Shown here: piece after piece, positions 1 to 64,000 of the stretch
How positions within the stretch are numbered: the first letter of the stretch is position 1
Layout of the letters: each line of letters opens with the position of its first letter
IMG/VR virus record: IMGVR_UViG_3300037247_000703
Coordinates: 1-64,000 of that record
DNA length: 64,000 nt
Source: a virus
Strand: one strand, 5' to 3'
Translations under genes and position numbers: made by a program
The notes under the pieces: generated by a model
What the model was told of the DNA's origin: nothing
Seen by the model: the letters and a program-made list of their open reading frames with translations, nothing else
Databases searched by the model: none

Positions 1-291
1 GAAATGAAACACGAGCGTCATCTTCGAATCCGAGCTCGTGCCCCCGAGCACCTGTCGCACCGCCTCGAAAACACCGTCTTCGATCTGGCACCGCAGGCGC
101 ACGCACGTCTCTTCGCGCAGTGCTTCGCCCTTCACGTCGTCGGCGTCGGCCTTGATGATGATCGGCTCGCGGAAGTCGAGATCGTAGCCGCTCGTCTCCG
201 GGCCGGGGCCGTCAGGATCTTTCGCCATCGCCACCGTATCGAGCTGGGCCAGATCAACAATGAACGGAAATATTAGTCTTCCGCGCGACAC
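1..291 (-). CDS. Partial virion neck/head-closure-like protein (runs off the window edge)
   Basis: GTG immediately after the stop of 292..1365; frame open to position 1 (MSRGRLIFPFIVDLAQLDT...SGYDLDFREPII...); position after the head-tail adaptor. Not in the ORF track because it is truncated. Confidence 0.6.
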   Translation of the reverse strand, partial: MSRGRLIFPFIVDLAQLDTVAMAKDPDGPGPETSGYDLDFREPIIIKADADDVKGEALREETCVRLRCQIEDGVFEAVRQVLGGTSSDSKMTLVFHF

Positions 292-1365
292 CTACGTCGC
301 CCCGAGCTGAATGGGGCGCGTGTAACGGGCGAGGATCGTATCGATTTCCGGGTCACCCGTGAACGCACCGATCGCGGCGCCGCGTCCAGACGGGATCGCC
401 CATTTGGTTTGCTGATCGCGAGTGCGCAGCTCGGTCAATCGCCATGCGTTGAGTGTATCTTGCCGCTTGTCGGCATCGAGCAAGCTCGGCGCATTCCGCA
501 TCACGAGCAACTTCGTCGCCTGCTCGATCAACGGGGGCACGACGCCGATCGGGCCGGGCGGATCGGTGAATCCAAACACACCGTCGACGATGATATTCTG
601 TCGACCGCGCGTCCAAACGAAGTCGTGCAGGAACGTGACCGAGCCGGCAGGAAGGTTCGCCGTGCTGTGGAAGAAAAACTCAACCTTCGGATTGTCGCGG
701 TCATCCGGGTCGAGCAGCCCTTCGGACAGGTGCCGGTTGTAGACACGGATCGAATCAGGATCGACTTTCTTGTCGGACGGCTCGAACGAGGCGAGCACGA
801 TGCTGATATCGGCGAGAGCGATGATCGCCTCGTTGAGCAACAGTCCGCGCGCGCCATTGCCGTCGACCTGAACTGTCTTGGCCTCTGGCTGAAAGAACCG
901 GCCAGTGTACATGTCGACGTAGGCCGACGCGAGCACGATCAGATCCCGCAAGGCGCCCGCCTTGATCTTCGACGCCTTCACGCCTGCGGCGCGCATCGCC
1001 GCGACGGTTGTATACGCATGCGCGAGCGGATTGCTCACCGAGCCCAACACCTCGAACTCTTGCTTGAACGTTTGGTCGGCGCCGGCCGGCGTAAATTTGA
1101 ACGTCCATTCGACGAACCAAATTCCGAGCGGCGTGGCCGTGACGAATGGTGCGACATAGCGCCCGGTTCCAAGCCGCATGCCGGTCGGGCAGTCGAGTAT
1201 GTCGATCGCCGTCGGCGCGACGACTTCGGTGCCGGCCGAATCAACGATGCGGAACGTGCCGCTGTCAATGTCTTTCAGGAACCCATCAACCGGATCGACC
1301 GCGAGCAATTGCAGCGCAGGGAGCGCACAACTGCTATCCGTTCCGACTGCAAGCGCGACAGGCAT
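292..1365 (-). CDS. Head-tail adaptor/connector-like protein with N-terminal Ig-like extension
   Basis: C-terminal half has adaptor-type features (YTTVAAMR...ASAYVDMYTGRFF...GFTD..VPPLIEQATKLLV); located downstream of the capsid gene. Confidence 0.65.
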   Translation of the reverse strand: MPVALAVGTDSSCALPALQLLAVDPVDGFLKDIDSGTFRIVDSAGTEVVAPTAIDILDCPTGMRLGTGRYVAPFVTATPLGIWFVEWTFKFTPAGADQTFKQEFEVLGSVSNPLAHAYTTVAAMRAAGVKASKIKAGALRDLIVLASAYVDMYTGRFFQPEAKTVQVDGNGARGLLLNEAIIALADISIVLASFEPSDKKVDPDSIRVYNRHLSEGLLDPDDRDNPKVEFFFHSTANLPAGSVTFLHDFVWTRGRQNIIVDGVFGFTDPPGPIGVVPPLIEQATKLLVMRNAPSLLDADKRQDTLNAWRLTELRTRDQQTKWAIPSGRGAAIGAFTGDPEIDTILARYTRPIQLGAT

Positions 1366-1393
1366 ACCCGAAGGCTACCATGCACCGCCGACG

Positions 1394-1864
1394 CTACTGG
1401 AAGGCGGGATCATCGTCAGCGGCGGACTTGTCGCCGCCGCCGCTTGCCGCCGCCGGCTCGTCTTCGTCACCGGCTTTGCCCTCGGCTCGCCTCTTCGTTT
1501 CGGTCGCACGTTCGAGATTGGCCTTCGCGCGCTCGGCGCGGGCTTCCTTGGCCGCATCGCTTTCGAGATCAGCGGTCGTGAGCGAACCCACGAACTCGGG
1601 GTTCTTGACCGTGGCTTCCTTCTCGGCCTCTTGCTCGGCCACGTATTGCGCCTCGGCCTCTTTCTGCGAGTCGAACAGGTCGAAGGCCAGCGGCGAATCC
1701 TCGGGATGGTCAGGACGCGAATGGACCTTCGACAGCTTCTCGGCTATCGCATCGCCGACGTGGTACCAGCGATTCGCCATGAACTTCTGATTGCCGAGAA
1801 CGTACCGGCGCAGCACGTATCCCTTGCGCGGGTTGTAGGGCTTGAGTCGAACCACTTTCGGCAT
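1394..1864 (-). CDS. Hypothetical head-region protein
   Basis: AAAGG RBS-like site; co-oriented in the structural operon; acidic C-terminus. Confidence 0.7.
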   Translation of the reverse strand: MPKVVRLKPYNPRKGYVLRRYVLGNQKFMANRWYHVGDAIAEKLSKVHSRPDHPEDSPLAFDLFDSQKEAEAQYVAEQEAEKEATVKNPEFVGSLTTADLESDAAKEARAERAKANLERATETKRRAEGKAGDEDEPAAASGGGDKSAADDDPAFQ

Positions 1865-1894
1865 CGTCGTCGCCTTTCTAGTTGGCTAGTTCGT

Positions 1895-2137
1895 CTAGCC
1901 CTTGATCGTGAGCAAGCTGCCGCCTGCAATCGCGTTGAGCGCGGTTTTGATCTCATTGACCAAGGTAATCGCGGTAGGGAGATCCGAGGCGTTGGCAGAC
2001 GCAATCGTAGCGACCTTGAGCAGCACGAGATCGTCGGCGATATCGCGCAAGGTACCGGCCAGCGTCGGCGCACCCTGCGCTTCGTTCGGCGCGAGATTCG
2101 AACCGCCCGAACCGAACTCTGTGGTGATAGTTGCCAT
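1895..2137 (-). CDS. Small structural protein (head fibre/decoration-like)
   Basis: GGGAGAG RBS; Ala-rich with amphipathic C-terminal helix (ITLVNEIKTALNAI); located after the capsid gene. Confidence 0.65.
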   Translation of the reverse strand: MATITTEFGSGGSNLAPNEAQGAPTLAGTLRDIADDLVLLKVATIASANASDLPTAITLVNEIKTALNAIAGGSLLTIKG

Positions 2138-2196
2138 CGTGTCTCTCCCTGGCTAGTGCCCGGTATCCGTGATCGTCTCCGTCTCGCGCCGCGAGG

Positions 2197-2517
2197 CTAC
2201 TTGCCGATGACGAGCAGCTCAAACGTGATGCCCGACAGGTCCACGGCGCCCGCGACTTCGGCGCCGGTCGACATGAGCTGAACGAGCAGCTTGTCGTTGG
2301 TCTTGTCGTAGCGCGCGACGTGATCGCTGTTGTTCTGCTGCACGACCGCCTCGATCGTGACGCCGGTCACCCCGAGCTTTGCCGCGACGAGCGCGGCGAA
2401 GCCGGCGGTGCCGCCGGTCGGATAGCTGTCGTCGCCCAGAAACGAAATCCGGGCCATCGAGAGCGGGCCGCCCTTGCGGCCGATCTCGTTATCTACGGTG
2501 ATTGCTCCGAGTGACAT
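2197..2517 (-). CDS. Putative capsid decoration/cement protein
   Basis: AGGAGA RBS; directly downstream of the major capsid gene; DSYPTGG motif; beta-rich. Confidence 0.6.
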   Translation of the reverse strand: MSLGAITVDNEIGRKGGPLSMARISFLGDDSYPTGGTAGFAALVAAKLGVTGVTIEAVVQQNNSDHVARYDKTNDKLLVQLMSTGAEVAGAVDLSGITFELLVIGK

Positions 2518-2576
2518 AGCTTGTCTCCTAGCTTGAGCTGCCTTAGTTGTGCTCCGTGTGCTGAACTTTGCCGCTA

Positions 2577-3530
2577 CTAGGCGACGAGAACGTTGATGCC
2601 CTTGACGACGGCGGTTTCCTCGGCGTACTTCACGTCGAAACGCATCGTCGCGACGATGATCAGCACGCCCTCGGAGACGAGCTTGTCGGTTTCGATGCGG
2701 ATCTGACGCCAGATGCCGACGTTGATGTTCTTGGGATCGACGAGCAAGGTGTTCGTCGAGTCGTTGCCGCCGCCGAGATCCTCGGGGAACAGCGGCACAT
2801 CGATGATCGGGATGCCCGACCAGTTGACCGGCGTGTCTTGCTCCAAGAACTTGTCACCGAGAACCGTGCCGCGGTCGGCGAGGAAGTCGCGGTAGTCGAT
2901 CTCCGAGTCGATCGACGTGAAAAAGCGCATCGCGCGCTTCGTGCGCAAGAACTCGCTCGGCATCGCCTTGAGCATGTTCTTGAACAGCGTCTTGTTCGTG
3001 CGCGTGGTCGAGTGGTCGACCACGTTCGACGTCGCTTGCTTCAGGATGCCGTCGAGCACCGCGAGGAAGGTGTCCGCGCTCGCGGTATCACCTTGGATGA
3101 TGACTTCATCCATGTCGCGCGAGATCGCCTCGCCCATCAGCGTCATGATGGTCTGACGCAGGGTGCCGCCCTCGATGGAGTCTTCCAACACTTCGTTGTT
3201 CAGGCGGATTTCCGCCTTGAACAACTCAGCGTCCAGCTCCGTCTGCGTCAGATCCGGCTTCGCGCGGTCGGTCGCCGCGAGCGCTGTGGCCTCCTGCCCG
3301 GCGCGCAGCACGCGCGAGGCGAAGCGGATCTTGTTGATCTCTTGCTTGTGCGACTTCATCGGCACAACGGTCGCTTGGTTCATGATGACGGATTCGTTGA
3401 TCAGAATCCGCATGAACTTCTTGGCCTGCGCCGGGGCGAGAAGGCCGCCGTCAGTCGTCAGATCCGACAGCGCGAGATCCGCCTTCTGCAAGATGGTCTT
3501 GTTGTCCATGACGTGTGCGAGCTGCGACAT
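2577..3530 (-). CDS. Major capsid protein (HK97 fold)
   Basis: GGAGGAG RBS; N-terminal [12 protein letters not shown]; E-loop/backbone helix region ([13 protein letters not shown]...DGILK); C-terminal TMRFD; 317 aa. Confidence 0.9.
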
Positions 3531-3548
3531 TCTGACTCCTCCGGTTTT

Positions 3549-4730
3549 TTAGCGGTCGAAGAATGAACGATGTGTTGGGGTGTTTTTTCGGGTCTGTTCC
3601 CGATTCAGGTCCATCGGCCAAGTCGTATCGTCATCGTCCGACCGCTGGCCCTTTTCTACCGGCAACGCGTTGGAGGTAACGCCCCTGCGCTTGCCCTTCC
3701 TGACACCTTGACGAAGTTTGCGCTCGTGACCCTCGACCTCTTTCGTGAGCTTCGTGACCGTACTGACAAGACTGTCAATCTTGGCCGCCGTCGCTTTGTC
3801 GAGTTTCGCTGTCCGATCGCCGCCGTCGTCGCCCTTCTTCTTCTCGGATTTGCCTGCACCCTCTTTCACTGCCGGGGCAAGCGAGTCTCGCAACGCGAGC
3901 AAAATTTCGACCGCTTCTTTCAACTTGTTAAAGCGGGCCGCTGACATTTTTGCGCCGGCCTTCTTCGTGCCGGTCGGGGCCTTGTCGGCCTTGCTGTATG
4001 ACGTCTTCGCCTTCCGCAAGTCGGCGATCGCCGCATCGGTCTTCTCGATGGCAACCCGCTCGTCGTCGACGTTCTTCATCGCTTCGGCGATGTTGGCGTT
4101 TGCCGCCTTGAGCGACGTCTTGAAATCGTCGTGGCCCGCCTTCGATGCGTCCGTCTTCTCTGCCGCTTCCTCTGCACGCTCGCGCAGTGCGGCCGGAAGC
4201 AACTTGTCGAGCGGGTCATCGGGATCGATCGAAGGCTTGGCGCCGAACTTGAGCTGCGCCTCGACGATGCGCGTGTGCACCACGCGCTTCGAGCTGTCGT
4301 TCTCGTAGTTGTCGGCGAACTGTTTGAACCGGGTGCGTGCGTTGTTGGCGCGGCCAGCCGTGTCGACCGGGAACTTCAGGTTAACCGGATCGGCATACAG
4401 GCTGAGCTTCGTCGGAAAGTTCGCCGGGAACGACAGGTTGCTGTTCGCTTCCAGTACTTCGACGCCGAACTTGCTCGAACGCTCCTGCCGCAGCTCGCGA
4501 AGCTCGTCATTCGTCGCGCCTTCGCGCGGCGCCTGCTTTGCTTCAGCCTTCGCAGTGACGAGATTGCCATCGTCATCCAAGACGATCTCGCCCTCGACCG
4601 TGCCGGACGTGTCACGCTTGACGATCAGAAACGGCTGCAAGTTCGCCGGACGATCCACGAGCGAAACTTCTTCGACCACGATTTCCGTGAGTCGATGAAC
4701 TTGCTCGTCGTCTTGCTTCGTTTTCGTCAT
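3549..4730 (-). CDS. Scaffold-like protein with an N-terminal prohead-protease strand ([10 protein letters not shown]) and a DUF6582-like domain
   Basis: [18 protein letters not shown] at the N-terminus; [13 protein letters not shown]...ANNARTRF motif; charged coiled-coil C-terminus; directly upstream of the capsid gene. Confidence 0.75.
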
Positions 4731-4745
4731 CTCCGTTGCGCTAAC

Positions 4746-4775
4746 AGTCTGGACGCTATCTCACACCTCTGTCAA
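4746..4775 (-). promoter_or_regulatory. Putative promoter for the scaffold/capsid genes
   Basis: TTGACA (4775-4770), 18-nt spacer, CAGACT (4751-4746) in the 47-nt intergenic gap. Confidence 0.45.
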
Positions 4776-4777
4776 TA

Positions 4778-7700
4778 CTACTCAGGTCGCCGAATCGCGG
4801 AACCTCCGATACTGAACCCGGTGAAGTCCCCCGCTTTCACGTCCTTCCACAGAGCATCCGATAGCACTCTGACAGCGAGCAGCCATGTACCGGCCTTGAT
4901 GACCCGCTCGCCGACGGAAAAGTCGGCGGGGGCAAGGAAGGATTCGAGGATCCTGACCTGTTTGGCGAGTTCTGTGTGCTGAATCCCGATGTTCTGGAAT
5001 TCGGCCATGAACTTGTGCGCAGCGGTCCGAACCTCGTCAGCCGAGTAGATATCCTTCTGCGCATCGACCGTCTCGGGTTCGAGGACGATCCCGTACACGA
5101 ATCTTTCTTCTTCGGCCTTCGCGATGATGAACTCGCCAACGCGGTAGCTCTTGGCGATCGCCTTCGCGGTTTCCGCTCGCGCGATTTTCCAGATTGAATC
5201 GGCGTCTTGGCCCTCGATCGTGAACACCCCCCGGAGCTTCGCGCCTTCGAAGCGAACCTTCATGCCGTCTTCAGTCTTGTCAACTACGACGGCGCGACCG
5301 CGGTCAGCAATCCAGATCGCCGAATCCCCGCTCGAATCATTCATCGGCTCGCCGCCGATCGATCCGCCGGCCTCGACGCCTCCGTCGAAATCGAGCAAAA
5401 CCTTCGAAGATCGATTGCGCTGAATACCGGCGACAGCGGCCTTGCCGATCGGGCTCGCTTGCAGCGTCCATCCGTCGAGCCCCTCGCCGTGCCGATCAAT
5501 GAACAAATGCCAAACGCTCTTGCCGTCTTTCCAGACCTGTTGCGACAGCGTGAACTGGCGCTGTTGATCGAGCGTGGCTTCTTCGATCGCAACTGACTGC
5601 ACGCCCTTGACGACGAAGTTCGACACGAAGACAAGGTTCGCGGTCGAGCACTTCTGAATCGTGAACGGCCTGCCGAACCGCGAGAAGGCGATGCGCGAAC
5701 CGAGCGAATCGGGCGCGGCGATCAGGATCGGCAGTTCGAGCGCAGCGGATTTCCGAACGAGCGAGTCAGCCGTTTCCTTTCCGTCTTGAAGCCAGCGTTT
5801 CGTCACGGCGGGATCGAGAACGATGACCGAATCGGGAAATTCCTTGGCATCGTCCGCGGTCGGGAACGCATCGTCGATCGACCACATCGCACAGCCGCGC
5901 TTGACGATGATCGCGATCACTTCCGCAAATGACTGCGGTCGCGCGAACTCGGCGTCGGCGTCAGGCTGGTCAGGCGAGATAAACCGCTTCGTCAGGATGC
6001 GCGTCAATTGATCGTTGACGACGGCCACATTCTCGCTAGTAAAAAATCCCGACTCGACGAGCGCATCCCGAACTCCTCGCGCACGATCGCCAGCCTTCCA
6101 GTAGCGATAGGCAGGGGGGACCGCGGTTTCGAGCGAGGCCGGCAGACCCGAACCGCTGGCCGGCATTCGCTTCGCCATCACCGCGCCCCACGTCAATACG
6201 TCGGGCAGTCCCTTCGAGAATTGCTCGATTTGGTCTAGCCGATCTTCGGCTTCGCCCTTCGTCGGGAAACATCCGAAATTGCGGCCGGTCGTCTCAGCAA
6301 TGACGCAGTATTCGCCATCTTCGTTTTGCTCGATGCGCTTCTCGGCTTCTTCGCGCTTCTCGGTAACTTCGAAGCGGTCGCGCATTTTGACGACAAGATC
6401 AGCGATCTCGACATGTGGCCGACTGAGATCGGGCGGGCCGCCCAGAATCTTCACGCCCTTCGCGGCATCCGCGCTGAGCATCTGCGCGATCGCTGCCTCG
6501 GCAGACTTGCGCAAGTCGCCCCCGGCGTGCACGTAGAGATTCCCATCCTGCAACACGATGACGGCCTTCTCGGCATCGAAGCTGCGCAGGCCGGCGAGCG
6601 TATCGCCCTTGGCCGCCACTCGCGCCAGCTCGCTCGCTGGCGGGACTTCCGGGTTGCCCTCCTGCGACGGCTCACCCTGCAACCGCCAGAACTCGCGCGG
6701 CGTGAGCGACGTGAGCACGCGCCCTTCGGGGGTCACGACTCGATGCGTGTGACCACCGTCGAATGCGGTCGTCTCGACCTGCATCTCGTGATCGTGGAAT
6801 CCCTCGATCTCGGTGCGTAGCTCGGTGCCGTCGGGAAGCACGAGCGCATGAACGTGCTCACCGTCCCATCCGATGTGCTCGCTGTCTTCGTCGTGAGAAA
6901 ATATCTTGTGCTCGTGCTCGCCGTCTTCGTTCGTCACAACGAGCGTGCCATCGGGCAACACGAACAGGTGGGTGTGCGCGCCGTCGAACTTCGTGCTGCT
7001 GTTGTCGCGATCAATCGCGTGAACGTGAATGCCCGCCTCGGCGTTGCCGCTCGGGAATCCTTTGACCATCGAGTTCGCGCTAAAATCTTCTTCGAGCGCC
7101 TTGAGCGCCTGTTCGCTGATCTCGTAGTTCGAGATCAGCAGATGCACGAACGGCTTGCCGTCAGACCGGGGCGCCGTGTGCCGACTCTCGATCTTTTTGA
7201 CGTGAAATCCGGTCGTGTCGATCTCGGATTTGGCCGTATAGGTGACAAGGAACTTGCCCTTGATCTCCTTGAGCGCCTCGACGAACTCTTCTTCGTCGAA
7301 CGCGTTTTCGCCGACCATCGCGTCGTGGCCGACGTAAGGCGGATCGAGAAAGAAAAACGCATCTTCAGCGTCGTACTTCTTCACCGTGTCGAGATAACTG
7401 CCGGTCAAAACCTCGACGTCTTTCAGGCGATCGCGGAACTTCTCGATCCGTTTCGTGGATGTAAGCCGCGAGCCTTCCTGCGCCGGGTTAAACCCCGCGC
7501 GCGCCTCGCTGCCGGCCACTCCCCCGAACGCGAATCCCGACACGTACAGAAAACGGTGCAGCCGGTCGACCTTGTCGACCGGCTGCTCGCTTGTTCGCAA
7601 TGACGAGTAGAGATCCTTGCTGCCGATCCATTCCTTTTTTTCGAGCTGCTCGAATTCGTCGTCGGTCAGGGTCTGAATCGCCTTGAATGCGAAGGTGATC

Positions 7701-7897
7701 TCCGGGTCAATGTCGTTGATGACCTCGACCTCGGAGGCATCCTTCGCGAACAAGACTGCCGCGGACCCCGCGAACGGTTCGACGTACACCCTGTGTTCGG
7801 GGATGATCGCCGCGAGCGTTTTCGCAAGACGCTTCTTCCCCGCCGGGGAAGACCAGATCGTTTTACCGATCTGGCCGATGTGGTCGGGGAAGGGCAT
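4778..7897 (-). CDS. Polyprotein: Dam-like N6-adenine methyltransferase + His-repeat domain + degenerate LigD-phosphoesterase-like domain + XkdF-like prohead protease
   Basis: YVEPFAGSAAV, INDID and FFLDPPY motifs; six G-x-H-x-H repeats; C-terminal ERFVYGIVLEPETVDAQKD...IGIQH...GTWLL...GFSIGG. Confidence 0.85.
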   Translation of the reverse strand: MPFPDHIGQIGKTIWSSPAGKKRLAKTLAAIIPEHRVYVEPFAGSAAVLFAKDASEVEVINDIDPEITFAFKAIQTLTDDEFEQLEKKEWIGSKDLYSSLRTSEQPVDKVDRLHRFLYVSGFAFGGVAGSEARAGFNPAQEGSRLTSTKRIEKFRDRLKDVEVLTGSYLDTVKKYDAEDAFFFLDPPYVGHDAMVGENAFDEEEFVEALKEIKGKFLVTYTAKSEIDTTGFHVKKIESRHTAPRSDGKPFVHLLISNYEISEQALKALEEDFSANSMVKGFPSGNAEAGIHVHAIDRDNSSTKFDGAHTHLFVLPDGTLVVTNEDGEHEHKIFSHDEDSEHIGWDGEHVHALVLPDGTELRTEIEGFHDHEMQVETTAFDGGHTHRVVTPEGRVLTSLTPREFWRLQGEPSQEGNPEVPPASELARVAAKGDTLAGLRSFDAEKAVIVLQDGNLYVHAGGDLRKSAEAAIAQMLSADAAKGVKILGGPPDLSRPHVEIADLVVKMRDRFEVTEKREEAEKRIEQNEDGEYCVIAETTGRNFGCFPTKGEAEDRLDQIEQFSKGLPDVLTWGAVMAKRMPASGSGLPASLETAVPPAYRYWKAGDRARGVRDALVESGFFTSENVAVVNDQLTRILTKRFISPDQPDADAEFARPQSFAEVIAIIVKRGCAMWSIDDAFPTADDAKEFPDSVIVLDPAVTKRWLQDGKETADSLVRKSAALELPILIAAPDSLGSRIAFSRFGRPFTIQKCSTANLVFVSNFVVKGVQSVAIEEATLDQQRQFTLSQQVWKDGKSVWHLFIDRHGEGLDGWTLQASPIGKAAVAGIQRNRSSKVLLDFDGGVEAGGSIGGEPMNDSSGDSAIWIADRGRAVVVDKTEDGMKVRFEGAKLRGVFTIEGQDADSIWKIARAETAKAIAKSYRVGEFIIAKAEEERFVYGIVLEPETVDAQKDIYSADEVRTAAHKFMAEFQNIGIQHTELAKQVRILESFLAPADFSVGERVIKAGTWLLAVRVLSDALWKDVKAGDFTGFSIGGSAIRRPE

Positions 7898-7916
7898 CGT
7901 TCACGGGGCCGGGGGG

Positions 7917-8612
7917 CTAGTGCTGCGTCGAGGCTTCGGGATCCTTGCCCCAATCGTACAGCTCGCGAACTTCGTCGTCGCCGAACGACTTGGCGAGATC
8001 CATCGGCCAGCCCTCGGCCGCGTCAGCGCCAGCCGCCTTCTTCGCGGCAGCGGCCTCTTCTTCGGCCTTCTTTTTGTCGGCGTCTTTCTTTTTGTCGGCG
8101 TCGGCCTTCGCTTTCGCCTTCTCGGCGTCGGTCTGGGCGGCACCCTCGCCCTCGCCTTCGCCTTCGCCCTTGCCTTCTCCTTCGCCGGCACCGGCACCTT
8201 CTCCCTCGCCTTCGCCTTCTCCCTTGCCTTCTCCTTCGCCGGCACCCTCGCCTTCGCCTTCGCCGCCCGCAGCGATTTTGGCGGTCAACTCGGCGACCGT
8301 GGCTTCGAGTCCGGCGACCTTCTTCGCCATGTCGGCCTCGGCCTGCGCGGCTTCGTCGAAGACGGGGATCTCGAACTTGTCCAGCTCCTTCGCGACGAAG
8401 GCGCTGCTCGCGACCGCGATCGACGTTCGCAACGCCGTCAGGCGCGCGATCGCCTTCTCGACCGTGTCGGCCTTCGCCTTCTCGATCTCGCCCGTGGCAT
8501 GCGTTGCGAACTCGTCGGCGGTCATCTCCTTCATGACGAGAGCGGCATCACCCGCATGCCCCTTGAGCACGGTTGCACACGCATCGCTCAGTGACTTGAA
8601 GATTGTTTTCAT
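7917..8612 (-). CDS. Acidic scaffold-like protein with a Gly-Glu repeat linker
   Basis: AGGAG RBS; coiled coil followed by (GE)n tract and a C-terminal WPMDL motif. Confidence 0.75.
   Translation of the reverse strand: MKTIFKSLSDACATVLKGHAGDAALVMKEMTADEFATHATGEIEKAKADTVEKAIARLTALRTSIAVASSAFVAKELDKFEIPVFDEAAQAEADMAKKVAGLEATVAELTAKIAAGGEGEGEGAGEGEGKGEGEGEGEGAGAGEGEGKGEGEGEGEGAAQTDAEKAKAKADADKKKDADKKKAEEEAAAAKKAAGADAAEGWPMDLAKSFGDDEVRELYDWGKDPEASTQH
8142..8266 (-). repeat. Coding low-complexity (GGC GAG/GAA)n repeat encoding GEGEG
   Basis: Tandem CCTTCG/CCCTCG hexamers on the plus strand. Confidence 0.85.
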
Positions 8613-8635
8613 GACTCGGATCTCCTGTTGCGGTT

Positions 8636-8986
8636 TTATCTGCCGTCAGTCGGAACCCAAACAGATCGATCGTCGGGCTCCCAAGATTGGCCGTTCAGCT
8701 CACAGTGCAGATACTCGGGCAGCTTGTCGAGTATCCGCTGAACTCCCCACTGTTTTTCATTGCGCAGGTCACGAAAGATCCGTTCGCAAATCTTGAATCG
8801 ATCGCGGACGTGGCCGGCAGTGAGCTTGCCGCCGCGCACAGGATCGCAATCCTTCGCGAAGCTCTTGGCGATGACGGTGTGAAACCCATTGACTACCTGA
8901 GTCAACACCATCGGGTCGCCCTGTGCAAGTTCGAGGAAGGGCGCAGGGATCTTCACCTGCGGCGCGAGCTGCCGTTTCACCTGCAC
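8636..8986 (-). CDS. Hypothetical protein in the head operon
   Basis: Fills the gap between MuF and the GE-repeat gene; protein-like composition. Confidence 0.65.
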   Translation of the reverse strand: MQVKRQLAPQVKIPAPFLELAQGDPMVLTQVVNGFHTVIAKSFAKDCDPVRGGKLTAGHVRDRFKICERIFRDLRNEKQWGVQRILDKLPEYLHCELNGQSWEPDDRSVWVPTDGR

Positions 8987-8989
8987 ATC

Positions 8990-10048
8990 CTAAATGTCGG
9001 GTACGACGATTGAGCGACAACCGCCGTGCAGAGGGGGCATCGTAACGCCCGCAGCCTGTAGCTCAACGTCGCTTAGAGTGTTTGAAAAACGGCCTATTTT
9101 GTCGCGCTGGCCTACCGCAGACTCGACCACGGTCGCCAGCCTCTGAGGCTCGCCGCCGGGCGGGCTGATCTGGATCTCCTGCCCTCCTTCAACGTTTCGT
9201 GTGCGCGCGAACGGCTGCACGTTTCGAATATCGAGCGGATCGGGCAGGGCCTCGATCTTGTCGAATGTCTGGATACCGAGATCGACCGAGAAGAATCGAC
9301 CGTGCATCATTCGGCACACGTCCGACGTGACTTCATCAAGCATCGCCTCGAAGATGAAGCGACGAATGTCGGCATCCTTGAACGCCGAGAGCTGACCGAA
9401 CGTGCGTGACCGATTGACGAAGACGCCGGCCGCGACATTCCAATAATTTTTTGATCTGGCGATGCCGTTCGCTCTGAGATTCTTGTCAAGTCTACCGGCG
9501 ATCTGATCTCGGCCTTCGCCGCGAGCGAGCCCGCCGCTCACGATCTGCCGCGCTTGTCGCGAGAAGACTTCCGAGCGCTGCCCGAACTCGTGCGTGATGT
9601 AGTTACCCTGACTGCTGACATTGAAGTCGATCACGCGCTTGTCAAACGCGTTGGTAGCGACCGCGATGTTGAGGTTGTGCCGGGTGCGCGTAGCCTTTCG
9701 TGTTTCACCAGTCAGTCGCGGACTCTCGACTTCAGCAACGCCGATGACGCCGGGCATCACAGCATTCGCGGAATCGCGAATTATCTGCGAACTCTGCTCA
9801 ATGAATCGGCGCCGCTGTTTCTGGGTTAGCCTCGGCCAGTCACGATCGAGATTTTTGATCGCGCGATCGAGTGCGACTCGCTCAGGCTTCGCGGCTCGCT
9901 CAAATGCCGCCGCCAGACGAATCGACAACACGACAAAATCTTTTCGGTTGAGCGGATTGAGCGCCTTGCGAATATCGATCCCGAACACATCGCAGAGGAC
10001 CGCATCGCAGGCAGCAACGCCGCGCGCATATAGCTCAGTCCGTTGCAT
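8990..10048 (-). CDS. MuF/SPP1 gp7-like minor head protein
   Basis: Follows the portal; FEAMLDEVTSDVCRMMHGR and C-terminal PPLHGGCRSIVVP motifs. Confidence 0.85.
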   Translation of the reverse strand: MQRTELYARGVAACDAVLCDVFGIDIRKALNPLNRKDFVVLSIRLAAAFERAAKPERVALDRAIKNLDRDWPRLTQKQRRRFIEQSSQIIRDSANAVMPGVIGVAEVESPRLTGETRKATRTRHNLNIAVATNAFDKRVIDFNVSSQGNYITHEFGQRSEVFSRQARQIVSGGLARGEGRDQIAGRLDKNLRANGIARSKNYWNVAAGVFVNRSRTFGQLSAFKDADIRRFIFEAMLDEVTSDVCRMMHGRFFSVDLGIQTFDKIEALPDPLDIRNVQPFARTRNVEGGQEIQISPPGGEPQRLATVVESAVGQRDKIGRFSNTLSDVELQAAGVTMPPLHGGCRSIVVPDI

Positions 10049-12083
10049 CGCCGCCGGTCAACTCGCGCTCGGCTTCGGCTTCGGTCGCCTTCTTCAAAAC
10101 CTCACGCAACTTGATCAGCGCGATCGCCTGTCGGTCAAGCTCGTAGCTCGCGAGAACGCGCTCGATGTTCGACTTGATCTGTGGTCGCAATCTGCGGAAA
10201 CGACGAGCGCCGGGGGCATTCGAGAACGGACCGCCGAAGGGGCCACCTTGCGCGGGCGCCCGCGTGCCCGGCCCTCCGGTCGTTAGGTCGGCCATGTCGA
10301 GCAACTCACCGCCGCCCTGTTCGAGCAAATCGAGCATGTCGCCGAACGCCTCGGCCTCTGCCTCCGGCGTGGCATCGGGATCCTCGCCTTCGTCTTCGGT
10401 GACGATCTCGCCGTCTTCGCCCGTCTGGATTCCGGCCACGGTGAGCGGCACCGGTTGCTTCGCCCAATCGGCGGTGATTGTGCGGAACTCGCGATTGAAG
10501 ACTTCCTCAAGGAGCGGACGCATGTCGAGCGCGGTCACCGCGTTGGAGTTCATCAGATCCTTGATCATCTTCGCGACGACTGCCGGATCGCGAGTGACAG
10601 GCGCGTTCGAAACGTATTTCCAGTAACGGATCCCGAACTCATTGAGCAGCAACCGACGATTGATCATGAAGTCGAAATCTTCACGCTCGGGCTGGAAGAC
10701 TTGCATCTCCGCGAACGCGAGGGCAGCGTCAGCGGTTGCGCGGTTGAAATCACGGATATCGCCGCGCAGCATTCGAGGCAACCGGAACGACATGCCAACC
10801 TTGTCGATGTTGCGTTCGTCATAGTTTTGAAACAGCGCGTCGTTGTGCTGCGCTGCGGTCAGCGGCTTCATCTCGATCTTCACGCGGCCCGAATTTTCGC
10901 TCGCCTTGCTCGATACCGTCTCCGCTTCTAACACCATGACCGAGTGAAAGTTCTTGCGGCCCTTGATGTTGTTCTGAATGAAATCCTTGATGCGTTCGAC
11001 CGAGTTGCCCGACAGCTTGCCGCCACTGATCAAAAGTGCCATCGGCGGAACGCCCTTGCCATCGAAGTAGAGAAAGTTCACTTCCTCGGATTGGCGCGAA
11101 CCAATCACCGAGAGCAGATTGCCGATCCATCGCGGCACGCCATAGGCCGATTCGGGATTGTGAATCGGAAAGTAGAGCAACTCGGTCGCGGGACCGTCGC
11201 TTTCATCTTCGAATTCCGCTTTGCCCTCTTCGTTCGTCGGCATGACCTTGCCAGTCTTCTTCGAGATCACGCGCGGGTCGCCGAACTCCTTGAAGAAGAC
11301 TTCCCGATCTTCAAAAACCTGAATGAAGCGGCGGAACCGTCGCTGCACTGCCACGTCTTCGAATGACAGATCGGAAATACGCACGCGCATCTCGACCTCG
11401 ACGGGATCATCGAGCGGCATCAGGCGAATGCTGAATGCGGGCAAATAGTTGAACTGTACGACTTCACCGCCGTCGTTGCGCAGCGCTTCCCATGTCCCCC
11501 AACCGATAACCTCGCGATCTTGCCGTGACCGCTGGCGCAGTTCCGAAAACGAAATGTCGGGGCAACAGAAGTCGAAGAAGTTTTTGAGCCACGCCTTCTC
11601 AAGCTGCATTTGCAGTTTGATTTCTTCTTTCGCTTTGCCGACGTCTTCATCGGTCGGAATCAACTCGCCGACGTCTTCGGACATGGCCTCGCGCGGATCG
11701 ACACCCTTGTCGTGCAGGCTTTCGAGAAACAGCGCGTTCTTGATTCGTTCGTCAGCGTCTTCACTTTCGAGGTTGATGACCGGCTCGAATCTGTGGCCGA
11801 AGCCGTCGATGTTCGTCTGGTACGCGTCAATATTGGGACGCAGGGAGTTCGAAACCCGATAGAGCGCACACAGATCGTCGGGCTCGAACGGCGGAACCAA
11901 TGCGCCATGCGTGGAGAACCTATTGCTGACTCCGGCCTCGATGACGTTCGAGGTAGGGAGATTTCCGCGATCGATAAAGTGCGCCTTGATCAGCGGTGAC
12001 GTATCGAGCATGTCGCGCAGATTGCGCGGCTCGTCGGGATCAGTCTTCACCTGTCGCGTGTCACTCTTTTCTTCGTCGCCCAC
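10035..12083 (-). CDS. Portal protein (PBSX/XkdE-like)
   Basis: YGVPRW, NFLYFDGKGVP, FRLPRMLRG, FNRATA motifs; GAGG RBS before GTG. Confidence 0.9.
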   Translation of the reverse strand: MGDEEKSDTRQVKTDPDEPRNLRDMLDTSPLIKAHFIDRGNLPTSNVIEAGVSNRFSTHGALVPPFEPDDLCALYRVSNSLRPNIDAYQTNIDGFGHRFEPVINLESEDADERIKNALFLESLHDKGVDPREAMSEDVGELIPTDEDVGKAKEEIKLQMQLEKAWLKNFFDFCCPDISFSELRQRSRQDREVIGWGTWEALRNDGGEVVQFNYLPAFSIRLMPLDDPVEVEMRVRISDLSFEDVAVQRRFRRFIQVFEDREVFFKEFGDPRVISKKTGKVMPTNEEGKAEFEDESDGPATELLYFPIHNPESAYGVPRWIGNLLSVIGSRQSEEVNFLYFDGKGVPPMALLISGGKLSGNSVERIKDFIQNNIKGRKNFHSVMVLEAETVSSKASENSGRVKIEMKPLTAAQHNDALFQNYDERNIDKVGMSFRLPRMLRGDIRDFNRATADAALAFAEMQVFQPEREDFDFMINRRLLLNEFGIRYWKYVSNAPVTRDPAVVAKMIKDLMNSNAVTALDMRPLLEEVFNREFRTITADWAKQPVPLTVAGIQTGEDGEIVTEDEGEDPDATPEAEAEAFGDMLDLLEQGGGELLDMADLTTGGPGTRAPAQGGPFGGPFSNAPGARRFRRLRPQIKSNIERVLASYELDRQAIALIKLREVLKKATEAEAERELTGGDATD

Positions 12084-12086
12084 GAA

Positions 12087-12401
12087 TTACCTCGCCTGCC
12101 GGCGTTTTTTCTGGCGCGGCTTCCGCACGATACGCGACGGGTCTTCGCCCTTCCAGACGTAGACGATGACTGATCCGTATGGCTCGGGATCAGGAGAAAA
12201 CGACAGCGTTCGAAGCTGGTAGTTCTCTTCCGCGAGCTTCTCCTTCACGATTCGCCGGCAGTTCTCCAGCGATGTCGCGATAACATCAAACTCGGTCTTC
12301 AGGCTCGGAGTTGGCCTTTCGGGCGCACCCGCCGTTCGCTCGACCTCGTACACGCGCACCGGGTATTTCATGCCGCCCATACTACGACGCACCTCGGACA
12401 C
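12087..12401 (-). CDS. Hypothetical protein
   Basis: Abuts the terminase stop; lies between terminase and portal. Confidence 0.6.
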   Translation of the reverse strand: MSEVRRSMGGMKYPVRVYEVERTAGAPERPTPSLKTEFDVIATSLENCRRIVKEKLAEENYQLRTLSFSPDPEPYGSVIVYVWKGEDPSRIVRKPRQKKRRQAR

Positions 12402-14657
12402 TCAATCGATGATGTGGATGCCGATAATCGCACCCTCGCTTCGTAAGGTGCGATCCTTACTGCACGCAAGGGCGCAGGCCCAAAAACGATCAGCGTGACC
12501 CTTATCGGTCGTGTCTGTGCTCGTGAGCTGTGTTCGTCCAGCCGGCGTGATCTTGCGGCGAATCGAATGGATCTGCGACACGAGTTCCCGCTCGCGGGGC
12601 AGCACAATCAGACTCTTCTGTAAGCCGATCTTGAAATCGGTGGCCCACGTTTCTTTCGATGGCCCGGTGAACGTGACGCCCTCGACTTGCGGATAGTCGT
12701 CGGCAAGATTTTCGGTCAAGTGCATGCCGATACCATTTTGATCGATCAGCATTCGACCGATCGGCAACAGGTTCAGCATCTGCCGAAGGCTCGCCTCTTG
12801 CGTTTGAAATTTCACCTTGTCGTAGCGCTTGAGTAGCCGGCAGATGAAGCGACCGTCATCAAGCTCGTCGAAGATCGCGAGTTCGGAAAAGTCTTTCTTG
12901 CGACCGACGTCGAAGCCCGCGTGAAGTCGGCCAATGTGTTTGACCTGCGAGAAGTCGTCAGCAAGTTCGAGCGAATCGTTCGTCGCCGGAAGAATCAGCT
13001 CATAGGGAAAAAACGACATCGCTTCGTCGACGTAGACAACCTCAAACTCCTGCTGAAAGTCATCGAGCGGAAGCGAGGAAAACTGTTCCTTGATGCCCTG
13101 CGTACCGAAGCGCGCAACCCGTTCTTCGGTCGCCATCTTCAACGCATCGCGCGAGGCCGTCACAACGTCGTTGCAGAAGAACGAACACAGCCACCACGGA
13201 ACCTTTTGCCGCCAATAGGATCCGTAGGGCCGAAGCTCTTGGCGGGCGATCTCCCAAAACTGCCCGCGCCGGCCAAGCGGAGACGAGCACACCGTCATCT
13301 GTCCCTTCGCTCGAAGGATCAGCGCGGTCGATCCTTTGTAGACCTCCCTATCGTTGGCGTAGTGAGCAAGCTCGTCGAGGTAAATATCGCCCTTCTTCCC
13401 GCGAGGCGCACGAGACGGATGCGAGATGATTCGACTGACGCGCTTGCTCGACGAGTTGGATCGGAAACCGAGTTCGAGCTTCGAGTCGACGACCTTTTTC
13501 TTCTGAAATTCGAGCGGCAATTCTTCGTGTAGCTGCGCGGCGTAGGCGATCTTTTCTTTCGAGTCAGCGAGGTTGTACGAAACGAAAATCGAGTTGTGGG
13601 TTTCCCGAAGATGTGACCGGGCGATTGCCTCGCATGCGAAGAGAAACGAATAACCAACCTGTCTGCCCTTTTCAACACAGCGATACGGGGCGCGCGTGGC
13701 GAGAAATGCTTGCTGATAGGGTTCGAGCCTCAGCGGCTCGTCATCGAAGCGGGCGATACCCTGGAGAAACCCCGATTCCGTGGCGATCCACTCGCTGAAC
13801 TCTTCCTCGGTGCGTTTAACAACAATGAGCGGCCCTGAGTTGCTTTGTGTTTCCTCTTTTGCTACAATAGCGGCAGACGCACTATCACCATCAGGAGGCA
13901 ACCCATGAGTTTCGCCAATCGGGGGCGACCCCCCATCACTTTGACCGACGTCGAGCAAGCCCGGCTTCTCACTGTCAGCGGAGAGCACCGTGACGGGTTC
14001 CGTGACCACATCATTTTCGCTGTCGCCCTCGGTACTGCCTTGCGCGAATTCGAGATCGCCGCCCTCAACGTCGGCGACGTAGTGACGGGCCAGCTCAATC
14101 GCCGCACTCCAGGCATCAAGCGGCGCGTCACCCTCACCATCTTCAAGCGATGCGCCCAGAAGCCCGCCCCGCAGCAAGTCTTCCTCCCCGATTCGCTCAT
14201 CCACAAGATGCGAACCTTCATCAAGTGGAAGATCAGCAACGGGGAGAACGTCGAGCCCGGCGCCCCGCTGTTCATCAGCCGCAAGGGCAATCGAATCAGT
14301 CCACGCACTCTCCGGTTCATGTTCGCCAACTGGCAGCAGCGCGCCGGCTTCGACCGCCGGTTCACTTTCCACCACCTCCGGCATACCGCCCTGACCAACA
14401 TCTATCGGCGCACTCGGGATATCCGTGTCGTTCAGCGAGCTGCCCGGCACGCCAACATCAACACCACCACAATCTACGCCACCCCCACTGACGAAGATAT
14501 CTTGCGGGCCGTCCGCGACCTGCCCTGTTAGACTCTCGTTGTTCCGCGAGGACGCGGCGGGCATTGCTTCTCCCAAAGGAGGCACAACTAGCTTCGCCCT
14601 CGCGGGCTCTTTTTCGAGCTGCTCAGCGAGCAGCGCTTGAAACGAGAGCTTCCCCAC
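12402..14657 (-). CDS. terL: Large terminase subunit; conserved part is about 12402..13830; N-terminal ~270 codons overlap an antisense recombinase
   Basis: EPYQQAFL, Walker A KGRQVGYS, Walker B IYLDELAH, SSP motif, nuclease GFDVG and HADRFWA. True start uncertain. Confidence 0.85.
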   Translation of the reverse strand: MGKLSFQALLAEQLEKEPARAKLVVPPLGEAMPAASSRNNESLTGQVADGPQDIFVSGGGVDCGGVDVGVPGSSLNDTDIPSAPIDVGQGGMPEVVESEPAVEAGALLPVGEHEPESAWTDSIALAADEQRGAGLDVLPVADLPLDEGSHLVDERIGEEDLLRGGLLGASLEDGEGDAPLDAWSAAIELARHYVADVEGGDLEFAQGSTEGDSENDVVTEPVTVLSADSEKPGLLDVGQSDGGSPPIGETHGLPPDGDSASAAIVAKEETQSNSGPLIVVKRTEEEFSEWIATESGFLQGIARFDDEPLRLEPYQQAFLATRAPYRCVEKGRQVGYSFLFACEAIARSHLRETHNSIFVSYNLADSKEKIAYAAQLHEELPLEFQKKKVVDSKLELGFRSNSSSKRVSRIISHPSRAPRGKKGDIYLDELAHYANDREVYKGSTALILRAKGQMTVCSSPLGRRGQFWEIARQELRPYGSYWRQKVPWWLCSFFCNDVVTASRDALKMATEERVARFGTQGIKEQFSSLPLDDFQQEFEVVYVDEAMSFFPYELILPATNDSLELADDFSQVKHIGRLHAGFDVGRKKDFSELAIFDELDDGRFICRLLKRYDKVKFQTQEASLRQMLNLLPIGRMLIDQNGIGMHLTENLADDYPQVEGVTFTGPSKETWATDFKIGLQKSLIVLPRERELVSQIHSIRRKITPAGRTQLTSTDTTDKGHADRFWACALACSKDRTLRSEGAIIGIHIID
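13840..13868 (+). promoter_or_regulatory. Sigma70-like promoter of the recombinase
   Basis: TTGCTT (13840-45), 17 nt, TACAAT (13863-68) with TG extension; AGGAGG RBS at 13893. Confidence 0.7.
13893..14584 (+). repeat. Direct repeat AGGAGGCA (13893-13900 and 14577-14584), 684 bp apart, flanking the recombinase
   Basis: Exact 8-mer, each copy followed 5-7 nt later by AG(T/C)TTCGCC. Confidence 0.5.
13905..14531 (+). CDS. Tyrosine recombinase, catalytic domain only (208 aa)
   Basis: RDHII..ALGTALREFEI (Arg-I), FK, HHLRH (HxxR), RHANINTTTIY (His, Tyr); ATG at 13905 after AGGAGG. Confidence 0.92.
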   Translation: MSFANRGRPPITLTDVEQARLLTVSGEHRDGFRDHIIFAVALGTALREFEIAALNVGDVVTGQLNRRTPGIKRRVTLTIFKRCAQKPAPQQVFLPDSLIHKMRTFIKWKISNGENVEPGAPLFISRKGNRISPRTLRFMFANWQQRAGFDRRFTFHHLRHTALTNIYRRTRDIRVVQRAARHANINTTTIYATPTDEDILRAVRDLPC

Positions 14658-14673
14658 GAATTGAGTCTACTGC

Positions 14674-15012
14674 CTAACGCGGGCGACTGCGGGATCGATC
14701 TGGTGTCGGCGGTTTCGTGGCATCGCTGTGCCTGCGCATAAAGTCGGTGCGCTTCTCAATGCCGGGCCGGAACGTGCAAAACAGCGTGACCGTGACACAG
14801 TGAAATTCGTTGTCGCTCGATTGCGTGATTTCGCGATCGACCACCACGAGATGATTGTTTGCCGCGAGCCAACCAGTGATCTTCTCTCCGAGCACGGACC
14901 GATCGCCCGCGGTCGTGCCGGCGAACATTTTGATCACGTCAAAGTTCGGGCATCCTGCCCGGCGGTTCACTTCAACCTGTAATTCTTCGGCGTTGGTTTG
15001 TCTCTCACCCAT
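14674..15012 (-). CDS. Hypothetical protein
   Basis: AAGGA RBS; protein-like (VIKMFAGT...ITQSSDNEFHCVTVTLF). Confidence 0.65.
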   Translation of the reverse strand: MGERQTNAEELQVEVNRRAGCPNFDVIKMFAGTTAGDRSVLGEKITGWLAANNHLVVVDREITQSSDNEFHCVTVTLFCTFRPGIEKRTDFMRRHSDATKPPTPDRSRSRPR

Positions 15013-15182
15013 GCGCTTGCAATCCTTATCGCATCGCGGGCGCAGACTTCATCGCGTGTTTCGAGAAGATCCGCGATTCGATCTCGGATCGCTTCGTTGC
15101 CGTTGTCCACGGCACGCGCGATCGCGAGATAATCCTCACGATGCACGTCAAGGGGATGCGCCGCCGTCCGATCCTCGCCCAT
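14967..15182 (-). CDS. Small hypothetical protein
   Basis: ORF 14967..15200 with a probable ATG at 15182. Confidence 0.45.
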   Translation of the reverse strand: MGEDRTAAHPLDVHREDYLAIARAVDNGNEAIRDRIADLLETRDEVCARDAIRIASAWVRDKPTPKNYRLK

Positions 15183-15271
15183 TTTGCGGAAGCCTAACAC
15201 GGCCGCCGGACACTGAGAATTTGAACCATTTCAATGGGTAACGAAAAAGTACGAAAAATCGACTTTTCCTG

Positions 15272-15300
15272 TTGACGGTTCCCGGTTTGTTGCCTATGAT
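15272..15300 (+). promoter_or_regulatory. Strong sigma70-like promoter
   Basis: TTGACG, 17 nt, TATGAT; upstream A-tracts; GAGG RBS before 15326. Confidence 0.75.
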
Positions 15301-15325
15301 GTAAACACCACCCAAAGAGGCAACC

Positions 15326-15841
15326 ATGAGCTACCTGAACGCACCGCAAACCGAACTCATCGCAACTAGTTGCTGTGTCTGCGCCCGTGCGCTCTGCGAC
15401 TCCGTATCCGTCGAGCTGGGCATCGGCCCTGTCTGCCGTTCGAAATTCGGCTTCGACATGGACGCCGACGAAGCCACCCGCGCCGCTGCGAATGCACTCG
15501 TACATCGCATCGCCGTGAACCAGAGCGGCGAGCAAGCTCTCGACGATTGCCGCGAGCTGCGCACGCTGGGATTCGAGAAGCTCGCTGACCGCATCACCGA
15601 GCGGCTTGCCGGTCGCGCCGGCATCATCATCGCCGAAGTCGATGGCGGTTATCTCGTGACCACACCCTACAACGAGGAAGCTACGCCCGCGTGGCGCTGC
15701 GTTCCGGGCCGCCGCTGGAATCGCGACGAGAAAGCGAACTTCGTACCGGTCGGCGCGCGAGGCGATCTGTGGGCGCTCTTGCGCACCTACTTCGCCGGTT
15801 CGGTTGCGCTCGGACCGAAAGGCGGATTCGTCATCAACTAG
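15326..15841 (+). CDS. DUF6011-like zinc-binding protein with a C-terminal HARP-like segment
   Basis: CCVCARALCDSVSVELGIGPVC; C-terminal PYN...VPGRRWNRDEKANFVP. Confidence 0.7.
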   Translation: MSYLNAPQTELIATSCCVCARALCDSVSVELGIGPVCRSKFGFDMDADEATRAAANALVHRIAVNQSGEQALDDCRELRTLGFEKLADRITERLAGRAGIIIAEVDGGYLVTTPYNEEATPAWRCVPGRRWNRDEKANFVPVGARGDLWALLRTYFAGSVALGPKGGFVIN

Positions 15842-15860
15842 AAAGGGTAGACTCAAATCG

Positions 15861-16553
15861 ATGAAAAACCTGACAGTCATTTTGAAGCGACCCGGGCAAA
15901 ATCCGATCGTCGAGCAGATCGAAAACACCCCGGCGGCAATGCGTCAGGCGGTGCTCGATACCGTGACAAAGCGAACAGTCATCGCGAACAATGGTCACAG
16001 CCGCTTCGTCTTCGTGACCCGTTTCGACGACGAAGGCGAATTGAACTTCGTTATCGAGGGCGCGGCCTTCTTCGGCCCGGCGATCTTCACGAAGCTCGAT
16101 CCATCGGGCAACCGGATCGACCTGACCGAACAAGAGTGCGAAGAATGGATCGGCTACATCAACAAGCTCGTACAACACACCACCGAAGGCCAACCCGAGT
16201 CAGTTGAACGCGCGAAGCCCGAGCGCATCATCAACGACAAACACTCGATCCAGATCGTTCCGGCAGACGCGACCGACACAGAGACGGGTAATCCGCTCAC
16301 GCCCGAGCAACTGATCGAGCGCATGGCCGAACAATGGGGCATCGAGTTCGAGCACGTTCCCCTGACCGATCAGAACGTCTATGGCGCCGCGCTCGTCGTC
16401 ATCGAGTCATCGATCGAGTACACGGTCGCCGATGAAGAGACGATGCTACTCAACATCGGGGAAGGCGGGGCGCCCTACTATCTCAGGGTCATCGAGATCA
16501 CGAAGATCGAGAACGAAGAAGCCCGAGAGCAGTTCCCGCACATCGACGGCTAG
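15861..16553 (+). CDS. Hypothetical protein (N-terminus DUF3846-like)
   Basis: VILKRPGQNPIVEQIENT...DDEGELNF...FFGPAIF; ATG at 15861. Confidence 0.6.
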   Translation: MKNLTVILKRPGQNPIVEQIENTPAAMRQAVLDTVTKRTVIANNGHSRFVFVTRFDDEGELNFVIEGAAFFGPAIFTKLDPSGNRIDLTEQECEEWIGYINKLVQHTTEGQPESVERAKPERIINDKHSIQIVPADATDTETGNPLTPEQLIERMAEQWGIEFEHVPLTDQNVYGAALVVIESSIEYTVADEETMLLNIGEGGAPYYLRVIEITKIENEEAREQFPHIDG

Positions 16554-16586
16554 CGGCTGACAGATCCGCGTGCGAGTATTGGCTCG

Positions 16587-17156
16587 ATGCGGATCACGAA
16601 AAGCGCAGTTATCGCCTTGCTCGTCGGCCTCCTGCTCGTGGCCGGTATCGGCATCTGGTACAAGCTCGGTGTCGAGCCGGGGATCCCCGTCTGGGCCGAA
16701 GGCAACAAGGCCGTCGAATGGCCGCGCGAGCGCCTTCCGCTCAAGGTATGGTGCGAATCCGATCAAGACGATTGCCGCGCCGCCGTGAATTTGTGGAACG
16801 ACGCCGCCGACTGTCCGTTCCTTCTGTGGGTCGAGCGGCCTGACGGCGCCGACGTTCGCATCGTCAACGGATCAGCGAACGATCCCGAGCGCGGCGATGC
16901 GTGGGAAAAAACATTCGCGAGCAAGACCGGCGATCAGGTGAACTACGTCGAAGTTCGATTGTACGAGCCGCCCATCAGTCTTAGCTCGCCCTACTCGATA
17001 CGATACGCTGTCAACGCCCACGGGATTTCGCACGGCCTCGGGCTTGCGCACACAACCTTCGGCATCACGCGCGCCGTACTGTCAGGAACCAATCCCTATC
17101 CGCGCGTAGTTGACAAACACGGCCGCGCTTTGCAAGAAAGATACTGCGAACCATGA
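16587..17156 (+). CDS. Membrane-anchored matrixin/metzincin-like protein, probably catalytically inactive
   Basis: N-terminal TM helix; AVNLWN, ADVRI and HGISHGLGLAH (HExxHxxGxxH with E replaced by G). Confidence 0.7.
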   Translation: MRITKSAVIALLVGLLLVAGIGIWYKLGVEPGIPVWAEGNKAVEWPRERLPLKVWCESDQDDCRAAVNLWNDAADCPFLLWVERPDGADVRIVNGSANDPERGDAWEKTFASKTGDQVNYVEVRLYEPPISLSSPYSIRYAVNAHGISHGLGLAHTTFGITRAVLSGTNPYPRVVDKHGRALQERYCEP

Positions 17157-17169
17157 TTGGAGAAAACTG

Positions 17170-17460
17170 ATGGCACAGATAGTCGAGAAGGATCTCGTAA
17201 TCGACGAAGCGTTCGACATCTCGCGATTCACCGAGAAGAGTCTCGTTGTCCATCCCGGCGCGAGCGGCGACTACGACGTCGAGATTTCGAACGACGGCAC
17301 GATCTTCCTCGATCTCGTGACCGGCATCGTGGCGGATACGTTTCTCCGCGGCGGACGCGGCGCAACCGATATCCCGCTCGCAGTGAAGTTCATCAAGATC
17401 ACGGAAGACGTCGCCGGCACGGATCCGACCTTCAAATTTCTCGGCCTCGACAGCGCCTAG
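17170..17460 (+). CDS. Hypothetical beta-rich protein
   Basis: GGAG RBS before ATG 17170. Confidence 0.6.
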   Translation: MAQIVEKDLVIDEAFDISRFTEKSLVVHPGASGDYDVEISNDGTIFLDLVTGIVADTFLRGGRGATDIPLAVKFIKITEDVAGTDPTFKFLGLDSA

Positions 17461-18258
17461 CCTGAATGGCGCTATCACAGCGAACGCACTGGCGCGTCTG
17501 GCGTGTCAATCCGAAGAATCGTCGGGCACGCTATGCCGACGCCGCCTGTCCAACAACCTCGCGCCTACCGCTCAAAACGACAACCGCCCCCGACCGCGTT
17601 GACTGCCAACTATGCCAGCGAATCCTCGCTGCACGATCCCCCAAAAGCCGCAAATGAGCTAAGCTCATCGACGCGGGTCATGTTCCGCGCCGCTTTCGCC
17701 CTCGGTCGGGTCGCGCTGGCCGGGGGCGGGCTTTATCCGACAGAAATCGACGTAGAGACGCGTTACTTTCTGTCAGAATCGGCCGCAGTCTGGGAAGGTC
17801 GGTCACGATCCTCAGAAGGTCGCAAGCGCTTCATCAGGCGAGGCCGGATCGCCTTCTCGACTCGCGCAAAGGCATCGGCTGCGCCGCGGGTAATCGCTGT
17901 GACGAGTCGTTCGAGCATTGGCCCATGCTATCGCATCACGTCGCCGATTGCCACGCGCAGATCAAGCAACAACCGATCGACGCGCACAAGTGCCTCAGCT
18001 TTCGCATCAGCGATGTGAGGTTCCCGCAAAACTTCAGGGCCGAGCTTGAGCGCTCCATCAACTGCGACGAACCAAATCTTGCTCTCCGGCGCGCGCTCGA
18101 CAATAACGCGCAGACCATCCATCGGCGACACTTCGTAGCGGCACCGGCTATGCTCCCTCCAGCGCCTCCGCGTGTCCCTTCGCCGTCTCATGGTCTGCAC
18201 GATAGCGGGGCAGTGCGACAGCGGAGTCAAAAAAGCTACAAATTTGCGTATTTTTTTG

Positions 18259-18288
18259 TTGCAAGCGCGCGCCGAGTTGTCATAGGAT
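18259..18288 (+). promoter_or_regulatory. Sigma70-like promoter
   Basis: TTGCAA, 18 nt, TAGGAT; upstream A/T tracts. Confidence 0.55.
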
Positions 18289-18312
18289 CAGAAGACGCAC
18301 AAGAGGCAACCA

Positions 18313-18627
18313 ATGAACGAACCGAAACACACTGTCGCCGAACTGTCGGAAAAATTCGAGACGATGTTCGGCATCCCCATCGAGCAAGGCATCGAGCGCG
18401 TGAAGCTGCTCATGCGGCGCACGATCTCGATGGGCGAAGCAACCAGCGGCATGAATTGGAATGGATTTTTCGGTCTGTCAGTACGCAGCTGTTCGCGCAC
18501 GACGATCGAGGATCACGACTTCATGATGTTCGCTTTCTTCGCGATGTACGGACTCGGACAGTTCGAGGCGTTGCCAAAGGTCGAGCTTCGCGCGACGCCG
18601 CCGGCCGCGTTGCTTCAGAAGCCCTGA
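18313..18627 (+). CDS. Hypothetical protein
   Basis: GAGGCAACC RBS; promoter upstream. Confidence 0.65.
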   Translation: MNEPKHTVAELSEKFETMFGIPIEQGIERVKLLMRRTISMGEATSGMNWNGFFGLSVRSCSRTTIEDHDFMMFAFFAMYGLGQFEALPKVELRATPPAALLQKP

Positions 18628-18663
18628 AAGCGGGGTGTCGCGAATCCAAACACCGTGCGGCTT

Positions 18664-18750
18664 TGTCACAGACGGTAAAACACGCACTTGCGTTTTTTAC
18701 TGTGCGAACCTGTCACGCGGTAAAAAACCTACATGAGTAGTTTTCCGTGG
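18664..18750. promoter_or_regulatory. Operator-like repeat cluster
   Basis: TGTCAC..CGGTAAAA twice, plus imperfect inverted repeat 18692-18704 / 18716-18728. Confidence 0.45.
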
Positions 18751-18967
18751 TTACAACTTGGCACCCCGCGTGCATTACCATCCATCATGACGAGCAAGAC
18801 CGGAACCGACGGCCTCCCTCTCAGTTGGACCCCCTCGCGGCGGGCCCGCCATCTCGCGAAGCGCGCCGCAGTACGCGCGGAAGAGAATGCCCGCGCAGCC
18901 GCCTACGAGGCAATGACAGATGCCGAGCGCGCCGCCGAAGTCGTGCGCATCATGGGAGGATTTTAGG

Positions 18968-19384
18968 ATGACGACGCACACAAACAACAATCCCGAAGAT
19001 TTCACCACCCGCCACGTCGGCGAGCTTTTCGATTCAAATCTCGACATCGTCGAAGTAGCCAAGCTCGTCCGCAAAGCTCTCAAGGGCGCCGGCCTCCGCG
19101 CCTCCGTCCGCGTGCAGCGCTACTCGATGGGCCAGTGCCTGAACATCGCGATCAGCGAAGTCACTTCGGTCGCACTCAAGGCCGAGTTGACCCGCACCGC
19201 GATGAAGCACGCCGACGAAATCGCCAACATCCCCGGCTCGCGCGACTTCGAAAGCTGCTACCGCTACGCCGCCGAGTGCCTCGCGTCTTCCTTCGCGACC
19301 GCCTACCAGCGCAGCGAGAGCGACTCCCACACCGATTACTACTCGGCCAACTTCTCGACGAACGCGACTTTCCGCGCCAACTAG
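18968..19384 (+). CDS. LPD29-like protein
   Basis: EVAKLVRKALK...SVRVQRYSMG..LNI...SDSHTDYY pattern; start after AGGA. Confidence 0.55.
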   Translation: MTTHTNNNPEDFTTRHVGELFDSNLDIVEVAKLVRKALKGAGLRASVRVQRYSMGQCLNIAISEVTSVALKAELTRTAMKHADEIANIPGSRDFESCYRYAAECLASSFATAYQRSESDSHTDYYSANFSTNATFRAN

Positions 19385-19413
19385 CAAAAAAGACGAAAAA
19401 GAGTTTTTTATTG

Positions 19414-19442
19414 TTGACACGAACGCCGAACGTAGGCATACT
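19414..19442 (+). promoter_or_regulatory. Sigma70-like promoter, probably giving a leaderless transcript
   Basis: TTGACA, 17 nt, CATACT, then 6 nt to ATG 19449. Confidence 0.7.
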
Positions 19443-19448
19443 AAGAAC

Positions 19449-19682
19449 ATGACGCACACACTCTCAACCAACCCGCCCACCGGCTCGAAGGTTCGCATCA
19501 ATGGCCGCCCCACCGTCTACACCGTGGTGAAGTCGAGCGAGATGGGCTTCGACCTTCGCGGCCCCCGTGGCGGTCTCCGCTCCGTAGTTCGCAACATCCA
19601 CCGCGCCGACGACCTCACCATAATCGTCATGGCCGGCATCTCCGCTCGCTCCGAGCGCATCGACTCTATCGAGGTTCTCTAA
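19449..19682 (+). CDS. Small hypothetical protein
   Basis: Directly behind the promoter. Confidence 0.65.
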   Translation: MTHTLSTNPPTGSKVRINGRPTVYTVVKSSEMGFDLRGPRGGLRSVVRNIHRADDLTIIVMAGISARSERIDSIEVL

Positions 19683-19683
19683 A

Positions 19684-20118
19684 ATGACCACCACCCAAGC
19701 CTGTCGCCTTCTCGCCCACGCCCTGCGCCTGCATGCCGACGTTCCGGCCGAGCCCGGCCTTCCGCTCTTGTCGGAAGTTCCCGACGACTGGAAAGATCGC
19801 GCCAGCCTGTCAGTCAATGAGCACCGCGATCACGGCATCGTCGACACCAAGGGTCGCGCTGTCGGTGGCCGCATCATCGTGCGCCCTTACTTCCGCTGCG
19901 TCACAGGAGAAAAGTACGGCGAATTCGGGTTCTCGGTACATCGCTACAGCGGTCAGTGGGATCTCAACTGTCAGGCCACGCGCAACGGTAACAGCTTCGG
20001 TGCGAGCACTCGGGACAAGACCTATCCCAGCAAGGCCGCCGCGCTGGCCGCTGTTGATGCCACATTCGAGGCCCAGCGCAAGCGCTACGCCAAAAAGTTC
20101 GGCACGGAGGTTCTCTAA
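19684..20118 (+). CDS. Hypothetical protein
   Basis: Translationally coupled to the upstream gene. Confidence 0.65.
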   Translation: MTTTQACRLLAHALRLHADVPAEPGLPLLSEVPDDWKDRASLSVNEHRDHGIVDTKGRAVGGRIIVRPYFRCVTGEKYGEFGFSVHRYSGQWDLNCQATRNGNSFGASTRDKTYPSKAAALAAVDATFEAQRKRYAKKFGTEVL

Positions 20119-20292
20119 GATGACTGACCTCGAAGCCCTCGCCATCCGCATCAACGAACTGACGCCCGGCCTGATGGTCTCAGCCGAGATGCTCGGGCAC
20201 ATCGCGCAGGCGCTCGCGCTCGACGAAGACGCGGGCATCCTTTTCTTCGGGCTCGTCGCCGAGAAACAGGTCGACGCCGAAGATGACAAACA

Positions 20293-20574
20293 ATGAAAAT
20301 CACACTCACAATCGGCGACAAGAAACTGATCGCGCGCAGACCGCACGATCAGTCGACGTTCGTCGAAGTCAACGCCGCTTGCCCGCGATGCAAGATCGAG
20401 CCGATGCAAGTGCAAGGCAACGGCAATTCGATCGAAAGTCGCGATACCTACCGCGCCGATGCGCGCTGCCTTGCCTGCGGCGAGACGGTCGGCACCCTGC
20501 GCGTGAAAGTGTCAACGATCTTCGGCATCGAAGAAGATGACCGCGTTTTGAACGGACGCTGCCGCGTCTACTAG
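20293..20574 (+). CDS. Zinc-ribbon protein
   Basis: CPRC...CLAC; ATGA overlap with the upstream gene. Confidence 0.65.
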   Translation: MKITLTIGDKKLIARRPHDQSTFVEVNAACPRCKIEPMQVQGNGNSIESRDTYRADARCLACGETVGTLRVKVSTIFGIEEDDRVLNGRCRVY

Positions 20575-20591
20575 TTGAGCGTGATCGCGTT

Positions 20592-21122
20592 CTATGTGTA
20601 TAGAGTCCCGTGCATGATGCGAGAGATCGACGATTTCGCGATGCCGTACTTTTCGCTCAACTGTGCGTAGGTTTCTCCGCGCGCTCGATCCTTTTTTAGA
20701 CGCCCGACCTGTCGATCCGTAAGATTGCGCCGGAAGCTCGCAGCGTGTCGCGCGTGTGCCTTGCGTTCCGCTTCAGGCCGATCCAGGGCGTTATCCGTGC
20801 CGCTCCCTATTGCAAGATTCGTGAACCGGTTGTTTGTGTGATCGCCGTCGAGATGTCTTACCTGCGTAACCGAATCTAGCGCTGCCTCTCCGTAAAGCTG
20901 GTATCCGGCCAAACGATGAACAGGAACCGGAACTCTTTTTTTTCGAGAATCAACAACGTTAAAAGTCAGGTACCGAGGCCGCGACGTTCCCGAAGACCTT
21001 GAGCATCCCGAAGACATCCCTAGCTTTCGAAAGGTGCCGGTCGGCGAGAGAACCTTGCCATCCTTCGTCACGCGATAGCCTTTCTCAAAGGCCGTTCGCA
21101 CTGCATTTATCATCACGCCCAT
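20592..21122 (-). CDS. HNH homing endonuclease with C-terminal HTH
   Basis: VHRLAG...VRHLDGDHTNNRFTNL...DN; TYAQLSEKYGIAKSSISRI. Confidence 0.85.
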   Translation of the reverse strand: MGVMINAVRTAFEKGYRVTKDGKVLSPTGTFRKLGMSSGCSRSSGTSRPRYLTFNVVDSRKKRVPVPVHRLAGYQLYGEAALDSVTQVRHLDGDHTNNRFTNLAIGSGTDNALDRPEAERKAHARHAASFRRNLTDRQVGRLKKDRARGETYAQLSEKYGIAKSSISRIMHGTLYT

Positions 21123-22980
21123 TGCTTCGCTACGCTATCACAGGTTGAAAATTTCAGGTGCCGCGATCTCGATCGGCGCGTCGGCATACCATGGCCACGG
21201 ACATTCGGAATCGCCGAGCGCGTGAATGCGGGCTAACTCCTGCTCGCGCGCGCGATCGTGTTCGAGATCGTAGTCGAGGATTTCTTGCGTCATGAGAGCA
21301 TCCATCGTCGCGAACGTCATGCCCGCTTCGATCTCGAACTCGCTGTACTCGCACCCGTGACTGCAAATGTAGGCCGGCTTGCTCACGGCAGATCCGGCAT
21401 CGGCAAAAACTTCCACTTGCCACGATATTTTTTTAGAGGTTCGGAATCGCAGCCATCAATGACAAGCTGACCATTAGGCTCAATCTCCACGTTGAGCGCC
21501 TCGACTGTCTCGATCTCGGCATCGTCAGTGTCGTAGGTTCTTCCGAAAAACCACCACCATCCATCGCAGTCAGGCTCGTTGAGCCAACCTTCGATAACCC
21601 AACCATTGAACGCGCGCCGCGCCTCAGAGCGCTCGACCTTCTTCACGGCGATGTCAGCTTGAATACGCTGTACGGCCGACTTCGCATTCGCGAGCCAAAG
21701 ACGATATTCACCTGGACCGAGCACGTTGACCTTGCTCGCCTTGTCCGAGAGCGCCGCTTGCGCTTCGTTGAGCTGTGCAATTAGTTCGTCGTATTCGCGC
21801 TCGATGCGCTCTTTGTCTTTCTCGATCTGATCGAACGTCATCGTCGCCTTTCCTAGTCGCCCGCGAACGCGTTGATGTTGAAATCGAAATGAATGAACTC
21901 TGCCGACTTGGGCGGGGCCACCTGGATCGACACGCAAGGGGCGCCCGTCATCGGATGACGCCTGCAATCGATCTCGCCAATTTTGCAGCCCAGCATCGCG
22001 TACCAGTTCGCCATGTTCGCGGCAGCGTGCATCGCGGCGCGCTTGTAATCGGCATCCATTTTTTCGCAGGCGCTACACATCGAGACTCTCTCCCTTTTCG
22101 ATCTTGTCCCATAGTGGATCCGAGGCCACCGGAAGGCAAACGATGATCCGCTCCCAGTCGATCTTGATCGTCTTGCGCTCGACACGGCGGATCGAATTGT
22201 AGTAACCGCCGCCGGGCACGACCACGCGATCAACCACGCGATCGATACCGCTCGGGATACGGTGCACGAGCGGGCCGCAGTCGACGCCGAGTTCGCGCGC
22301 GCGGGCGCGCATCTCGATCATTGTCTCGGCGTTCGACAGCGCGTCCATGAACTCTTCGATCAGGATCTCTTCCGCGAGTCGGAGCCGCGCAGAGGGGATC
22401 GTGTCATCAGGGATCGTTCTCTTAGCCATTAGCCCGCCTCGCTTCCAGGCGTTCGAGATCGGTATGCCGCGACCACCCTACATGTCGGCAGTCGAGGCAC
22501 TCGTATTCCCGGCGCTTCGTCGAGTTCCTGCCGCGTGCGTTGCCGTATCGTGCGGCCCTGTGCCGGCCTGTGAGCTTGACCCGGCCTATCCACCCCCGTT
22601 CGCTACGGCGACCATAGGCGCCCTCTACGAGCCTGCATTGGCTGCAGCGGAAGCTGATTGGCTGGCCGGTCCCTGCGTTGGTTCCGGGCATCAGGCGGCC
22701 TTCACCATACGTCACCATCGGGGGGTGGCTTCGGGCGAGTGTTACCGCACAGACAGATGGGAGATACCGGCTCCACGAGTTCGCCACAGGAACAGCGCCA
22801 CGGCTTGCTCAGGAACTCACGTCGCTTCTCGCGAGCCTCGAACTGCCGACGACGCCTTTCTGTCTTGCTGCTCACTCGTGATCCTTGTCGACTTCGGGCT
22901 GCTCGAACTCGTCGCCGTCGCCGTTCATGTGAATCGCATCGCCGTGCGCCGGCATCACACAATCGGCCACCGGACACGCC

Positions 22981-23020
22981 AGCGGCGGACCATGCAGCGG
23001 CGGACCATGCAGCGGCGGAC
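22981..23020. repeat. 15-bp tandem repeat AGCGGCGGACCATGC x2.7 (encodes PPLHG repeats)
   Basis: Direct reading. Confidence 0.85.
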
Positions 23021-26000
23021 ACGGCTCTACGTGGTTTCCCGGTGCATCCCGAGGATCGACACAGACATCTTTAGCTAGGAATTTACTCGGCCCGGGTGGC
23101 ACTCTGTGCCCGCCCTCGTGCTTGTCAGGTAGCGTGCACTCGGGGTGACGCTTGCACCGCTCGCCCTTGAACTCGCGCGCCTTGTCGTCGGTCAGGTGTT
23201 CGATCAGTCTTCGCACGATGAAGTGCATCGGACCTGACGAGCATTCGTGGCAAGTGTGAATAGCAATGTCGAAAATCTTCGGCCTGTCTTTGCGCTCGGG
23301 GATAACATAGCGAGTCGCCCACGCCCATTTCGTTGACCAATCCTTCGGCATGTCGCCCGTCGTGATCTCGTCGGTGCCGCATGCGTTGCACGTCCACAGC
23401 TTTCGCTCGACATTTTCAACCGTCATTGTTTTTCTTCCTCGGGGATTTCCAACGTCATTGACTCGACCGTGACGTGTTCGGCGGGGTAACCGACCGAGAA
23501 GCCGTCACCGACTTGAACCACTGTGCAGCCGTGATAGACCCAGGTTTCCTTGCAAGTGTCGCAGCGTGCACGCATCGTGAACGTGGTGCTGTCTGGATCG
23601 GGCTCGAAGTGCACGACCACGAGACTGTGACCGCACCACACGGGGCCAACTGCGCCATCAGCCACCGGCCGGCTCCTTGCCACCCGCATTGGCGAGCACC
23701 TTCTGATCGACCTCGGTGCGCTTGCGCAGCTTGTCTTCCAGGTTCGCGCACAGGTCGCGCACAGCTTGGATCACGGTGCCGCCATAGCCCTTCACGGGAT
23801 CCGAATGCGATCGAAGATGCACACTCGCGATAACTGGCGCGTCGGAATCGAGTTGGTCGAACTCTACTCTGCCGGGTGCCCCCGAAAACTTCACTCGTTG
23901 TTCGAGCACGATCGCGCGCCGCATCAAATCTTCGAGAGTGGTCGTCATTGTGTTTGTCTTCCTTTCACCATCAGGTGGCTTGGCCTTCGACTGCCATTTC
24001 GCTTTGATCTTCCGCACAACTTCGCGACCGGCTTCGTCTGCTACACCGCTGAGCAAGGCTTGCGCCGTAGCGCGGATCGTGTCGCGCAGCCATGTCACTT
24101 CATCTCGCCTCGCTCGCGGCGCAGCTCCTTCGCGATCGCAGCGACGAGCTTCTTCTCGCGATCGTCCATGATAAAGCCGCAGTTCTCGCCGCCGCTGTCG
24201 TCGAGGTAATCCTGAACGAGACGGCTGGCGATCAACTCGGGTTTCGCTTTACGTGGTTTCATTCCCATTCTATTTCTCCAACGCGGCGCGCGGCCCGACA
24301 TGGGTGAACGAGCAGTCGCACAACTCGCAGTGAAACTCGATGCCCGACATTCGAAGATGCTCGTCAAGCGGGTGCCCGCACCGCTTGCACTCCGGCTCTT
24401 TGCGGAACCCCGTGTTGTCGCGCTGTAGGCCCAAAAAGCTCCCCGCACCGCGTAATCCCGGCTGCCAGAGTCGACCAAACGCAACGATGATGCCGGGCAA
24501 GTGCAACGTCAACGACGGTCCGGTGTGGTCAAAACTAAAACCGATACTGAGCCACCAATTACGACCGAGTTGCAGATCCCAATTACGCATCGTATTCATC
24601 TTCCTTGAGGTTTCCTAGATCGAGCCACACGCCGAACAAATGAAATTGCAACGATGGATCACTGTGATCAAAATGGACGCCAAGCCCTAGACGCAGAAGA
24701 CGACCGAACCGAATGCCCCATCTACGGCGGATCGCTATCGTCTTCATGCCTTCGCTTTCGCCGCGTGCTCGCGGCAAACATCGATCGCTTCACTGCGCGA
24801 GTCGGCGCAATCAGTCAGCCATGGACGGTCGACCGGCCCGCAACGCGCTCCCCACAGTGTGCCTTCGTCGCGCGGGCGCGCTTGAACCCACACGACGTAT
24901 TCGCCGCAGCGCCACACGCTCGCCTCACGATCGAAAATGAACTTCATCGTCATCCGCCTCGCCGCCTCCGCTTCTCTCTCAGTCTTGGCGCAATAGTGAC
25001 AAAACCAACCGCACACCAGACTTGCGCCACATCCAACGCATTCAACATCATCAGCCAAGCAGTGTCGCTATCAACTTGTCGCGCGCCGACTTCGCATCGT
25101 CAACAAACGCTTCGCCGCACTCTTCCGCGAGTGATTCGGTACAGTCGGCATCATTGAGATACTTGTTGAGCACGTAGACCGCCGCGAGGCGTTCGTCACG
25201 GCCGATCGGCGGGCACTTGGATTGCAGCGCGTAGCGGCGCTGTGTCTCGACTCGCTCGACGATCTCATCAATCGCCGTGGCGATCTTGAATCCGGCCGCC
25301 TGCGCGATCTTCAGAATCAGATTGCTGTATCTGATCCGCTGGTTGTCGTAGCACACAAAGCACTTCACGTCGGCGGGCAGCTTCAGTTCGCTGCACTGGC
25401 ATTCGAGATTGCTCATGGTCGGGATCCTTTCTTCATCGCCATTACGACGGCGACTTCGGCGATCTGATCGAGCGCGGCGCGCGCGGCGATGATGAACTTC
25501 GGCATGCACTTCAGACAGATCCGAAACGAGAAGTGACCGACGGCGCGCACATTGATTACGGCCTTCGCCCCGTTGTACCGCTGGCGATACGTGTTACACA
25601 TCGCGCACTGGCCGGCACGCGCCACGGTCGAGGGTTCGGCGACGAAGTTCGGTTCAGGCATTGTCACTCGTCTTCCATCGGGTTCTCGTCGGTTTCACCC
25701 GTGATCCAGCGAAGCGCAGCATCAACGCCTTGCTCGTAGCTCATGCCGCCCCACCTTGAACCTTTGTCGATTCCATCGGCGGCCTTGTTGAGCACGTCGT
25801 CGATCTCCTTCTGCGTTCGTTTCACCGGTTCGTTCATGACACCGCCCGCCTTTCTAGCGCTTCTTTGTTCGCGTAATCGAGATCGTAGCGCTTGCCGTTT
25901 TTTTGCAAGCGAGACTCGACGCGATACCATTCGGCTTTCACTTTGTCGGTGAGTTTCGAGACGCGATTCCAATCCACCGATGCGCCCCCGGTGACCGCTG

Positions 26001-28053
26001 AGAGTTGCTGGCATGCGCTCTCCAGTCGATTCTGTGCGTCTTCGATGTAGCGCAGCGCGGCGGCCACTCGCTCACGGGCTGCGGCCTTCGTGTCGATGGG
26101 TTCGCTCATGCTGTTACTACCGACCACAGTTCCGCGGCTTGTTCGCCGCCGAGTGTGTCAACGAGGAAGGGCCGATAGTCGTCGTGCCGATCCCTGAGAG
26201 AGCGACACCTGAACAGCGCGCGCAACGCGATCTCGATGCCCGGCTGATTGCCGACGTCGGCGATGACCCACGCTTCGCGCAGATGGATAATCGCCGCGAC
26301 GATGCGCGTTGAAAAGCCTGTCAAGAACGCGGTGTTCATCTCGACTTGTTCGAGCGTCTTGATGCAATCGGGTTTACGCTTCATGGTTGCGTCCTTGGCT
26401 TGGGTGCGTCGGTCAACTTGTAGTGTTTTTTGATCGTCTTGCGAGTGGTCTGCCGAGCGGCGCCAGTGCTGACGTCCTGCATTTGCACGACACCGGTCTT
26501 CGTATTGACGCTGCGCACAATCAAGATGTCACCTCTTCTGTGCACGTAGTGCTGACCGACCTCGACCTTGGTGCGTATCACGGCTAGACGACTTCACTTG
26601 ACATCGATTTTCTCCAACGCCGGATCGAGCGTGATCAGCGGATGCCGACTGCGCTCGACCTCCTTGAGCGCGGTATCGAGCCTGTCAAGGTGGCGTCCGA
26701 CGGTCTTGCACAATTTCTCTTCCAACGCATCGAGCGCGGCCTCGACCGTATTTCCGAAAGCAGCTATCTCTACCTCTCCTGTCGCCGCCGGAAGCGCAGT
26801 CACTTGAAAGCCGCCACGCTGAGAACTGATCTTTGCGCTGACATCGGTGCCCGGCGTTCGGCAGTTGACTCTGACGAGCTTGCAGATATTCTCGATACGA
26901 TCATCGACCGCGAGCGCGACGATCGCCGACTCACCGTCGCGGTTGACCGCGCGCCATGCCCGGCGCAACTGATTCGTCAGCGGCTCGCCGAATGCCGGCA
27001 CGTAGCCGCTCTCGCGCACTGTGGCGAGGCAGTCGCCAACTACGTCGATCAGTTGCTTATACCGGTTGCCGACCTCGCGCTCGATCGCAGCGTGTTCAGC
27101 AAAGGTGCGGTCCGCACGCATTTCGAGTTCGTGCGCCTGTTGTCTCAGTCGGCCGACCGCCTCGACGATATCGGCGCGGTTCTCGCTTTCCGGCAGATCG
27201 AGCATTTGTCTGATGATCGCGAGCGCGTTCGCGTCCCTATTGCTCTCGGCCACTTCGACCCGAGTGAACTCGCGCAGGTATTCGACCATTCTCTCGATCA
27301 GTTCTTGGCGCGTTTCGGGCGAATTCTCTTCGCCAACGAACTCACCGATCGCGTTCTGAAGTCCGGCAATAAACCTATCCAGATCAAAACCCATCATCTA
27401 CGCCCTCCCTGCTTTGACTTCTTCGCCGAAGGCATCGAGTTCATCGCTGATGCACTCCATGATCTTCTCGTCGTAGTCGGTCACATCGTCGGGATTGCCC
27501 GTGTCCGACAGCGCGTTCATCATCGTGTGGAGCAACCCGCGCGCGCCCGCGAAGAAGGCGCGCTTCATCTCACGCTGTTGGGTCGCGGTGCATTCTGCGA
27601 GTTTGATGGCGTCGTAGAATGACCGCCACTGTTGTTCGATCAGCTTAGGATTGATCATCACTTCTTCTTTCGCTTGCGACGATTGCGGTTTGTGCTGCGC
27701 TTGCATGACGATTCACTCTCGCGACGAATCGGAAAGACCCGCACGTATTCGCAGTCGACGCAGACACAGCGGCCTCGCTGCGGGCACGGATGGATCCACG
27801 TCCAGCGGTGCGAATTGTCTTGCCAGACTTTCTCACCGGGCTCCGGGGTCGTCGGCATGTAGTTCCCCCGCTGTCACGAGCAACCCGCACCCACCCGAAC
27901 ACAGATAACCGCCAGCCTCGAACGATCGCCACGGCGGGGGCGGAGCCTTGAAGGATCCTATCGGCTCGAAGCCGCGCTCGGTTGCCGAGAAGCCCGTGAT
28001 CAGCGCGTCGACCGCAATGGTGGCTTTACATGCCTTGCGTCGGCAATAGATGA

Positions 28054-28368
28054 TCATGCGGCCTCGCGCGCGGTGCAGGCCGTATAGCCGCACTCGCCTT
28101 CGTAGGGAAAGCCTCGGCACATCTCGGGGCGAGTTTCGTAGACGCCGCAGTCACCGGACGGCAACAAGTTCGAGCACGAATAGAAGTGCAGCGGATTGGC
28201 GGGCGGCACTCCTTCGTTCGACTCCGTTGATGTGTGACGTAGGCCGACGTAGACGACCATCGCCGCGATCTGTTCGCCATCCTCGGCGGAGCCCTTCTTT
28301 TCTTGCAATTCCTCGGGACCGTAGGGCAGCGGGAAACAGCGACAGCAATGACCGGTGCAGCGGCTCAT
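28054..28368 (-). CDS. YkgJ/UPF0153-like Cys-cluster (Zn/Fe-S) protein
   Basis: CTGHCC...CSNLLPSGDCGVYETRPEMCRGFP. Confidence 0.75.
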   Translation of the reverse strand: MSRCTGHCCRCFPLPYGPEELQEKKGSAEDGEQIAAMVVYVGLRHTSTESNEGVPPANPLHFYSCSNLLPSGDCGVYETRPEMCRGFPYEGECGYTACTAREAA

Positions 28369-31300
28369 GCGGACCTCAACGGATCGAGATAGTCGGTAAC
28401 GACCGAAGGCGCGGCACCCTTGCCTTCGAGCCAGTCGAGCACCTCGAAGCACTGTTCGTCAGTGAAGTCTTCGACGCGAAGGCGCGGTGTGGTCGCGATC
28501 TTCATCAGGTCGATATCCTTCATCAGCTCGTCCATGCGCGGCGACGTCGCCATCGCTAGGCGCAGCCTGTCTCGATCGATCACAGTTGCCTCTTGTCTAC
28601 GAAATATGGATCGCTCCACGCTGGATCCGAGAAACTGCGCGCCCACAGAATCACGCCGTCGTCCGACGTCATTACCATTGCCACAGGCGGATGCTCGATT
28701 GCTGTACGAAAACCAATCGCGCCGAGCACAGACCAGAACGCATCCCATCGCCAGCGGGCGTAGATGCGCTCGAACTGGGCGATGTCGACGATGGTCAATC
28801 GATGCTCGACGATCATGCTTGGCATCAGCCGGCTCGGGGCGGACTGCAGCGCTGCATTTCTTTCAATCGGCGCATCCGATCGCGGATCAGCTTGTCGAGA
28901 ATCTCTTGCGTGACGACGACGACATCCGGCTGACCGTCTTGCCATTCCTGATAGGCGAGCCACAGTGCCGCCCCATCCTTGCCGCGTGCGGCCATCCCGT
29001 CATAGTCTTTGAGCGGGTATTTCTCGTCATCCCACGCGCGTTCGACCATCGTGCGTTTGAACTCCAGCATCCGAGCCTTCGTGCAGTCGATGAACATGCG
29101 CGAGCCGACTTCGGGAACGTGCAGTGTGCTGCGGGTGTCGTCTTGCCAGTTGACGTGTTGCATTTCGACGCCGTCAACCGAGCCCAGACAAAACGGGGTC
29201 ACGCCGTCGCGACTATTCCAGAGCACTTCTTTCGTCTTGCCGTCATCCGATGCGTAGTTCATCAGGCAGAACGCTTCGCCGTGCAGATATTTGCCGTCGT
29301 GCAGTTTCATCGTCGAACCTCCAACTCTCCGTAGAAGTGAACCTCGGCGCCGCCGCCGACGGGGCGACAGACCACGCTCTCGCCATCGTGCGCGACAACT
29401 TCAAGCCGCTCGGGGAATATGTCGCGCTCGGGATAGATGAACAACTCCCAGCCGGCACCCGGCGTGATGACCGTTCCAATCGATGCTTCCTTGAGCTTCA
29501 TGATTTTTCTCCGGGGTGGGTCAGGCGATCGGGGCGATAGTAGATCGCGTAACGTCTCAGATGGAACGCGAGAGACAGCGCGTGGATGATTCGAATCAGC
29601 GCTTCGAGATCCCAATACGGATCGCTGGGCTCAGGCGTGCCCATGGGAACGCCCGCGCGGCAATCGATGCACTCCATCCGACCGGCGATGACACCGCTGT
29701 GTCGGCACACCGGGATGATCGGACCATCGGCCAGCAAAACGGCGATGCACTGGAAGCCCCACTGATTCATCGCCGGCTCGGTCATCAGAAATCCTGTGAT
29801 CCGCCCGACGATCTCTCCGACGTTAGCTCGTGGTCTTCGAGCCAGCAGTCGAGATCCTCCGGGGTGCGCACGTAGTAATCGAATTCAGCGACCAGCGATT
29901 CGAAATACTCATCATAGAAGTAATCATCGAATGGGAATTCGAGTTGCTCCATCAGTCGCCCTCGGGCTGCGGGCGCATGACATGGATGACACAATCGATG
30001 CAGGCGAGCCCGCCGCTGTCGGTGGCGAGCTTCTCGATCAACTCGACGCCGCTCACCGATAACCGATCACAAACCGCGCGACCGTTTTCGATCCAGTGCC
30101 AGACCGGATCGGCCTGATACCACCCGCGACCTTCGTCGGCGATGAGCCAGCCGGCCGCCTTCGCGAGATCCTCCCATTGGGTATCAGTCTCAGCCGCCTC
30201 GATGATGTCGTTGCGCAGCGGTTCAAGCGCGCCTTCCAGAACCGCCACCCGCTCCTTGGCGGTGTCGGCGTCGTCTCGGAATTTGCCGAGGAAGTGTCGT
30301 TCGCCTAGAAGCTGTTGGTGGGATTTTTCTGCGGCGGCTTTCCAAAAGTTCCGCTGTTCCAATGCTACATCCCGCTCCCATTTCAGTTCTTTCGCGATGT
30401 CGATATCAGGGGCTCCGTCTTGCTGGCACTCTTCCCCGGGCTCAAGCCAGTGCATCCCGCGACCGTCCTGATCGGCGTGGGCGCAGAGTCGTCGTTTCTC
30501 GTCGGCCATCAGTCGCCGCCCTGCCCGACAACGGCTTCCGCGAGCATCTCGGAGCGCGAACGCCATCGACGGTCGACGAATACAAGCTCGCCGTCGTTGT
30601 ACGCATCGAGCAGATAGCGCTCCATCAATCGAACGAGCTTCTGAGCGAAACGTTCTTCAACCTTCTCGTTGTTGTGATCGCGCTTCCATTTCAGGATCAA
30701 CGATTCGAGCGAACCGCGCGTTCGCTTGGGTAGCTCACCAAATCTTTCTGTAGGGCCACCACGATCTAGAATCGGCCTTGCGATGACGTGAAGCTGATCG
30801 TCGTTCCAACCAAACGTTGCGATGAGCTTGATCGGATCGGTATCGTCTTGCAGACTGATATCGCGTTCGGCCATCAGATCCCTCCTTGCTTCTCGACAGC
30901 GGCGCGCGCACGCCTGAGAGTGTTGCCGTAGACTTGGCTTTGACTATTGAAGATGGCGTTGTCGATCGCTTGCAGGAGATGCTCTCTCTCGATGGCGTCT
31001 ACCTCGAACGTCACCGCCTTCACCTTCTCGCGCAACGCGCGCACCGCTACTTCGTCCGGGTGGAATGCAAAGTACGGAACTCTGAAATGCCAATAGTCCG
31101 TAACCGCAGTCTCGACATGCCATCGCTGCGCATCGGTGAAGACGACGCGAGTTTTCTTCTTCGGAGCCTTGTCGATGGTCGTCGGTTCCGTCTTCATCAC
31201 TGCGCCTCGCCGGCCGCTTGCGACATCGGCTTCCGATCCGGGTAGGCAACCGTCGTGCCGGTGCCGTCAGGAAAGCACCGAAACGAACCGTTCTTGTGAA

Positions 31301-31384
31301 GCCAATCGTCGCCGGCTTCGTCTTCGATCGGCCAAACCGGTCGCCCGCAGTTGACGCAGTGATAGCTCGCCATCGTCGAGGCTC

Positions 31385-33430
31385 CTAGAACTCGGGGTCG
31401 GAATCACGCGCGCTGTCGATATGCGCTTGAGACGCGACCGCGCGCGGCGAACCGTCACCACGGTCGCGACTGCAATCGAACTTGTCGCCATCCCAATCAG
31501 GCAAACCGCTCGCACGCGGCGTCGACAAGTCATCGCCGTTGCGCTCTGGATCCGACTTGGCGCGCCATCGGCCGACGTCGCATGACCAGCATTTGTCACG
31601 GCTCGTCGAGTTGTCGACGCCACAGCGGCAGGTCCATGCGTGAACCAATACCGATGCGGCAACCTCGGGGCCGTAGGGCTTGCCGGCCGCCTTGTCGTCG
31701 CCGCACTTCCAACAGGAGCCGGACGTGACCTGATTGCCGGCGCCGCAATTACAGCGCCACGCCTTGTACTTGACGTCGCCTTCGGTGCCGTACGCGACGA
31801 TGGCCTTGGCGTCGATGCCGCATGACCAGCAAGCCGACCGATCAACCGAGTTCGTCTTCCCGCAGCGACCGCAGTCCCATGCTGGCGGTTTGGAGTCGCT
31901 GGGATTCGGCAACGGATCGCCATCGGCAGGTCTCGACGCAGTGACGCCGTTAAGCGAGCTACCGTACCTCGCTTCAACCCCCGCAGTCGTCATGCCTTCG
32001 ACTACCGTTGGTCGAGGCGAGCCGCAGTTGGTGCAGATCGTGCGCAGCTCGGAGCTTGCCGACGTGATCCAGTTGCATTGCATCGAATCGCAGCCGGGGC
32101 ACTTCCAATCATCGGCAGACGTCTCGGAAAACAGAGTCGGCGCGTCTGGCTTCGCGGTCGTGCAACGCCAACAGTTTGTGACGTCCGCGCGATTGACCGC
32201 GCCGCACGTCGTTCGATCGGTCACCCTACGCTGAATGCAGCGCCACTTGTCGCCCTCGCGATACTCGCGCGTACGACCGGCTTCGTGTACCGCCTCGGCA
32301 ACCATGGGGCCCACATCCGTCAATTGAGCCCCGGCAGCGGCGGCGGCGTGTGTGGCCGCGTAGGCCACTGCCTGCGGGTCACCGCCATAGGCTGCGATAC
32401 GCCGCGCCTCGGCCGCAGCGGCGAGCGCGCGACCGGCGAGCGTCTTGCCGGCGCCCAGCATGCCCAGCATCGCCGTGTTCGTCTCTTGGCACAACTCGGG
32501 CAGCGGCGGATAGACGCCATCAGCCGGCGGAGGTGGCACGTAGACGCCGATGCCATCGCCGGGTTTACGTGCCGGTCGCTCTGTTTCGCAGTGCCAACAG
32601 CGCAGGCCGTCGGCGATATTCATGATGCCACACTCGGGGCACTCCCAGTCAGCGCCTCTCGCGCGGGCCGCCGCAGGCGTCGGAATCGGGCCGCCGATCA
32701 GTGTCCGCATCCGTTCCGCGAACGCCATAACTCCGCGCTCGACGGCTGCCGCGTTGTCGCGAGTGAGTCGCCGTAACGACGCGTTTGGGATCAGCACGCG
32801 CAGATCGTCGAGATGGCTCGCGCTTCGGGTATAGACGAGAAGGCCGCCGGGCAGCTTGCTTCGAAGCGCGACCGCTACGCGTGCCCATTCGCCCGACTCT
32901 TCCGGGGGGCTGTCTGGTACCTCTGCCGGGGAGTCTTCGGTCTTCGCGCTGGCTCTCTCGACGAAGCCAAGCGCCATGCGGATCTTTCCGCCCAACGCCT
33001 TGAGCCGTTCGCGATCAAGATGGCGCGGCAGCAACAATCGGCCAATGCGCTCGACGAAGTCAGCGTCAGACTTGTTGAGCAGTACGACGCCATTGAAGAT
33101 CGCGTTCGCTTCATCGATCCGCTTGAGGTACTCGACCATGCGGCGCAGTCGCGGTCGATCCTTGTACCAGCTCGGGCGGTCCGACAGCCGGGTCAGGAAC
33201 TCGACATCGGTTTCGTCGGGCTTGATGTGGCCGCGCGCTTTTTTCTCTTGCAGCGCTTGCTCGTTGTCGTCGAACAGACTGGCGATGCGCCGAAGTCGAT
33301 CGCGATCGATGTCAATTGGAAGCGAAGTTCGGGTCGAGAGCCGCAACAAGAAGGCGCTCACCTTCTCGGAGCCGTCCTGCGGATCTAGCTCATTTCGCAA
33401 CTCGGTTTCGAAATCGGTTTTGTCCGACAA
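31385..33430 (-). CDS. Protein with about six RanBP2-type zinc fingers
   Basis: Repeated W-x-C-x(1-2)-C-x3-N-x6-C-x2-C (e.g. WDCGRCGKTNSVDRSACWSC); AGGAGG RBS before TTG. Confidence 0.8.
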   Translation of the reverse strand: MSDKTDFETELRNELDPQDGSEKVSAFLLRLSTRTSLPIDIDRDRLRRIASLFDDNEQALQEKKARGHIKPDETDVEFLTRLSDRPSWYKDRPRLRRMVEYLKRIDEANAIFNGVVLLNKSDADFVERIGRLLLPRHLDRERLKALGGKIRMALGFVERASAKTEDSPAEVPDSPPEESGEWARVAVALRSKLPGGLLVYTRSASHLDDLRVLIPNASLRRLTRDNAAAVERGVMAFAERMRTLIGGPIPTPAAARARGADWECPECGIMNIADGLRCWHCETERPARKPGDGIGVYVPPPPADGVYPPLPELCQETNTAMLGMLGAGKTLAGRALAAAAEARRIAAYGGDPQAVAYAATHAAAAAGAQLTDVGPMVAEAVHEAGRTREYREGDKWRCIQRRVTDRTTCGAVNRADVTNCWRCTTAKPDAPTLFSETSADDWKCPGCDSMQCNWITSASSELRTICTNCGSPRPTVVEGMTTAGVEARYGSSLNGVTASRPADGDPLPNPSDSKPPAWDCGRCGKTNSVDRSACWSCGIDAKAIVAYGTEGDVKYKAWRCNCGAGNQVTSGSCWKCGDDKAAGKPYGPEVAASVLVHAWTCRCGVDNSTSRDKCWSCDVGRWRAKSDPERNGDDLSTPRASGLPDWDGDKFDCSRDRGDGSPRAVASQAHIDSARDSDPEF

Positions 33431-33654
33431 GGTTGCCTCCTGAATGTCGAGCCCCGTCGCAGAGTGTAGCCGCGACCTCCGACTCTAGTGTTTAGTAGCA
33501 CAGTCGGACGCTCGGGCGAAAGCACGAAATCGAGTTTTTTTGTGTTTGGCCCGGGAGTGCCGTGCTACACTTCGTTTGGGACTGAACCGCCGGCTCTGGC
33601 GCCCTCCTTGACGCCCTGTGCTCCCCAGCATGGGGCGTTCTCTTTGAAAAAAGA

Positions 33655-33738
33655 AGGAGAGGACAGGGATCGAACCTGCGTAGCCTTTCGACTGCCTCCG
33701 GGACTGAACCGGGCCCATTACCTCTCTGGCACCTCTCC
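33655..33738 (-). tRNA. Class II tRNA-like gene: Ser-like body, anticodon CAG, U37, U73, no encoded CCA
   Basis: GGAGAGG/CCTCTCC acceptor stem; D arm CCA-GAGAGGTAA-TGG; anticodon arm CCCGG-TTCAGTC-CCGGA; 17-nt variable arm with GAAA loop; T arm GCAGG-TTCGATC-CCTGT. Confidence 0.8.
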
Positions 33739-33746
33739 TATTTCTA

Positions 33747-33775
33747 AGCATGCCATCGTGGCCCCGAGAAGTCAA
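33747..33775 (-). promoter_or_regulatory. Promoter of the tRNA-like gene
   Basis: TTGACT, 17 nt, CATGCT, 8 nt before the tRNA 5' end; T/A tracts upstream. Confidence 0.6.
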
Positions 33776-33830
33776 CAAAAAAGAACGCACAATCGTCTTT
33801 TTCTGCTAACCACGCAAAACGGTTGGACGC

Positions 33831-33862
33831 AAAACGGGTGCCTGACCGACGCCAGGCACCCG
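33831..33862 (-). terminator. Intrinsic terminator
   Basis: 10-bp stem CGGGTGCCTG/CAGGCACCCG followed by TTTT on the minus strand, downstream of 33901..34275. Confidence 0.6.
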
Positions 33863-33900
33863 CTCGTTTGGGAAAGCCGCTCAGCCGGTGAGCTAAACGG

Positions 33901-34275
33901 CTAGGACGAAATTCCGACCGCACCGTCGGCGAAGTCGTCGGCACGTCGGCCGTCGTCGTTCCTGTAGTGGATCATGGCCAGGTTCGTCTGCATGCCTGTG
34001 GCGTCGATTCGTATCGATAGGCGAGCAGTCAGCACGATCTCGTGCCGGTCGATCAGGTACACGTCGGCGATCGGACGCTCCGATACGTCGAGGATATCGG
34101 CGGTCGTGACGTCGATCGGGATGGCCCAATCGAAGACGGCCGTCGTCACACTCGGCGAATCGACCGCGCGAGCCTCCGTGATGGTCGGCGAGTCATAGTC
34201 GTATGCCTGCGCAGATCGATCGGCGCCCAGCGTCACCGCTAGGCCCAACAGCAGTAGCAGCAAAATTCGATGCAT
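33901..34275 (-). CDS. Secreted hypothetical protein
   Basis: Signal peptide MHRILLLLLLGLAVTLGA..AQA; GGAGG RBS. Confidence 0.65.
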   Translation of the reverse strand: MHRILLLLLLGLAVTLGADRSAQAYDYDSPTITEARAVDSPSVTTAVFDWAIPIDVTTADILDVSERPIADVYLIDRHEIVLTARLSIRIDATGMQTNLAMIHYRNDDGRRADDFADGAVGISS

Positions 34276-34642
34276 CGAAATTCCTCCCTGAATGGCCTTT
34301 GGCCGTTGTGATTTCAGACCATACAGCCGGCCTCCGACAGTTCACCCCTTGGCGGGGCAGCATGGCCCGGTTACAGTGTCGCTGCGCGGACGGTGATGCA
34401 CAAGACAGGCTTAGACCGAGCCCCGCCCGGTTGAAGCCGTCGCAAGGCTGGGTAACGGCATCACTGTCCGCGTTTTTTCTGACCGAGATTTTTTTCCGGT
34501 TCGCTCGGGTCGTCGTCGACTGACCTGAAACCGCCATAACAGCAGTCATCGTCGCCGCAGTGGTAGTGGTCGCACTTCGGACATTCGTTCGGCCATCCGT
34601 CGTAGTCGAATTCGTGCTCGCAGTTGGTGCATCGGAACCGAG

Positions 34643-34882
34643 TCACAATTGTTCTCCCACTCCAACCAAAATATTTAGGCCGGCTTCGGTCACCGACACC
34701 ATCACCCGATTCCGAGCCCCACGCGACCTGACGGCATAGCCGGCCTTCGCAAGCGAGAAGGTGCACTTGTCGGCCACCCTGCGCGAAAGCCCGGCTAGCC
34801 CGGCCACGACGTCGACCGTCCGCGGTTCGTAGTCGAGAGCGCTGAGCGCCTTGCGCTGGTTTCGGCCTAGCTGCTTTCTCAC
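34643..34882 (-). CDS. Small winged-helix protein
   Basis: PRTVDVVAGLAGLSRRVADKCTFSLAKAGY...VSVTEAG. Confidence 0.55.
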   Translation of the reverse strand: MRKQLGRNQRKALSALDYEPRTVDVVAGLAGLSRRVADKCTFSLAKAGYAVRSRGARNRVMVSVTEAGLNILVGVGEQL

Positions 34883-35402
34883 TTGGGATTGGTCTCCGGC
34901 TGGAGTTAGTATGACAAGGTTAACACAAAGTGACGCCTGTGGCGTCCTTTAGTGTTAGTATCCGAAATCACGGCCACATGTCGAGAGCCATGGTAGGAAG
35001 GCTGACTGTAACCCAAAGTTCACGGCCGATCGAGGCCACCCCCACCTACACGGCCCCACCCCCACCTACCCTAGAATCGAAGGGGGGTCTTCTCTGCACG
35101 CAACCGAAACGCACCGGCCGCCCTTCGATCGGTGACGAGCTTGTTGCGATCGTCAAGCTGCTCGAACTGGGCAACGGTCGACGGCCAGAGACGAACGCAT
35201 CGAGCCCCACTCCCACCCAGGGCATGGGGCCGCCGGCAGCGTCGAAGCGAATGCGGCAGTAGCGTTCCCCGTTCCGTCTCGATGCCGCGGTCTGATCTCG
35301 CTGCGTTGCCAGCAACCAAGACCGGCCGAACTGCCGAGTTACTACAGAAGCGGCAGAGCGCTGTCACGGTTCGAGCGATCGATCCGTTAGTACCGAGCGG
35401 GG

Positions 35403-35993
35403 TCAACCCACCATGCGTGACTCGTCAACGAGTACGCCCGCCAAGGCCGCGTCGACCTCATCTCGCTTCTCTCGGATCTTGCTGTGCGTGCGTTGCAGGT
35501 CGTCAAGCGTGAGCCCGTTCTCGCCGTCCTTACCGAGTGCGCCCTGCTGCTCGATGTATGTCTTCAGGCGGATGGCGATGTTGAAGTCGCTGAGGCTGTC
35601 GACCTTCACCATATCCTTTTCGAGCAGCGCCTTAAATTTCAGCAGCCACGAGTCGAGAATCGCAGCACCCTCAGCTAACGATAAGGCTCGGGACTTTGCG
35701 ACTTCTTCTGCAACGAACTTCGAAGCCTGTCTTTCCCAGGTCTCTCGCTTAAACTTCCAGTTGCGCTTCTTCGAATGGTATGCGACGAGCGATGCCTTGC
35801 AATTCACACGTCGAGCGACGTCGCTATAGTTCGGCTTGCGTCGAACAAGATCGCCTCGCTTGCTCTTCTCTTCGACGATCTCGCCTTGGATGTAATACGT
35901 TTCGGCAAGTTCCCAGTCGACATCGACCCTTGCGTACTTGCCGGGATGATTGCGTCGAACGCCTTTGGGCTTAGGAACCAACCTCTCGCTCAT
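35403..35993 (-). CDS. HTH protein, putative small terminase subunit
   Basis: DWELAETYYIQG...YSDVARRVNC...W..KR followed by a helical oligomerisation-like region. Confidence 0.5.
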   Translation of the reverse strand: MSERLVPKPKGVRRNHPGKYARVDVDWELAETYYIQGEIVEEKSKRGDLVRRKPNYSDVARRVNCKASLVAYHSKKRNWKFKRETWERQASKFVAEEVAKSRALSLAEGAAILDSWLLKFKALLEKDMVKVDSLSDFNIAIRLKTYIEQQGALGKDGENGLTLDDLQRTHSKIREKRDEVDAALAGVLVDESRMVG

Positions 35994-36279
35994 GTCAACG
36001 ACAGTCTACATCGAACTATCGATGAAATCACCCATCGGGCTCTCGCCCATATGGGAAGAGTCAACGACGCCATAGATCATCGACGACTAGCTCACCCCTG
36101 GCAACCTTGAGAGCAGCACTGCGGACACACAGCTTGCAGGGCTGCTCGGTGCCGTTCATGTCTCGCGAGTGCGACAGTGGGAGAGAGTCGCACAACGACC
36201 ACAGGCCATTGTCGAACGAGAAGATGTGGACCTTGACGATCTTGTTGCGTCCTTTGCTCGCTCTCCAGAAGCCCTGCAT

Positions 36280-36663
36280 TCAGTCAGCGCTCTCGTGGAA
36301 GTTGCAATCGCTGATCACAGCGAACCATCCCTCGCGGAACATTTCCGCGGTGTGCCTTCCCATCTCGCAAACCTCGACATGCTCGCAACCGATGCACAGG
36401 TGTTGCTCGGTATAGCGTCGAACCATCTCACCTCGGCCCTCGGCCTGCGATGGTCTGCCATCGTCTTCAGGCTCGGGGCCTTCCTCCTGTAGATCCGATG
36501 GGGATTGTGTTTCGGTTTCCGATTCCGATGGGGGCACGGATAAAGAGTTCACGTCTTCGATCTTCTGCGAAACGAAGATGTGTCGCACATCGTGATCGTC
36601 CTTTGTCCGTCCACAGCAACCGCACGTCTCCACGATAAGTGGTGGCTTCCCGAGTCCCATCAC
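36280..36663 (-). CDS. Cys-rich hypothetical protein
   Basis: Coupled to ruvC; CGCC and CIGCEH motifs. Confidence 0.55.
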   Translation of the reverse strand: MMGLGKPPLIVETCGCCGRTKDDHDVRHIFVSQKIEDVNSLSVPPSESETETQSPSDLQEEGPEPEDDGRPSQAEGRGEMVRRYTEQHLCIGCEHVEVCEMGRHTAEMFREGWFAVISDCNFHESAD

Positions 36664-37205
36664 GACACTCCCTTCAGCATGACGAAAACTTCAGAGTTCT
36701 TACAAACCTCTATGGCGATCATCGCGTCGTAGGCGTGCTCGCGCTTCGACTTCACGGTCACAGATTCGATCAACGTCGCCATCACCGGATAGCGATCGGT
36801 GATCTCTTCGTGCAATTCCCTGTCCGTGCTGTTCACCTTTCCGCAGAGCTTCTTCTTCAGCATGTTCGGGCTTATTTGAACCATCGGGATTTCCAGCTCG
36901 CTACAGATGCTCGCCAAGACTCCCCAGGCGAACCCGAGCATTCTGATCGTCTTCGCATTGCGTGGCGACGACATGCCTTCGGCGCAGATCAGCTTCACAT
37001 CGTTGCGGTGAACCAGAGCCATCAAGGCTGCATGCAGTTCCTTGGTTCGACGGAACTCATCATCAGGTGCGAGCACCTTGTTTCGACGGTGCGATTTTTC
37101 GGTCAACACGACTCCCACGCACAGGGGGTCGATCCTTTGACCCACAACGCTGGCAAGAGTCCATCCAAAGTTTGCATAACCGGGGTCGACGCCGAGAACG
37201 TTCAT
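36660..37205 (-). CDS. ruvC: Holliday junction resolvase
   Basis: VLGVDPG, CAEG, SPNMLKK, EHAYDAMIA motifs. Confidence 0.85.
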   Translation of the reverse strand: MNVLGVDPGYANFGWTLASVVGQRIDPLCVGVVLTEKSHRRNKVLAPDDEFRRTKELHAALMALVHRNDVKLICAEGMSSPRNAKTIRMLGFAWGVLASICSELEIPMVQISPNMLKKKLCGKVNSTDRELHEEITDRYPVMATLIESVTVKSKREHAYDAMIAIEVCKNSEVFVMLKGVS

Positions 37206-37492
37206 GCGTGTCGTCTCACCTGTTGACGTAGGCGCTTGAGCACCCGCGGATTGTTCAGGATGTAGCGCTTGATATCGGTCGGCATTCGACCGGCGAGTCG
37301 CATCAGTTCGTCAGCGTTCATACCGAGTGCAGACGCGAGCGACAGAATCAGCGACTCCGAAGGCGTACATTCGATCGATTCCGTCTCGACTCGCGACAGG
37401 TACGCGGGCGAGATATTGATTCGCTCTGCCAACTCGCGAAGGCCATAGCCAGCTTCCTCGCGAGCACTTCTCACTGTCGTTCCGAACGTCAT
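37202..37492 (-). CDS. XRE-family HTH regulator
   Basis: AREEAGYGLRELAERINISPAYLSRVE. Confidence 0.9.
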   Translation of the reverse strand: MTFGTTVRSAREEAGYGLRELAERINISPAYLSRVETESIECTPSESLILSLASALGMNADELMRLAGRMPTDIKRYILNNPRVLKRLRQQVRRHA

Positions 37493-38781
37493 TTTTTTGC
37501 CTTCTCCTTCTTCTCTTTCTTCTTCTCAGGCTTCTTCTCGGGCTCAGGCTTTTCCTTCCGAGCGGAGAACCGACTCTGATAGCCAGACTCGGCCATCGCG
37601 TCGATCTCGATCTTGAGCATCTTCGCTTCTGCGGCGTTCATATCCTTCGCGACCTTCTTCACGAGCACGTCGACTTTCTTGACATCGATGCTCATCACCT
37701 TCGACCGCACTTCCTCTTCTTTCAGCTCAGCCTTCTTCGCCAAGACATTGATCACGCTGTCGGGAAATTTCCGACCGTGCTTCGCCTTGTTGATCGCGTA
37801 GGTGATCCCGTTGACACTGAACGTGCCGTCGCCCTTGATCTTCGCCTTGATCAGCTTCTCCAACTCTTCCTTGCGACCCTTGAGCAGCTTGAAAATATAC
37901 GTCACACGCTCTCGCTCTGCGGTGACCTCCTGCATCACTTCGGGATTCGCAATAAACATCTCGGCGAGCTTCTCATCATCGGTCGCTAAGGCGTTCTGAT
38001 ACTTCGGGCATTGGTTGCGCTGATCGCACCATGCGCAGAACTCGTTCAGACGAGCGGGATAGGGTCCTACCTCGCTCTGTCGCATCAGCGACTCGACGAA
38101 GTTGCATGCGCTCTCGATCTGTTCTTCGTCACGCGTGGTCTTCATGTCGATGCCGTGACGGAGCATGTCGAACGTGAAGGTGATCTTTTTAGCGTTCGGG
38201 TAGAGCTGTTTCGCAGCCCAGAGGTAGATCGACGGTTGCAGGTCGTTGTCGACCTGATCGCGATCGAACAGCACTCGATTCGTCTTGTAGTCTCTGACGT
38301 CGATGTGGTCGTCGCCTAGATCGTCAATGCGATCGATGAAGCCGAGGAAGTTCCAACCGGCGAGGGGCAGCTCGAAGCGCTGTTCGATCCCAATATGCCG
38401 AGCGTAGTCGACCATGCCGTTGCGTGCAGCGTAGTCAACGAGGATGTGCCGACCTTCCTCGAAGATTTCGAACTCGCTGATGTGCTTGTTCTTCTCGAAG
38501 CTCTCGCGGTAAATTTCCATCATCAGATCCTTGGGAAACGGACCGGCGATCTTCCCGTCAACGATTTGGGTCATCGTCGTTTCCAGCGTGCCGTGCATGA
38601 GGTTGCCAAAATGCAGTGGCAGACCGGGCTCGGACTTGAGACGCTGGACGTAACGCATCTCGAACGAGAGCGGGCACTGCTCGAACCGCTTGACTCTCGA
38701 CACGCTGATCAGATCATTCGCGTAGGCCGGGCGTTCGCGGTGCAAGACGATAGGAGTGGTCAGGTGATTGAGCGAGAGCAT
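37489..38781 (-). CDS. RecB/AddB-like PD-(D/E)XK exonuclease
   Basis: SVSRVKRFEQCP, GNLMH, GFIDRID...DYKT, Q..IY, C-terminal CAWC..RNQCP Fe-S ligands. Confidence 0.9.
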   Translation of the reverse strand: MLSLNHLTTPIVLHRERPAYANDLISVSRVKRFEQCPLSFEMRYVQRLKSEPGLPLHFGNLMHGTLETTMTQIVDGKIAGPFPKDLMMEIYRESFEKNKHISEFEIFEEGRHILVDYAARNGMVDYARHIGIEQRFELPLAGWNFLGFIDRIDDLGDDHIDVRDYKTNRVLFDRDQVDNDLQPSIYLWAAKQLYPNAKKITFTFDMLRHGIDMKTTRDEEQIESACNFVESLMRQSEVGPYPARLNEFCAWCDQRNQCPKYQNALATDDEKLAEMFIANPEVMQEVTAERERVTYIFKLLKGRKEELEKLIKAKIKGDGTFSVNGITYAINKAKHGRKFPDSVINVLAKKAELKEEEVRSKVMSIDVKKVDVLVKKVAKDMNAAEAKMLKIEIDAMAESGYQSRFSARKEKPEPEKKPEKKKEKKEKAKK

Positions 38782-38785
38782 GGTT

Positions 38786-39400
38786 CTAAGCCTCCACGAA
38801 GGTTTTGGTGAACTGGGAAACGCGACAGCCGGGAAACGCGGCGATCAGCCGACACAGCGTCAACAGATGCTCGGGGGTGATTTCTTTTCGATTCGCGTCG
38901 GTGTAGTTGGGCACGAGCCAGAACTCGCCGATCGCTTCGGACGTAATGCAGACCTCTACACCGAGTGCTCGAAAGCTCGCTACCTCGATCTCCGAGGGCA
39001 GGCCATCAACCTTGAGCTGTCGGTCATCATCGGCCGCCACAGGCGCTGTAACGGCCTGTGGCGTCGGCGGTGGCGACAGCGGTGCCGTCGGCTCATCGGG
39101 GGAGGCATCCGTAACGGGGAAGCTGGTGAGACGGTCGAGCATCTTCGCCTTCCAACCCGGCCGGAAGTACAGCTCGTCGGCGACCGCACTCACGTAGTCG
39201 GGGTTCGCTTCGACGAAGGCCGCTGACATCGGATTGGGGATGGGTTTGCCACTGTTCCGGCGAAGCCACTCTTCACAAACGGGGTGGGCGAGCAGACCGC
39301 ATGACCGATCCTCCGCGAAGTGCCGACAGCGTTTTTTCTCTCCCTCGGCCTCGTACTCAGGACAGAGGATCTGACTCGAATTGGTTTTGATAACCATCAA
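38786..39400 (-). CDS. Hypothetical protein with an N-terminal Cys cluster
   Basis: CPEY...RCRHF...CGL...VCEEW. Confidence 0.65.
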   Translation of the reverse strand: MMVIKTNSSQILCPEYEAEGEKKRCRHFAEDRSCGLLAHPVCEEWLRRNSGKPIPNPMSAAFVEANPDYVSAVADELYFRPGWKAKMLDRLTSFPVTDASPDEPTAPLSPPPTPQAVTAPVAADDDRQLKVDGLPSEIEVASFRALGVEVCITSEAIGEFWLVPNYTDANRKEITPEHLLTLCRLIAAFPGCRVSQFTKTFVEA

Positions 39401-39437
39401 ACTCTCTTTGTTGGACCTATTTTCAACCAGTTAGACC

Positions 39438-39890
39438 GAGTTACCGGTAACTCATTGATGATTTACCGAGTAAGTCGTCGCCAAAAACAATGAACAATAA
39501 CAGCAATCTAAGTATGGTTTACCCCGTGATTACCGGGTTTACCGGGTTTTGTCAGATGAAACTACCTACACTAGGGATCACATACACGCAGAGGGGGGAG
39601 GGGGTTTTTATCTCTCACACCCTCTAGTATAGATATATATATATATTAGGTAATATAGGTAACTAAGGGGTTTCTCCCAGCCTACCTCGTGGAACTCTTC
39701 AGCTTTCTCCTGCCACCCCCAACCGGTAAGATGCCACTTAGATCCGGCATCTTGGTCGGTGCTGCCACAAACCGTGCCAAGCCGACTTGACATCGTGCGG
39801 AACACTTGTTGCATACGGCCCTGTGGCAAAACAGCATGGGGGCCCGGGACCATCAACCCGGAAACCCGGTAAACCCGGTAACTCGGGGGC
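39438..39890. repeat. Putative replication origin: CCGGTAA iterons, palindrome, 20-bp inverted repeat and (TA)n core
   Basis: GAGTTACCGGTAACTC palindrome 39438-53; TTACCGGGTTTACCGGGTTT 39530-49 and its reverse complement 39862-81; TATATA tract near 39628-47. Confidence 0.6.
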
Positions 39891-40398
39891 AAGACTCGTT
39901 GAGCCCCTTCGCGTCGAGTCTCGCGACTCGCGACGTCAATCGAGCCCCTTCTAAGGTGCTGATCTAGCGAACCTTGAGTTTGCTCTCCGACCCTACGAGC
40001 ACGCCCGATTCGACCATGAGACCCCCCGACCGGCCCTAGTTGCCCCCCGAGCGGGTAGGTGGCCTGCGGACTGAGGTACGCCGCAGCGAGAATGGCGCCT
40101 ACGCAGGCCCCGAGCACGGCCGCGACAGCGCGCGTAGGACGCCCGTCACGCCCGCGAAGTGATGTCGGCGCCGCGATGGTCCGGGCTCGCGGAACGGCTG
40201 CCACAGGACGCCTGACAGCTCCGTCGACGGGCAGTCTACCGCCCGCCTGCCGCCCGGATTCCCGGTCGCCTGCGCTGGCGAACAGAGCCACGATCGCCTC
40301 GCGCGCCGACCACTGCGGATTGCTCGCCCACCACGCCATCGCGCCGTAGACGACCGCCATCGCCCCCACAACCCCATACACCGTCCACAACCCCATAC

Positions 40399-41509
40399 TC
40401 ACGAGTGGAGCCCCGCATCGCAAGGATCGAGCGGTCCCGCCCCGCAGACGTCGCAGGCGATGCACGCCGACCGCGGCATTTTTCGGGGTCGGCCCGCCAT
40501 CGCCGACAGCCGGGCATCGCGAATCGCCTCGATACTCCGACGGACCGGATCGGCGTTGAGCACGCGCGCCCGCGGCACCTGTGGCGGGGTCCCCGCCTCC
40601 GGGGGCACGATTTCGCCCTCGAACTGTCGCCGCCGTCGGGTGTAGACGATCTCGGTGATCACGATGCCAGCTGCGCTGGAGAGGCAGAAGGCGAGCGAGA
40701 TCCACATCGTGAGGGTCACGAGCGCCGCCTCCTACCGCCGCCGGGAAGCAACGAGAACGGCCCCTCGATCTTCGGGGGCTTGGGGGGGTCTGCCGCCGGA
40801 GCCTTGCGGCCTACGTCGCCTATGGGCAGGCTGAATACGTCGCCAGACGGTGAGCGCGTGGCGGGTGTCTGGCCGATCATGCCGCTCTTGTCGGTGCCAC
40901 GCCGCCCACCGCCGGGAAGGCACGAGAACGTGCGCTCCGATTTTTTGTCGTCGTCGTCGCTCCAGGGGCGCTCCCAGCCCTCGCCCGCATGGGACCAGAA
41001 GCGCGGCGCACGTTCGTCAGGCGGGTCGACGTGGCTGACCGCGCCAAAGTCGTTGTGCCGCTCGATGGCCGGCAGCGCTTGTCGCCGGATCGCCGGGAAC
41101 CTCGACCTCGGCATCGCGGTCGCCGTCGGTAGCGGCGCCATAGGCCCGCCGGCTTCCGGTGGCACTTCGTCTTCGGTCCAGCCGCGCCACGCGCGCCGTA
41201 GCACTGCCACGCCGCCGACGACCACCATGACGGTTGCAACCGCCGCCAGCGTAAACGCCAGCCACGAGACGCCGATATGGGCTTGGATAAATTCGTAGAT
41301 CATTGTGCTCTCCTGCGCCTCGACATGTCGCGCGCTGTGGGCATCGGATCCGGTTCGGGCTCCGATGCTGGGATGCCGCCTGTCGCGAGTCGATGTTCAG
41401 TGTCTCGAATGACGCGCATGACCTGTCGGACGATCGGCCCGACGCCGACGGCAATAATGATCAGGAGGATCGCGTTCACGATCTCGTTCGCGACGTATTC
41501 GAGCGTCAC
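40399..41509 (-). other. Three coupled genes for small N-terminally anchored membrane proteins (40399..40719, 40716..41303, 41300..41509)
   Basis: Each has an N-terminal hydrophobic helix followed by Arg-rich then Pro-rich tails. Confidence 0.6.
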
Positions 41510-41759
41510 AGGTTCATCCCCTCGAATGCTTCATCAACGCGAGCGCGCCATTCCTCTTTTGGGAATGATCGCGCGTACAAAAATGCGGTCAGTTCACCGA
41601 CGCCGTAGCCGCCGCGACAAGACCCGGTAATCATCGCAGCCTGCGGTCCCCACAGGTGGCAGTACACCTCGTAGGCTCGCAGCACCACCTCTTCTCTGAG
41701 CGTGGCGCGCCGGAGATTTCTTGTCTGCGCGATCTGCACAGGCATCGTCTTGACGTCGC

Positions 41760-42062
41760 TCACGAGCCCCGCTCCTTGTGCCACGTCTCGAACAGTTTCA
41801 GCTTGTCGCGTGCACGTTTCTTGATACGCCCTCCGTCGAGCCCGTTGTGATAGATCACGAAGTCCCATGCCGCGATCACGTCGGCTAGCTCGTCTTCGAG
41901 TCGTTCGCGAAGATCGGTGCCATCCCAATGGTTCGACTCGCCTGCGAGTGCGATCAGCTTGCCGCACACTTGTGTGACTTCGCCCGCTTCCTCGATCAGT
42001 TTGCTGATGCCCGGCCACACGTTCGAGCCGATGGAAAAATCGCCGCTTCCTTGTGGTGTCAC
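41760..42062 (-). CDS. MazG-like nucleotide pyrophosphohydrolase
   Basis: KLIEEAGEV...LEDELADV motif pair. Confidence 0.75.
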   Translation of the reverse strand: MTPQGSGDFSIGSNVWPGISKLIEEAGEVTQVCGKLIALAGESNHWDGTDLRERLEDELADVIAAWDFVIYHNGLDGGRIKKRARDKLKLFETWHKERGS

Positions 42063-42745
42063 CGTGCGTCTCCGATGACGACTGTCGCCACCTCGATCAG
42101 TCGTGGCCCATGCGCGCCGCAGTCACCGCCTGAAAGGCGTGCGCAGTCGCGGCACCATCGCCACCATCGCGGCGGACAAATGCAGTGCCGCCCCGTGGAG
42201 CCGCCGCATGCGCTGCAAGGATTCAACGATCGTGTCATCGTGCTCTCCTACTCCGGGCCACTGCCCGTGCTGCTTGCCGGTTCCGGCGCCTAGCCGCGCC
42301 CGCCCGCTCTCGATAGCTCAGCGGCTTTTTTGGCTTCGTCCATCGCCAGATTCCGAAGAACACCAAACCGACCGCGATCCCGACCACGATTGCCATCCCC
42401 TCGCTCACTTCGAACCTCCGATCGCCGTCGCCGGGCAGCCGGGCTGACCGCAGCATACCTCTAGATCGCCTACAGCCGCGCCGCAGCCGATACATGTTCC
42501 TGGACCGCCAACGTCCAGACCGCCGCGTATGATCGCGCATGACCCCGGCTCGCCTGCGACAGCTCGCCGCGCCTCTTCAACGCTGTCGAATGCGCCATCG
42601 CATTGGGCATTCCGAATCGCGGCGACGGTCTCACTGATCGATGAGGTATCGATTGTCGGTCGGCGACGTCGTCGACGCCACGCGCTGAAGGCGTATCCCC
42701 AGCCGAACAGACCGACCGCGCAGACGATGATCAGCAGTACGTCGC

Positions 42746-43384
42746 TCACGGCGAGCACGCTCCGTCGTGGCCGTAGAGGCGCCTGCAGGCTACTCGAACG
42801 CGCCCGATGCCGCACGTTGGATGACCGTTCCATGTGCACTCGTCTTTGTGGTCGGTGTCCAGCGAGCAACCGGGCTCGTGCCAGAGCCACAGTAGTTCTC
42901 CGTGCAACACGGCGCTCGATCGCATTCGGCAGGTCAGTTCGCGCTCGTGGCCGGCGATCAGCGCGCAGTTCAGCTCGTCGCAGCGTTTCGAGCGATCGAT
43001 GTCGCCCATCATCTCGTCAGGGTCGTCGCCGTCGACAGTGACTTTCTCGGCCGCGAGCGACATCAGCTTCCCGCCGGCACGCTTGCCGGCACGCACGATC
43101 GAGATGGTCACGCCGAGATCGGTCATCAATTGTTTCTCGTTCCGCGAGTCGTTGAACAGCGCCAACGCGCCTACTGGCGTCCACAGACATTTCGCGTGAC
43201 AAGGCAGGCGCGAGCCAGCCCATGGTCGCCATTTGTCATTGCAGACCGGGCATGTTCGCCACGCGCTTGCGCCGATAGGCCATGCTTGCGCGCGCATCGA
43301 CATCACGAACCATTCGTGCGTGACGCCGATTTCGTAGGGTTCGACGAGTATGGCTCGCGATGCTCTGTGACCGACGGCTCTCAT
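42746..43384 (-). CDS. Cys/His-rich hypothetical protein
   Basis: ATGA-coupled start at 43384; C-x-L-x3-H repeats. Confidence 0.5.
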   Translation of the reverse strand: MRAVGHRASRAILVEPYEIGVTHEWFVMSMRAQAWPIGASAWRTCPVCNDKWRPWAGSRLPCHAKCLWTPVGALALFNDSRNEKQLMTDLGVTISIVRAGKRAGGKLMSLAAEKVTVDGDDPDEMMGDIDRSKRCDELNCALIAGHERELTCRMRSSAVLHGELLWLWHEPGCSLDTDHKDECTWNGHPTCGIGRVRVACRRLYGHDGACSP

Positions 43385-43878
43385 GATGCACACTCCGACA
43401 GCAGCGGCGCCGCGCAGCTCGGGCACGCCGCCATCGAGCGCCGCAGCATGGACGCAATGAATCGCCATGTCGGCGCGTCGGTTTCGCGCCACGGCGCTTT
43501 GACGGTGAACTCGACCTTCGTCGCGACGTGCCGGTTCGGTTCGTCGTTCGTGATTTCGATCAGGCCGCACTCGATCGGTATGTTCGCCGGGCTGATGACG
43601 CCCTTGGGCGCGACGAAGTAAAACTGATTGGCGTAGAGCAGCGCCGGCCGTCTCTTGACCGGCTGTTCGAGTTCGCGCAAATAGTCGCGCTTGCTCACCT
43701 TGATTTCGTAGGCGGTGCGCACGTTGTGCTTGCTCGGATACGGCGACATCGCGAACGCGTCGATCCGTCGTTCGCTGTCGACGCCCCATCCTGCCCCCGC
43801 GCGCAGCTCGGCGAAGAAGATGTCTTCGGCGTGTAGCTCGCGCAGGAGTGCGGTGATTCGCTTTGATGTCCACTTCAT
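43381..43878 (-). CDS. MmcB-like PD-(D/E)XK nuclease
   Basis: E...RRIDAF...YEIKVSKRDY...FYFVAP...GLI. Confidence 0.75.
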   Translation of the reverse strand: MKWTSKRITALLRELHAEDIFFAELRAGAGWGVDSERRIDAFAMSPYPSKHNVRTAYEIKVSKRDYLRELEQPVKRRPALLYANQFYFVAPKGVISPANIPIECGLIEITNDEPNRHVATKVEFTVKAPWRETDAPTWRFIASMLRRSMAACPSCAAPLLSECAS

Positions 43879-44576
43879 GACTTCAATTCCTCTATCGCAT
43901 CCGGCTCAGTCAACGCGTCGGCAAGGTCTTCATCACCGGCTTCGATCTGCTCGCTTAGATCGGCGCCAAACTCTTCGGTCCAACCGCACGCCATGCACCA
44001 CGACGGCGATGTCATCACGCCCACGCCGACGTCGACTTCGTTGCGATCAATCGAGTCTTGCCCGCACTCGGGGCACAGCTCCTTTTTCGTCATGCGCGCG
44101 CCTCTTTGAGTTCGGCGATAGCCGCGAGCGCACGCTCACCGAATAAGTTGCCGCCCTCGTTGTCGTATTGAATGAACGCTAGGTGCGGTTGCCCATGACC
44201 GCAACAAGCATTCATGACGCCGGGCAAGGTGCCCAGGCAGCCATCGTGCCCGTCGGGCGTATTGGCGAGCCCGCAGAAACCGCAGTCCCTGTTCGGCGTC
44301 TCGGCGACAGGTTCGCGCGTGTCGGCGTAGAGGCAGAGAACGCGGTGTCCTCTGTGCATGTCTTCGCTCTTGGCTGTGGAAGACATGGGTTACGTTTTCT
44401 GTGACTCCAGGTAGGCGATGTATCGCCCGAGCCAGCCATGAACGCGCCGTAATCCTTCCAGTGTCGCGCGCGGCGCGGCATCCTCTCCCCATAGGATGTC
44501 GATGTTTGCATCTCTTGCTGCGGGTGCGGCTTCGAGAACGATTACCTGATCATCTAGATAGAGCGGTCGCGGTTTC

Positions 44577-45377
44577 TTAGTCGTGGAAGACATAGCTCAC
44601 GTTCCTTACGTTGGGGGACCAGCAAGCGCGGCACGAGCCGCAGCGGTGTTCGCGCGACGGAGCAAGGCACTCGATCGACTCGTTGGCCTTGTCGCCGCGT
44701 ACAGGATGCCCGGTGAAGCGGTGCACGCTCGACGTCGTGAGAGCAGCGAGCCGGCCCTCGAACTCGGGCCACTCGTCAAGATAGTCGGCCGACAATCGCA
44801 CGACGAGATTCTCGGGGAATCTGTCGGCCGCGTCGTCATCGACGAGCGCGAGGTAATCGGCGACCATCAAATGCTCGCGCGTCGGAAGCCAGTGGTGAAC
44901 GGTCTCGGTCCGGTAGGCCACCGAGACGATGTTGCGAAGGTGCCAGACCGCGGCAAGGTCGCCCGAGTCGTGCCATCGAAACCACGACTTCTCAGGACCG
45001 ACGCAGCGCAGCCGAATCATCCGAACCATCGCATCGACCCATCGCGGATCGTGGATCGCCTTCTGTCGATAACTGCGTGACTTGGCGCTCGTGCTGAATT
45101 GGTAAAAGCCTCCGAGCGTGTAGCAGCCCGAGCACACCGAGCCTTCCTCGACCATCAGTTTCTGACCGCGTTTGCATTCGTGCGAGTCGAGGCCGTAGGT
45201 GTAGCCGGGCATCTTTGTCGTATGCCCGAGCTTGCCCGCGATCATCTCCGCGCGCCGCAGCGTGATGCGCCGGTCCGGCTCGACTGGCCCGTGTTTCACT
45301 TCGTCGAGCAGACAATCCGGGCAGCGACACCACGGCGGATCTCTGAGCACAGGAAGATTCAATCGCCGAACACTCAC
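44577..45377 (-). CDS. Gp88-like phage protein (Fe-S/radical-SAM-like)
   Basis: KMPG...C..G......SVCSGCY; FRWHDSGD; HWLPTRE; NLVVRLS; CGSCRACW. Confidence 0.8.
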   Translation of the reverse strand: MSVRRLNLPVLRDPPWCRCPDCLLDEVKHGPVEPDRRITLRRAEMIAGKLGHTTKMPGYTYGLDSHECKRGQKLMVEEGSVCSGCYTLGGFYQFSTSAKSRSYRQKAIHDPRWVDAMVRMIRLRCVGPEKSWFRWHDSGDLAAVWHLRNIVSVAYRTETVHHWLPTREHLMVADYLALVDDDAADRFPENLVVRLSADYLDEWPEFEGRLAALTTSSVHRFTGHPVRGDKANESIECLAPSREHRCGSCRACWSPNVRNVSYVFHD

Positions 45378-46873
45378 TTCGCTAGCTCGCTGCGTATCTG
45401 TGCGGCGATCTGCGCGCAGTGTTTCCCCCACGGACCGTCGACGCCGTTGTCGTCGGCCATGATCAGTTCGTATAGCTCTGGATACTCCTTCTCGAACTCG
45501 GCGACACCGGTACAGTCGGAGAGCACAACCGGCAGCGCAGACCATAGCGCCGTCTGCGCGTTGCCCAGAGCGATCGCGAGCTGCGCGTGCTCGGCGCGCG
45601 CGCGATGACGCATCGGCAGCTTGTTGACGATCTCGGCAAGCGTCAGCTCTCTACTCGGGCCGCCCATCATCCACCTTCCTTCGCAATCGCTTCGCACGCG
45701 CAGTGCAGCGCGCAGCCGCCGCAGGGTTCGCACGCGATATCGCCCCAACAGCCTCCGGGCGGTGGCGCATCCGAGCAACAGAACTCAACGCCCAGATCGT
45801 CGCCGTACAACAGGCGCCGCTGATCGGTCGCCATAAGAATCAACAACCAACCGGATTCCCTGAGTGCGTTCGTGCGCACGATTGTGTTCACCCTTGCCGT
45901 TATCGCTTTGTTCTCGATGATGATCGGCGCGTCGATGAATTCGATCTCTCGATGTAGCTCGGCGATCTGTTCTTCAAGGTGTCCGACGTCGAGAGCACGC
46001 CGACCGAGACAGGTGAAGCAATACTCGATCTGATGCACGCCCGGGATGTAGCGAAACCGCACCGCGCAGTCGACGCAGTACATGACCTCGGTACCGAGCG
46101 CGGCAAGTTCAGCTTCGGCGGCCTCGTGTCGTCGCTCGCTCTCGTCGAATCGTTGTTCGATCTTCGCGAGTTTGTCGAGGCGTTTGGCAGCGTGGCGCAG
46201 CGCCTCTAACGCATCGTTGTGGCTATCCATCGTCGTCGGCCTTCATCGCTTTGAACAACTCCCTGAGCGCGTCGAGGGTTCGCGGCGAGTGGCCGCCCGA
46301 GTTGCAGAACTCGACGGACGAACCAAGACCCTCTTCACCGGACTCACGGACGGACACGATGATGTCGCCGTCGTCTTGCAACAACAGTCCAAGTCTGCCG
46401 TCGGGCGACATATCCTCGGTACGGCGGACAATGCGTGGATCGCGATCAGCCATGTCACTTGCCTCCGCCGGACAGCGCGCCTTCGAAGGCACAGGCCGCA
46501 TCGCGGAGGATGCCTGCGGTGAACACGGTGCCGGCCGGTCCACGGTTCTGATCTTTCACCCACTCCTTCAGCCTCAAGTATTCGTCCGTCGTGAATCGGT
46601 CTGGTTCCTTGCTGACGGATGCCCTATCATTGGCAACGGCGGCACGGGCGATACACACGACACACGGCGGCAAAAGAACACAGTGGGCGCGTACGTCGCC
46701 GATAGTTGGCACGTCGCGATCTAAACAGCCATGAGCAGCGATCTCTCGTAGCTGTCTTTCCTGTTCGCGCAAGCGTTCCTCGGCCTCGATGAGCAGCTCG
46801 ATGTAGAACTCAGTTTCGTTGTCGCCTTCTTCGCCGCGCCATCGCGCGATTCGGTCTGCAATGCTCATCTCCA

Positions 46874-47878
46874 TCATTCGCCTCCGTCCGGCATCCTGAG
46901 CAGCCGAAGCTGCGATGACTGCCTGCGTTTCAGTTTTCGTGGATTCCACCGAGCCGCGGTCCATTCTTTCCATGGGATCTTTTTGTCGTAGGCGCCGACC
47001 ACCCATCGCTGAAATCCGAGCAGCTCCGGCGTGCGCTCGTAGGGCATCGGATAGGGTCGTGCGCCGAACTCGCGCAGTTGCCGGCGCCGCTTGTTGCGTT
47101 CCGCGTGCGCTTCACCGGGCTCGTAACCAATCAGCATGTACACCATGATGTGATCGGGTTTGACGCCATGCCGAACGAGCGCCTTAAGACCGGCGAACAG
47201 TCGCCCGCGATCTTCCAGTCGATCCCATGCCGTATAGATCCGCCGCGTCTTGAAATCGAGCGAGCGATAGTTCATCGACGCCATCGCGCTCGCGCTCTCG
47301 TCGTCGAGGAAGCGAGCGTTGATGCCTTGCAACAGCGACACCCGGAACGGCCCCGCGTTGATCGCGTCAACGTGCTCACGCCAGTTCGGCTGCCCGAAGA
47401 AGTCGTTGTCTAGGAGGGCCAGATCCCGAGGCCACGGCTCGCCGCGCCACAGTTGCTCGACTGTCTGTGCGGCGCGAACCTTCCCCTCCTTCTGCGGCAC
47501 GACGCAGAACTTGCAACGCAGCCGGCAGCCGCGTTGTGTGAATCCGATCGACGGTCGATAGCTCGGATAGATCGAGTAGTCTTGCACCGCCGTTGTGATG
47601 CCGCGGTCTTCGAGTGAGCCCGATACGCTCCATCCGGTTCCGCCCAGAATCGCGCTTGGGTATTCGCGCAGGACCGCATCGGCGACGGGCCGCGTCTTCA
47701 GGAAGATCAGCGAGCCGTAAACGCGGTCAAACTCGTCGCCGAAACGACGGCACACGGTGGACGCGTTGCCGGCCTTGCGCAACTCTACGTCATCACCGAG
47801 AGCGCGGTGATGCGCAGCGATTCGCATCAAGGCAACGTTCGGCAACTTGCCATCGAGCTGCAAGAGCAACACCTTCAC
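46874..47878 (-). CDS. Radical SAM protein
   Basis: RGCRLRCKFC (CxxxCxxC); LLDNDF; N-terminal PNVALMRI. Confidence 0.85.
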   Translation of the reverse strand: MKVLLLQLDGKLPNVALMRIAAHHRALGDDVELRKAGNASTVCRRFGDEFDRVYGSLIFLKTRPVADAVLREYPSAILGGTGWSVSGSLEDRGITTAVQDYSIYPSYRPSIGFTQRGCRLRCKFCVVPQKEGKVRAAQTVEQLWRGEPWPRDLALLDNDFFGQPNWREHVDAINAGPFRVSLLQGINARFLDDESASAMASMNYRSLDFKTRRIYTAWDRLEDRGRLFAGLKALVRHGVKPDHIMVYMLIGYEPGEAHAERNKRRRQLREFGARPYPMPYERTPELLGFQRWVVGAYDKKIPWKEWTAARWNPRKLKRRQSSQLRLLRMPDGGE

Positions 47879-48663
47879 TAGTCCGCGCCTCCGTCTTCCG
47901 ACATCATCTTCGTCGCCTTGCTGATGCGGTCACCGAGTGCGGTGATCAGCAACACCGACAGCAGCTCCCACGGTCCGATACGTTTGCTCTTGCGCGGCCA
48001 GCCGCGGATCCGCCCGCGCTTCCACACCTTGTTCGTGTTCTTGGAGTAGTGCGCGCCCTTGTAGATTTCGAATAGGTAGTTACCGCGCATGCTATCGCCG
48101 CTGCCGTCGTTGATGATGTGCGCGCGGCCAAGGTCAATGACATCGCCCTTGCCGGCACGATGGAACTCTAGCTTGATGACGATCACCGTCTACTGACCCT
48201 TGAGCGCCGCGCGCGCCTCGAACGATGCGTTATCGCAATCCTTCTCGACCTCGCTCAGAGAGTCGGACAGATTCTCAACGTCATCGGGATCGGGGCCGCC
48301 TTGTCGTTGTGCTGCCCCCGCCTTGCGCGATATCTCGTCGAGCGCATCCGCTGCGCTGTCGAGCGCGGTAGTCAGGTCGTCGATGCGATCTACGATCTCA
48401 CCGGCATCGTGCCATTCGCCTTCGACGTGAATTCTAACTTCTGTGTCGCCATCAGTTGCCATCGTCGTCGCCCTTCGTTGTAGTTGACTACGTTTTGCTC
48501 TCAGCAAACATGACGAATTGTTCGAACCAGTCTGGCTCGCCCTGATCTTCAACTTTTGCTTCGGGATACTTTCGGTTGCATTCATCGATGTAGGCGTTGA
48601 ACTCGTCCACATCCTTGTGAAGCTGTTTGATGAACTCGATCTTCGTCATCGTCGCCGTCCCTT

Positions 48664-50451
48664 CTATCCCTCTAGAAAAAGCATGTCGGCCGCCGTGGTT
48701 TTACTCGGCGCCGAGTAGATGACCAGCCCCAGGCTTCGAAGCTGGCCGCGCAGATTGTTGAAGTTGCCGGACGTCTTGCGGTAGTCCGCTTGCTCAGCGA
48801 GTTCCTCGTTGGACAGGCCATCCGGCCAATGCTCAAGGAGCGGCGCGAGCAGTCGCCGCTGTGACGCCGTCACCATGCCGAGAACGGTCTGATGCAGTTC
48901 CTCGGTCGTCGGCAGCTTCTCGGGCCTGTTCGCCAGAGCGGCGCCCTCAACCGTGAGTTCTGTCTTGCCGCTCACGTACTGCACGAACCCCTTTGCCTTG
49001 AGCTTGCCTCGGAGGTTGTGGAAGTTTCCGCTCGTTGGTTTGTACCTTGCGAAAAACGCCATCGAGAAGTGATTCGCCGGCTTGATGCCGATGCTTTCGA
49101 GGCGCGCGAGCGAGTCGAGCAGCCGTTGCTCCGACTTGTTAATGTCATTCGCCTCCGAGTCTTGCTGCGGGCCAGCGGGTGCACGCGCAGGCGCGGTCGT
49201 GCGCCGCTGTTTTGTCGCCGCCTCTCTCGCTTCAGGATTCGATGCCTTCAACTTGGCTAGCGTGGCCTGCGCCTTCGCGATACGCGCCGAGAGCGTCTTC
49301 AAGGTGCCGGCCGCATCAGTCAGCAGCCGTGTTGACGTGTCCATGTCGCCCATCACGCCGGACACAAGCTCGGTCATGTCTTCGAAATCTTCGACCTCGA
49401 ACGGGGTGAGGATCTGAACGATGGCTTCGGCTTCGTGCTTCTCGTTCGCAAGCCCGCGCTCTAGCTCAGCGATGCGCTTCTGTTGCGCGCGCACCTTCTT
49501 CGCGAGTTCTTTCGGGTCGGTCTCTTTGGCCTTTTCGATCGTGGCTTCGAGCGCCTCGCGAATGCTGCCGACGTTGATCTCGGACAGTTTCGGGGGTGGT
49601 TTGTCTTCCTGCCCGAACTCGGGTGTCGCGCTAGCGTCGTAGGTCCACTTCTTCGAGATTTTTACTTGCTCGAAGATGCGGCGACGGGGGGACCATATGA
49701 ACGCCTCGCCCTTCGCGAGTTCATCGAGCGTGCCCCACCAATCGTCACCGGAGAGCGACTTCGCTACCTCATTGACCCATTCGCGCACCGCTTTCTTTTC
49801 GTGCTTCCCGACGAGTTGCAACACGATGAGGTTCTGCGCTTGGTTGAGTACGTCTTTGTTGACCGACTGCGGACGCTGATCCATCAGCGTGAGCCCGATG
49901 CCGTAGTTCCGGCCACGCCGCGCGATGTCCTCGATGGCACCGAGCATGCGCGCTGCGCCTTCGTCGCCTTTACGCAGGGTCTGCGGCACGAACACGCGCG
50001 CCTCTTCGAGCATCAGATTGACTGCCGATCTGTTCTTGCGCTTCATCACGAAGAACTCTTCCGCGAAGTCCGCCATCCAACGACGCATGTGCGACTTGCG
50101 GAAGTGCGAGACGTCGATGACCGCGCTGATCCTCTCTTTGACGAGAAGCCTCGCCACCTCGGCGCCAGACTCCTTGGGTAGCGGCAGGTCGCCTTGATCG
50201 CCGCCGAAGATCGGTATGTCGAGTCCGCGCCCCTTGCCGTTGGCCTTGAGGCGCAAGCCGTACCAGTTGCCGACTGGCTCGACCGCGATGAACTGCGCGC
50301 CTAGCCGGTGCATCTCTTCGGCGTACCGGCCGCCCGTGTAGGTCTTGCCCGAGCCCGAGATGCCCATGATGGCCGTGACCTCAGTGATGATCGATGGCGG
50401 CAGTTGCAGCCATCGACCGCCGCGCTTCGCGAGCTTGATGATCTCTCCCAT
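48664..50451 (-). CDS. HerA/FtsK-superfamily ATPase with C-terminal winged-helix repeats
   Basis: Walker A GISGSGKT; Walker B LMLEEA; RRGRNYGIG...DQRPQ. Confidence 0.85.
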   Translation of the reverse strand: MGEIIKLAKRGGRWLQLPPSIITEVTAIMGISGSGKTYTGGRYAEEMHRLGAQFIAVEPVGNWYGLRLKANGKGRGLDIPIFGGDQGDLPLPKESGAEVARLLVKERISAVIDVSHFRKSHMRRWMADFAEEFFVMKRKNRSAVNLMLEEARVFVPQTLRKGDEGAARMLGAIEDIARRGRNYGIGLTLMDQRPQSVNKDVLNQAQNLIVLQLVGKHEKKAVREWVNEVAKSLSGDDWWGTLDELAKGEAFIWSPRRRIFEQVKISKKWTYDASATPEFGQEDKPPPKLSEINVGSIREALEATIEKAKETDPKELAKKVRAQQKRIAELERGLANEKHEAEAIVQILTPFEVEDFEDMTELVSGVMGDMDTSTRLLTDAAGTLKTLSARIAKAQATLAKLKASNPEAREAATKQRRTTAPARAPAGPQQDSEANDINKSEQRLLDSLARLESIGIKPANHFSMAFFARYKPTSGNFHNLRGKLKAKGFVQYVSGKTELTVEGAALANRPEKLPTTEELHQTVLGMVTASQRRLLAPLLEHWPDGLSNEELAEQADYRKTSGNFNNLRGQLRSLGLVIYSAPSKTTAADMLFLEG

Positions 50452-50463
50452 CGTCGTTCTCCC

Positions 50464-51135
50464 CTATCTCTCGATCGTCAACGCCCACAGCCCGTCATCG
50501 CGCTCCGACCACTCGCCGATATTGATGCTCTTGCCATTGCCGTCTTCGATCTCGACAAAGCGGGCGGGCGCATGCGAGGGCGGACCGTCGAAGACGATGA
50601 CGATCTTGTCGGGCTTGGGCTCCGGGCTGTGCCTGTTTCGAAGATCGGGATGCTCCTGCTCGATCATCTTGAGCGCGGTGTCAACCTGATGAACGCGAAG
50701 CTGTGGCGCGATACCGCTGAGCCATTGGTGCACGTTGGTGATCAGGCCAAGCGCGAGCAGCAATCGGCTGCCGGTATTCACGGGCACGTCGTGCAACTTC
50801 TCTCCCATGCGCAAGGTGGCGAGCGAATTCTCGATGTGCTTTCGCACGTTGTCGATCAGGTCGTAGGACAGCGCCGCGTGTAACTCGGCCTCGACCTGTT
50901 CGAGCGCATCAGCCACGGCGCGCAAGCCCTTCGTCGCTCGCGCGAATGGCGTCGGGCCTTCGAACGGTGCCATGAGCCAGCCGGCGAGCATCGGCGCCGC
51001 GGCACCGGGGAACCAGACGCGGCCCGCCGCTTCTTCGTCATTCGAGATCAGCTCGATGCCATCGTCGAGCCGTCGGGCGACGATCGTGCTATTGCCGTCA
51101 TCGCTCGACCATACGGTGATCAGTTCATTGCTCAT
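50464..51135 (-). CDS. Hypothetical protein
   Basis: ATGA-coupled to the primase gene. Confidence 0.6.
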   Translation of the reverse strand: MSNELITVWSSDDGNSTIVARRLDDGIELISNDEEAAGRVWFPGAAAPMLAGWLMAPFEGPTPFARATKGLRAVADALEQVEAELHAALSYDLIDNVRKHIENSLATLRMGEKLHDVPVNTGSRLLLALGLITNVHQWLSGIAPQLRVHQVDTALKMIEQEHPDLRNRHSPEPKPDKIVIVFDGPPSHAPARFVEIEDGNGKSINIGEWSERDDGLWALTIER

Positions 51136-54100
51136 TTGCTTTCTCCGTCAACGCCGTCTAGCTCGGCTTGGAAGCCCCATGATTTTTCGTTCTCGACAGG
51201 GAACGGCTCGATATCGAGACCGTTCGGAATCTCGTCGACCTTGATGCGCAAGCATCGCCGGATCGACTCGGCGAGCTTCACGCGCGCATCGTTGCGCTTG
51301 ATGTAGGAGCCGCGCTCGATCTTCTCGCGGATGACTCGGCGCAATGCGCGCAAGCCGTTCGTCGCGTCTTCTAGCCCTTGCTTCTTCCGCTCGCGCAGGT
51401 ACACGCCGTAAGCGGTCTGAACGTGCAGCGCGATCTCCCCGTCGATGCCGGCGTAGTGAATGCCCTCGCGCAACGTGCCTTCCTGCGCGCATGCCGACAG
51501 CGATTCGAGAAACTGATCGAAGACGTCTTTCGCCCCGGCCTCGCCTTCAAGGAAGTCGTCACATTGGTAGGCGATCGCCGCCTGGAAGTCGGGGTCGGGC
51601 AACGAGACGCCTAGATTCTCACCGAAGCTCTGATAGGCGATCAGCCCGAACGCCATGACGACGAGATTGTCGATCACGCGACCGGGCACGTCTTCGGCGC
51701 CGCTGATGATGCTCTTGCCGTCGTCATCGGCTTGGGCGAGAAACTTGTTCGTAATCGACCGCGCCGCGTCGAGCCAGTCACCGAACGGCGCCTGCACCGC
51801 GAACTGGATCATCGGCAAGGCGAGCGCGCCCAAGTCGGCACGCCGGCAGATCGCGAACGCGCGGTGATGCTCGGGTGAGAGTTCGATCGTGTTCTTGTTC
51901 GGTGACGAACACAGGATACGCTCGGCGACGGCGGGGTCATGGTCGGGCTTGTTCTCGCCTGTGACGGACAGCGGCGCCGCGAGCACGTAGTTCGCCAGCG
52001 TCAGATCCGGCCGCCCACGCGATTCGGTCTCGCCACCATAGACGCGCCGCACGTAACGCATCAGTCGGTTGACGTTGCGCTTGAGCATGTCCGCCGGCTT
52101 GTACTCGTCGAGAACGATCGGCACGCCGTTCGTCGAGCTGAGCAGTCGCAGCATCGAGAACTCGGTCTCGGTCGCCGAGAACGGCTCGGCGTCGGTGACG
52201 CCATGAATACGCCAGAAGATTAGTTGCAGCGACGTCTTACCCGAGCCCTGTGTGCCCCAGTTCCACAGAATCGGAAAGTGACCCATCGCATCGGTGATCG
52301 GCTTGCGGAACGGCGCCGCGAAGTACCAGCCAATCAGCGGTAGCATCACGGCCGGCGTGTTGAGCTTCATCAGGTTTGGCAAGACCTCGGCCGCGATCTC
52401 CTTGACCTTCGCTTCGTCGACGACGGTGTACTTGACGCGCGCCGCGAGTGGGGAGCCGTTGGCGACGTAGGCAAGTTTTTCGTCGGCCTCGATGCCGTTC
52501 GGTCCGATGATGCCTTCCGGTGTAATCCATCGAACGTCACCACTAGCGCCGTTGGCGTACCACCCGAGCATGGTCGAGCCCGTGCGCTTCACAACGTCGG
52601 CGTCGGCGACGATGCGCAGGAGGCCCTGAACCTGATCGTCATTGCCGGTCCATTGCAGGTCAGGCGAGATCCGCGTGATCGCCGCGAGGAATTGCCGCCG
52701 GCCCTGCCATGCGTTCGGCGGGAAGGCCACGCCCTTGATCGTCTTGTTCTTGTCCGTGATGATGTCGCCTGTGATCTGCTCGACCCCCTCGACGCTCACG
52801 CGCTCGGTCGGGGTGATCTTGAACGACGACAAGACAACCATGTCGCCATCCATGTTATGCGTGAAGTAGAAGTTCACGCCCTCGACGATCTCGCCCTTGA
52901 GCCGTTCGCGTTTGTCTTCTTCTTCCTTCGCGGCATCGCGCTTCTTCTTCTTTAGGAACTCGGCGCGGTCGCGAATCAGTTTCTTGACGTCAGCCTTGCC
53001 GACCTTGAACCGCTTGGCGATCGTCGCGATGTATCCGGTCTGCTCGATGGCCGCCATGCCGACGAGTACATCGATCGCCGGTTCGAGCTTGCGGCCGATC
53101 TGGCTTGGCTCGGTCGCAGGCGACACGCGCTCGATCAGGTACTCGGGCAACCGTGTCGCGTGTTCGAGCACGCTGAGCAGCTCAGTGCCGCTGTTGGCGC
53201 GCAGGAACTCGTTGACGTCGATTTTGTCTACGCCATCGGGCTTCGGCAGTTGTGCGAGCCGTGCATCGACGCCAGCCGCGAACAGAATCGATGCCGTCTT
53301 GACGGCGCCCTTTTCGCCCGCGCCGCTGTCTTCGGCGTCGTTGCAGATGACGAGCCGCTTGACGCGCTTGGCGAGCTTGACGAGTTTCTCGGTATCCTTG
53401 TCGCGGAAGCGAACGGTGACGGGCGAGATACATGGGATGCCGACTTGTTGTGCGCTGATGCAATCGGTCACGCCCTCAGTGACGAGCCCGACGTCGATGA
53501 CTCCGGTGAACGCGTCTTCGTTGTAGAAGATCGAGTTCTCGATGTGGTCGCTCACGTAGGGGTGCTTCTCGCTGTGCGTCAGTAGCTTTTTGTACTTCGC
53601 CAGCTCGTGAGGGTCATCGCCCGAGTACGGCTCGCACCGCCGCGCGATGGCGTACTTCGGCATGCCGTGCTTCCAATAGGGGAAGACGATCCGATCCGCG
53701 AAAAAATCGACGATTTTTCCATTTCGGAATTTGATGAACAGCCCCGACGCGAGGCACTGATCCTCTTCGAACCCCTCCCCCTTCAGATACTCGAACAGCC
53801 GACCGTTGCGCCCCTTGTGATCGACCTGCGGCCCCGCCCATCCGAGCATCAATCGATCGATCGTCTCGTCGATGAAGCCATAGTGATCGCGCAAGACCTC
53901 GTTGCGGATCTTGCTCGGTAGCGCGTTGTGGTAGTAGATGAACGCCGCTTCCAGTACCTTGCCGATCGCGTGCTGCGCGACGTAGCGCGCCTCCTGCTCG
54001 GCGGTGCGCTCCATGCGTTCGACGCCGTAGCGGTCGGCGAGGTAGTCGGCCGCAGCCATGAACGACCATCCGCGGATCTCTTGCAGCCACGAGAACACGT

Positions 54101-54287
54101 CGCCGCCTCGGTCGCCGCCGAAGTCGCGCCACGTCCCGTTAGGCCATGCGATCAGCGACGGCCAATCAGCAGCGCCGCGGTATACGTTGCCGCTTTCGGT
54201 TAGTCCAGTGACGTCTTCGAGCATGACCTCGAACAGGTTGGCCCGTTCGCGGATCTTCTCGATGTAGTCTTTGAACTCGACCGACAC
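51132..54287 (-). CDS. DnaG-type TOPRIM primase fused to a P-loop (SF3/DUF927-like) helicase
   Basis: DFFADRIVFP, KYK, VTEGVTD, NDAED, DVNEF; GTQGSGKT and IVLDEYK. Confidence 0.9.
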   Translation of the reverse strand: MSVEFKDYIEKIRERANLFEVMLEDVTGLTESGNVYRGAADWPSLIAWPNGTWRDFGGDRGGDVFSWLQEIRGWSFMAAADYLADRYGVERMERTAEQEARYVAQHAIGKVLEAAFIYYHNALPSKIRNEVLRDHYGFIDETIDRLMLGWAGPQVDHKGRNGRLFEYLKGEGFEEDQCLASGLFIKFRNGKIVDFFADRIVFPYWKHGMPKYAIARRCEPYSGDDPHELAKYKKLLTHSEKHPYVSDHIENSIFYNEDAFTGVIDVGLVTEGVTDCISAQQVGIPCISPVTVRFRDKDTEKLVKLAKRVKRLVICNDAEDSGAGEKGAVKTASILFAAGVDARLAQLPKPDGVDKIDVNEFLRANSGTELLSVLEHATRLPEYLIERVSPATEPSQIGRKLEPAIDVLVGMAAIEQTGYIATIAKRFKVGKADVKKLIRDRAEFLKKKKRDAAKEEEDKRERLKGEIVEGVNFYFTHNMDGDMVVLSSFKITPTERVSVEGVEQITGDIITDKNKTIKGVAFPPNAWQGRRQFLAAITRISPDLQWTGNDDQVQGLLRIVADADVVKRTGSTMLGWYANGASGDVRWITPEGIIGPNGIEADEKLAYVANGSPLAARVKYTVVDEAKVKEIAAEVLPNLMKLNTPAVMLPLIGWYFAAPFRKPITDAMGHFPILWNWGTQGSGKTSLQLIFWRIHGVTDAEPFSATETEFSMLRLLSSTNGVPIVLDEYKPADMLKRNVNRLMRYVRRVYGGETESRGRPDLTLANYVLAAPLSVTGENKPDHDPAVAERILCSSPNKNTIELSPEHHRAFAICRRADLGALALPMIQFAVQAPFGDWLDAARSITNKFLAQADDDGKSIISGAEDVPGRVIDNLVVMAFGLIAYQSFGENLGVSLPDPDFQAAIAYQCDDFLEGEAGAKDVFDQFLESLSACAQEGTLREGIHYAGIDGEIALHVQTAYGVYLRERKKQGLEDATNGLRALRRVIREKIERGSYIKRNDARVKLAESIRRCLRIKVDEIPNGLDIEPFPVENEKSWGFQAELDGVDGESK

Positions 54288-55126
54288 AGTGTTCAGTTCT
54301 CTGTGGTCAACATGGGGAACATTGGTTGCGCGAGATCGCGGCGCATCTCGTCGCCGAACTCTCGCAGCCCGACTAAGCCGTGCACGCTGTGAAGCTGTCG
54401 CAACGAATAGCAGATTCGCACTACCTCTTCGCGCGGTATTTCGTTGGCGTATCGGTCTGCAATGGCTTTAGCGAAGGCTTCATACGACTCGACGAACGCA
54501 TCGATCTGTGCGCAGATTTGATCCACGAGATCGATCGTGATGATCGAAATCGTGCCGCGCAGCATGATGGTTTCATAGGTCATCCGCGCAGCTTGTCGGC
54601 GAAGTGCTTGTTGACTCTGCCCGCCTCGTAGCCGGGCAACTCGCTAACCGGTTGCTTGAGCGCGTTGTCGCTATCCCACGGCACGGGTGTCGGTGCCTCT
54701 GTGATCTGATCGACGCAGCACTGACCGATGTTGACCTCGCGCTCCGTCTCCGAGCCGAACGAATCGCGATAGTGCTTCAGTCGCTTGGCGGTGATGACCT
54801 TGACTGGTCGTTCTCCTGCCGGCCGTACCTTGCCACAGTTGTCGCATCGAAAGCTCACGTTTTCCTCCGTAGTAGTTTGCGCAGCATCGAGGCCGCGTCG
54901 GCGCATCGGTCCTGTGCATCGCCTTGTGTGATGTCTTCCAGGGTCGCGAGCACGTCGATGATCGCGTCGTCGTGTTTGATGATTTCTCCGCAGGAGTCGC
55001 ATACGCCATCGGTAAGCATGCGCACGTCGCCGCACATCGAGCACCGTGGGATCGACTTGGCCCGGATCGGCTCGCGCTCGCTCTCGCCATCGGGACAAAC
55101 GACCGCGAGGATCAACGGGAGCTTCT

Positions 55127-55699
55127 TCACGCGTCTCGCTCCGGGTAGACCGGCATGCCCTCAGTCGACTCGCGCATCGGCATCACGACCGCGAGAAAAT
55201 GCTCGTGCCGAAACACAATCGGTGCGAGATTGTCGCGCGTGTGGGGATAGACCGCGACGATCCCATCTTCATCGCCGAACGCAAGCGCCATCGCGATCAG
55301 GTTTCGATCGATGGCGCGGTCGAACAAGTTGCCGCCGTACCGGGCGACGTTCATGCCCTGCTCGCAGTGTGGGCAGCGGCGGAACTTCGGGGTGCCACAC
55401 CACCCGCGCAGATCCTTGAGTCGGGCATCGATCGCGTGCGCACTCGTCGGCGCGAAGTAACTGAAGAAGGTGGTCGCATACGTTTCGGGCAACGGCTTGA
55501 GTCCGCGCGCAGCGGTGTCGCTGATCAGTTTCGTGCTCACCGCGAGCATTGACCAGCCGTTCGACGACACCGCGTAAGTCTTCCCGCCCTGCGTAAACGC
55601 GAACACGCGCGACGTGATATCGCGCTCGGCATGTCTCTTCTCGAACGTGCGCAAGGCTTCAAGAGTCTGGTACGCGTTGACCGATGTGGCTTGGCTCAT
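55127..55699 (-). CDS. Hypothetical protein with a sliding-clamp-like terminal motif
   Basis: SSNGWSML and C-terminal PIVF...AVVMPMR. Confidence 0.5.
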   Translation of the reverse strand: MSQATSVNAYQTLEALRTFEKRHAERDITSRVFAFTQGGKTYAVSSNGWSMLAVSTKLISDTAARGLKPLPETYATTFFSYFAPTSAHAIDARLKDLRGWCGTPKFRRCPHCEQGMNVARYGGNLFDRAIDRNLIAMALAFGDEDGIVAVYPHTRDNLAPIVFRHEHFLAVVMPMRESTEGMPVYPERDA

Positions 55700-56714
55700 G
55701 GCTTCACGATCCTCGGTTGCTCGCGCGGCTGCACTCCCTTGCACCTGTGCGTTTCGGTACAGCCGTCACAGATGAAATACTTGCAGGTCACGCACTGATT
55801 GACGTGCTGCTCGGCGGTGAAGTCTTCGCCGCAGTCGGGGCATCGCGGCTTGAACTTTTTGATCAGCTCTTGCCGCTTGCGAAGCTCCTTGGCTGCGAGC
55901 TTGGCATCTCGGTTCGCTTTCTCATTGCGCCCGCTCACGAGTCAGGCTTTATGGGTGATGCTCGACGGCTTCTCGTTCACGGTGCGCGTCGTCAGGCCCG
56001 GCTGTGGTTCCATGTTGTACCAAGCATCGCGTGCTTGAGTTGCGGTGTTGAAGGCGTGAAGCGAATCCATCATGTACTGCGCGAGAATAAAGTCAGGCGT
56101 GTTGCTCTCATTTTCCTGGCACGCCTTGTTGAGTATGCGGGCCAATTCTTTTTCGAATTCAGTCACTGTCGTCTCCTTCGATCTTGGGTTCTCGGAAATC
56201 GTCGTCGAAAACGCCCCCCGCCGGAAAGCGAGTCGGCTTCTTCGATGGCGTCTTGCTGTCGGTTTCATCGAGCGCCGCGATCACAATCGTGATGAGCGAA
56301 TCATTTGCCTCGCGCATGGCATCGAGCACCGCGCGCCCGCTCGTGCCCTCGGGCGGATTGTCGAATGCCTCGCGCAGCTTCTCGGTCGGCAGCAACATGC
56401 GGAACTGTGTGTCGAGCTGTCGGTGTAGCGCGGCGCGATCTTCGAGTAACGCGCGCAGGTCGTTGACGACATTCACTTCCTTGATGTCGATGCTCATGAC
56501 CTGACGATCCTCCATTCTTCCTCTTCGCCGTGTTGCTCAAATTGGAAGTCGATGTCCATGCACACGATGAACTTTTCGTTGAGCTGCCGGATGCCGTACC
56601 ACTCGGGCGCATCGCCGCGCTGTGTGAGCGCCATGAGTAGCTTCACTTGATCGATGTCGAGCTTCCGTTGCGTGAACGTCGTGCCCGAGATGAAGCCCAT
56701 GATCGGATTAGCCA

Positions 56715-58514
56715 TCAACTCTCTCCCTGTTCGAGTTCGTGAAGACCGTGCGGCAAGTCCGCATCGGGTTCGGCAATCCTCTGCGCATAGATCGACATTC
56801 CAATCGCGCGATCCCATGCGTCGAGTGCGCGTTCTGCGTCAGTCAGCTCTGGTTCATCTTCCGTGATTGTCTGTTCGGAATCGGCCGCCGCCTGATCGAG
56901 CAGCGCTTCCGCGCTGTCGAGAAATTGTGACTCGGCCGCCGCTTGTAATCGCTCGGTCATGTCGAGCTGTTCGAAGCGAGTCTTCTCGTCGACGCCGGCT
57001 GCCTTGAGTAACGGGGCTTGTTCGGCCTCCCACTCTTCCCAGAACTTGATCCGAGCACGCGCGAGCGCGGCGTGCTTCTCGCCCAGCTCGAACCCGAGGA
57101 AGTCGAAGCCCTCGATGACGGCCGCGCAACCGGTCGGCCCCGACCCGCAGAACGGATCGAGCACGACGCCGCCCGGGGGTGTGATGATGCGGACGAGCCA
57201 CGACATGAGCGCGACCGACTTGACCGTCGGATGCGTGTTCTTGGCGCCCCCTGTGCGCCCTGCGCCCGCCCGCGGATTCCCGAGCCCCTTGCTCCCATCC
57301 TTGCGATCGGTCGCCTGACCGGCTGTGGACGCCTCGAACGCGTCGAGGCCCGCGTCACGCTCAGCCCGGCTGGGCTTGGCCTCGTAGCGGAAGGTCGCGA
57401 AGAACCGCGAGGCCCCGCCTATGTCGCCATAGGTGGCTAGACTGTCGGTCAGGTTTGGCTTCCGCGAACCGTGGGCGCGTGTCGATATGGCGGTGCGCCC
57501 GCTGTCGGCGTTGCTCCGGGCAATGCCGCCGCCCGCTAAGCCGCTTTGACGGTCTAGCTCAGCGACGGGGCACCCGACAGCGCAGTTCCACAGCACGACG
57601 CTCTCGTCGCCATACAGCGGCCCTGACGGCTTGTTGTCGCCGGCCTCGGCTCCGGTGTCCACAAAGCCCGCTGGCCGGCTCCCCTGACTACCCTGACGCC
57701 GGTCGCCGCGGATATGCCCCGTGCCAACAGGCTCGCAGTCCGGCCCGTGCGACAGGATCAGGTTCGCCGGCCAGCGGCCACCGTTCTTGCCGGCCACGGC
57801 TGAGCGGTTCGTGCTCGCCCAGCCGCTCGCCGACATCGTTGACTTGCCGAGTTGTCGTTCGAGCTTCTCGTCGGTGCCGATGCGACAGGCATCAATATTG
57901 AGCGCGCCCGTGCCGTACAGCAACACGTTGCGCGCGACAGTCTTCTCGATCGGTTTGCGCGCGAGAATCCAATGCTCGGTAGCTGGCTTGAGTGCAGTTC
58001 CCCAACCTTCCCACTGCTTGGCGGATTCTGTGGCAGGAGCGGTTATGTCCATCGATCCACCCTTGTCGGGACCGCTGCCGTAAACAAAGTTAGGTCCGTA
58101 GCTTTCCAGCTTCGAAACACTGCCGACGACATCACGCTCAGCCCCCGCCGCCCTGTCGATCGCCTTGCTCACGTCGAGCGACTTTGGAAAGCCGTTGCCG
58201 AAATGGTGATGCACGATGTCGCGGATCTCGAACTGCGCATCTTCGATCGCAAACGCGGTCCAATGAGAGGTACGAGGCAGAGCCCACACGAGCAGGTGCC
58301 CACCCGGCTTGAGTACGCGATAGCACTGCGACATGATCGTGAACAGCCAATCGATCCAGACGTCGCGCCCGCCTTTGTTCGAATCCCACTTTTTCCCCAT
58401 GAACGAAATGCCAGCGGGCGGATCGGTCACGATCGAGTCGATGCACTCGTCAGGCAACGCTGGCAAACCGAAACGTCGATCCATGTTCGGCGCGGTGATC
58501 ACGTTCCACGTCAT
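56715..58514 (-). CDS. N6A/N4C DNA methyltransferase (beta arrangement) with a large insertion
   Basis: IDSIVTDPPA; RVLKPGG; HPTVK; VLDPFCGSGPTG; ATGA-coupled start at 58514. Confidence 0.88.
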   Translation of the reverse strand: MTWNVITAPNMDRRFGLPALPDECIDSIVTDPPAGISFMGKKWDSNKGGRDVWIDWLFTIMSQCYRVLKPGGHLLVWALPRTSHWTAFAIEDAQFEIRDIVHHHFGNGFPKSLDVSKAIDRAAGAERDVVGSVSKLESYGPNFVYGSGPDKGGSMDITAPATESAKQWEGWGTALKPATEHWILARKPIEKTVARNVLLYGTGALNIDACRIGTDEKLERQLGKSTMSASGWASTNRSAVAGKNGGRWPANLILSHGPDCEPVGTGHIRGDRRQGSQGSRPAGFVDTGAEAGDNKPSGPLYGDESVVLWNCAVGCPVAELDRQSGLAGGGIARSNADSGRTAISTRAHGSRKPNLTDSLATYGDIGGASRFFATFRYEAKPSRAERDAGLDAFEASTAGQATDRKDGSKGLGNPRAGAGRTGGAKNTHPTVKSVALMSWLVRIITPPGGVVLDPFCGSGPTGCAAVIEGFDFLGFELGEKHAALARARIKFWEEWEAEQAPLLKAAGVDEKTRFEQLDMTERLQAAAESQFLDSAEALLDQAAADSEQTITEDEPELTDAERALDAWDRAIGMSIYAQRIAEPDADLPHGLHELEQGES

Positions 58515-58885
58515 TCGGCTAGGCCCCCATTGATGACCGACAGCTCTGCCCACGAGTCGAGCACGCGATACTCGATCGGGATGCCGCGCCCCTCGGCGTG
58601 TGCGATCCCGTACTGCATGCCCTTCGTGATTCCGAGGTTCGTATAGACGACCGTGGCATCGGCGACATCGCGCCACAGGAAGCCCGCCTGAATGCCTCGC
58701 TCGCGCTCGACCGGGATGCGATCATCGAGCACGCCCGGCTGAGTGTAGAGACCGTGCGAGGCGTAGGGGGCTTCGTCGTGGTTGACGATAGCATCGCGCA
58801 TGCACGCTCGAAGGAAGCGCAGGTTGCGCTCGACGATCTGATCGTCGTCGCTACCGTAAGGCGACTCGATGACGACGCGCCTCAT
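58511..58885 (-). CDS. Nucleoside-deoxyribosyltransferase-like (DUF4406/DUF7768-type) protein
   Basis: VVIESPY, APYASH, GITKGMQYGI..A...GIPIEYR. Confidence 0.7.
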   Translation of the reverse strand: MRRVVIESPYGSDDDQIVERNLRFLRACMRDAIVNHDEAPYASHGLYTQPGVLDDRIPVERERGIQAGFLWRDVADATVVYTNLGITKGMQYGIAHAEGRGIPIEYRVLDSWAELSVINGGLAE

Positions 58886-59060
58886 GGCTTGACCGGCCCT
58901 CGGTCGACATCGGCCTTCGGCATCGGTTCTCGACCGGAACCATTACAGTGGCCACAGGTTTTTTTGATTGGCTTTCCGTGGCGCCACAACCCTGTAGGAA
59001 GTGCTCGCGCGCCGTTGCAGCTCGTGCACGGTGTATCGGTGTCAATGTTCTTGATCGGCG

Positions 59061-59768
59061 TCATCCGTTGCCCTCGAAGATGCGGATGACTTCGGCGTAT
59101 GGCTTGCCGCCGGCCTCGCTGTGGTAGATGCGACCGAACGTGATCTCTCCCTCGACCTCGACGACACGTTCCGTCATGTTCTTGCGGAACGGCCACATGA
59201 AGTAATAGGGCGGCCCGGTGAACTCGTTGACGATCCACTCGATCGTCGACCGTCGAATGCTGCCGTACCGCCAGACGTTGACGACCATGTTCATCGCATA
59301 GCCGCGCAACTCAGCATCGCGACGGAAGGCCGCCGGCCACGGTGCGGTTGACACGAGTCCGAGTAGCGGGAACGTCCACCACGGGGCACCGACGACAGCG
59401 CAGACGATAGCGCCGGTCAGAGCGAGCGGGAAGGTGAGGGACTGTGGCAGGAGGTAGCAGAACTTCCACCACCGTTGTTCGCCCTTGGCGTCGAGCAGGT
59501 GAACATACTCATGTGCGAGAATCTTCGTCGCCTTCCACGGATTCTCTGCGACGAACTCGCGACTCGGGAACCAGACGATCGGATAGATAGTCGACACATA
59601 CTTTTTCATGTAGTGACGATTGAAAATCCAGACAACGACCGCGATCAGCTTCTGAACAAAGCTCTCGTTCTTGTAGCGAATCTCGAATCCGGGGATTTCG
59701 CGCGCGATGAACGCCGACAGATCGGCAAACAGGATTGCCGCCCGCTTTCGTGTGACTTGTGTTGCCAT
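59061..59768 (-). CDS. Membrane-associated zincin metallopeptidase-like protein
   Basis: ILAHEYVH, downstream AELRGY, two hydrophobic segments. Confidence 0.7.
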   Translation of the reverse strand: MATQVTRKRAAILFADLSAFIAREIPGFEIRYKNESFVQKLIAVVVWIFNRHYMKKYVSTIYPIVWFPSREFVAENPWKATKILAHEYVHLLDAKGEQRWWKFCYLLPQSLTFPLALTGAIVCAVVGAPWWTFPLLGLVSTAPWPAAFRRDAELRGYAMNMVVNVWRYGSIRRSTIEWIVNEFTGPPYYFMWPFRKNMTERVVEVEGEITFGRIYHSEAGGKPYAEVIRIFEGNG

Positions 59769-59776
59769 TGGTTCGC

Positions 59777-61846
59777 CTAGAACGGAATGTCACCGTCGGG
59801 TAAGTCGCCGCTGCCTCCGAAGCTGTTGTTCGCTTCGAGTAGGTTGCCTTCGGTGCCGAGAAACTTTGCGACGTCGCCAAGGTCTTCGGACCGTGGCACG
59901 CGGGGCAAGCTGCGAGTGAACCGCTTACCGTAGCCCTTGGTAACGAGTCGGTTGTCGAAGCACACGATCACGCCGCGATCGTCTTCGTCGCGAATGAGAC
60001 GACCGAAGCCTTGCTTGAACATCACGATCGCCCGCGGCACCGAGTGCACCATGAACGACGAATTCATGAACGACTCGCCTCGGAGCTTCTCGTTCAATGC
60101 GTCGAGCACTGGGTCGCTCGGTGACGGGAACGGTAGCTTGTCGATGATGACGCACGACAGGGACTCACCCGGCACATCGACACCGGCCCAGAACGACGAC
60201 ACACCGAACAGCACGCTGTCGATTTCGCGACGGAAGTCTTCGACGAGTTGTGTGCGCGGCTTGTCGCCTTGCTTGAACAGCGCCACTTGTTGAATCTGTG
60301 AGGCCGCGACGTCGTAGCAGTAGTTCAGATTTCGGAATGACGTGAACAGGCACAGCGTGCGCCCGCGCGCTTGACGGATGACGTGAACGATTGCGTCGGC
60401 GAGAGTCTCTTGGAAGTCGCGGTCGCGCGGATCGGGAAACTTGCGCGGCACGATCAATAGCGCTTGCTTGTGGTTGAACGGCGACTCGACGATCAGCCGG
60501 CTCGGCTCCTGAACACCAATCTCGTCTTCGATGTAGTCGAAGGTCTCGTCGGTTGCCAAGGTGGCCGACGTCATGATCACAGACGGCACGCTGTGAAACA
60601 ACGCGACCTTGAGCAGACCTGCGACATTGATCGGCTTGCCTTTGAGCGCGACCTTGTTCGCATCGCGGAAATCTTGCTCGATGAACACGACGGTGTTGTC
60701 ATCTTCCAGCTCCATCGAGTTGGCGATGATGTCTTTCATCGACTTGGCGCGGTTGCGCTCGATCTCGATGTCGGCCTTAGCGTCTTCCGTCGGCGCCGAC
60801 GCCTGATGCTGCCGCAGATTCTCTTCGACTTCATCGAGTGCCGCGACGAGCGGCTCGTACTTCACGACGCCCGGCTTACGAAGGCGCACGTTGTAGTTGT
60901 CGCTCTTGGCGTATTCGCGCAGGTCGTCAAAGAATTCCTCGCCGCGCTTGTTCATCTCGGTTGCCAGACCCGGTAACTTCTGCTTTTCCAGAAACCTCGA
61001 CAACCGCTTGAACGCACCCGGCGCCATTCGGTAGCCGAGAAAATCACGCGCGATGTCGACCGCCTCGTGCGCTTCGTCGAGGATCGCGACATCGAACGGC
61101 GGAAGCACTGCGCCGGCATACTTGATGTTCGCGAACAGAACATGATAGTTGCACACGATGATGTTCGCGAGTTTGGCTTCCTCACGAGCGAGCAATGAGA
61201 AGCATTGCAAGGCATGCCGGCATTTCTTGCCCTTGCAATCGTCGGCACCGACCGACAACCGTGACCAGTTGATGCCCGATGGCACGAAGGGAAGCTCGGA
61301 CTTGTCGCCGGTTTTCGTCTCGTTGGCCCACGCGAGCAGCTTCTTCATTTCGCCGTCGAACGTGTGGGCGGTCGTCTTGTCGGCGAACATGTCTTTCTGT
61401 TTCGCGCGCTCGGTGTCGCCGAGTAGCTTGGCCTCTTGACTGAGGCACAGATAGTTCGATTTGCCCTTGAACAGAGCGAAAGAGAACCGCCACGGTATGA
61501 TCTCTCGCAGCCGTGGCAGGTCTTTTTCGCAGAGCTGTTCTTGAAGCGCGATGTTCGCGGTCGCGACGACGATCGTCTTGCCGTAGAAGACGGACTGATA
61601 GATCGCCGGCACGAGATACGCGAACGACTTGCCCGTTCCGGTCGGCCCTTCACAGATCAGGTGATCGCCGGTTGCGATCGCCGAGAGCACTGCACGCGAG
61701 AGCGAGATTTGGCCGGGTCGCGGTTTGTATCCGTCGAACTTCTGCGAGAGGTATCCGCTCTCGCCGAAGGTTGCCTCGATCGGATCATCTACGCGCGGCC
61801 CCGCCATGCTCGTGAGCGAGCGCACCTGTTCTGTTTCGGTTCCCAC
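59777..61846 (-). CDS. DinG/YoaA-family Fe-S helicase
   Basis: RPGQ, EGPTGTGKS, four Cys ligands, LDEAH, TSATL, FWAGVDVPG, QGFGRLIR. Confidence 0.93.
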   Translation of the reverse strand: MGTETEQVRSLTSMAGPRVDDPIEATFGESGYLSQKFDGYKPRPGQISLSRAVLSAIATGDHLICEGPTGTGKSFAYLVPAIYQSVFYGKTIVVATANIALQEQLCEKDLPRLREIIPWRFSFALFKGKSNYLCLSQEAKLLGDTERAKQKDMFADKTTAHTFDGEMKKLLAWANETKTGDKSELPFVPSGINWSRLSVGADDCKGKKCRHALQCFSLLAREEAKLANIIVCNYHVLFANIKYAGAVLPPFDVAILDEAHEAVDIARDFLGYRMAPGAFKRLSRFLEKQKLPGLATEMNKRGEEFFDDLREYAKSDNYNVRLRKPGVVKYEPLVAALDEVEENLRQHQASAPTEDAKADIEIERNRAKSMKDIIANSMELEDDNTVVFIEQDFRDANKVALKGKPINVAGLLKVALFHSVPSVIMTSATLATDETFDYIEDEIGVQEPSRLIVESPFNHKQALLIVPRKFPDPRDRDFQETLADAIVHVIRQARGRTLCLFTSFRNLNYCYDVAASQIQQVALFKQGDKPRTQLVEDFRREIDSVLFGVSSFWAGVDVPGESLSCVIIDKLPFPSPSDPVLDALNEKLRGESFMNSSFMVHSVPRAIVMFKQGFGRLIRDEDDRGVIVCFDNRLVTKGYGKRFTRSLPRVPRSEDLGDVAKFLGTEGNLLEANNSFGGSGDLPDGDIPF

Positions 61847-61889
61847 CGATTACCCCCTGACCGGGTTGCAGTTCGCCGCTAGCTAGCGA

Positions 61890-62654
61890 CTACTCGAACG
61901 GATCGATCTCCGCTTCCGGTTCGGGGGCGTTGCCGCTCTTGTCGGCGAGCCACTTCATCGCGGCGTCGAGCTTCGCGCCGGGCAGCTCCTTGACGCGCTT
62001 GATGTCGAACTTCGTCAGGAACGAATCCAGCTCGCTGCGGTCGAGCGCCTTGAGGCCAGCGATCAGCTCCTTGCTTTGTTTGTCGCTGATGACGCCGTTG
62101 CTCGAACTGCTCGTGCCCTTCTTCTCGTCGTCGCTGCTCGCGTTCGGGTTGGCCAGATCGTGAAGCTGAGCCTTCGCGATCTTGTCGACGAGACCCGGCA
62201 CGTCTTCGATCTTTTTGTCGGGGAGCACCGAGTAGGTCGTCTTCGGATCCTTGGCCTTGCCCTTGCGCTCCATCTCGAAGATCCACACGCCGAGTCCGTA
62301 CTTGGTTTTGCATTTGACGAGATCGTTGAACCAAGTCACGCCGTTCTCGAACATCGCGACTCGCTCGTCTTCCTTCATGCTGTCGCCGTTGCCCGTCGCG
62401 AGAACGTAGCAGTTGATCGACGCGCGGAAGCTCGGTTTTTTGTCGGCGTGATTGTCGGCGTAGGCTTTGCCTTCGTCGCTGTCAGCCTCGATGTACTGCT
62501 CTTGCTTCGTGTCCCAAAACACGAGCCGAGAGTGCGGCTCGCCAAGAAAGACGACGACGCACTTGTCGCCGTCGTCTTTCAGGCTGAGAAACTTGCCGCC
62601 GACACTTGCGTCGTCGGCCATTTGCTGACCGGTGTCCCATCCACTTTGACCCAT
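61890..62654 (-). CDS. Putative single-stranded DNA-binding protein (gp32-like)
   Basis: FLSLKDDGD...; ERKG..KDPKTTYSV; acidic C-terminus EIDPFE; position in the replication module. Confidence 0.6.
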   Translation of the reverse strand: MGQSGWDTGQQMADDASVGGKFLSLKDDGDKCVVVFLGEPHSRLVFWDTKQEQYIEADSDEGKAYADNHADKKPSFRASINCYVLATGNGDSMKEDERVAMFENGVTWFNDLVKCKTKYGLGVWIFEMERKGKAKDPKTTYSVLPDKKIEDVPGLVDKIAKAQLHDLANPNASSDDEKKGTSSSSNGVISDKQSKELIAGLKALDRSELDSFLTKFDIKRVKELPGAKLDAAMKWLADKSGNAPEPEAEIDPFE

Positions 62655-62790
62655 GATTCGATCTCCTGTTGGCAAAAAGGTTTCGGGTTGCGGAAACGCT
62701 TAATACCGAATCGGTCTGACAGGATGCAACTGTTTTGAGCCTGTGGATTTGTGCGCAAGCTGTGGGCAAGCTGCCTAGTTCCGCGCAGCC

Positions 62791-63000
62791 TCAAGGAGTT
62801 CCGTTTCGAATTTTTTTTATGTGCTCGTCGAGGGCAAGTCGCTTGACATAGCGACACAGGGATCGATGCGAAACGTCGAGATGCTCGGCCGCGCGCGTCG
62901 TGTTCCCGTCGGTCGCGAGAAAGGCTGTGAGGATGCGCTTGCGCGCTTCTGCCGGGTGTTTCTCGACGAGCTGCCCCCACGGTGTTCTACGGTATGACAT
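62791..63000 (-). CDS. Fis-type HTH protein
   Basis: ATDGNTTRAAEHLDVSHRSLCRYVKRL. Confidence 0.75.
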   Translation of the reverse strand: MSYRRTPWGQLVEKHPAEARKRILTAFLATDGNTTRAAEHLDVSHRSLCRYVKRLALDEHIKKIRNGTP

Positions 63001-63013
63001 GGCTTGCCGGCTC

Positions 63014-63922
63014 CTAGTCTTCGTCTTCGTTGTCGTCTTCGTCTTCGTCGTCGGTGAGGCTGTCGCCGACGGCATTGCGCAGGGTCGCCTTGTCGTCTTC
63101 TTCCTGCGAGATGATGGCGTCCATTATCTCGTGATCGAGAATGCCCTCGAACGCGTCGGTGATGACCTCTTCGAGCACTTCGGGATCGAGCGCGTCGACC
63201 TCCCACGATGACGTTCCGTATTTAGCGACATATTCAGGCGCTCGCACGTCAGTCATCTTCGCCGGGTTTGGGGGCGGGTCGTACTCGTGCACTTGTTCGA
63301 TTGTCAGGGCGATCTTCTCGACAGTGAGTCCACAGATGCCAAACTCGTGCATGCGTGTACGAATGTCGCGCACCATGTCTTCGCCGGACGGATCCAGGTC
63401 GCCGAGATAAAACAGTGCGAGCTGGCGATCGTACTCGTAGGGGCGGAACCGCTCGGCGCCTTCCTTCATCGCTGACGCCGACGAGTAACCGCGATTGACC
63501 ATCAGGGTGACGTGGAACTGTCGCGCGAGTGGAGCGAGCACCGACGCGAGCGCATCCTTCTCGACCCACAGTTCGGCGTAATACTCTTGGCCCCTCCATC
63601 GCGGCAGTCGGTAACTCCGAAGCGCGGTCTCGACGAGATCCGACAGGCTGCTGAATTCTGGCGGATTCCTCGGCTGTCGGACGCGGTCTTCGATCGCGTG
63701 CCAATCCATCAGTCCCGCGAGGCGAGCGCGCGTGACCAGTGACGACAGGTTTTGGTAACTGCGCTCGGTATTCGGCACGATGTTTTTGGAGACGAGTTGG
63801 TAGTAGAGCTGCCGCAGCGTGAGCTGGTACTTCGACAACCTGCGGATGATCGCGTTGCACGTCGCTACCAGCTCCCTTGAATGGGCTCGCGGGTTCCACT
63901 CTCGGAATTTTTCCCTCGCCAT
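63014..63922 (-). CDS. TopoVI-A/Spo11/JetD-like winged-helix + TOPRIM protein
   Basis: TLRQLYY; ELWVEKDAL; RGYSS; YLGDLDPSG; WEVDAL. Confidence 0.8.
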   Translation of the reverse strand: MAREKFREWNPRAHSRELVATCNAIIRRLSKYQLTLRQLYYQLVSKNIVPNTERSYQNLSSLVTRARLAGLMDWHAIEDRVRQPRNPPEFSSLSDLVETALRSYRLPRWRGQEYYAELWVEKDALASVLAPLARQFHVTLMVNRGYSSASAMKEGAERFRPYEYDRQLALFYLGDLDPSGEDMVRDIRTRMHEFGICGLTVEKIALTIEQVHEYDPPPNPAKMTDVRAPEYVAKYGTSSWEVDALDPEVLEEVITDAFEGILDHEIMDAIISQEEDDKATLRNAVGDSLTDDEDEDDNEDED

Positions 63923-64000
63923 CTCAGTCGCCTCCGTCTTGCAGGGTCCACCCTTCGGGCATGATCCACTCGGGGCCGTCGGCCACGAGCTTGATCTCGC

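Follow-up and report, generated by a model that had tools for sequence, protein, structure and literature searches.

A Dam-like DNA methyltransferase joined to an XkdF-type prohead protease, putative head-loaded cargo in a lineage of Myxococcota phages

Introduction

Why would a phage join a DNA methyltransferase (MTase) to a prohead protease within one polypeptide? The question arises from a 64,000-nt window, the whole stretch of DNA that was analyzed (positions 1 to 64,000 of the 100,330-bp IMG/VR record IMGVR_UViG_3300037247_000703), whose source is an uncultured myxobacteria-type phage. A first-pass annotation had described a fusion of a Dam-like MTase with an XkdF-like protease in this window, and had proposed that the MTase could be loaded into the head, released by cleavage, and then either methylate DNA during packaging or be ejected together with it as anti-restriction cargo. 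From the domains of the chain, its gene neighborhood and its relatives, we infer that it most likely, on balance, serves to load the MTase into the virus head, which is the best supported of the readings weighed below.

Organization of the polyprotein

The polyprotein (P0001) is encoded by a single 1039-aa ORF, as had been claimed; its strand, which the first-pass annotation had left out, is minus. Pfam searches agreed with the assignment of an alpha-class MTase carrying EPFAGS and DPPY to the N-terminus, where the fold agrees too, and of an XkdF domain to the C-terminus, and both end domains of the proposed fusion stand. The count of two domains had to be abandoned, because the approximately 650 residues between them hold at least four further modules. 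The features of the chain are the following:

4778..7897 (-), whole polyprotein P0001, stop codon counted, with homologs 36–91% identical over most or all of the length
7082..7870 (-), D12 (Dam-like, alpha-class) N6-adenine DNA MTase, active-looking, aa 10–272, from PF02086, phrog_13242 and fold
7760..7780 (-), SAM-binding motif I, EPFAGSA, aa 40–46 (VEPFAGSAAV, aa 39–48), kept in 257 of 267 MT copies of the family
7334..7345 (-), catalytic motif IV, DPPY, aa 185–188 (LDPPYVG, aa 184–190), from the sequence motif
6698..7042 (-), six (D)GxHxH beta-hairpin repeats, aa ~286–400, presumed metal-binding, from conservation and model
6344..6700 (-), poorly predicted segment, aa 400–518, pLDDT 34–59, conserved among close relatives only
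6209..6343 (-), small beta3-alpha insert, aa 519–563 (EDGEYCVIAE...), phrog_2859, pLDDT 71–89
5588..6202 (-), conserved middle domain, aa 566–770, pLDDT ~90
5174..5563 (-), LigD 3′-phosphoesterase-fold domain, aa 779–908, apparently with catalytic residues lost, from Foldseek and VIA
4796..5128 (-), XkdF-type (Peptidase_S78_2) prohead protease, aa 924–1034, from PF14550 and phrog_3017

In the predicted model of P0001 the modules are separated by flexible linkers of low confidence. An assembly or frameshift artifact was ruled out, since MT and XkdF share one stop-free frame in about 140 independently fetched loci from unrelated samples. At E ≤ 0.001 the polyprotein matches 173 database proteins of 571–1819 aa, and both Pfam domains are present in all but two of the 120 matches listed.

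The methyltransferase domain

The Pfam D12 MTase profile PF02086 matched aa 20–203 with 86.9 bits (cut-off 22, E 2.5e-24), phrog_13242 matched the same domain with an E of 1e-110, and the PDB profiles that it matched were those of Mcbe1, DpnM and E. coli Dam. Its model has the Dam fold, with VIA Z-scores of 21.6 for Mcbe1 (7m6b), 20.8 for E. coli Dam, 19.6 for DpnM and 17.4 for T4 Dam, the superpositions giving an rmsd of 2.6–3.1 Å across 214–233 residues. The two motifs stand in alpha-class order, I before IV; EPFAGS and DPPY are near-invariant across 74 relatives, and DPPY (or DPPW/DPPH) is retained in 265 of the 267 MT domain copies of the family. As judged from these motifs, the MTase looks catalytically intact. 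The three tandem MT copies compared in the related protein P0020 are only 35–48% identical to each other, suggesting that such copies have different specificities. GATC is not avoided in the window (652 sites observed, 670 expected), which is compatible with a GATC specificity of the MTase without showing it. Other sites are strongly depleted, CTCGAG being absent where 57 occurrences were expected and further sites being depleted to a similar degree, and the genome is under strong restriction pressure, which counts in favor of the cargo reading.

The MTase is supported as an optional cargo rather than a part of head assembly, because a relative with a CheckV completeness of 100% keeps the protein with His repeats, middle domain and XkdF and has the D12 MTase nowhere in its genome. 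The whole record contains one D12 domain and one XkdF domain. The second MTase that had been reported in the replication arm is real and unrelated to the first, and it was the only other MTase among the ten large ORFs scanned:

56715..58676 (-), second DNA MTase, PF01555 N6/N4 class, 653 aa, among primase, helicase and nuclease genes

The middle modules

The His-repeat region is rich in beta strands (pLDDT 54–93 in the model), and all the His and Gly positions of its GxHxH repeats are invariant, including in a relative that is 36% identical and in the relatives without MTase. This module gave no match in Pfam and recurs in about 25 other XkdF proteins. The insert at aa 519–563 is variably present among relatives and is missing from P0004 and P0006. 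For these two modules and for the N-terminal half of the middle domain, Pfam at E 10 returned only noise and the ESM Atlas gave no usable match.

The middle domain is the commonest module upstream of XkdF, occurring in about 90 of 146 related proteins. Its C-terminal half (aa 668–764) is a D12 MTase relic in which DPPY is degraded to DPAV, and it aligned to third-copy MTase domains with an hhalign probability of 98.6% (E 1.2e-15, 91 columns).

The domain that follows was recognized by structure: Foldseek matched it to 3p43/3p4h with E-values of 7e-6 to 1.5e-5, and VIA superposed it on 3p4h with a Z of 14.8 (rmsd 2.4 Å, 115 of 118 residues) and on the phosphoesterase domain of P. aeruginosa LigD (3n9b) with a Z of 12.8. 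Membership in the LigD phosphoesterase sequence family did not emerge, the PDB profile reaching only E 0.13 and Pfam giving no match even at E 10. The only invariant residues are F782, G806, R882, G885 and L888, and inspection by eye gave no counterpart to QKH and EDH of P. aeruginosa LigD. The domain thus appears, from its residues, to have a LigD-phosphoesterase fold without the known LigD catalytic residues, the His, Asp, Arg and Tyr that serve in Mn binding and catalysis.

The protease domain and its gene neighborhood

The C-terminal domain matched PF14550 with 103.8 bits (cut-off 24, E 8.6e-30, profile positions 5–122 of 126) and phrog_3017, annotated as head maturation protease, and it stops five residues short of the C-terminus. 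Pfam labels XkdF a “putative” protease, and a literature search found no experimental study of any XkdF protease. H974 and S1029 (GFSIGG) are invariant in two of our alignments (A2 and A6); the corresponding residues show no variation in A4 and A5 and hardly any in A3. By analogy with S78 proteases we take this pair as the candidate catalytic residues. A scan of the whole 100,330-bp record gave the XkdF domain as the sole head-protease candidate. Since the His and Ser are invariant and there is no other head protease, XkdF is in all likelihood an active enzyme. The MT/MT and MT/XkdF domain junctions showed no recognizable shared cleavage motif.

The gene order on the minus strand places the fusion in the slot of a prohead protease, as it follows MuF and an acidic ORF and precedes scaffold and capsid:

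12402–14657 (-), TerL
10035–12083 (-), portal
8990–10048 (-), MuF, a separate ordinary gene
7917..8612 (-), acidic 231-aa ORF with GEGE repeats and a WPMDL motif, directly upstream of the fusion, with homologs in some relatives
3549..4730 (-), scaffold-like 393-aa protein P0267, starting 47 nt downstream of the fusion, matching the scaffold part of phrog_3017, profile positions 206–338
4614..4697 (-), near-invariant 28-residue motif at the scaffold N-terminus, candidate last protease-fold strand and docking site
3603..3620 (-), WPMDLN motif near the scaffold C-terminus, W-P-[ML]-D-[LM]-N kept in scaffold homologs
2577–3530 (-), HK97-fold capsid protein

XkdF also lies between portal and scaffold/capsid in the cultured phages PAK_P1, Lactococcus 56701 and RHph_Y1_11, and the position of the scaffold gene is conserved in all loci examined. 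The start of this gene may supply a missing part of the protease. The Pfam S78 (HK97 protease) profile, positions 117–149, matched nucleotides 4635–4733 with an E of 0.004; the scaffold motif opens a gene of its own in 110 of 111 loci. In P0024, P0041, P0160 and P0164 it occurs in the same chain, 45–53 aa past GFSIGG. The model of P0160, which also has a helical coiled-coil scaffold part, aligned to T4 gp21 (5jbl) with a middling Z of 8.0 (rmsd 3.0 Å, 116 residues, 20% identity); the aligned range, 170–339, gives the first and last aligned residues only, and the motif falls within it as a strand of low confidence (pLDDT about 56). This fold comparison covers the relative P0160, as searches of PDB and BFVD with the whole P0001 model were dominated by MTase matches. 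The scaffold gene opens with a near-invariant 10-residue strand that HK97-type proteases have as part of their own fold. It offers a likely loading route, which is a new detail. The WPMDLN motif, common to the scaffold and to the acidic 231-aa ORF, is a possible capsid-binding or cleavage signal. Joining of the polyprotein to the scaffold by read-through or frameshift was considered and rejected: two codons past the TAG stop comes a second in-frame stop, TGA; the scaffold ATG, 47 nt downstream, is read in a different frame; and 110 of the 111 loci encode polyprotein and scaffold separately.

Spread of the fusion and alternative cargo

The layout is conserved across a large lineage of phages and prophages from Myxococcota. 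In about 140 related sequences, which are viral contigs and Myxococcota genomes and include cultured Myxococcus and Corallococcus isolates, one to three MTase domains and XkdF are encoded in one frame and at the same place. The order TerL-portal-MuF-[fusion]-scaffold-MCP-adaptor recurs in about 70 viral contigs, as well as in prophages carried by cultured strains of Myxococcus, Corallococcus and Citreicoccus. Most of the 150 closest relatives have XkdF at their C-terminus; in about a dozen an InPase follows XkdF, which is then not the last domain.

Closely related XkdF domains carry an InPase, a DNA ligase, a 2H phosphoesterase, a UDG or a Tad3-like piece in place of the MTase. Among 130 XkdF proteins surveyed, the D12 MTase occurred in 24, InPase in 20, DNA ligase in nine, 2H phosphoesterases in four to six, the Tad3-like piece in three (a partial match, profile positions 1–60 of 119, with 31 bits) and UDG in one.

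Among cultured phages in the phage collection, tblastn with P0001 and with a compact 574-aa fusion gave no record covered at 80% or more, and megablast of 20 kb found nothing. The “DNA methyltransferase” labels on XkdF genes of cultured phages and on phrog_1530 were considered as possible true fusions and discarded, as the labeled proteins (156–349 aa) hold the XkdF part only. Such XkdF-only proteases (Pakpunavirus, Lactococcus P335-group and others) appear to have been mislabeled by carry-over from fusions of this kind. A literature search found nothing specific on MTase-XkdF fusions or on Myxococcus prophage methylases.

Discussion

An optional MTase, alternative enzymes on related XkdF domains and conserved catalytic motifs fit a cargo loaded through the protease. 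We propose that the XkdF domain would dock on the 10-residue N-terminal strand of the scaffold, part of the HK97-type protease fold, and that the scaffold, via its C-terminal WPMDLN region, would bring the entire chain into the assembling procapsid, where the protease would next cleave scaffold and linkers. The folded MTase would be retained in the head, because it would be too large to exit through the capsid pores, and would accompany the DNA into the next host. Using SAM from that cell, it could methylate phage DNA from time zero, ahead of its own late expression, and the replicating genomes would be shielded from restriction. The MTase relic and the apparently inactive LigD-phosphoesterase fold may be former cargo, decayed or turned to structural use.

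A different account, which we consider rather unlikely, is that the MTase acts late in the cytoplasm of the producing cell, in an uncleaved or self-cleaved form, methylating progeny DNA before packaging like an ordinary phage Dam, with the fusion providing late timing and a fixed stoichiometry or serving to remove the enzyme into proheads for degradation. Phages commonly encode D12 MTases as standalone proteins, the GATC site is plentiful here without being avoided, and methylation within a packed capsid seems implausible; an MTase acting before assembly would leave virion DNA already methylated, and therefore delivery would not be strictly needed. However, this leaves unexplained why ligase, UDG, 2H, InPase and Tad3-like domains sit on the same protease, enzymes expected to act on incoming or damaged DNA or on host signaling molecules, and why a head protein should have as many as three MTases attached to it. 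The phage, besides, already has the MTase of its replication arm. Prohead proteases are, moreover, normally inactive until assembled, as established for HK97 and T4. The other half of what had been proposed, methylation during packaging by an MTase freed in the procapsid, is the less likely one in view of cofactor supply and DNA packing density, and we regard it as very improbable. The enzyme would be concentrated at the site of DNA entry, but packaging proceeds at hundreds of bp per second or faster, free B-DNA is required for base flipping, the only SAM would be that already bound to the enzyme, and the ligase and UDG cargo of the relatives would be without ATP or without purpose inside a capsid.

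It is also conceivable, although improbable, that XkdF is mainly an anchor in the capsid interior and that the 113-kDa chain stays whole, to be ejected as such or left behind, its enzymatic and degenerate domains forming a DNA-organizing inner body. Two catalytically dead middle modules that are nevertheless conserved and an invariant His-repeat module that is otherwise unexplained would suit this role, and the virion RNA polymerase of phage N4 is described as packaged unprocessed (PMC5512222). Against it stand the invariant His and Ser of the protease together with the lack of another head protease, and the setting apart of the modules by flexible low-confidence linkers.

The reading of cargo loaded through the protease has counterparts in known systems. 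T4 internal proteins enter the prohead with the scaffold core, are cut by gp21 and are ejected with the DNA, IPI* acting in anti-restriction. Together with Alt (described in PMC5512222), they resemble our proposal in that cargo is loaded into the prohead, trimmed by the prohead protease and ejected; they differ in having a short N-terminal targeting peptide and separate genes, whereas here cargo and protease share one covalent chain. In the P1 Dar system, the MTase/helicase DarB is incorporated along with DarA, Hdf and DdrA/B while the capsid is being assembled and protects the incoming DNA from restriction (PMC9024508, PMC12810830, PMC5512222). DarB, however, is not fused to a head protease, needs DarA/Hdf for loading, and has an MTase of another family with a helicase partner; its function was shown by P1 genetics. 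MuF-fused effectors and toxins (PMC5512222) similarly place variable enzymatic domains on a head-internal assembly protein, with MuF as the carrier of C-terminal cargo, while here the carrier is a protease with N-terminal cargo. The standalone XkdF proteins of cultured phages (Pakpunavirus PAK_P1 gp3, Lactococcus P335-group, Rhizobium phage RHph_Y1_11) belong to the same protease family and occupy the same slot without an MTase.

The closest precedent is the class of polyvalent proteins (Iyer, Burroughs, Anand, de Souza and Aravind, 2017, J Bacteriol; PMC5512222), which combine several enzymatic domains in a single polypeptide whose gene lies among those for the virion. N6A methylase, InPase and 2H domains are typical of them, an assemblin-like peptidase, where there is one, always takes the C-terminal position, and virion delivery is predicted. 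The general design was thus already predicted in that paper. The locus analyzed here combines MTase, His repeats, MTase relic, phosphoesterase fold and protease in one chain of the head module, with XkdF in the same C-terminal position, and its product is, in our judgment, probably a cargo-bearing prohead protease of the polyvalent type. The 2017 paper calls the peptidase class “rather limited in distribution”, and its passages considered here do not describe XkdF, D12-MTase arrays, the scaffold-borne strand or the dead methylase and phosphoesterase modules. In a later paper (PMC7824862) these authors' group described XkdF as “unrelated” to the SH/assemblin superfamily, in contrast with the alignment of the P0160 model to T4 gp21 at a Z of 8.0.

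A broader proposal, which we put forward only tentatively, is that the XkdF protease is a general modular vehicle for counter-defense and DNA-repair enzymes: its fold would be split, with the last strand, of 10 residues, on the scaffold, and strand complementation would both tether the cargo and activate the protease only inside the assembling head, the one to three diverged Dam-like MTases being a virion-delivered, multi-specificity anti-restriction cargo of Myxococcota phages. As prophages of the family are present in cultured Myxococcus, Corallococcus and Citreicoccus, these ideas are testable at the bench. A by-product is a likely annotation correction for the XkdF-only proteases labeled “DNA methyltransferase”. 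If the cargo reading is true, a head-maturation protease would double as a delivery vehicle, through which late-made methylases, ligases, phosphoesterases and signal-degrading domains would reach the first minutes of the next infection. This would be a widespread counter-defense route, represented by thousands of metagenomic proteins and so far only predicted, and a natural system for putting foreign enzymes into capsids.

A methyltransferase and a head protease in one reading frame

The source IMG/VR record, of which the window represents the first 64 kb, is 100,330 bp long with a CheckV completeness of 85%. The first-pass annotation had described in it a single 1039-aa ORF, with an EPFAGS/DPPY adenine methylase at the N-terminus and an XkdF-like protease at the C-terminus, lying between the MuF and capsid genes, and a separate second methyltransferase in the replication arm. 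Pfam and PHROGs matches, together with the motif positions, confirmed this arrangement.

Features of the polyprotein and the second methyltransferase
4778-7897, minus strand: polyprotein ORF, 1039 aa
aa 20-203 of the polyprotein: D12-class adenine methyltransferase (Pfam, 86.9 bits)
aa 924-1034 of the polyprotein: XkdF-type protease, Peptidase_S78_2 (Pfam, 103.8 bits)
56715-58676: second methyltransferase, PF01555, with primase, helicase and nuclease genes as neighbours

In agreement with Pfam, the N-terminus of the polyprotein matched phrog_13242 and phrog_56, and its C-terminus matched phrog_3017, "head maturation protease". The methylase motifs EPFAGS (aa 40-45) and DPPY (aa 185-188) follow the order of the alpha class. 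On one strand, Pfam and PHROGs placed the genes for the large terminase, portal, MuF, an acidic 231-aa protein, the polyprotein, a 393-aa scaffold-like protein, an HK97-fold capsid protein and an adaptor. Since neither a ClpP, nor an S49, nor a complete S78 protease was found in the 100,330-bp record, XkdF is the sole candidate for the head protease.

The large-terminase ORF (12402-14657) encodes 751 aa, and its terminase domains begin only at about aa 307-329; phrog_22646, of unknown function, spans aa 278-546 and overlaps their start.

Conservation of the fusion

Among 5.8 billion proteins searched, 173 relatives of the polyprotein were recovered, 571-1819 aa long, and both Pfam domains were present in all but two of the 120 relatives listed. 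Domain HMMs built from close relatives placed one to three methylase domains, in tandem where there are several, ahead of XkdF. Through pattern searches, 79 viral contigs and 80 genomic loci, the latter mostly from Myxococcota, were fetched; about 140 of these loci hold methylase and XkdF in a single stop-free frame, with the layout methylase-XkdF in 64, methylase-methylase-XkdF in 43 and three methylase copies in about 12. The possibility that the fusion was an assembly or frameshift artefact is ruled out by this shared one-frame layout. The order TerL-portal-MuF-fusion-scaffold-capsid-adaptor was kept across the loci, with the capsid protein falling to 26-84% identity. Prophages of this type occur in cultured Corallococcus exercitus (strain SDU142, locus L102), C. 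carmarthensis, C. praedator, Myxococcus xanthus AM003 (L157), M. qinghaiensis, Myxococcus sp. Y35 (L116) and Citreicoccus inhibens (strain M34, L132).

DPPY (or DPPW/DPPH) is kept in 265 of the 267 methylase domain copies and FxGxG in 257 of them, and the three tandem copies of one relative (P0020, the only array compared) are 35-48% identical to one another, so that, on these motifs and identities, the tandem copies seem to be active and to differ in specificity.

Within the clade of Myxococcus/Corallococcus-type prophages, homology to the capsid protein shifts reading frame between ...MGFLL and TSVDADLDY... At least 11 independent loci, drawn from different species and samples, have the change at the same point (L116, L132, L148, L153, L156 and L157, at ~8600-8620; L040, L043, L044, L046 and L048). 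The change could reflect programmed frameshifting that has been conserved, or a defect common to copies of a domesticated element.

Modules between the methylase and the protease

Profile searches upheld both the methylase and the protease, and structure and profile comparisons located further modules between them. The AlphaFold model of the polyprotein, built from a 76-sequence alignment (mean pLDDT 78.7), contains well-defined domains with low-confidence linkers at 278-283, 413-445, 500-518, 639-652 and 911-928, and the fold of its N-terminal domain agrees with Mcbe1, E. coli Dam, DpnM and T4 Dam (Z 17.4-21.6). Six (D)GxHxH repeats at aa 286-400, modelled as beta hairpins, had no family match in Pfam; their His and Gly residues do not vary, even in a 36%-identical relative and in relatives devoid of the methylase.

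The confidently modelled domain at aa 566-770 is the commonest neighbour of XkdF (about 90 of 146 related proteins). By profile-profile comparison its C-terminal half matched third-copy-type D12 methylases (probability 98.6%, E 1e-15) and reads DPAV in place of DPPY; it is a probable relic of such a methylase. The segment at aa 779-908 adopts the LigD 3'-phosphoesterase fold (3p4h, Z 14.8, rmsd 2.4 Å over 115 residues); every sequence test for membership of that family failed, and the segment appears, as judged by eye, to lack the known LigD catalytic residues. From these comparisons, the chain therefore consists of one methylase predicted to be live and one predicted to be dead, an end-repair fold also predicted to be dead, a module of presumed metal-binding repeats, and the protease.

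In the relatives P0007-P0019 and P0024 and in locus L105, some 90 conserved residues (...INDLPDSAFLYIEPGGEKDEDGKTVPRSLRHFPVR...LDLPHLRNALARIPQ...) form a module placed between methylase copies or before XkdF. This module resembles the DUF6582-like stretch of the scaffold protein, itself a weak match (E 0.0046).

XkdF as a carrier of varied enzymes

XkdF clusters numbered 5977 at E ≤ 0.001 when all 1.84 billion representatives were scanned with HMMER. Among the top 150 of these, XkdF mostly closes the chain or comes close to doing so, preceded by 0 to about 2000 residues. The survey of N-terminal cargo domains suggested by the first-pass annotation, made with Pfam scans of 130 of these 150, recovered D12 methyltransferases (24), InPase (20), ATP-dependent DNA ligase (9), 2H phosphoesterases (4-6), UDG (1), a Tad3-like piece (3, as partial matches) and an intein; BFVD added a fusion to a zeta-toxin domain. 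Examples are 2H-His repeats-ligase-UDG-XkdF and phosphoesterase (PE) fold-ligase-XkdF, the first two domains of the latter being a putative LigD-like pair. On our reading, the majority of them would have a useful substrate only in DNA that is damaged or entering the cell, or in signalling molecules of the host.

In a 2190-aa relative (P0224), an intein bearing a LAGLIDADG endonuclease (Hint_2, LAGLIDADG_3) interrupts the XkdF polyprotein, which also contains a PE fold, a DNA ligase and a Tad3-like piece matched in part. Separately, XkdF-only proteases of cultured phages are labelled "DNA methyltransferase" or "DNA methyltransferase/prohead protease", and phrog_1530 bears the same type of label, which looks like annotation carried over from the methyltransferase-XkdF fusions.

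XkdF-only proteases with a methyltransferase label
L002, 2983-3453: phage PAK_P1
L003, 4881-5930: Lactococcus phage 56701
L001, 6965-7603: Rhizobium phage RHph_Y1_11

A putative loading route through the scaffold

The polyprotein terminates five residues past GFSIGG, with no tail of its own, and the scaffold gene begins 47 nt downstream, in another frame and after two stops. The scaffold protein opens with a 28-residue motif, the most conserved part of the gene, and bears a WPMDLN motif at its end. In 110 of 111 loci the N-terminal motif stands at the start of a gene of its own; in P0024, P0041, P0164 and P0160, the last a natural fusion of XkdF protease and scaffold, it lies in the same chain as XkdF, 45-53 residues after GFSIGG. 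Pfam S78 (HK97-type proteases) weakly matches this motif (profile 117-149 of 165, E 0.004). In the P0160 model the motif forms a ten-residue strand, with a pLDDT of only ~56, and it falls within model residues 170-339, the range over which the model was aligned with T4 gp21 (5jbl; Z 8.0, rmsd 3.0 Å, 116 residues). We infer that the scaffold N-terminus may complete, or dock onto, the XkdF protease fold, and would by this docking pull the cargo chain into the procapsid.

A WPMDL motif is common to the C-terminal regions of the scaffold-like protein (motif at 3603-3620) and the acidic GEGE-repeat 231-aa protein (ORF at 7917-8612); scaffold homologues conserve W-P-[ML]-D-[LM]-N, with ...SFHDL after it. 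Binding to the capsid and recognition by the protease are possible functions of this motif.

The methylase as probable cargo

The first-pass annotation had proposed that the methylase is loaded into the head and released through the protease, and then either methylates DNA during packaging or is co-ejected. Three results point towards a role as cargo. The methylase is dispensable, since a relative rated 100% complete by CheckV (111,873 bp) keeps the His-repeat/middle/XkdF chain, with a protease 67% identical, and has no D12 methylase anywhere in its genome. XkdF serves as a hub for varied enzymes. The genome, finally, shows strong restriction pressure in its 6-bp palindromes when counts in window 1-64000 are set against a maximal-order Markov expectation (observed/expected: CTCGAG 0/57.5, GAGCTC 1/27.8, AGATCT 0/22.1, AAGCTT 0/17.7, CAGCTG 2/19.1, CACGTG 0/14.2, AGGCCT 0/13.6); GATC is at expectation there (652/670).

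The reading of the methylase as cargo is partly supported, with loading, release by cleavage, ejection and an anti-restriction effect as putative steps; a recurring cleavage motif was looked for at the domain junctions and not found. That the methylase simply acts late in the cytoplasm we consider less likely, and methylation of DNA during packaging seems unlikely on physical grounds. No cultured phage in a collection of 50,697 records carries a true methyltransferase-XkdF fusion, and studies of XkdF proteases were not apparent in the literature searched.

Relation to known systems

The polyvalent proteins of phages were defined by Iyer et al. (2017; PMC5512222), an account which includes N6A methylase, InPase and 2H among their domains, places an assemblin-like peptidase always at the C-terminus and predicts delivery in the virion. 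The polyprotein locus shares with them a methylase in the chain and a C-terminal peptidase, and P1 DarB, a methyltransferase protein packaged in the head, is an experimental precedent. The general design is therefore known as a prediction, of which this locus is a variant; as far as the literature searched extends, no description exists of the XkdF anchor, of the arrays of methylases, of the decayed modules or of a strand borne by the scaffold. The fusion itself is confirmed and its interpretation as cargo partly supported, and, as such prophages are present in cultured myxobacteria, the finding can be approached experimentally in these hosts.

Follow-up and report, generated by a model that had tools for sequence, protein, structure and literature searches.

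Non-canonical inteins that carry a homing endonuclease gene on the antisense strand have been described, including in the large-terminase gene (terL) of phages (Gorbalenya 1998; Gogarten 2002; bioRxiv 10.1101/2025.01.02.630785). Neighbouring reading frames can also be coupled in translation through overlapping stop and start codons (ATGA), and untranslated RNA, especially antisense RNA, is a target of Rho (PMC12360218; PMC5909445). Literature searches for an arrangement of an antisense recombinase with terL returned no specific description. Such an arrangement is found in a window of 64,000 nucleotides (positions 1 to 64,000 of the IMG/VR virus record IMGVR_UViG_3300037247_000703), in which a complete tyrosine recombinase gene lies antisense within one uninterrupted frame of 751 codons that also holds TerL; comparison with related loci indicates that this frame is held open by selection and not by chance.

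The nesting, put forward in the original prediction from the bare sequence, was confirmed for both reading frames and for the domains they encode (Table 1). The long frame runs on the minus strand from GTG 14657 to a stop codon at 12402–12404, and profile searches place Terminase_6N/6C at residues 329–733, with the ATPase (residues 329–554) and the nuclease (581–733) each exceeding its own cut-off, the N-terminal ATPase and C-terminal RNaseH-like nuclease together forming a large terminase of the T4-like type (PF03237 and PF17289). Most of the 1098 TerL homologues are ∼476–500 aa long and start 2–3 codons ahead of an IVKR motif. The recombinase scores 85.2 bits against PF00589 (cut-off 27.1, E 5.8e-24) and matches the integrase family phrog_216 (E 1e-31), with the catalytic residues R47, K81, H156/R159/H160, R181/H182 and Y191 invariant in nine family members. 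It does not group with the XerA/C/D type: its 208 aa align only to Xer residues ∼100–290, and NCBIfam Xer scores of 52–84 bits stand against equivalog cut-offs of 220–335, in a test that also required an N-terminal core-binding domain.

Table 1. Features of the recombinase–terL locus, in window coordinates.
Feature	Position	Strand	Basis or remark
Small 208-aa tyrosine recombinase, limited to a Xer-like catalytic domain	13905..14531	+	PF00589 match
Promoter-like site TTGCTT-17-TACAAT	13840..13868	+	TTGCTT 13840-45, TACAAT 13863-68; inside the TerL-frame spacer
Recombinase Shine–Dalgarno (SD) sequence AGGAGG	13892..13897	+	7 nt 5' of ATG 13905
Recombinase intrinsic terminator, a GC hairpin with a T run	14593..14614	+	one-directional
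ORF-X fused to TerL	12402..14657	-	window ORF list; homologous 720-765-aa ORFs in 11 relatives
TerL core, 474 aa	12402..13826	-	matches full 476-500-aa TerL of most homologues
Spacer, 26 codons in TerL frame	13827..13904	-	no stop, no ATG/GTG
Opening part of the long frame (42 codons), past the recombinase stop	14532..14657	-	sequence
Upstream same-strand gene, 112 aa, no family match	14674..15012	-	TAG 14676-14674, 16 nt ahead of GTG 14657

The predicted promoter, SD sequence and ATG of the recombinase are all present. The promoter was missed by a consensus scan, its -35 element matching at 3 of 6 positions only; a -35-like CTTGC is kept at the equivalent position in all spacers of the family, and CCTCC, the complement of the recombinase SD, in nearly all relatives. 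The recombinase terminator is one-directional and therefore should not halt transcription of the minus strand. Conserved GAYTGCCGCTTCTC-type repeats lie 3' of the recombinase in relatives. The recombinase and TerL frames share triplet boundaries, as originally noted (13905 and 14655 are both multiples of 3), so that stops in the antisense frame could arise only from TTA, CTA or TCA codons of the recombinase, none of which occurs in the window gene.

At its 5' end, the long frame opens with GTG 14657, the first start after an in-frame TAG (14669–14667), and the distance of 16 nt from the stop of the upstream gene agrees with the earlier account. This GTG has no SD and is kept in the close relative L032, with M present in P0002-4 and P0009-12; ATG 14564 has a better SD, and TerL made from the long frame would accordingly measure 751 or 720 aa, depending on which of the two is used. 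The N-terminus that had been described as protein-like, MGKLSFQALLAEQLEKE, overlaps hairpins of the recombinase 3' untranslated region and the intrinsic terminator, and because of this overlap its appearance and conservation may lie at the nucleotide rather than the protein level. No Pfam match was obtained for the N-terminal extension, and neither Rfam families nor tRNAs were found when the window and relatives were scanned. The stretch from 13901 to the TerL core contains no ATG or GTG in the frame, in agreement with the original prediction; the weak alternative starts of the spacer, TTG 13901–13899 and ATT 13826–13824, lack an SD, with anti-SD pairing of -1.9 and -3.1 kcal/mol, respectively.

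Taken by itself, the open frame in the window is unremarkable and compatible with chance, the caveat that had accompanied the prediction: at rates drawn from 20 long genes of the window, 1.32 antisense stops are expected within the recombinase (P(0)=0.27), the same register is open for runs of 200–360 codons in other genes there, and adding the 67 flanking codons lowers P to ∼0.02–0.03 as a rough estimate from base composition. The caveat does not extend to the family, for which 131 related loci were compared, from uncultured phages mostly of myxobacteria; the family is widespread, and the gene pair was not found in cultured phages, the best cultured TerL match being 36% identical. In 110 distinct loci with the recombinase adjoining terL, TTA, CTA and TCA account for 7 of 3822 leucine and serine codons in the recombinase, against 191 of 7491 in TerL of the same loci (p=5e-26, a value inflated by the relatedness of the loci), that is, 7 observed for ∼97 expected, 14-fold rarer than in TerL. 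The depletion holds at the cluster level, with one representative per 80% cluster giving 0 for 17.1 expected in type A loci and 7 for 37.2 expected in type B loci (the two TerL clades described below). Relative usage is 0.26 for TTA, 0.11 for CTA and 0.00 for TCA, the last with no occurrence in 22,515 recombinase codons for 97 in TerL, against 0.46–2.31 for 18 control codons ending in A or T (two thirds of them at 0.8–1.15). Rare codons other than these three occur at normal frequency in the recombinase. Where the recombinase lies more than 500 nt from terL (eight loci), no depletion is seen (9/271 versus 19/605). The codons depleted in the recombinase are precisely those able to place stops in the antisense frame, and the nesting is therefore maintained by selection. 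In these DNA comparisons, the low-GC subclade of the window is represented by L032 alone, and part of the family evidence is transferred by homology to a window lineage that has neither the upstream gene gpU nor the long non-coding stretch. The low-GC subclade also takes in P0003-P0005, P0009-P0012 and P0014 (GC3 ∼0.65–0.7), and at such composition 1–3 antisense stops per recombinase would arise by chance.

The register frame is also open outside the recombinase. Within the spacer it contains no stop in 33 type A loci and two in 71 type B loci; four of the other spacer frames hold 8–53 stops, and the remaining type A frame two, and because this second frame is nearly stop-free as well, an open spacer frame is weak evidence by itself. 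Past the recombinase, the register frame stays open for a median of 183 codons, compared with 22–28 in the two other frames, in DNA with no coding periodicity in GC or substitutions, the latter being equal across codon positions. The part of the frame lying there varies from 16 to 385 codons (42 in the window lineage), and the whole, referred to here as ORF-X, is open for at least 400 codons in most loci. A peculiarity of type A was considered for the open frame past the recombinase and rejected, the medians being 207 codons in type A and 180 in type B. Variable columns sorted by antisense-frame codon position number 87/23/36, similar to other families, a pattern that tracks the constraint on the recombinase itself; no purifying selection on the antisense protein was detected, stops alone being avoided and first codon positions varying freely. 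Start codons antisense to conserved recombinase histidine codons (positions 30, 37, 51 and others), considered as a conserved internal start, were set aside as a by-product of histidine conservation with no consistent SD.

The junction between ORF-X and terL divides the family in two. Type A, to which the window belongs, comprises 34 distinct loci, 21 of them in the TerL tree, where they form one clade (SH-aLRT 100). In all 34, terL is in register with the antisense frame and is without a start or SD of its own; the spacers measure 64–115 nt, all equal to 1 modulo 3, 10 of 33 contain no ATG, GTG or TTG, and two (L056 and L142) lack even a near-cognate start. In three members of the clade in which the recombinase is displaced (L088, L004 and L007), terL has again acquired an ATG of its own. 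Type B, the sister clade, has a conserved ATG or GTG 2–3 codons before IVKR, a different relative frame and stronger SD pairing (-6.6 kcal/mol, against a weak -4.3 kcal/mol in type A). Assemblies of Archangium and Myxococcus carry type B relatives, loci L160 and L171 being examples. Its antisense frame stops at +1 relative to the terL start in 55 of 73 loci, an ATGA or GTGA overlap, at +4 in eight and at -2 in three. A conserved start near the TerL core, which the original prediction had set against translation through the antisense frame, is thus present in type B, and it does not refute such translation because there the end of the frame and the start of terL overlap as ATGA. At the other end, ∼70 of 90 loci have a start in the register frame at -32 to +7 nt relative to the point where the conserved upstream gene stops, with RTGA or short overlaps in relatives, and the frame is open from there in 75 of 90. 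Stop and start codons thus overlap or closely adjoin in relatives, as in translational coupling; in the window, the GTG follows the upstream TAG by 16 nt and terL is fused.

These observations favour, with a probability of roughly 0.6, a coupling or fusion model in which ribosomes are brought to terL by translating ORF-X without a break through the antisense recombinase. The recombinase would be the sole opposite-strand gene inside the packaging or late transcription unit. Ribosomes leaving the upstream gene would restart at or near its stop (GTG 14657 here, possibly ATG 14564) and proceed through the recombinase 3' untranslated region, the whole recombinase gene, read antisense in codon register, and the spacer that carries the promoter, the amino-acid sequence produced being immaterial. 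In type B, ORF-X would end on the terL start through ATGA or GTGA, as classic termination–reinitiation coupling; in type A, a one-base phase change would have fused ORF-X to terL, and TerL would therefore be made as a long polypeptide, in the window with an unconstrained N-terminal appendage of ∼250 aa. Such translation would probably also shield a stretch of ∼1–1.5 kb of antisense mRNA, either against polarity of the Rho type or against pairing with the recombinase mRNA. Uninterrupted translation would presumably be the selected benefit and the countering of polarity its purpose, with late transcription and recombinase expression expected to exclude one another; the earlier suggestion that recombinase transcription yields RNA antisense to terL is plausible. 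An even chance is given to a fuller proposal, that of a 'ribosome bridge': a frame of 0.4–1.5 kb without amino-acid constraint, kept only for translation over non-coding DNA and the opposite recombinase, would keep the late operon translationally continuous (against polarity, and for ribosome delivery to terL), would have reshaped the codon usage of the recombinase, and in one clade would have become hard-wired to TerL as a junk N-terminus of 250–600 aa.

Among other readings, initiation of functional TerL within the spacer, from TTG 13901 or from ATT 13826 and near-cognates by GPL, with the upstream frame serving as a ribosome bridge or remaining untranslated and the fusion protein a by-product, is the least improbable, although still unlikely. 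The TTG ('LPP') is kept among the closest relatives, P0006 and P0008 are called from the equivalent position, one of two positions beside GPL is occupied by TTG, CTG, ATT or ATC in most type A loci, and in clade members with a displaced recombinase the N-terminal extension is just 16–27 codons from its own ATG. This reading is opposed by the absence of an SD at either spacer start, by the type A spacers devoid of starts and by the register kept in every type A locus. Ribosomes translating the upstream frame would in any case have to enter TerL, as no stop intervenes, and internal initiation at TTG 13901 may yield a shorter TerL in addition. Considerably less probable is a functional, intrinsically disordered ORF-X protein or domain, rich in Arg, Ala, Gly and Pro, in which composition rather than sequence matters, for example a DNA-binding partner or N-terminal domain of the terminase. 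Its length in most loci and its fusion to TerL in one clade would fit, as would pLDDT values of 25–40 over residues 1–280 in an AF2 model of the 751-aa ORF, a result of little weight given an alignment of 12 sequences and low confidence in the ATPase domain too; the even substitutions across codon positions past the recombinase, the widely varying length of that part and the lack of a Pfam family point the other way.

Openness arising merely from GC-rich codon usage, to which the window statistics and a GC3 of 0.8–0.99 in relatives lend some colour, is very improbable and contradicted at the family level: the depletion is limited to three codons, disappears when the genes lie apart, and is accompanied by an open frame through non-coding DNA, beyond the reach of codon bias. 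The original prediction had left a choice between translation of TerL through the antisense codons and rearrangement of the locus before TerL is made; the former gains strong comparative support from the type A loci, with no terL start of their own and a frame protected from stops, and no support was found for the latter. Excision or inversion by the recombinase, giving a compact terL before expression, could draw on an imperfect direct repeat of ∼27 nt flanking the window recombinase (around 13893/14600) and on a 14-bp inverted repeat (14657–14670/15847–15860, 13 of 14 matching), but the far-side direct repeat and the inverted-repeat arm are not kept in L032, the closest relative (84.5% DNA identity), one 14-mer pair of such quality is expected by chance per 4 kb (an estimate), and in the sister clade, which keeps the gene pair, terL has a start of its own. 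A joined, recombinase-free TerL was sought among homologues and none was seen, nor were joints over 11500–16500 in one DNA run, the likely source, in contigs that rare rearranged forms could escape. The locus accordingly resembles neither a FimB/FimE-like invertible switch, there being no strong inverted repeat around the recombinase and four mismatches in the 14657–14670 arm in L032, nor a skin/sigK-like excisable element, and rearrangement is given slightly less credence than chance. Least credible of all is an insert in the form of an intein with an antisense mobility gene or a spliced intron. Antisense-endonuclease inteins are already known in terL (bioRxiv 10.1101/2025.01.02.630785), but the 751-aa ORF has no Hint or intein domain, the extension precedes the whole of TerL instead of interrupting a conserved motif, and type B has a stop codon at the junction; no Rfam intron, and hence no self-splicing group I or II intron, was found in window positions 12000–16500 (E<=1) or in six relatives (E<=0.1).

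If continuous translation across the recombinase is the correct reading, the family offers a clean, quantifiable case of translation of one strand shaping synonymous codon choice in a gene on the other, and suggests that an operon can accommodate a gene embedded on the opposite strand by carrying translation right across it. For annotators, 'terminases' of 720–1000 aa and 'hypothetical proteins' of 360 aa at these loci are not GC-rich shadow-ORF artefacts, and a nearby ATG is no guide to the terL start in the type A clade. For studies of Rho polarity, of antisense interference and of how far a packaging motor tolerates junk added to its N-terminus, the loci could serve as a natural test bed.

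Comparison with described systems places the locus beside several of them. As in the antisense-endonuclease inteins, the frame of an essential phage gene, often terL, runs stop-free across a complete opposite gene and would yield an in-frame polypeptide over a stretch without a recognisable fold; unlike them, the window has no Hint domain, the antisense gene is a tyrosine recombinase and not a homing endonuclease, and the stretch lies 5' of the whole TerL, reaches into non-coding DNA and, in the sister clade, forms an ORF of its own that stops at the terL start. The ShiLan-type insertion with an HNH endonuclease encoded out of frame in a phage methylase (PMC11855218) is likewise neither intein nor intron, is read in frame and hides another gene, although in that case the hidden gene shares the strand of its host and lies within the host protein, whereas the recombinase gene is N-terminal and antisense, exactly in register, and has its own promoter and terminator. 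ATGA coupling and Rho polarity (PMC12360218; PMC5909445) find a parallel in the ATGA or GTGA overlaps at both ends of ORF-X in relatives, but the coupled 'gene' is here a frame of 360–1000 codons that has no amino-acid constraint and crosses an opposite gene. With olg1/olg2 of Pseudomonas aeruginosa (PMC8850804) and the EHEC examples (PMC9927249), the family shares a long ORF antisense to an annotated gene and signs of selection, which act there as purifying selection on the antisense protein and here appear to favour openness alone. In the excludon (PMC7154746), finally, a long transcript is mRNA for one set of genes and antisense RNA to a divergent neighbour, as the late transcript would be at this locus, where the antisense part is in addition kept translatable.

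The original prediction placed a recombinase gene antisense within an uninterrupted 751-codon terL frame, and the open reading frames, a PF00589 match and the expression signals around the recombinase confirm this arrangement (table). ATPase and nuclease domains occupy residues 329–733 of the frame (Pfam), and most of 1098 TerL homologues are 476–500 aa long, beginning 2–3 codons ahead of the motif IVKR. The recombinase is a Xer-like catalytic domain with every catalytic residue conserved and the N-terminal core-binding domain absent; every recombinase of the family, as aligned for the window and loci L001–L011 (alignment A1), is likewise ~205 aa, catalytic domain only, with an invariant C-terminal Cys at the end (…LPC). 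As predicted, the window has no ATG or GTG from the recombinase ATG to the TerL core, and GTG 14657 sits 16 nt past the stop of the upstream gene (112 aa). In the window lineage the frame opens after TAG 14669, 42 of its codons cover the recombinase terminator, and the conserved upstream gene (phrog_32085) and long non-coding stretch of other loci are missing. A AATTCGTGGG context around GTG, just past the preceding stop, is common to the portal start (12079–12100) and the long-frame start (14653–14674), and may represent a motif that recurs at junctions in this phage. The window belongs to a 100-kb IMG/VR virus record, and the single sequencing run containing its sequence is a marine sediment metagenome.

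Features of the recombinase–terL locus in the window and in the related locus L086
Locus	Feature	Position or sequence	Strand	Remarks
Window	Long open frame	12402–14657	minus	GTG 14657 to stop at 12402; 751 codons
Window	TerL-homologous part	12402–13826	minus	Last 474 codons; only portion homologous to ordinary large terminases
Window	Tyrosine recombinase	13905–14531	plus	ATG start, 208 aa, PF00589 E 5.8e-24
Window	Recombinase promoter-like site	TTGCTT-17-TACAAT	plus	Sequence signal
Window	Recombinase RBS	AGGAGG	plus	Sequence signal
Window	Recombinase intrinsic terminator	14593–14614	plus	One-directional
L086	Upstream gene	4966–5730		GTGA junction with open frame
L086	Open frame	3881–4969		ATGA junction with TerL
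L086	TerL	2448–3884		

Both genes were found in 131 loci from viral, metagenome and genome collections, with named hosts almost all Myxococcota assemblies, and in virtually every one the recombinase is divergent and lies upstream of terL. Two kinds of locus can be told apart, corresponding to the main division of the TerL tree into two clades (SH-aLRT 100). Type B terL genes (76 distinct loci) start at an ATG or GTG of their own, 2–3 codons before IVKR, with a good Shine–Dalgarno (SD) sequence, whereas in type A (34 distinct loci, among them the window and L032, a relative 94% identical to it) G/A-P-L replaces that start and the SD is absent (median best pairing −4.3 vs −6.6 kcal/mol in type B). 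ATG, GTG and TTG are wholly absent from 10 of 33 distinct type A spacers, the DNA separating recombinase ATG from TerL core, and two distinct spacers lack even a near-cognate codon. Type A terL invariably keeps exact register with the antisense recombinase frame and is open across it. In three loci of the type A clade the recombinase is displaced by 660–1050 nt; here terL starts at an ATG of its own and the frame upstream is closed.

What displaces the recombinase in L004 (type A clade), and in L106 and L109 (type B), is an HNH endonuclease gene inserted between recombinase and terL on the same strand as terL; the L004 copy prolongs the antisense register frame, which therefore seems to express it. 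One Myxococcales MAG, JAJZQG01, holds at least five distinct recombinase–terL modules (L134, L144, L146, L151 and L156), suggesting multiple related prophages or a mixed-strain bin. Among type B loci, two subfamilies (L134–L160 type, spacers of 57–60 nt) have the recombinase ATG only 6–8 nt past a conserved −10-like box (CATACAC / GATACAG complement), without an SD, which suggests a leaderless recombinase mRNA. The window and L032 share 84.5% identity over 10001–15297; synteny ends at 15297, adjoining a strong plus-strand promoter (TTGACG-17-TATGAT, 15272–15300), and returns at 18317, with ~3 kb replaced (window 15297–18317 vs L032 5397–7871).

Since triplet boundaries are common to both frames, antisense stops can arise only from recombinase TTA, CTA and TCA codons, and the window recombinase has zero. 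Codon frequencies in 20 long window genes predict 1.32 antisense stops for it (P(0)=0.27), and other window genes contain open antisense-register runs of 200–360 codons. Across 110 distinct loci with the recombinase abutting terL, and with TerL of the same loci as reference, these codons account for 7/3822 Leu and Ser codons in the recombinase vs 191/7491 in TerL (14-fold fewer, p=5e-26), TCA occurring 0 vs 97 times; where the genes lie apart (8 loci), no depletion is seen (9/271 vs 19/605). The depletion persists in both types when each 80%-identity cluster is reduced to a single sequence: 0 observed vs 17.1 expected in type A, and 7 vs 37.2 in type B. Relative to the TerL rate, recombinase usage is 0.26 for TTA, 0.11 for CTA and 0.00 for TCA, while 18 control A/T-ending codons range from 0.46 to 2.31, two thirds of them at 0.8–1.15 (CTT 1.00, TCT 1.08, CGA 0.99). 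Because the depletion is specific to TTA, CTA and TCA, GC-rich codon bias fails to account for the open frame. The caveat of chance opening in GC-rich DNA thus holds for the window sequence alone, where the open antisense frame is not more than chance, but is contradicted at family level.

Outside the recombinase, the register frame is stop-free in all 33 type A spacers and has 2 stops in the 71 of type B, vs 8–53 in four of the other five frames (the remaining frame has only 2 in type A), and every indel in spacer families is a multiple of three. Past the recombinase stop, it stays open for a median of 183 codons, vs 22–28 in the other two same-strand frames. Though open in register, this DNA looks non-coding in sequence: GC is even across codon positions (0.70/0.68/0.70), as are substitutions (e.g. 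39/34/35, vs 13/6/50 in TerL). Over the recombinase, antisense-frame first positions are the most variable (87/23/36); the substitution pattern in both stretches indicates that the antisense amino-acid sequence is unconstrained, with only stops avoided. The 320–840-nt non-coding stretch from upstream gene to recombinase also carries conserved short nucleotide motifs, one of which, GAYTGCCGCTTCTC, is present twice, with a related GGCCGCTTCCC in type B. These motifs lie beyond the recombinase, 10–150 nt after the stop codon of the upstream gene (L033, L035, L040, L050, L067, L006 and others), have no Rfam or tRNA match and are candidate recombinase, pac or promoter sites.

The type B register frame ends at a TGA or TAG overlapping the terL start; among 73 distinct loci, this stop is at +1 (ATGA or GTGA) in 55, at +4 in 8 and at −2 in 3. 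At its other end, the conserved upstream gene (weak HTH match) is homologous across both types; the register frame is open from its stop in 75/90 distinct loci, with an in-frame start codon within −32..+7 nt of that stop in ~70 loci and RTGA overlaps in 29. L086 exemplifies both junctions (table).

The simplest account of the codon, frame and junction facts is that the register frame is translated. Ribosomes would pass from the upstream gene across non-coding DNA, the antisense recombinase and then the spacer, to be handed to terL through termination–reinitiation in type B, or to run on into terL without stopping in type A, including the window; a one-base shift of relative phase would interconvert the coupled and fused states, and type A has retained the fused state despite deep internal divergence. 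Untranslated RNA and antisense RNA are subject to termination by Rho (PMC12360218, PMC5909445); an untranslated 1–1.5-kb antisense stretch in the late operon would be open to such termination, and likewise to pairing with the recombinase mRNA, and this exposure is the inferred reason why translation would be needed. In the window, initiation at GTG 14657 would yield a TerL of 751 aa; initiation at ATG 14564, a codon with a better SD that is not conserved, would yield one of 720 aa. For the ~250-aa N-terminal part of the long TerL, a weak model predicts no structure.

This N-terminal extension may be removed later, and a shorter TerL may additionally be initiated at TTG 13901, which has no SD, as originally noted; ATT 13826 likewise has none. 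Rearrangement of the locus before TerL is made, the other route offered by the original prediction, is disfavoured by comparison with L032, in which the imperfect direct repeat flanking the recombinase is not conserved. Nor is the 14-bp inverted repeat near GTG 14657 (14657–14670/15847–15860, 13/14), a conceivable inversion switch, whose left arm has 4 mismatches in L032; 4 kb of sequence would contain about one pair of this kind by chance. No joints appear at the locus in contigs of the source run, which are uninformative for rare rearranged forms. Against an intein or an intron, the long frame has no Hint domain, Rfam gave no match in window 12000–16500 or in 6 relatives, and type B has a stop at the junction.

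A literature search did not find the antisense recombinase–terL arrangement described, and no cultured phage carries it. Its nearest precedents are inteins with an antisense-encoded homing endonuclease, which occur in terL too (bioRxiv 10.1101/2025.01.02.630785); the insertion of ShiLan, read in frame and concealing an HNH gene (PMC11855218); long overlapping genes on the antisense strand (PMC8850804); and the excludon concept (PMC7154746). The recombinase–terL loci differ from these four in the absence of a splicing element, in the embedded gene, a recombinase that has a promoter and a terminator of its own, and in an open frame that reaches into non-coding DNA, is free of amino-acid constraint, and takes the form of either a coupled separate ORF or a TerL fusion.
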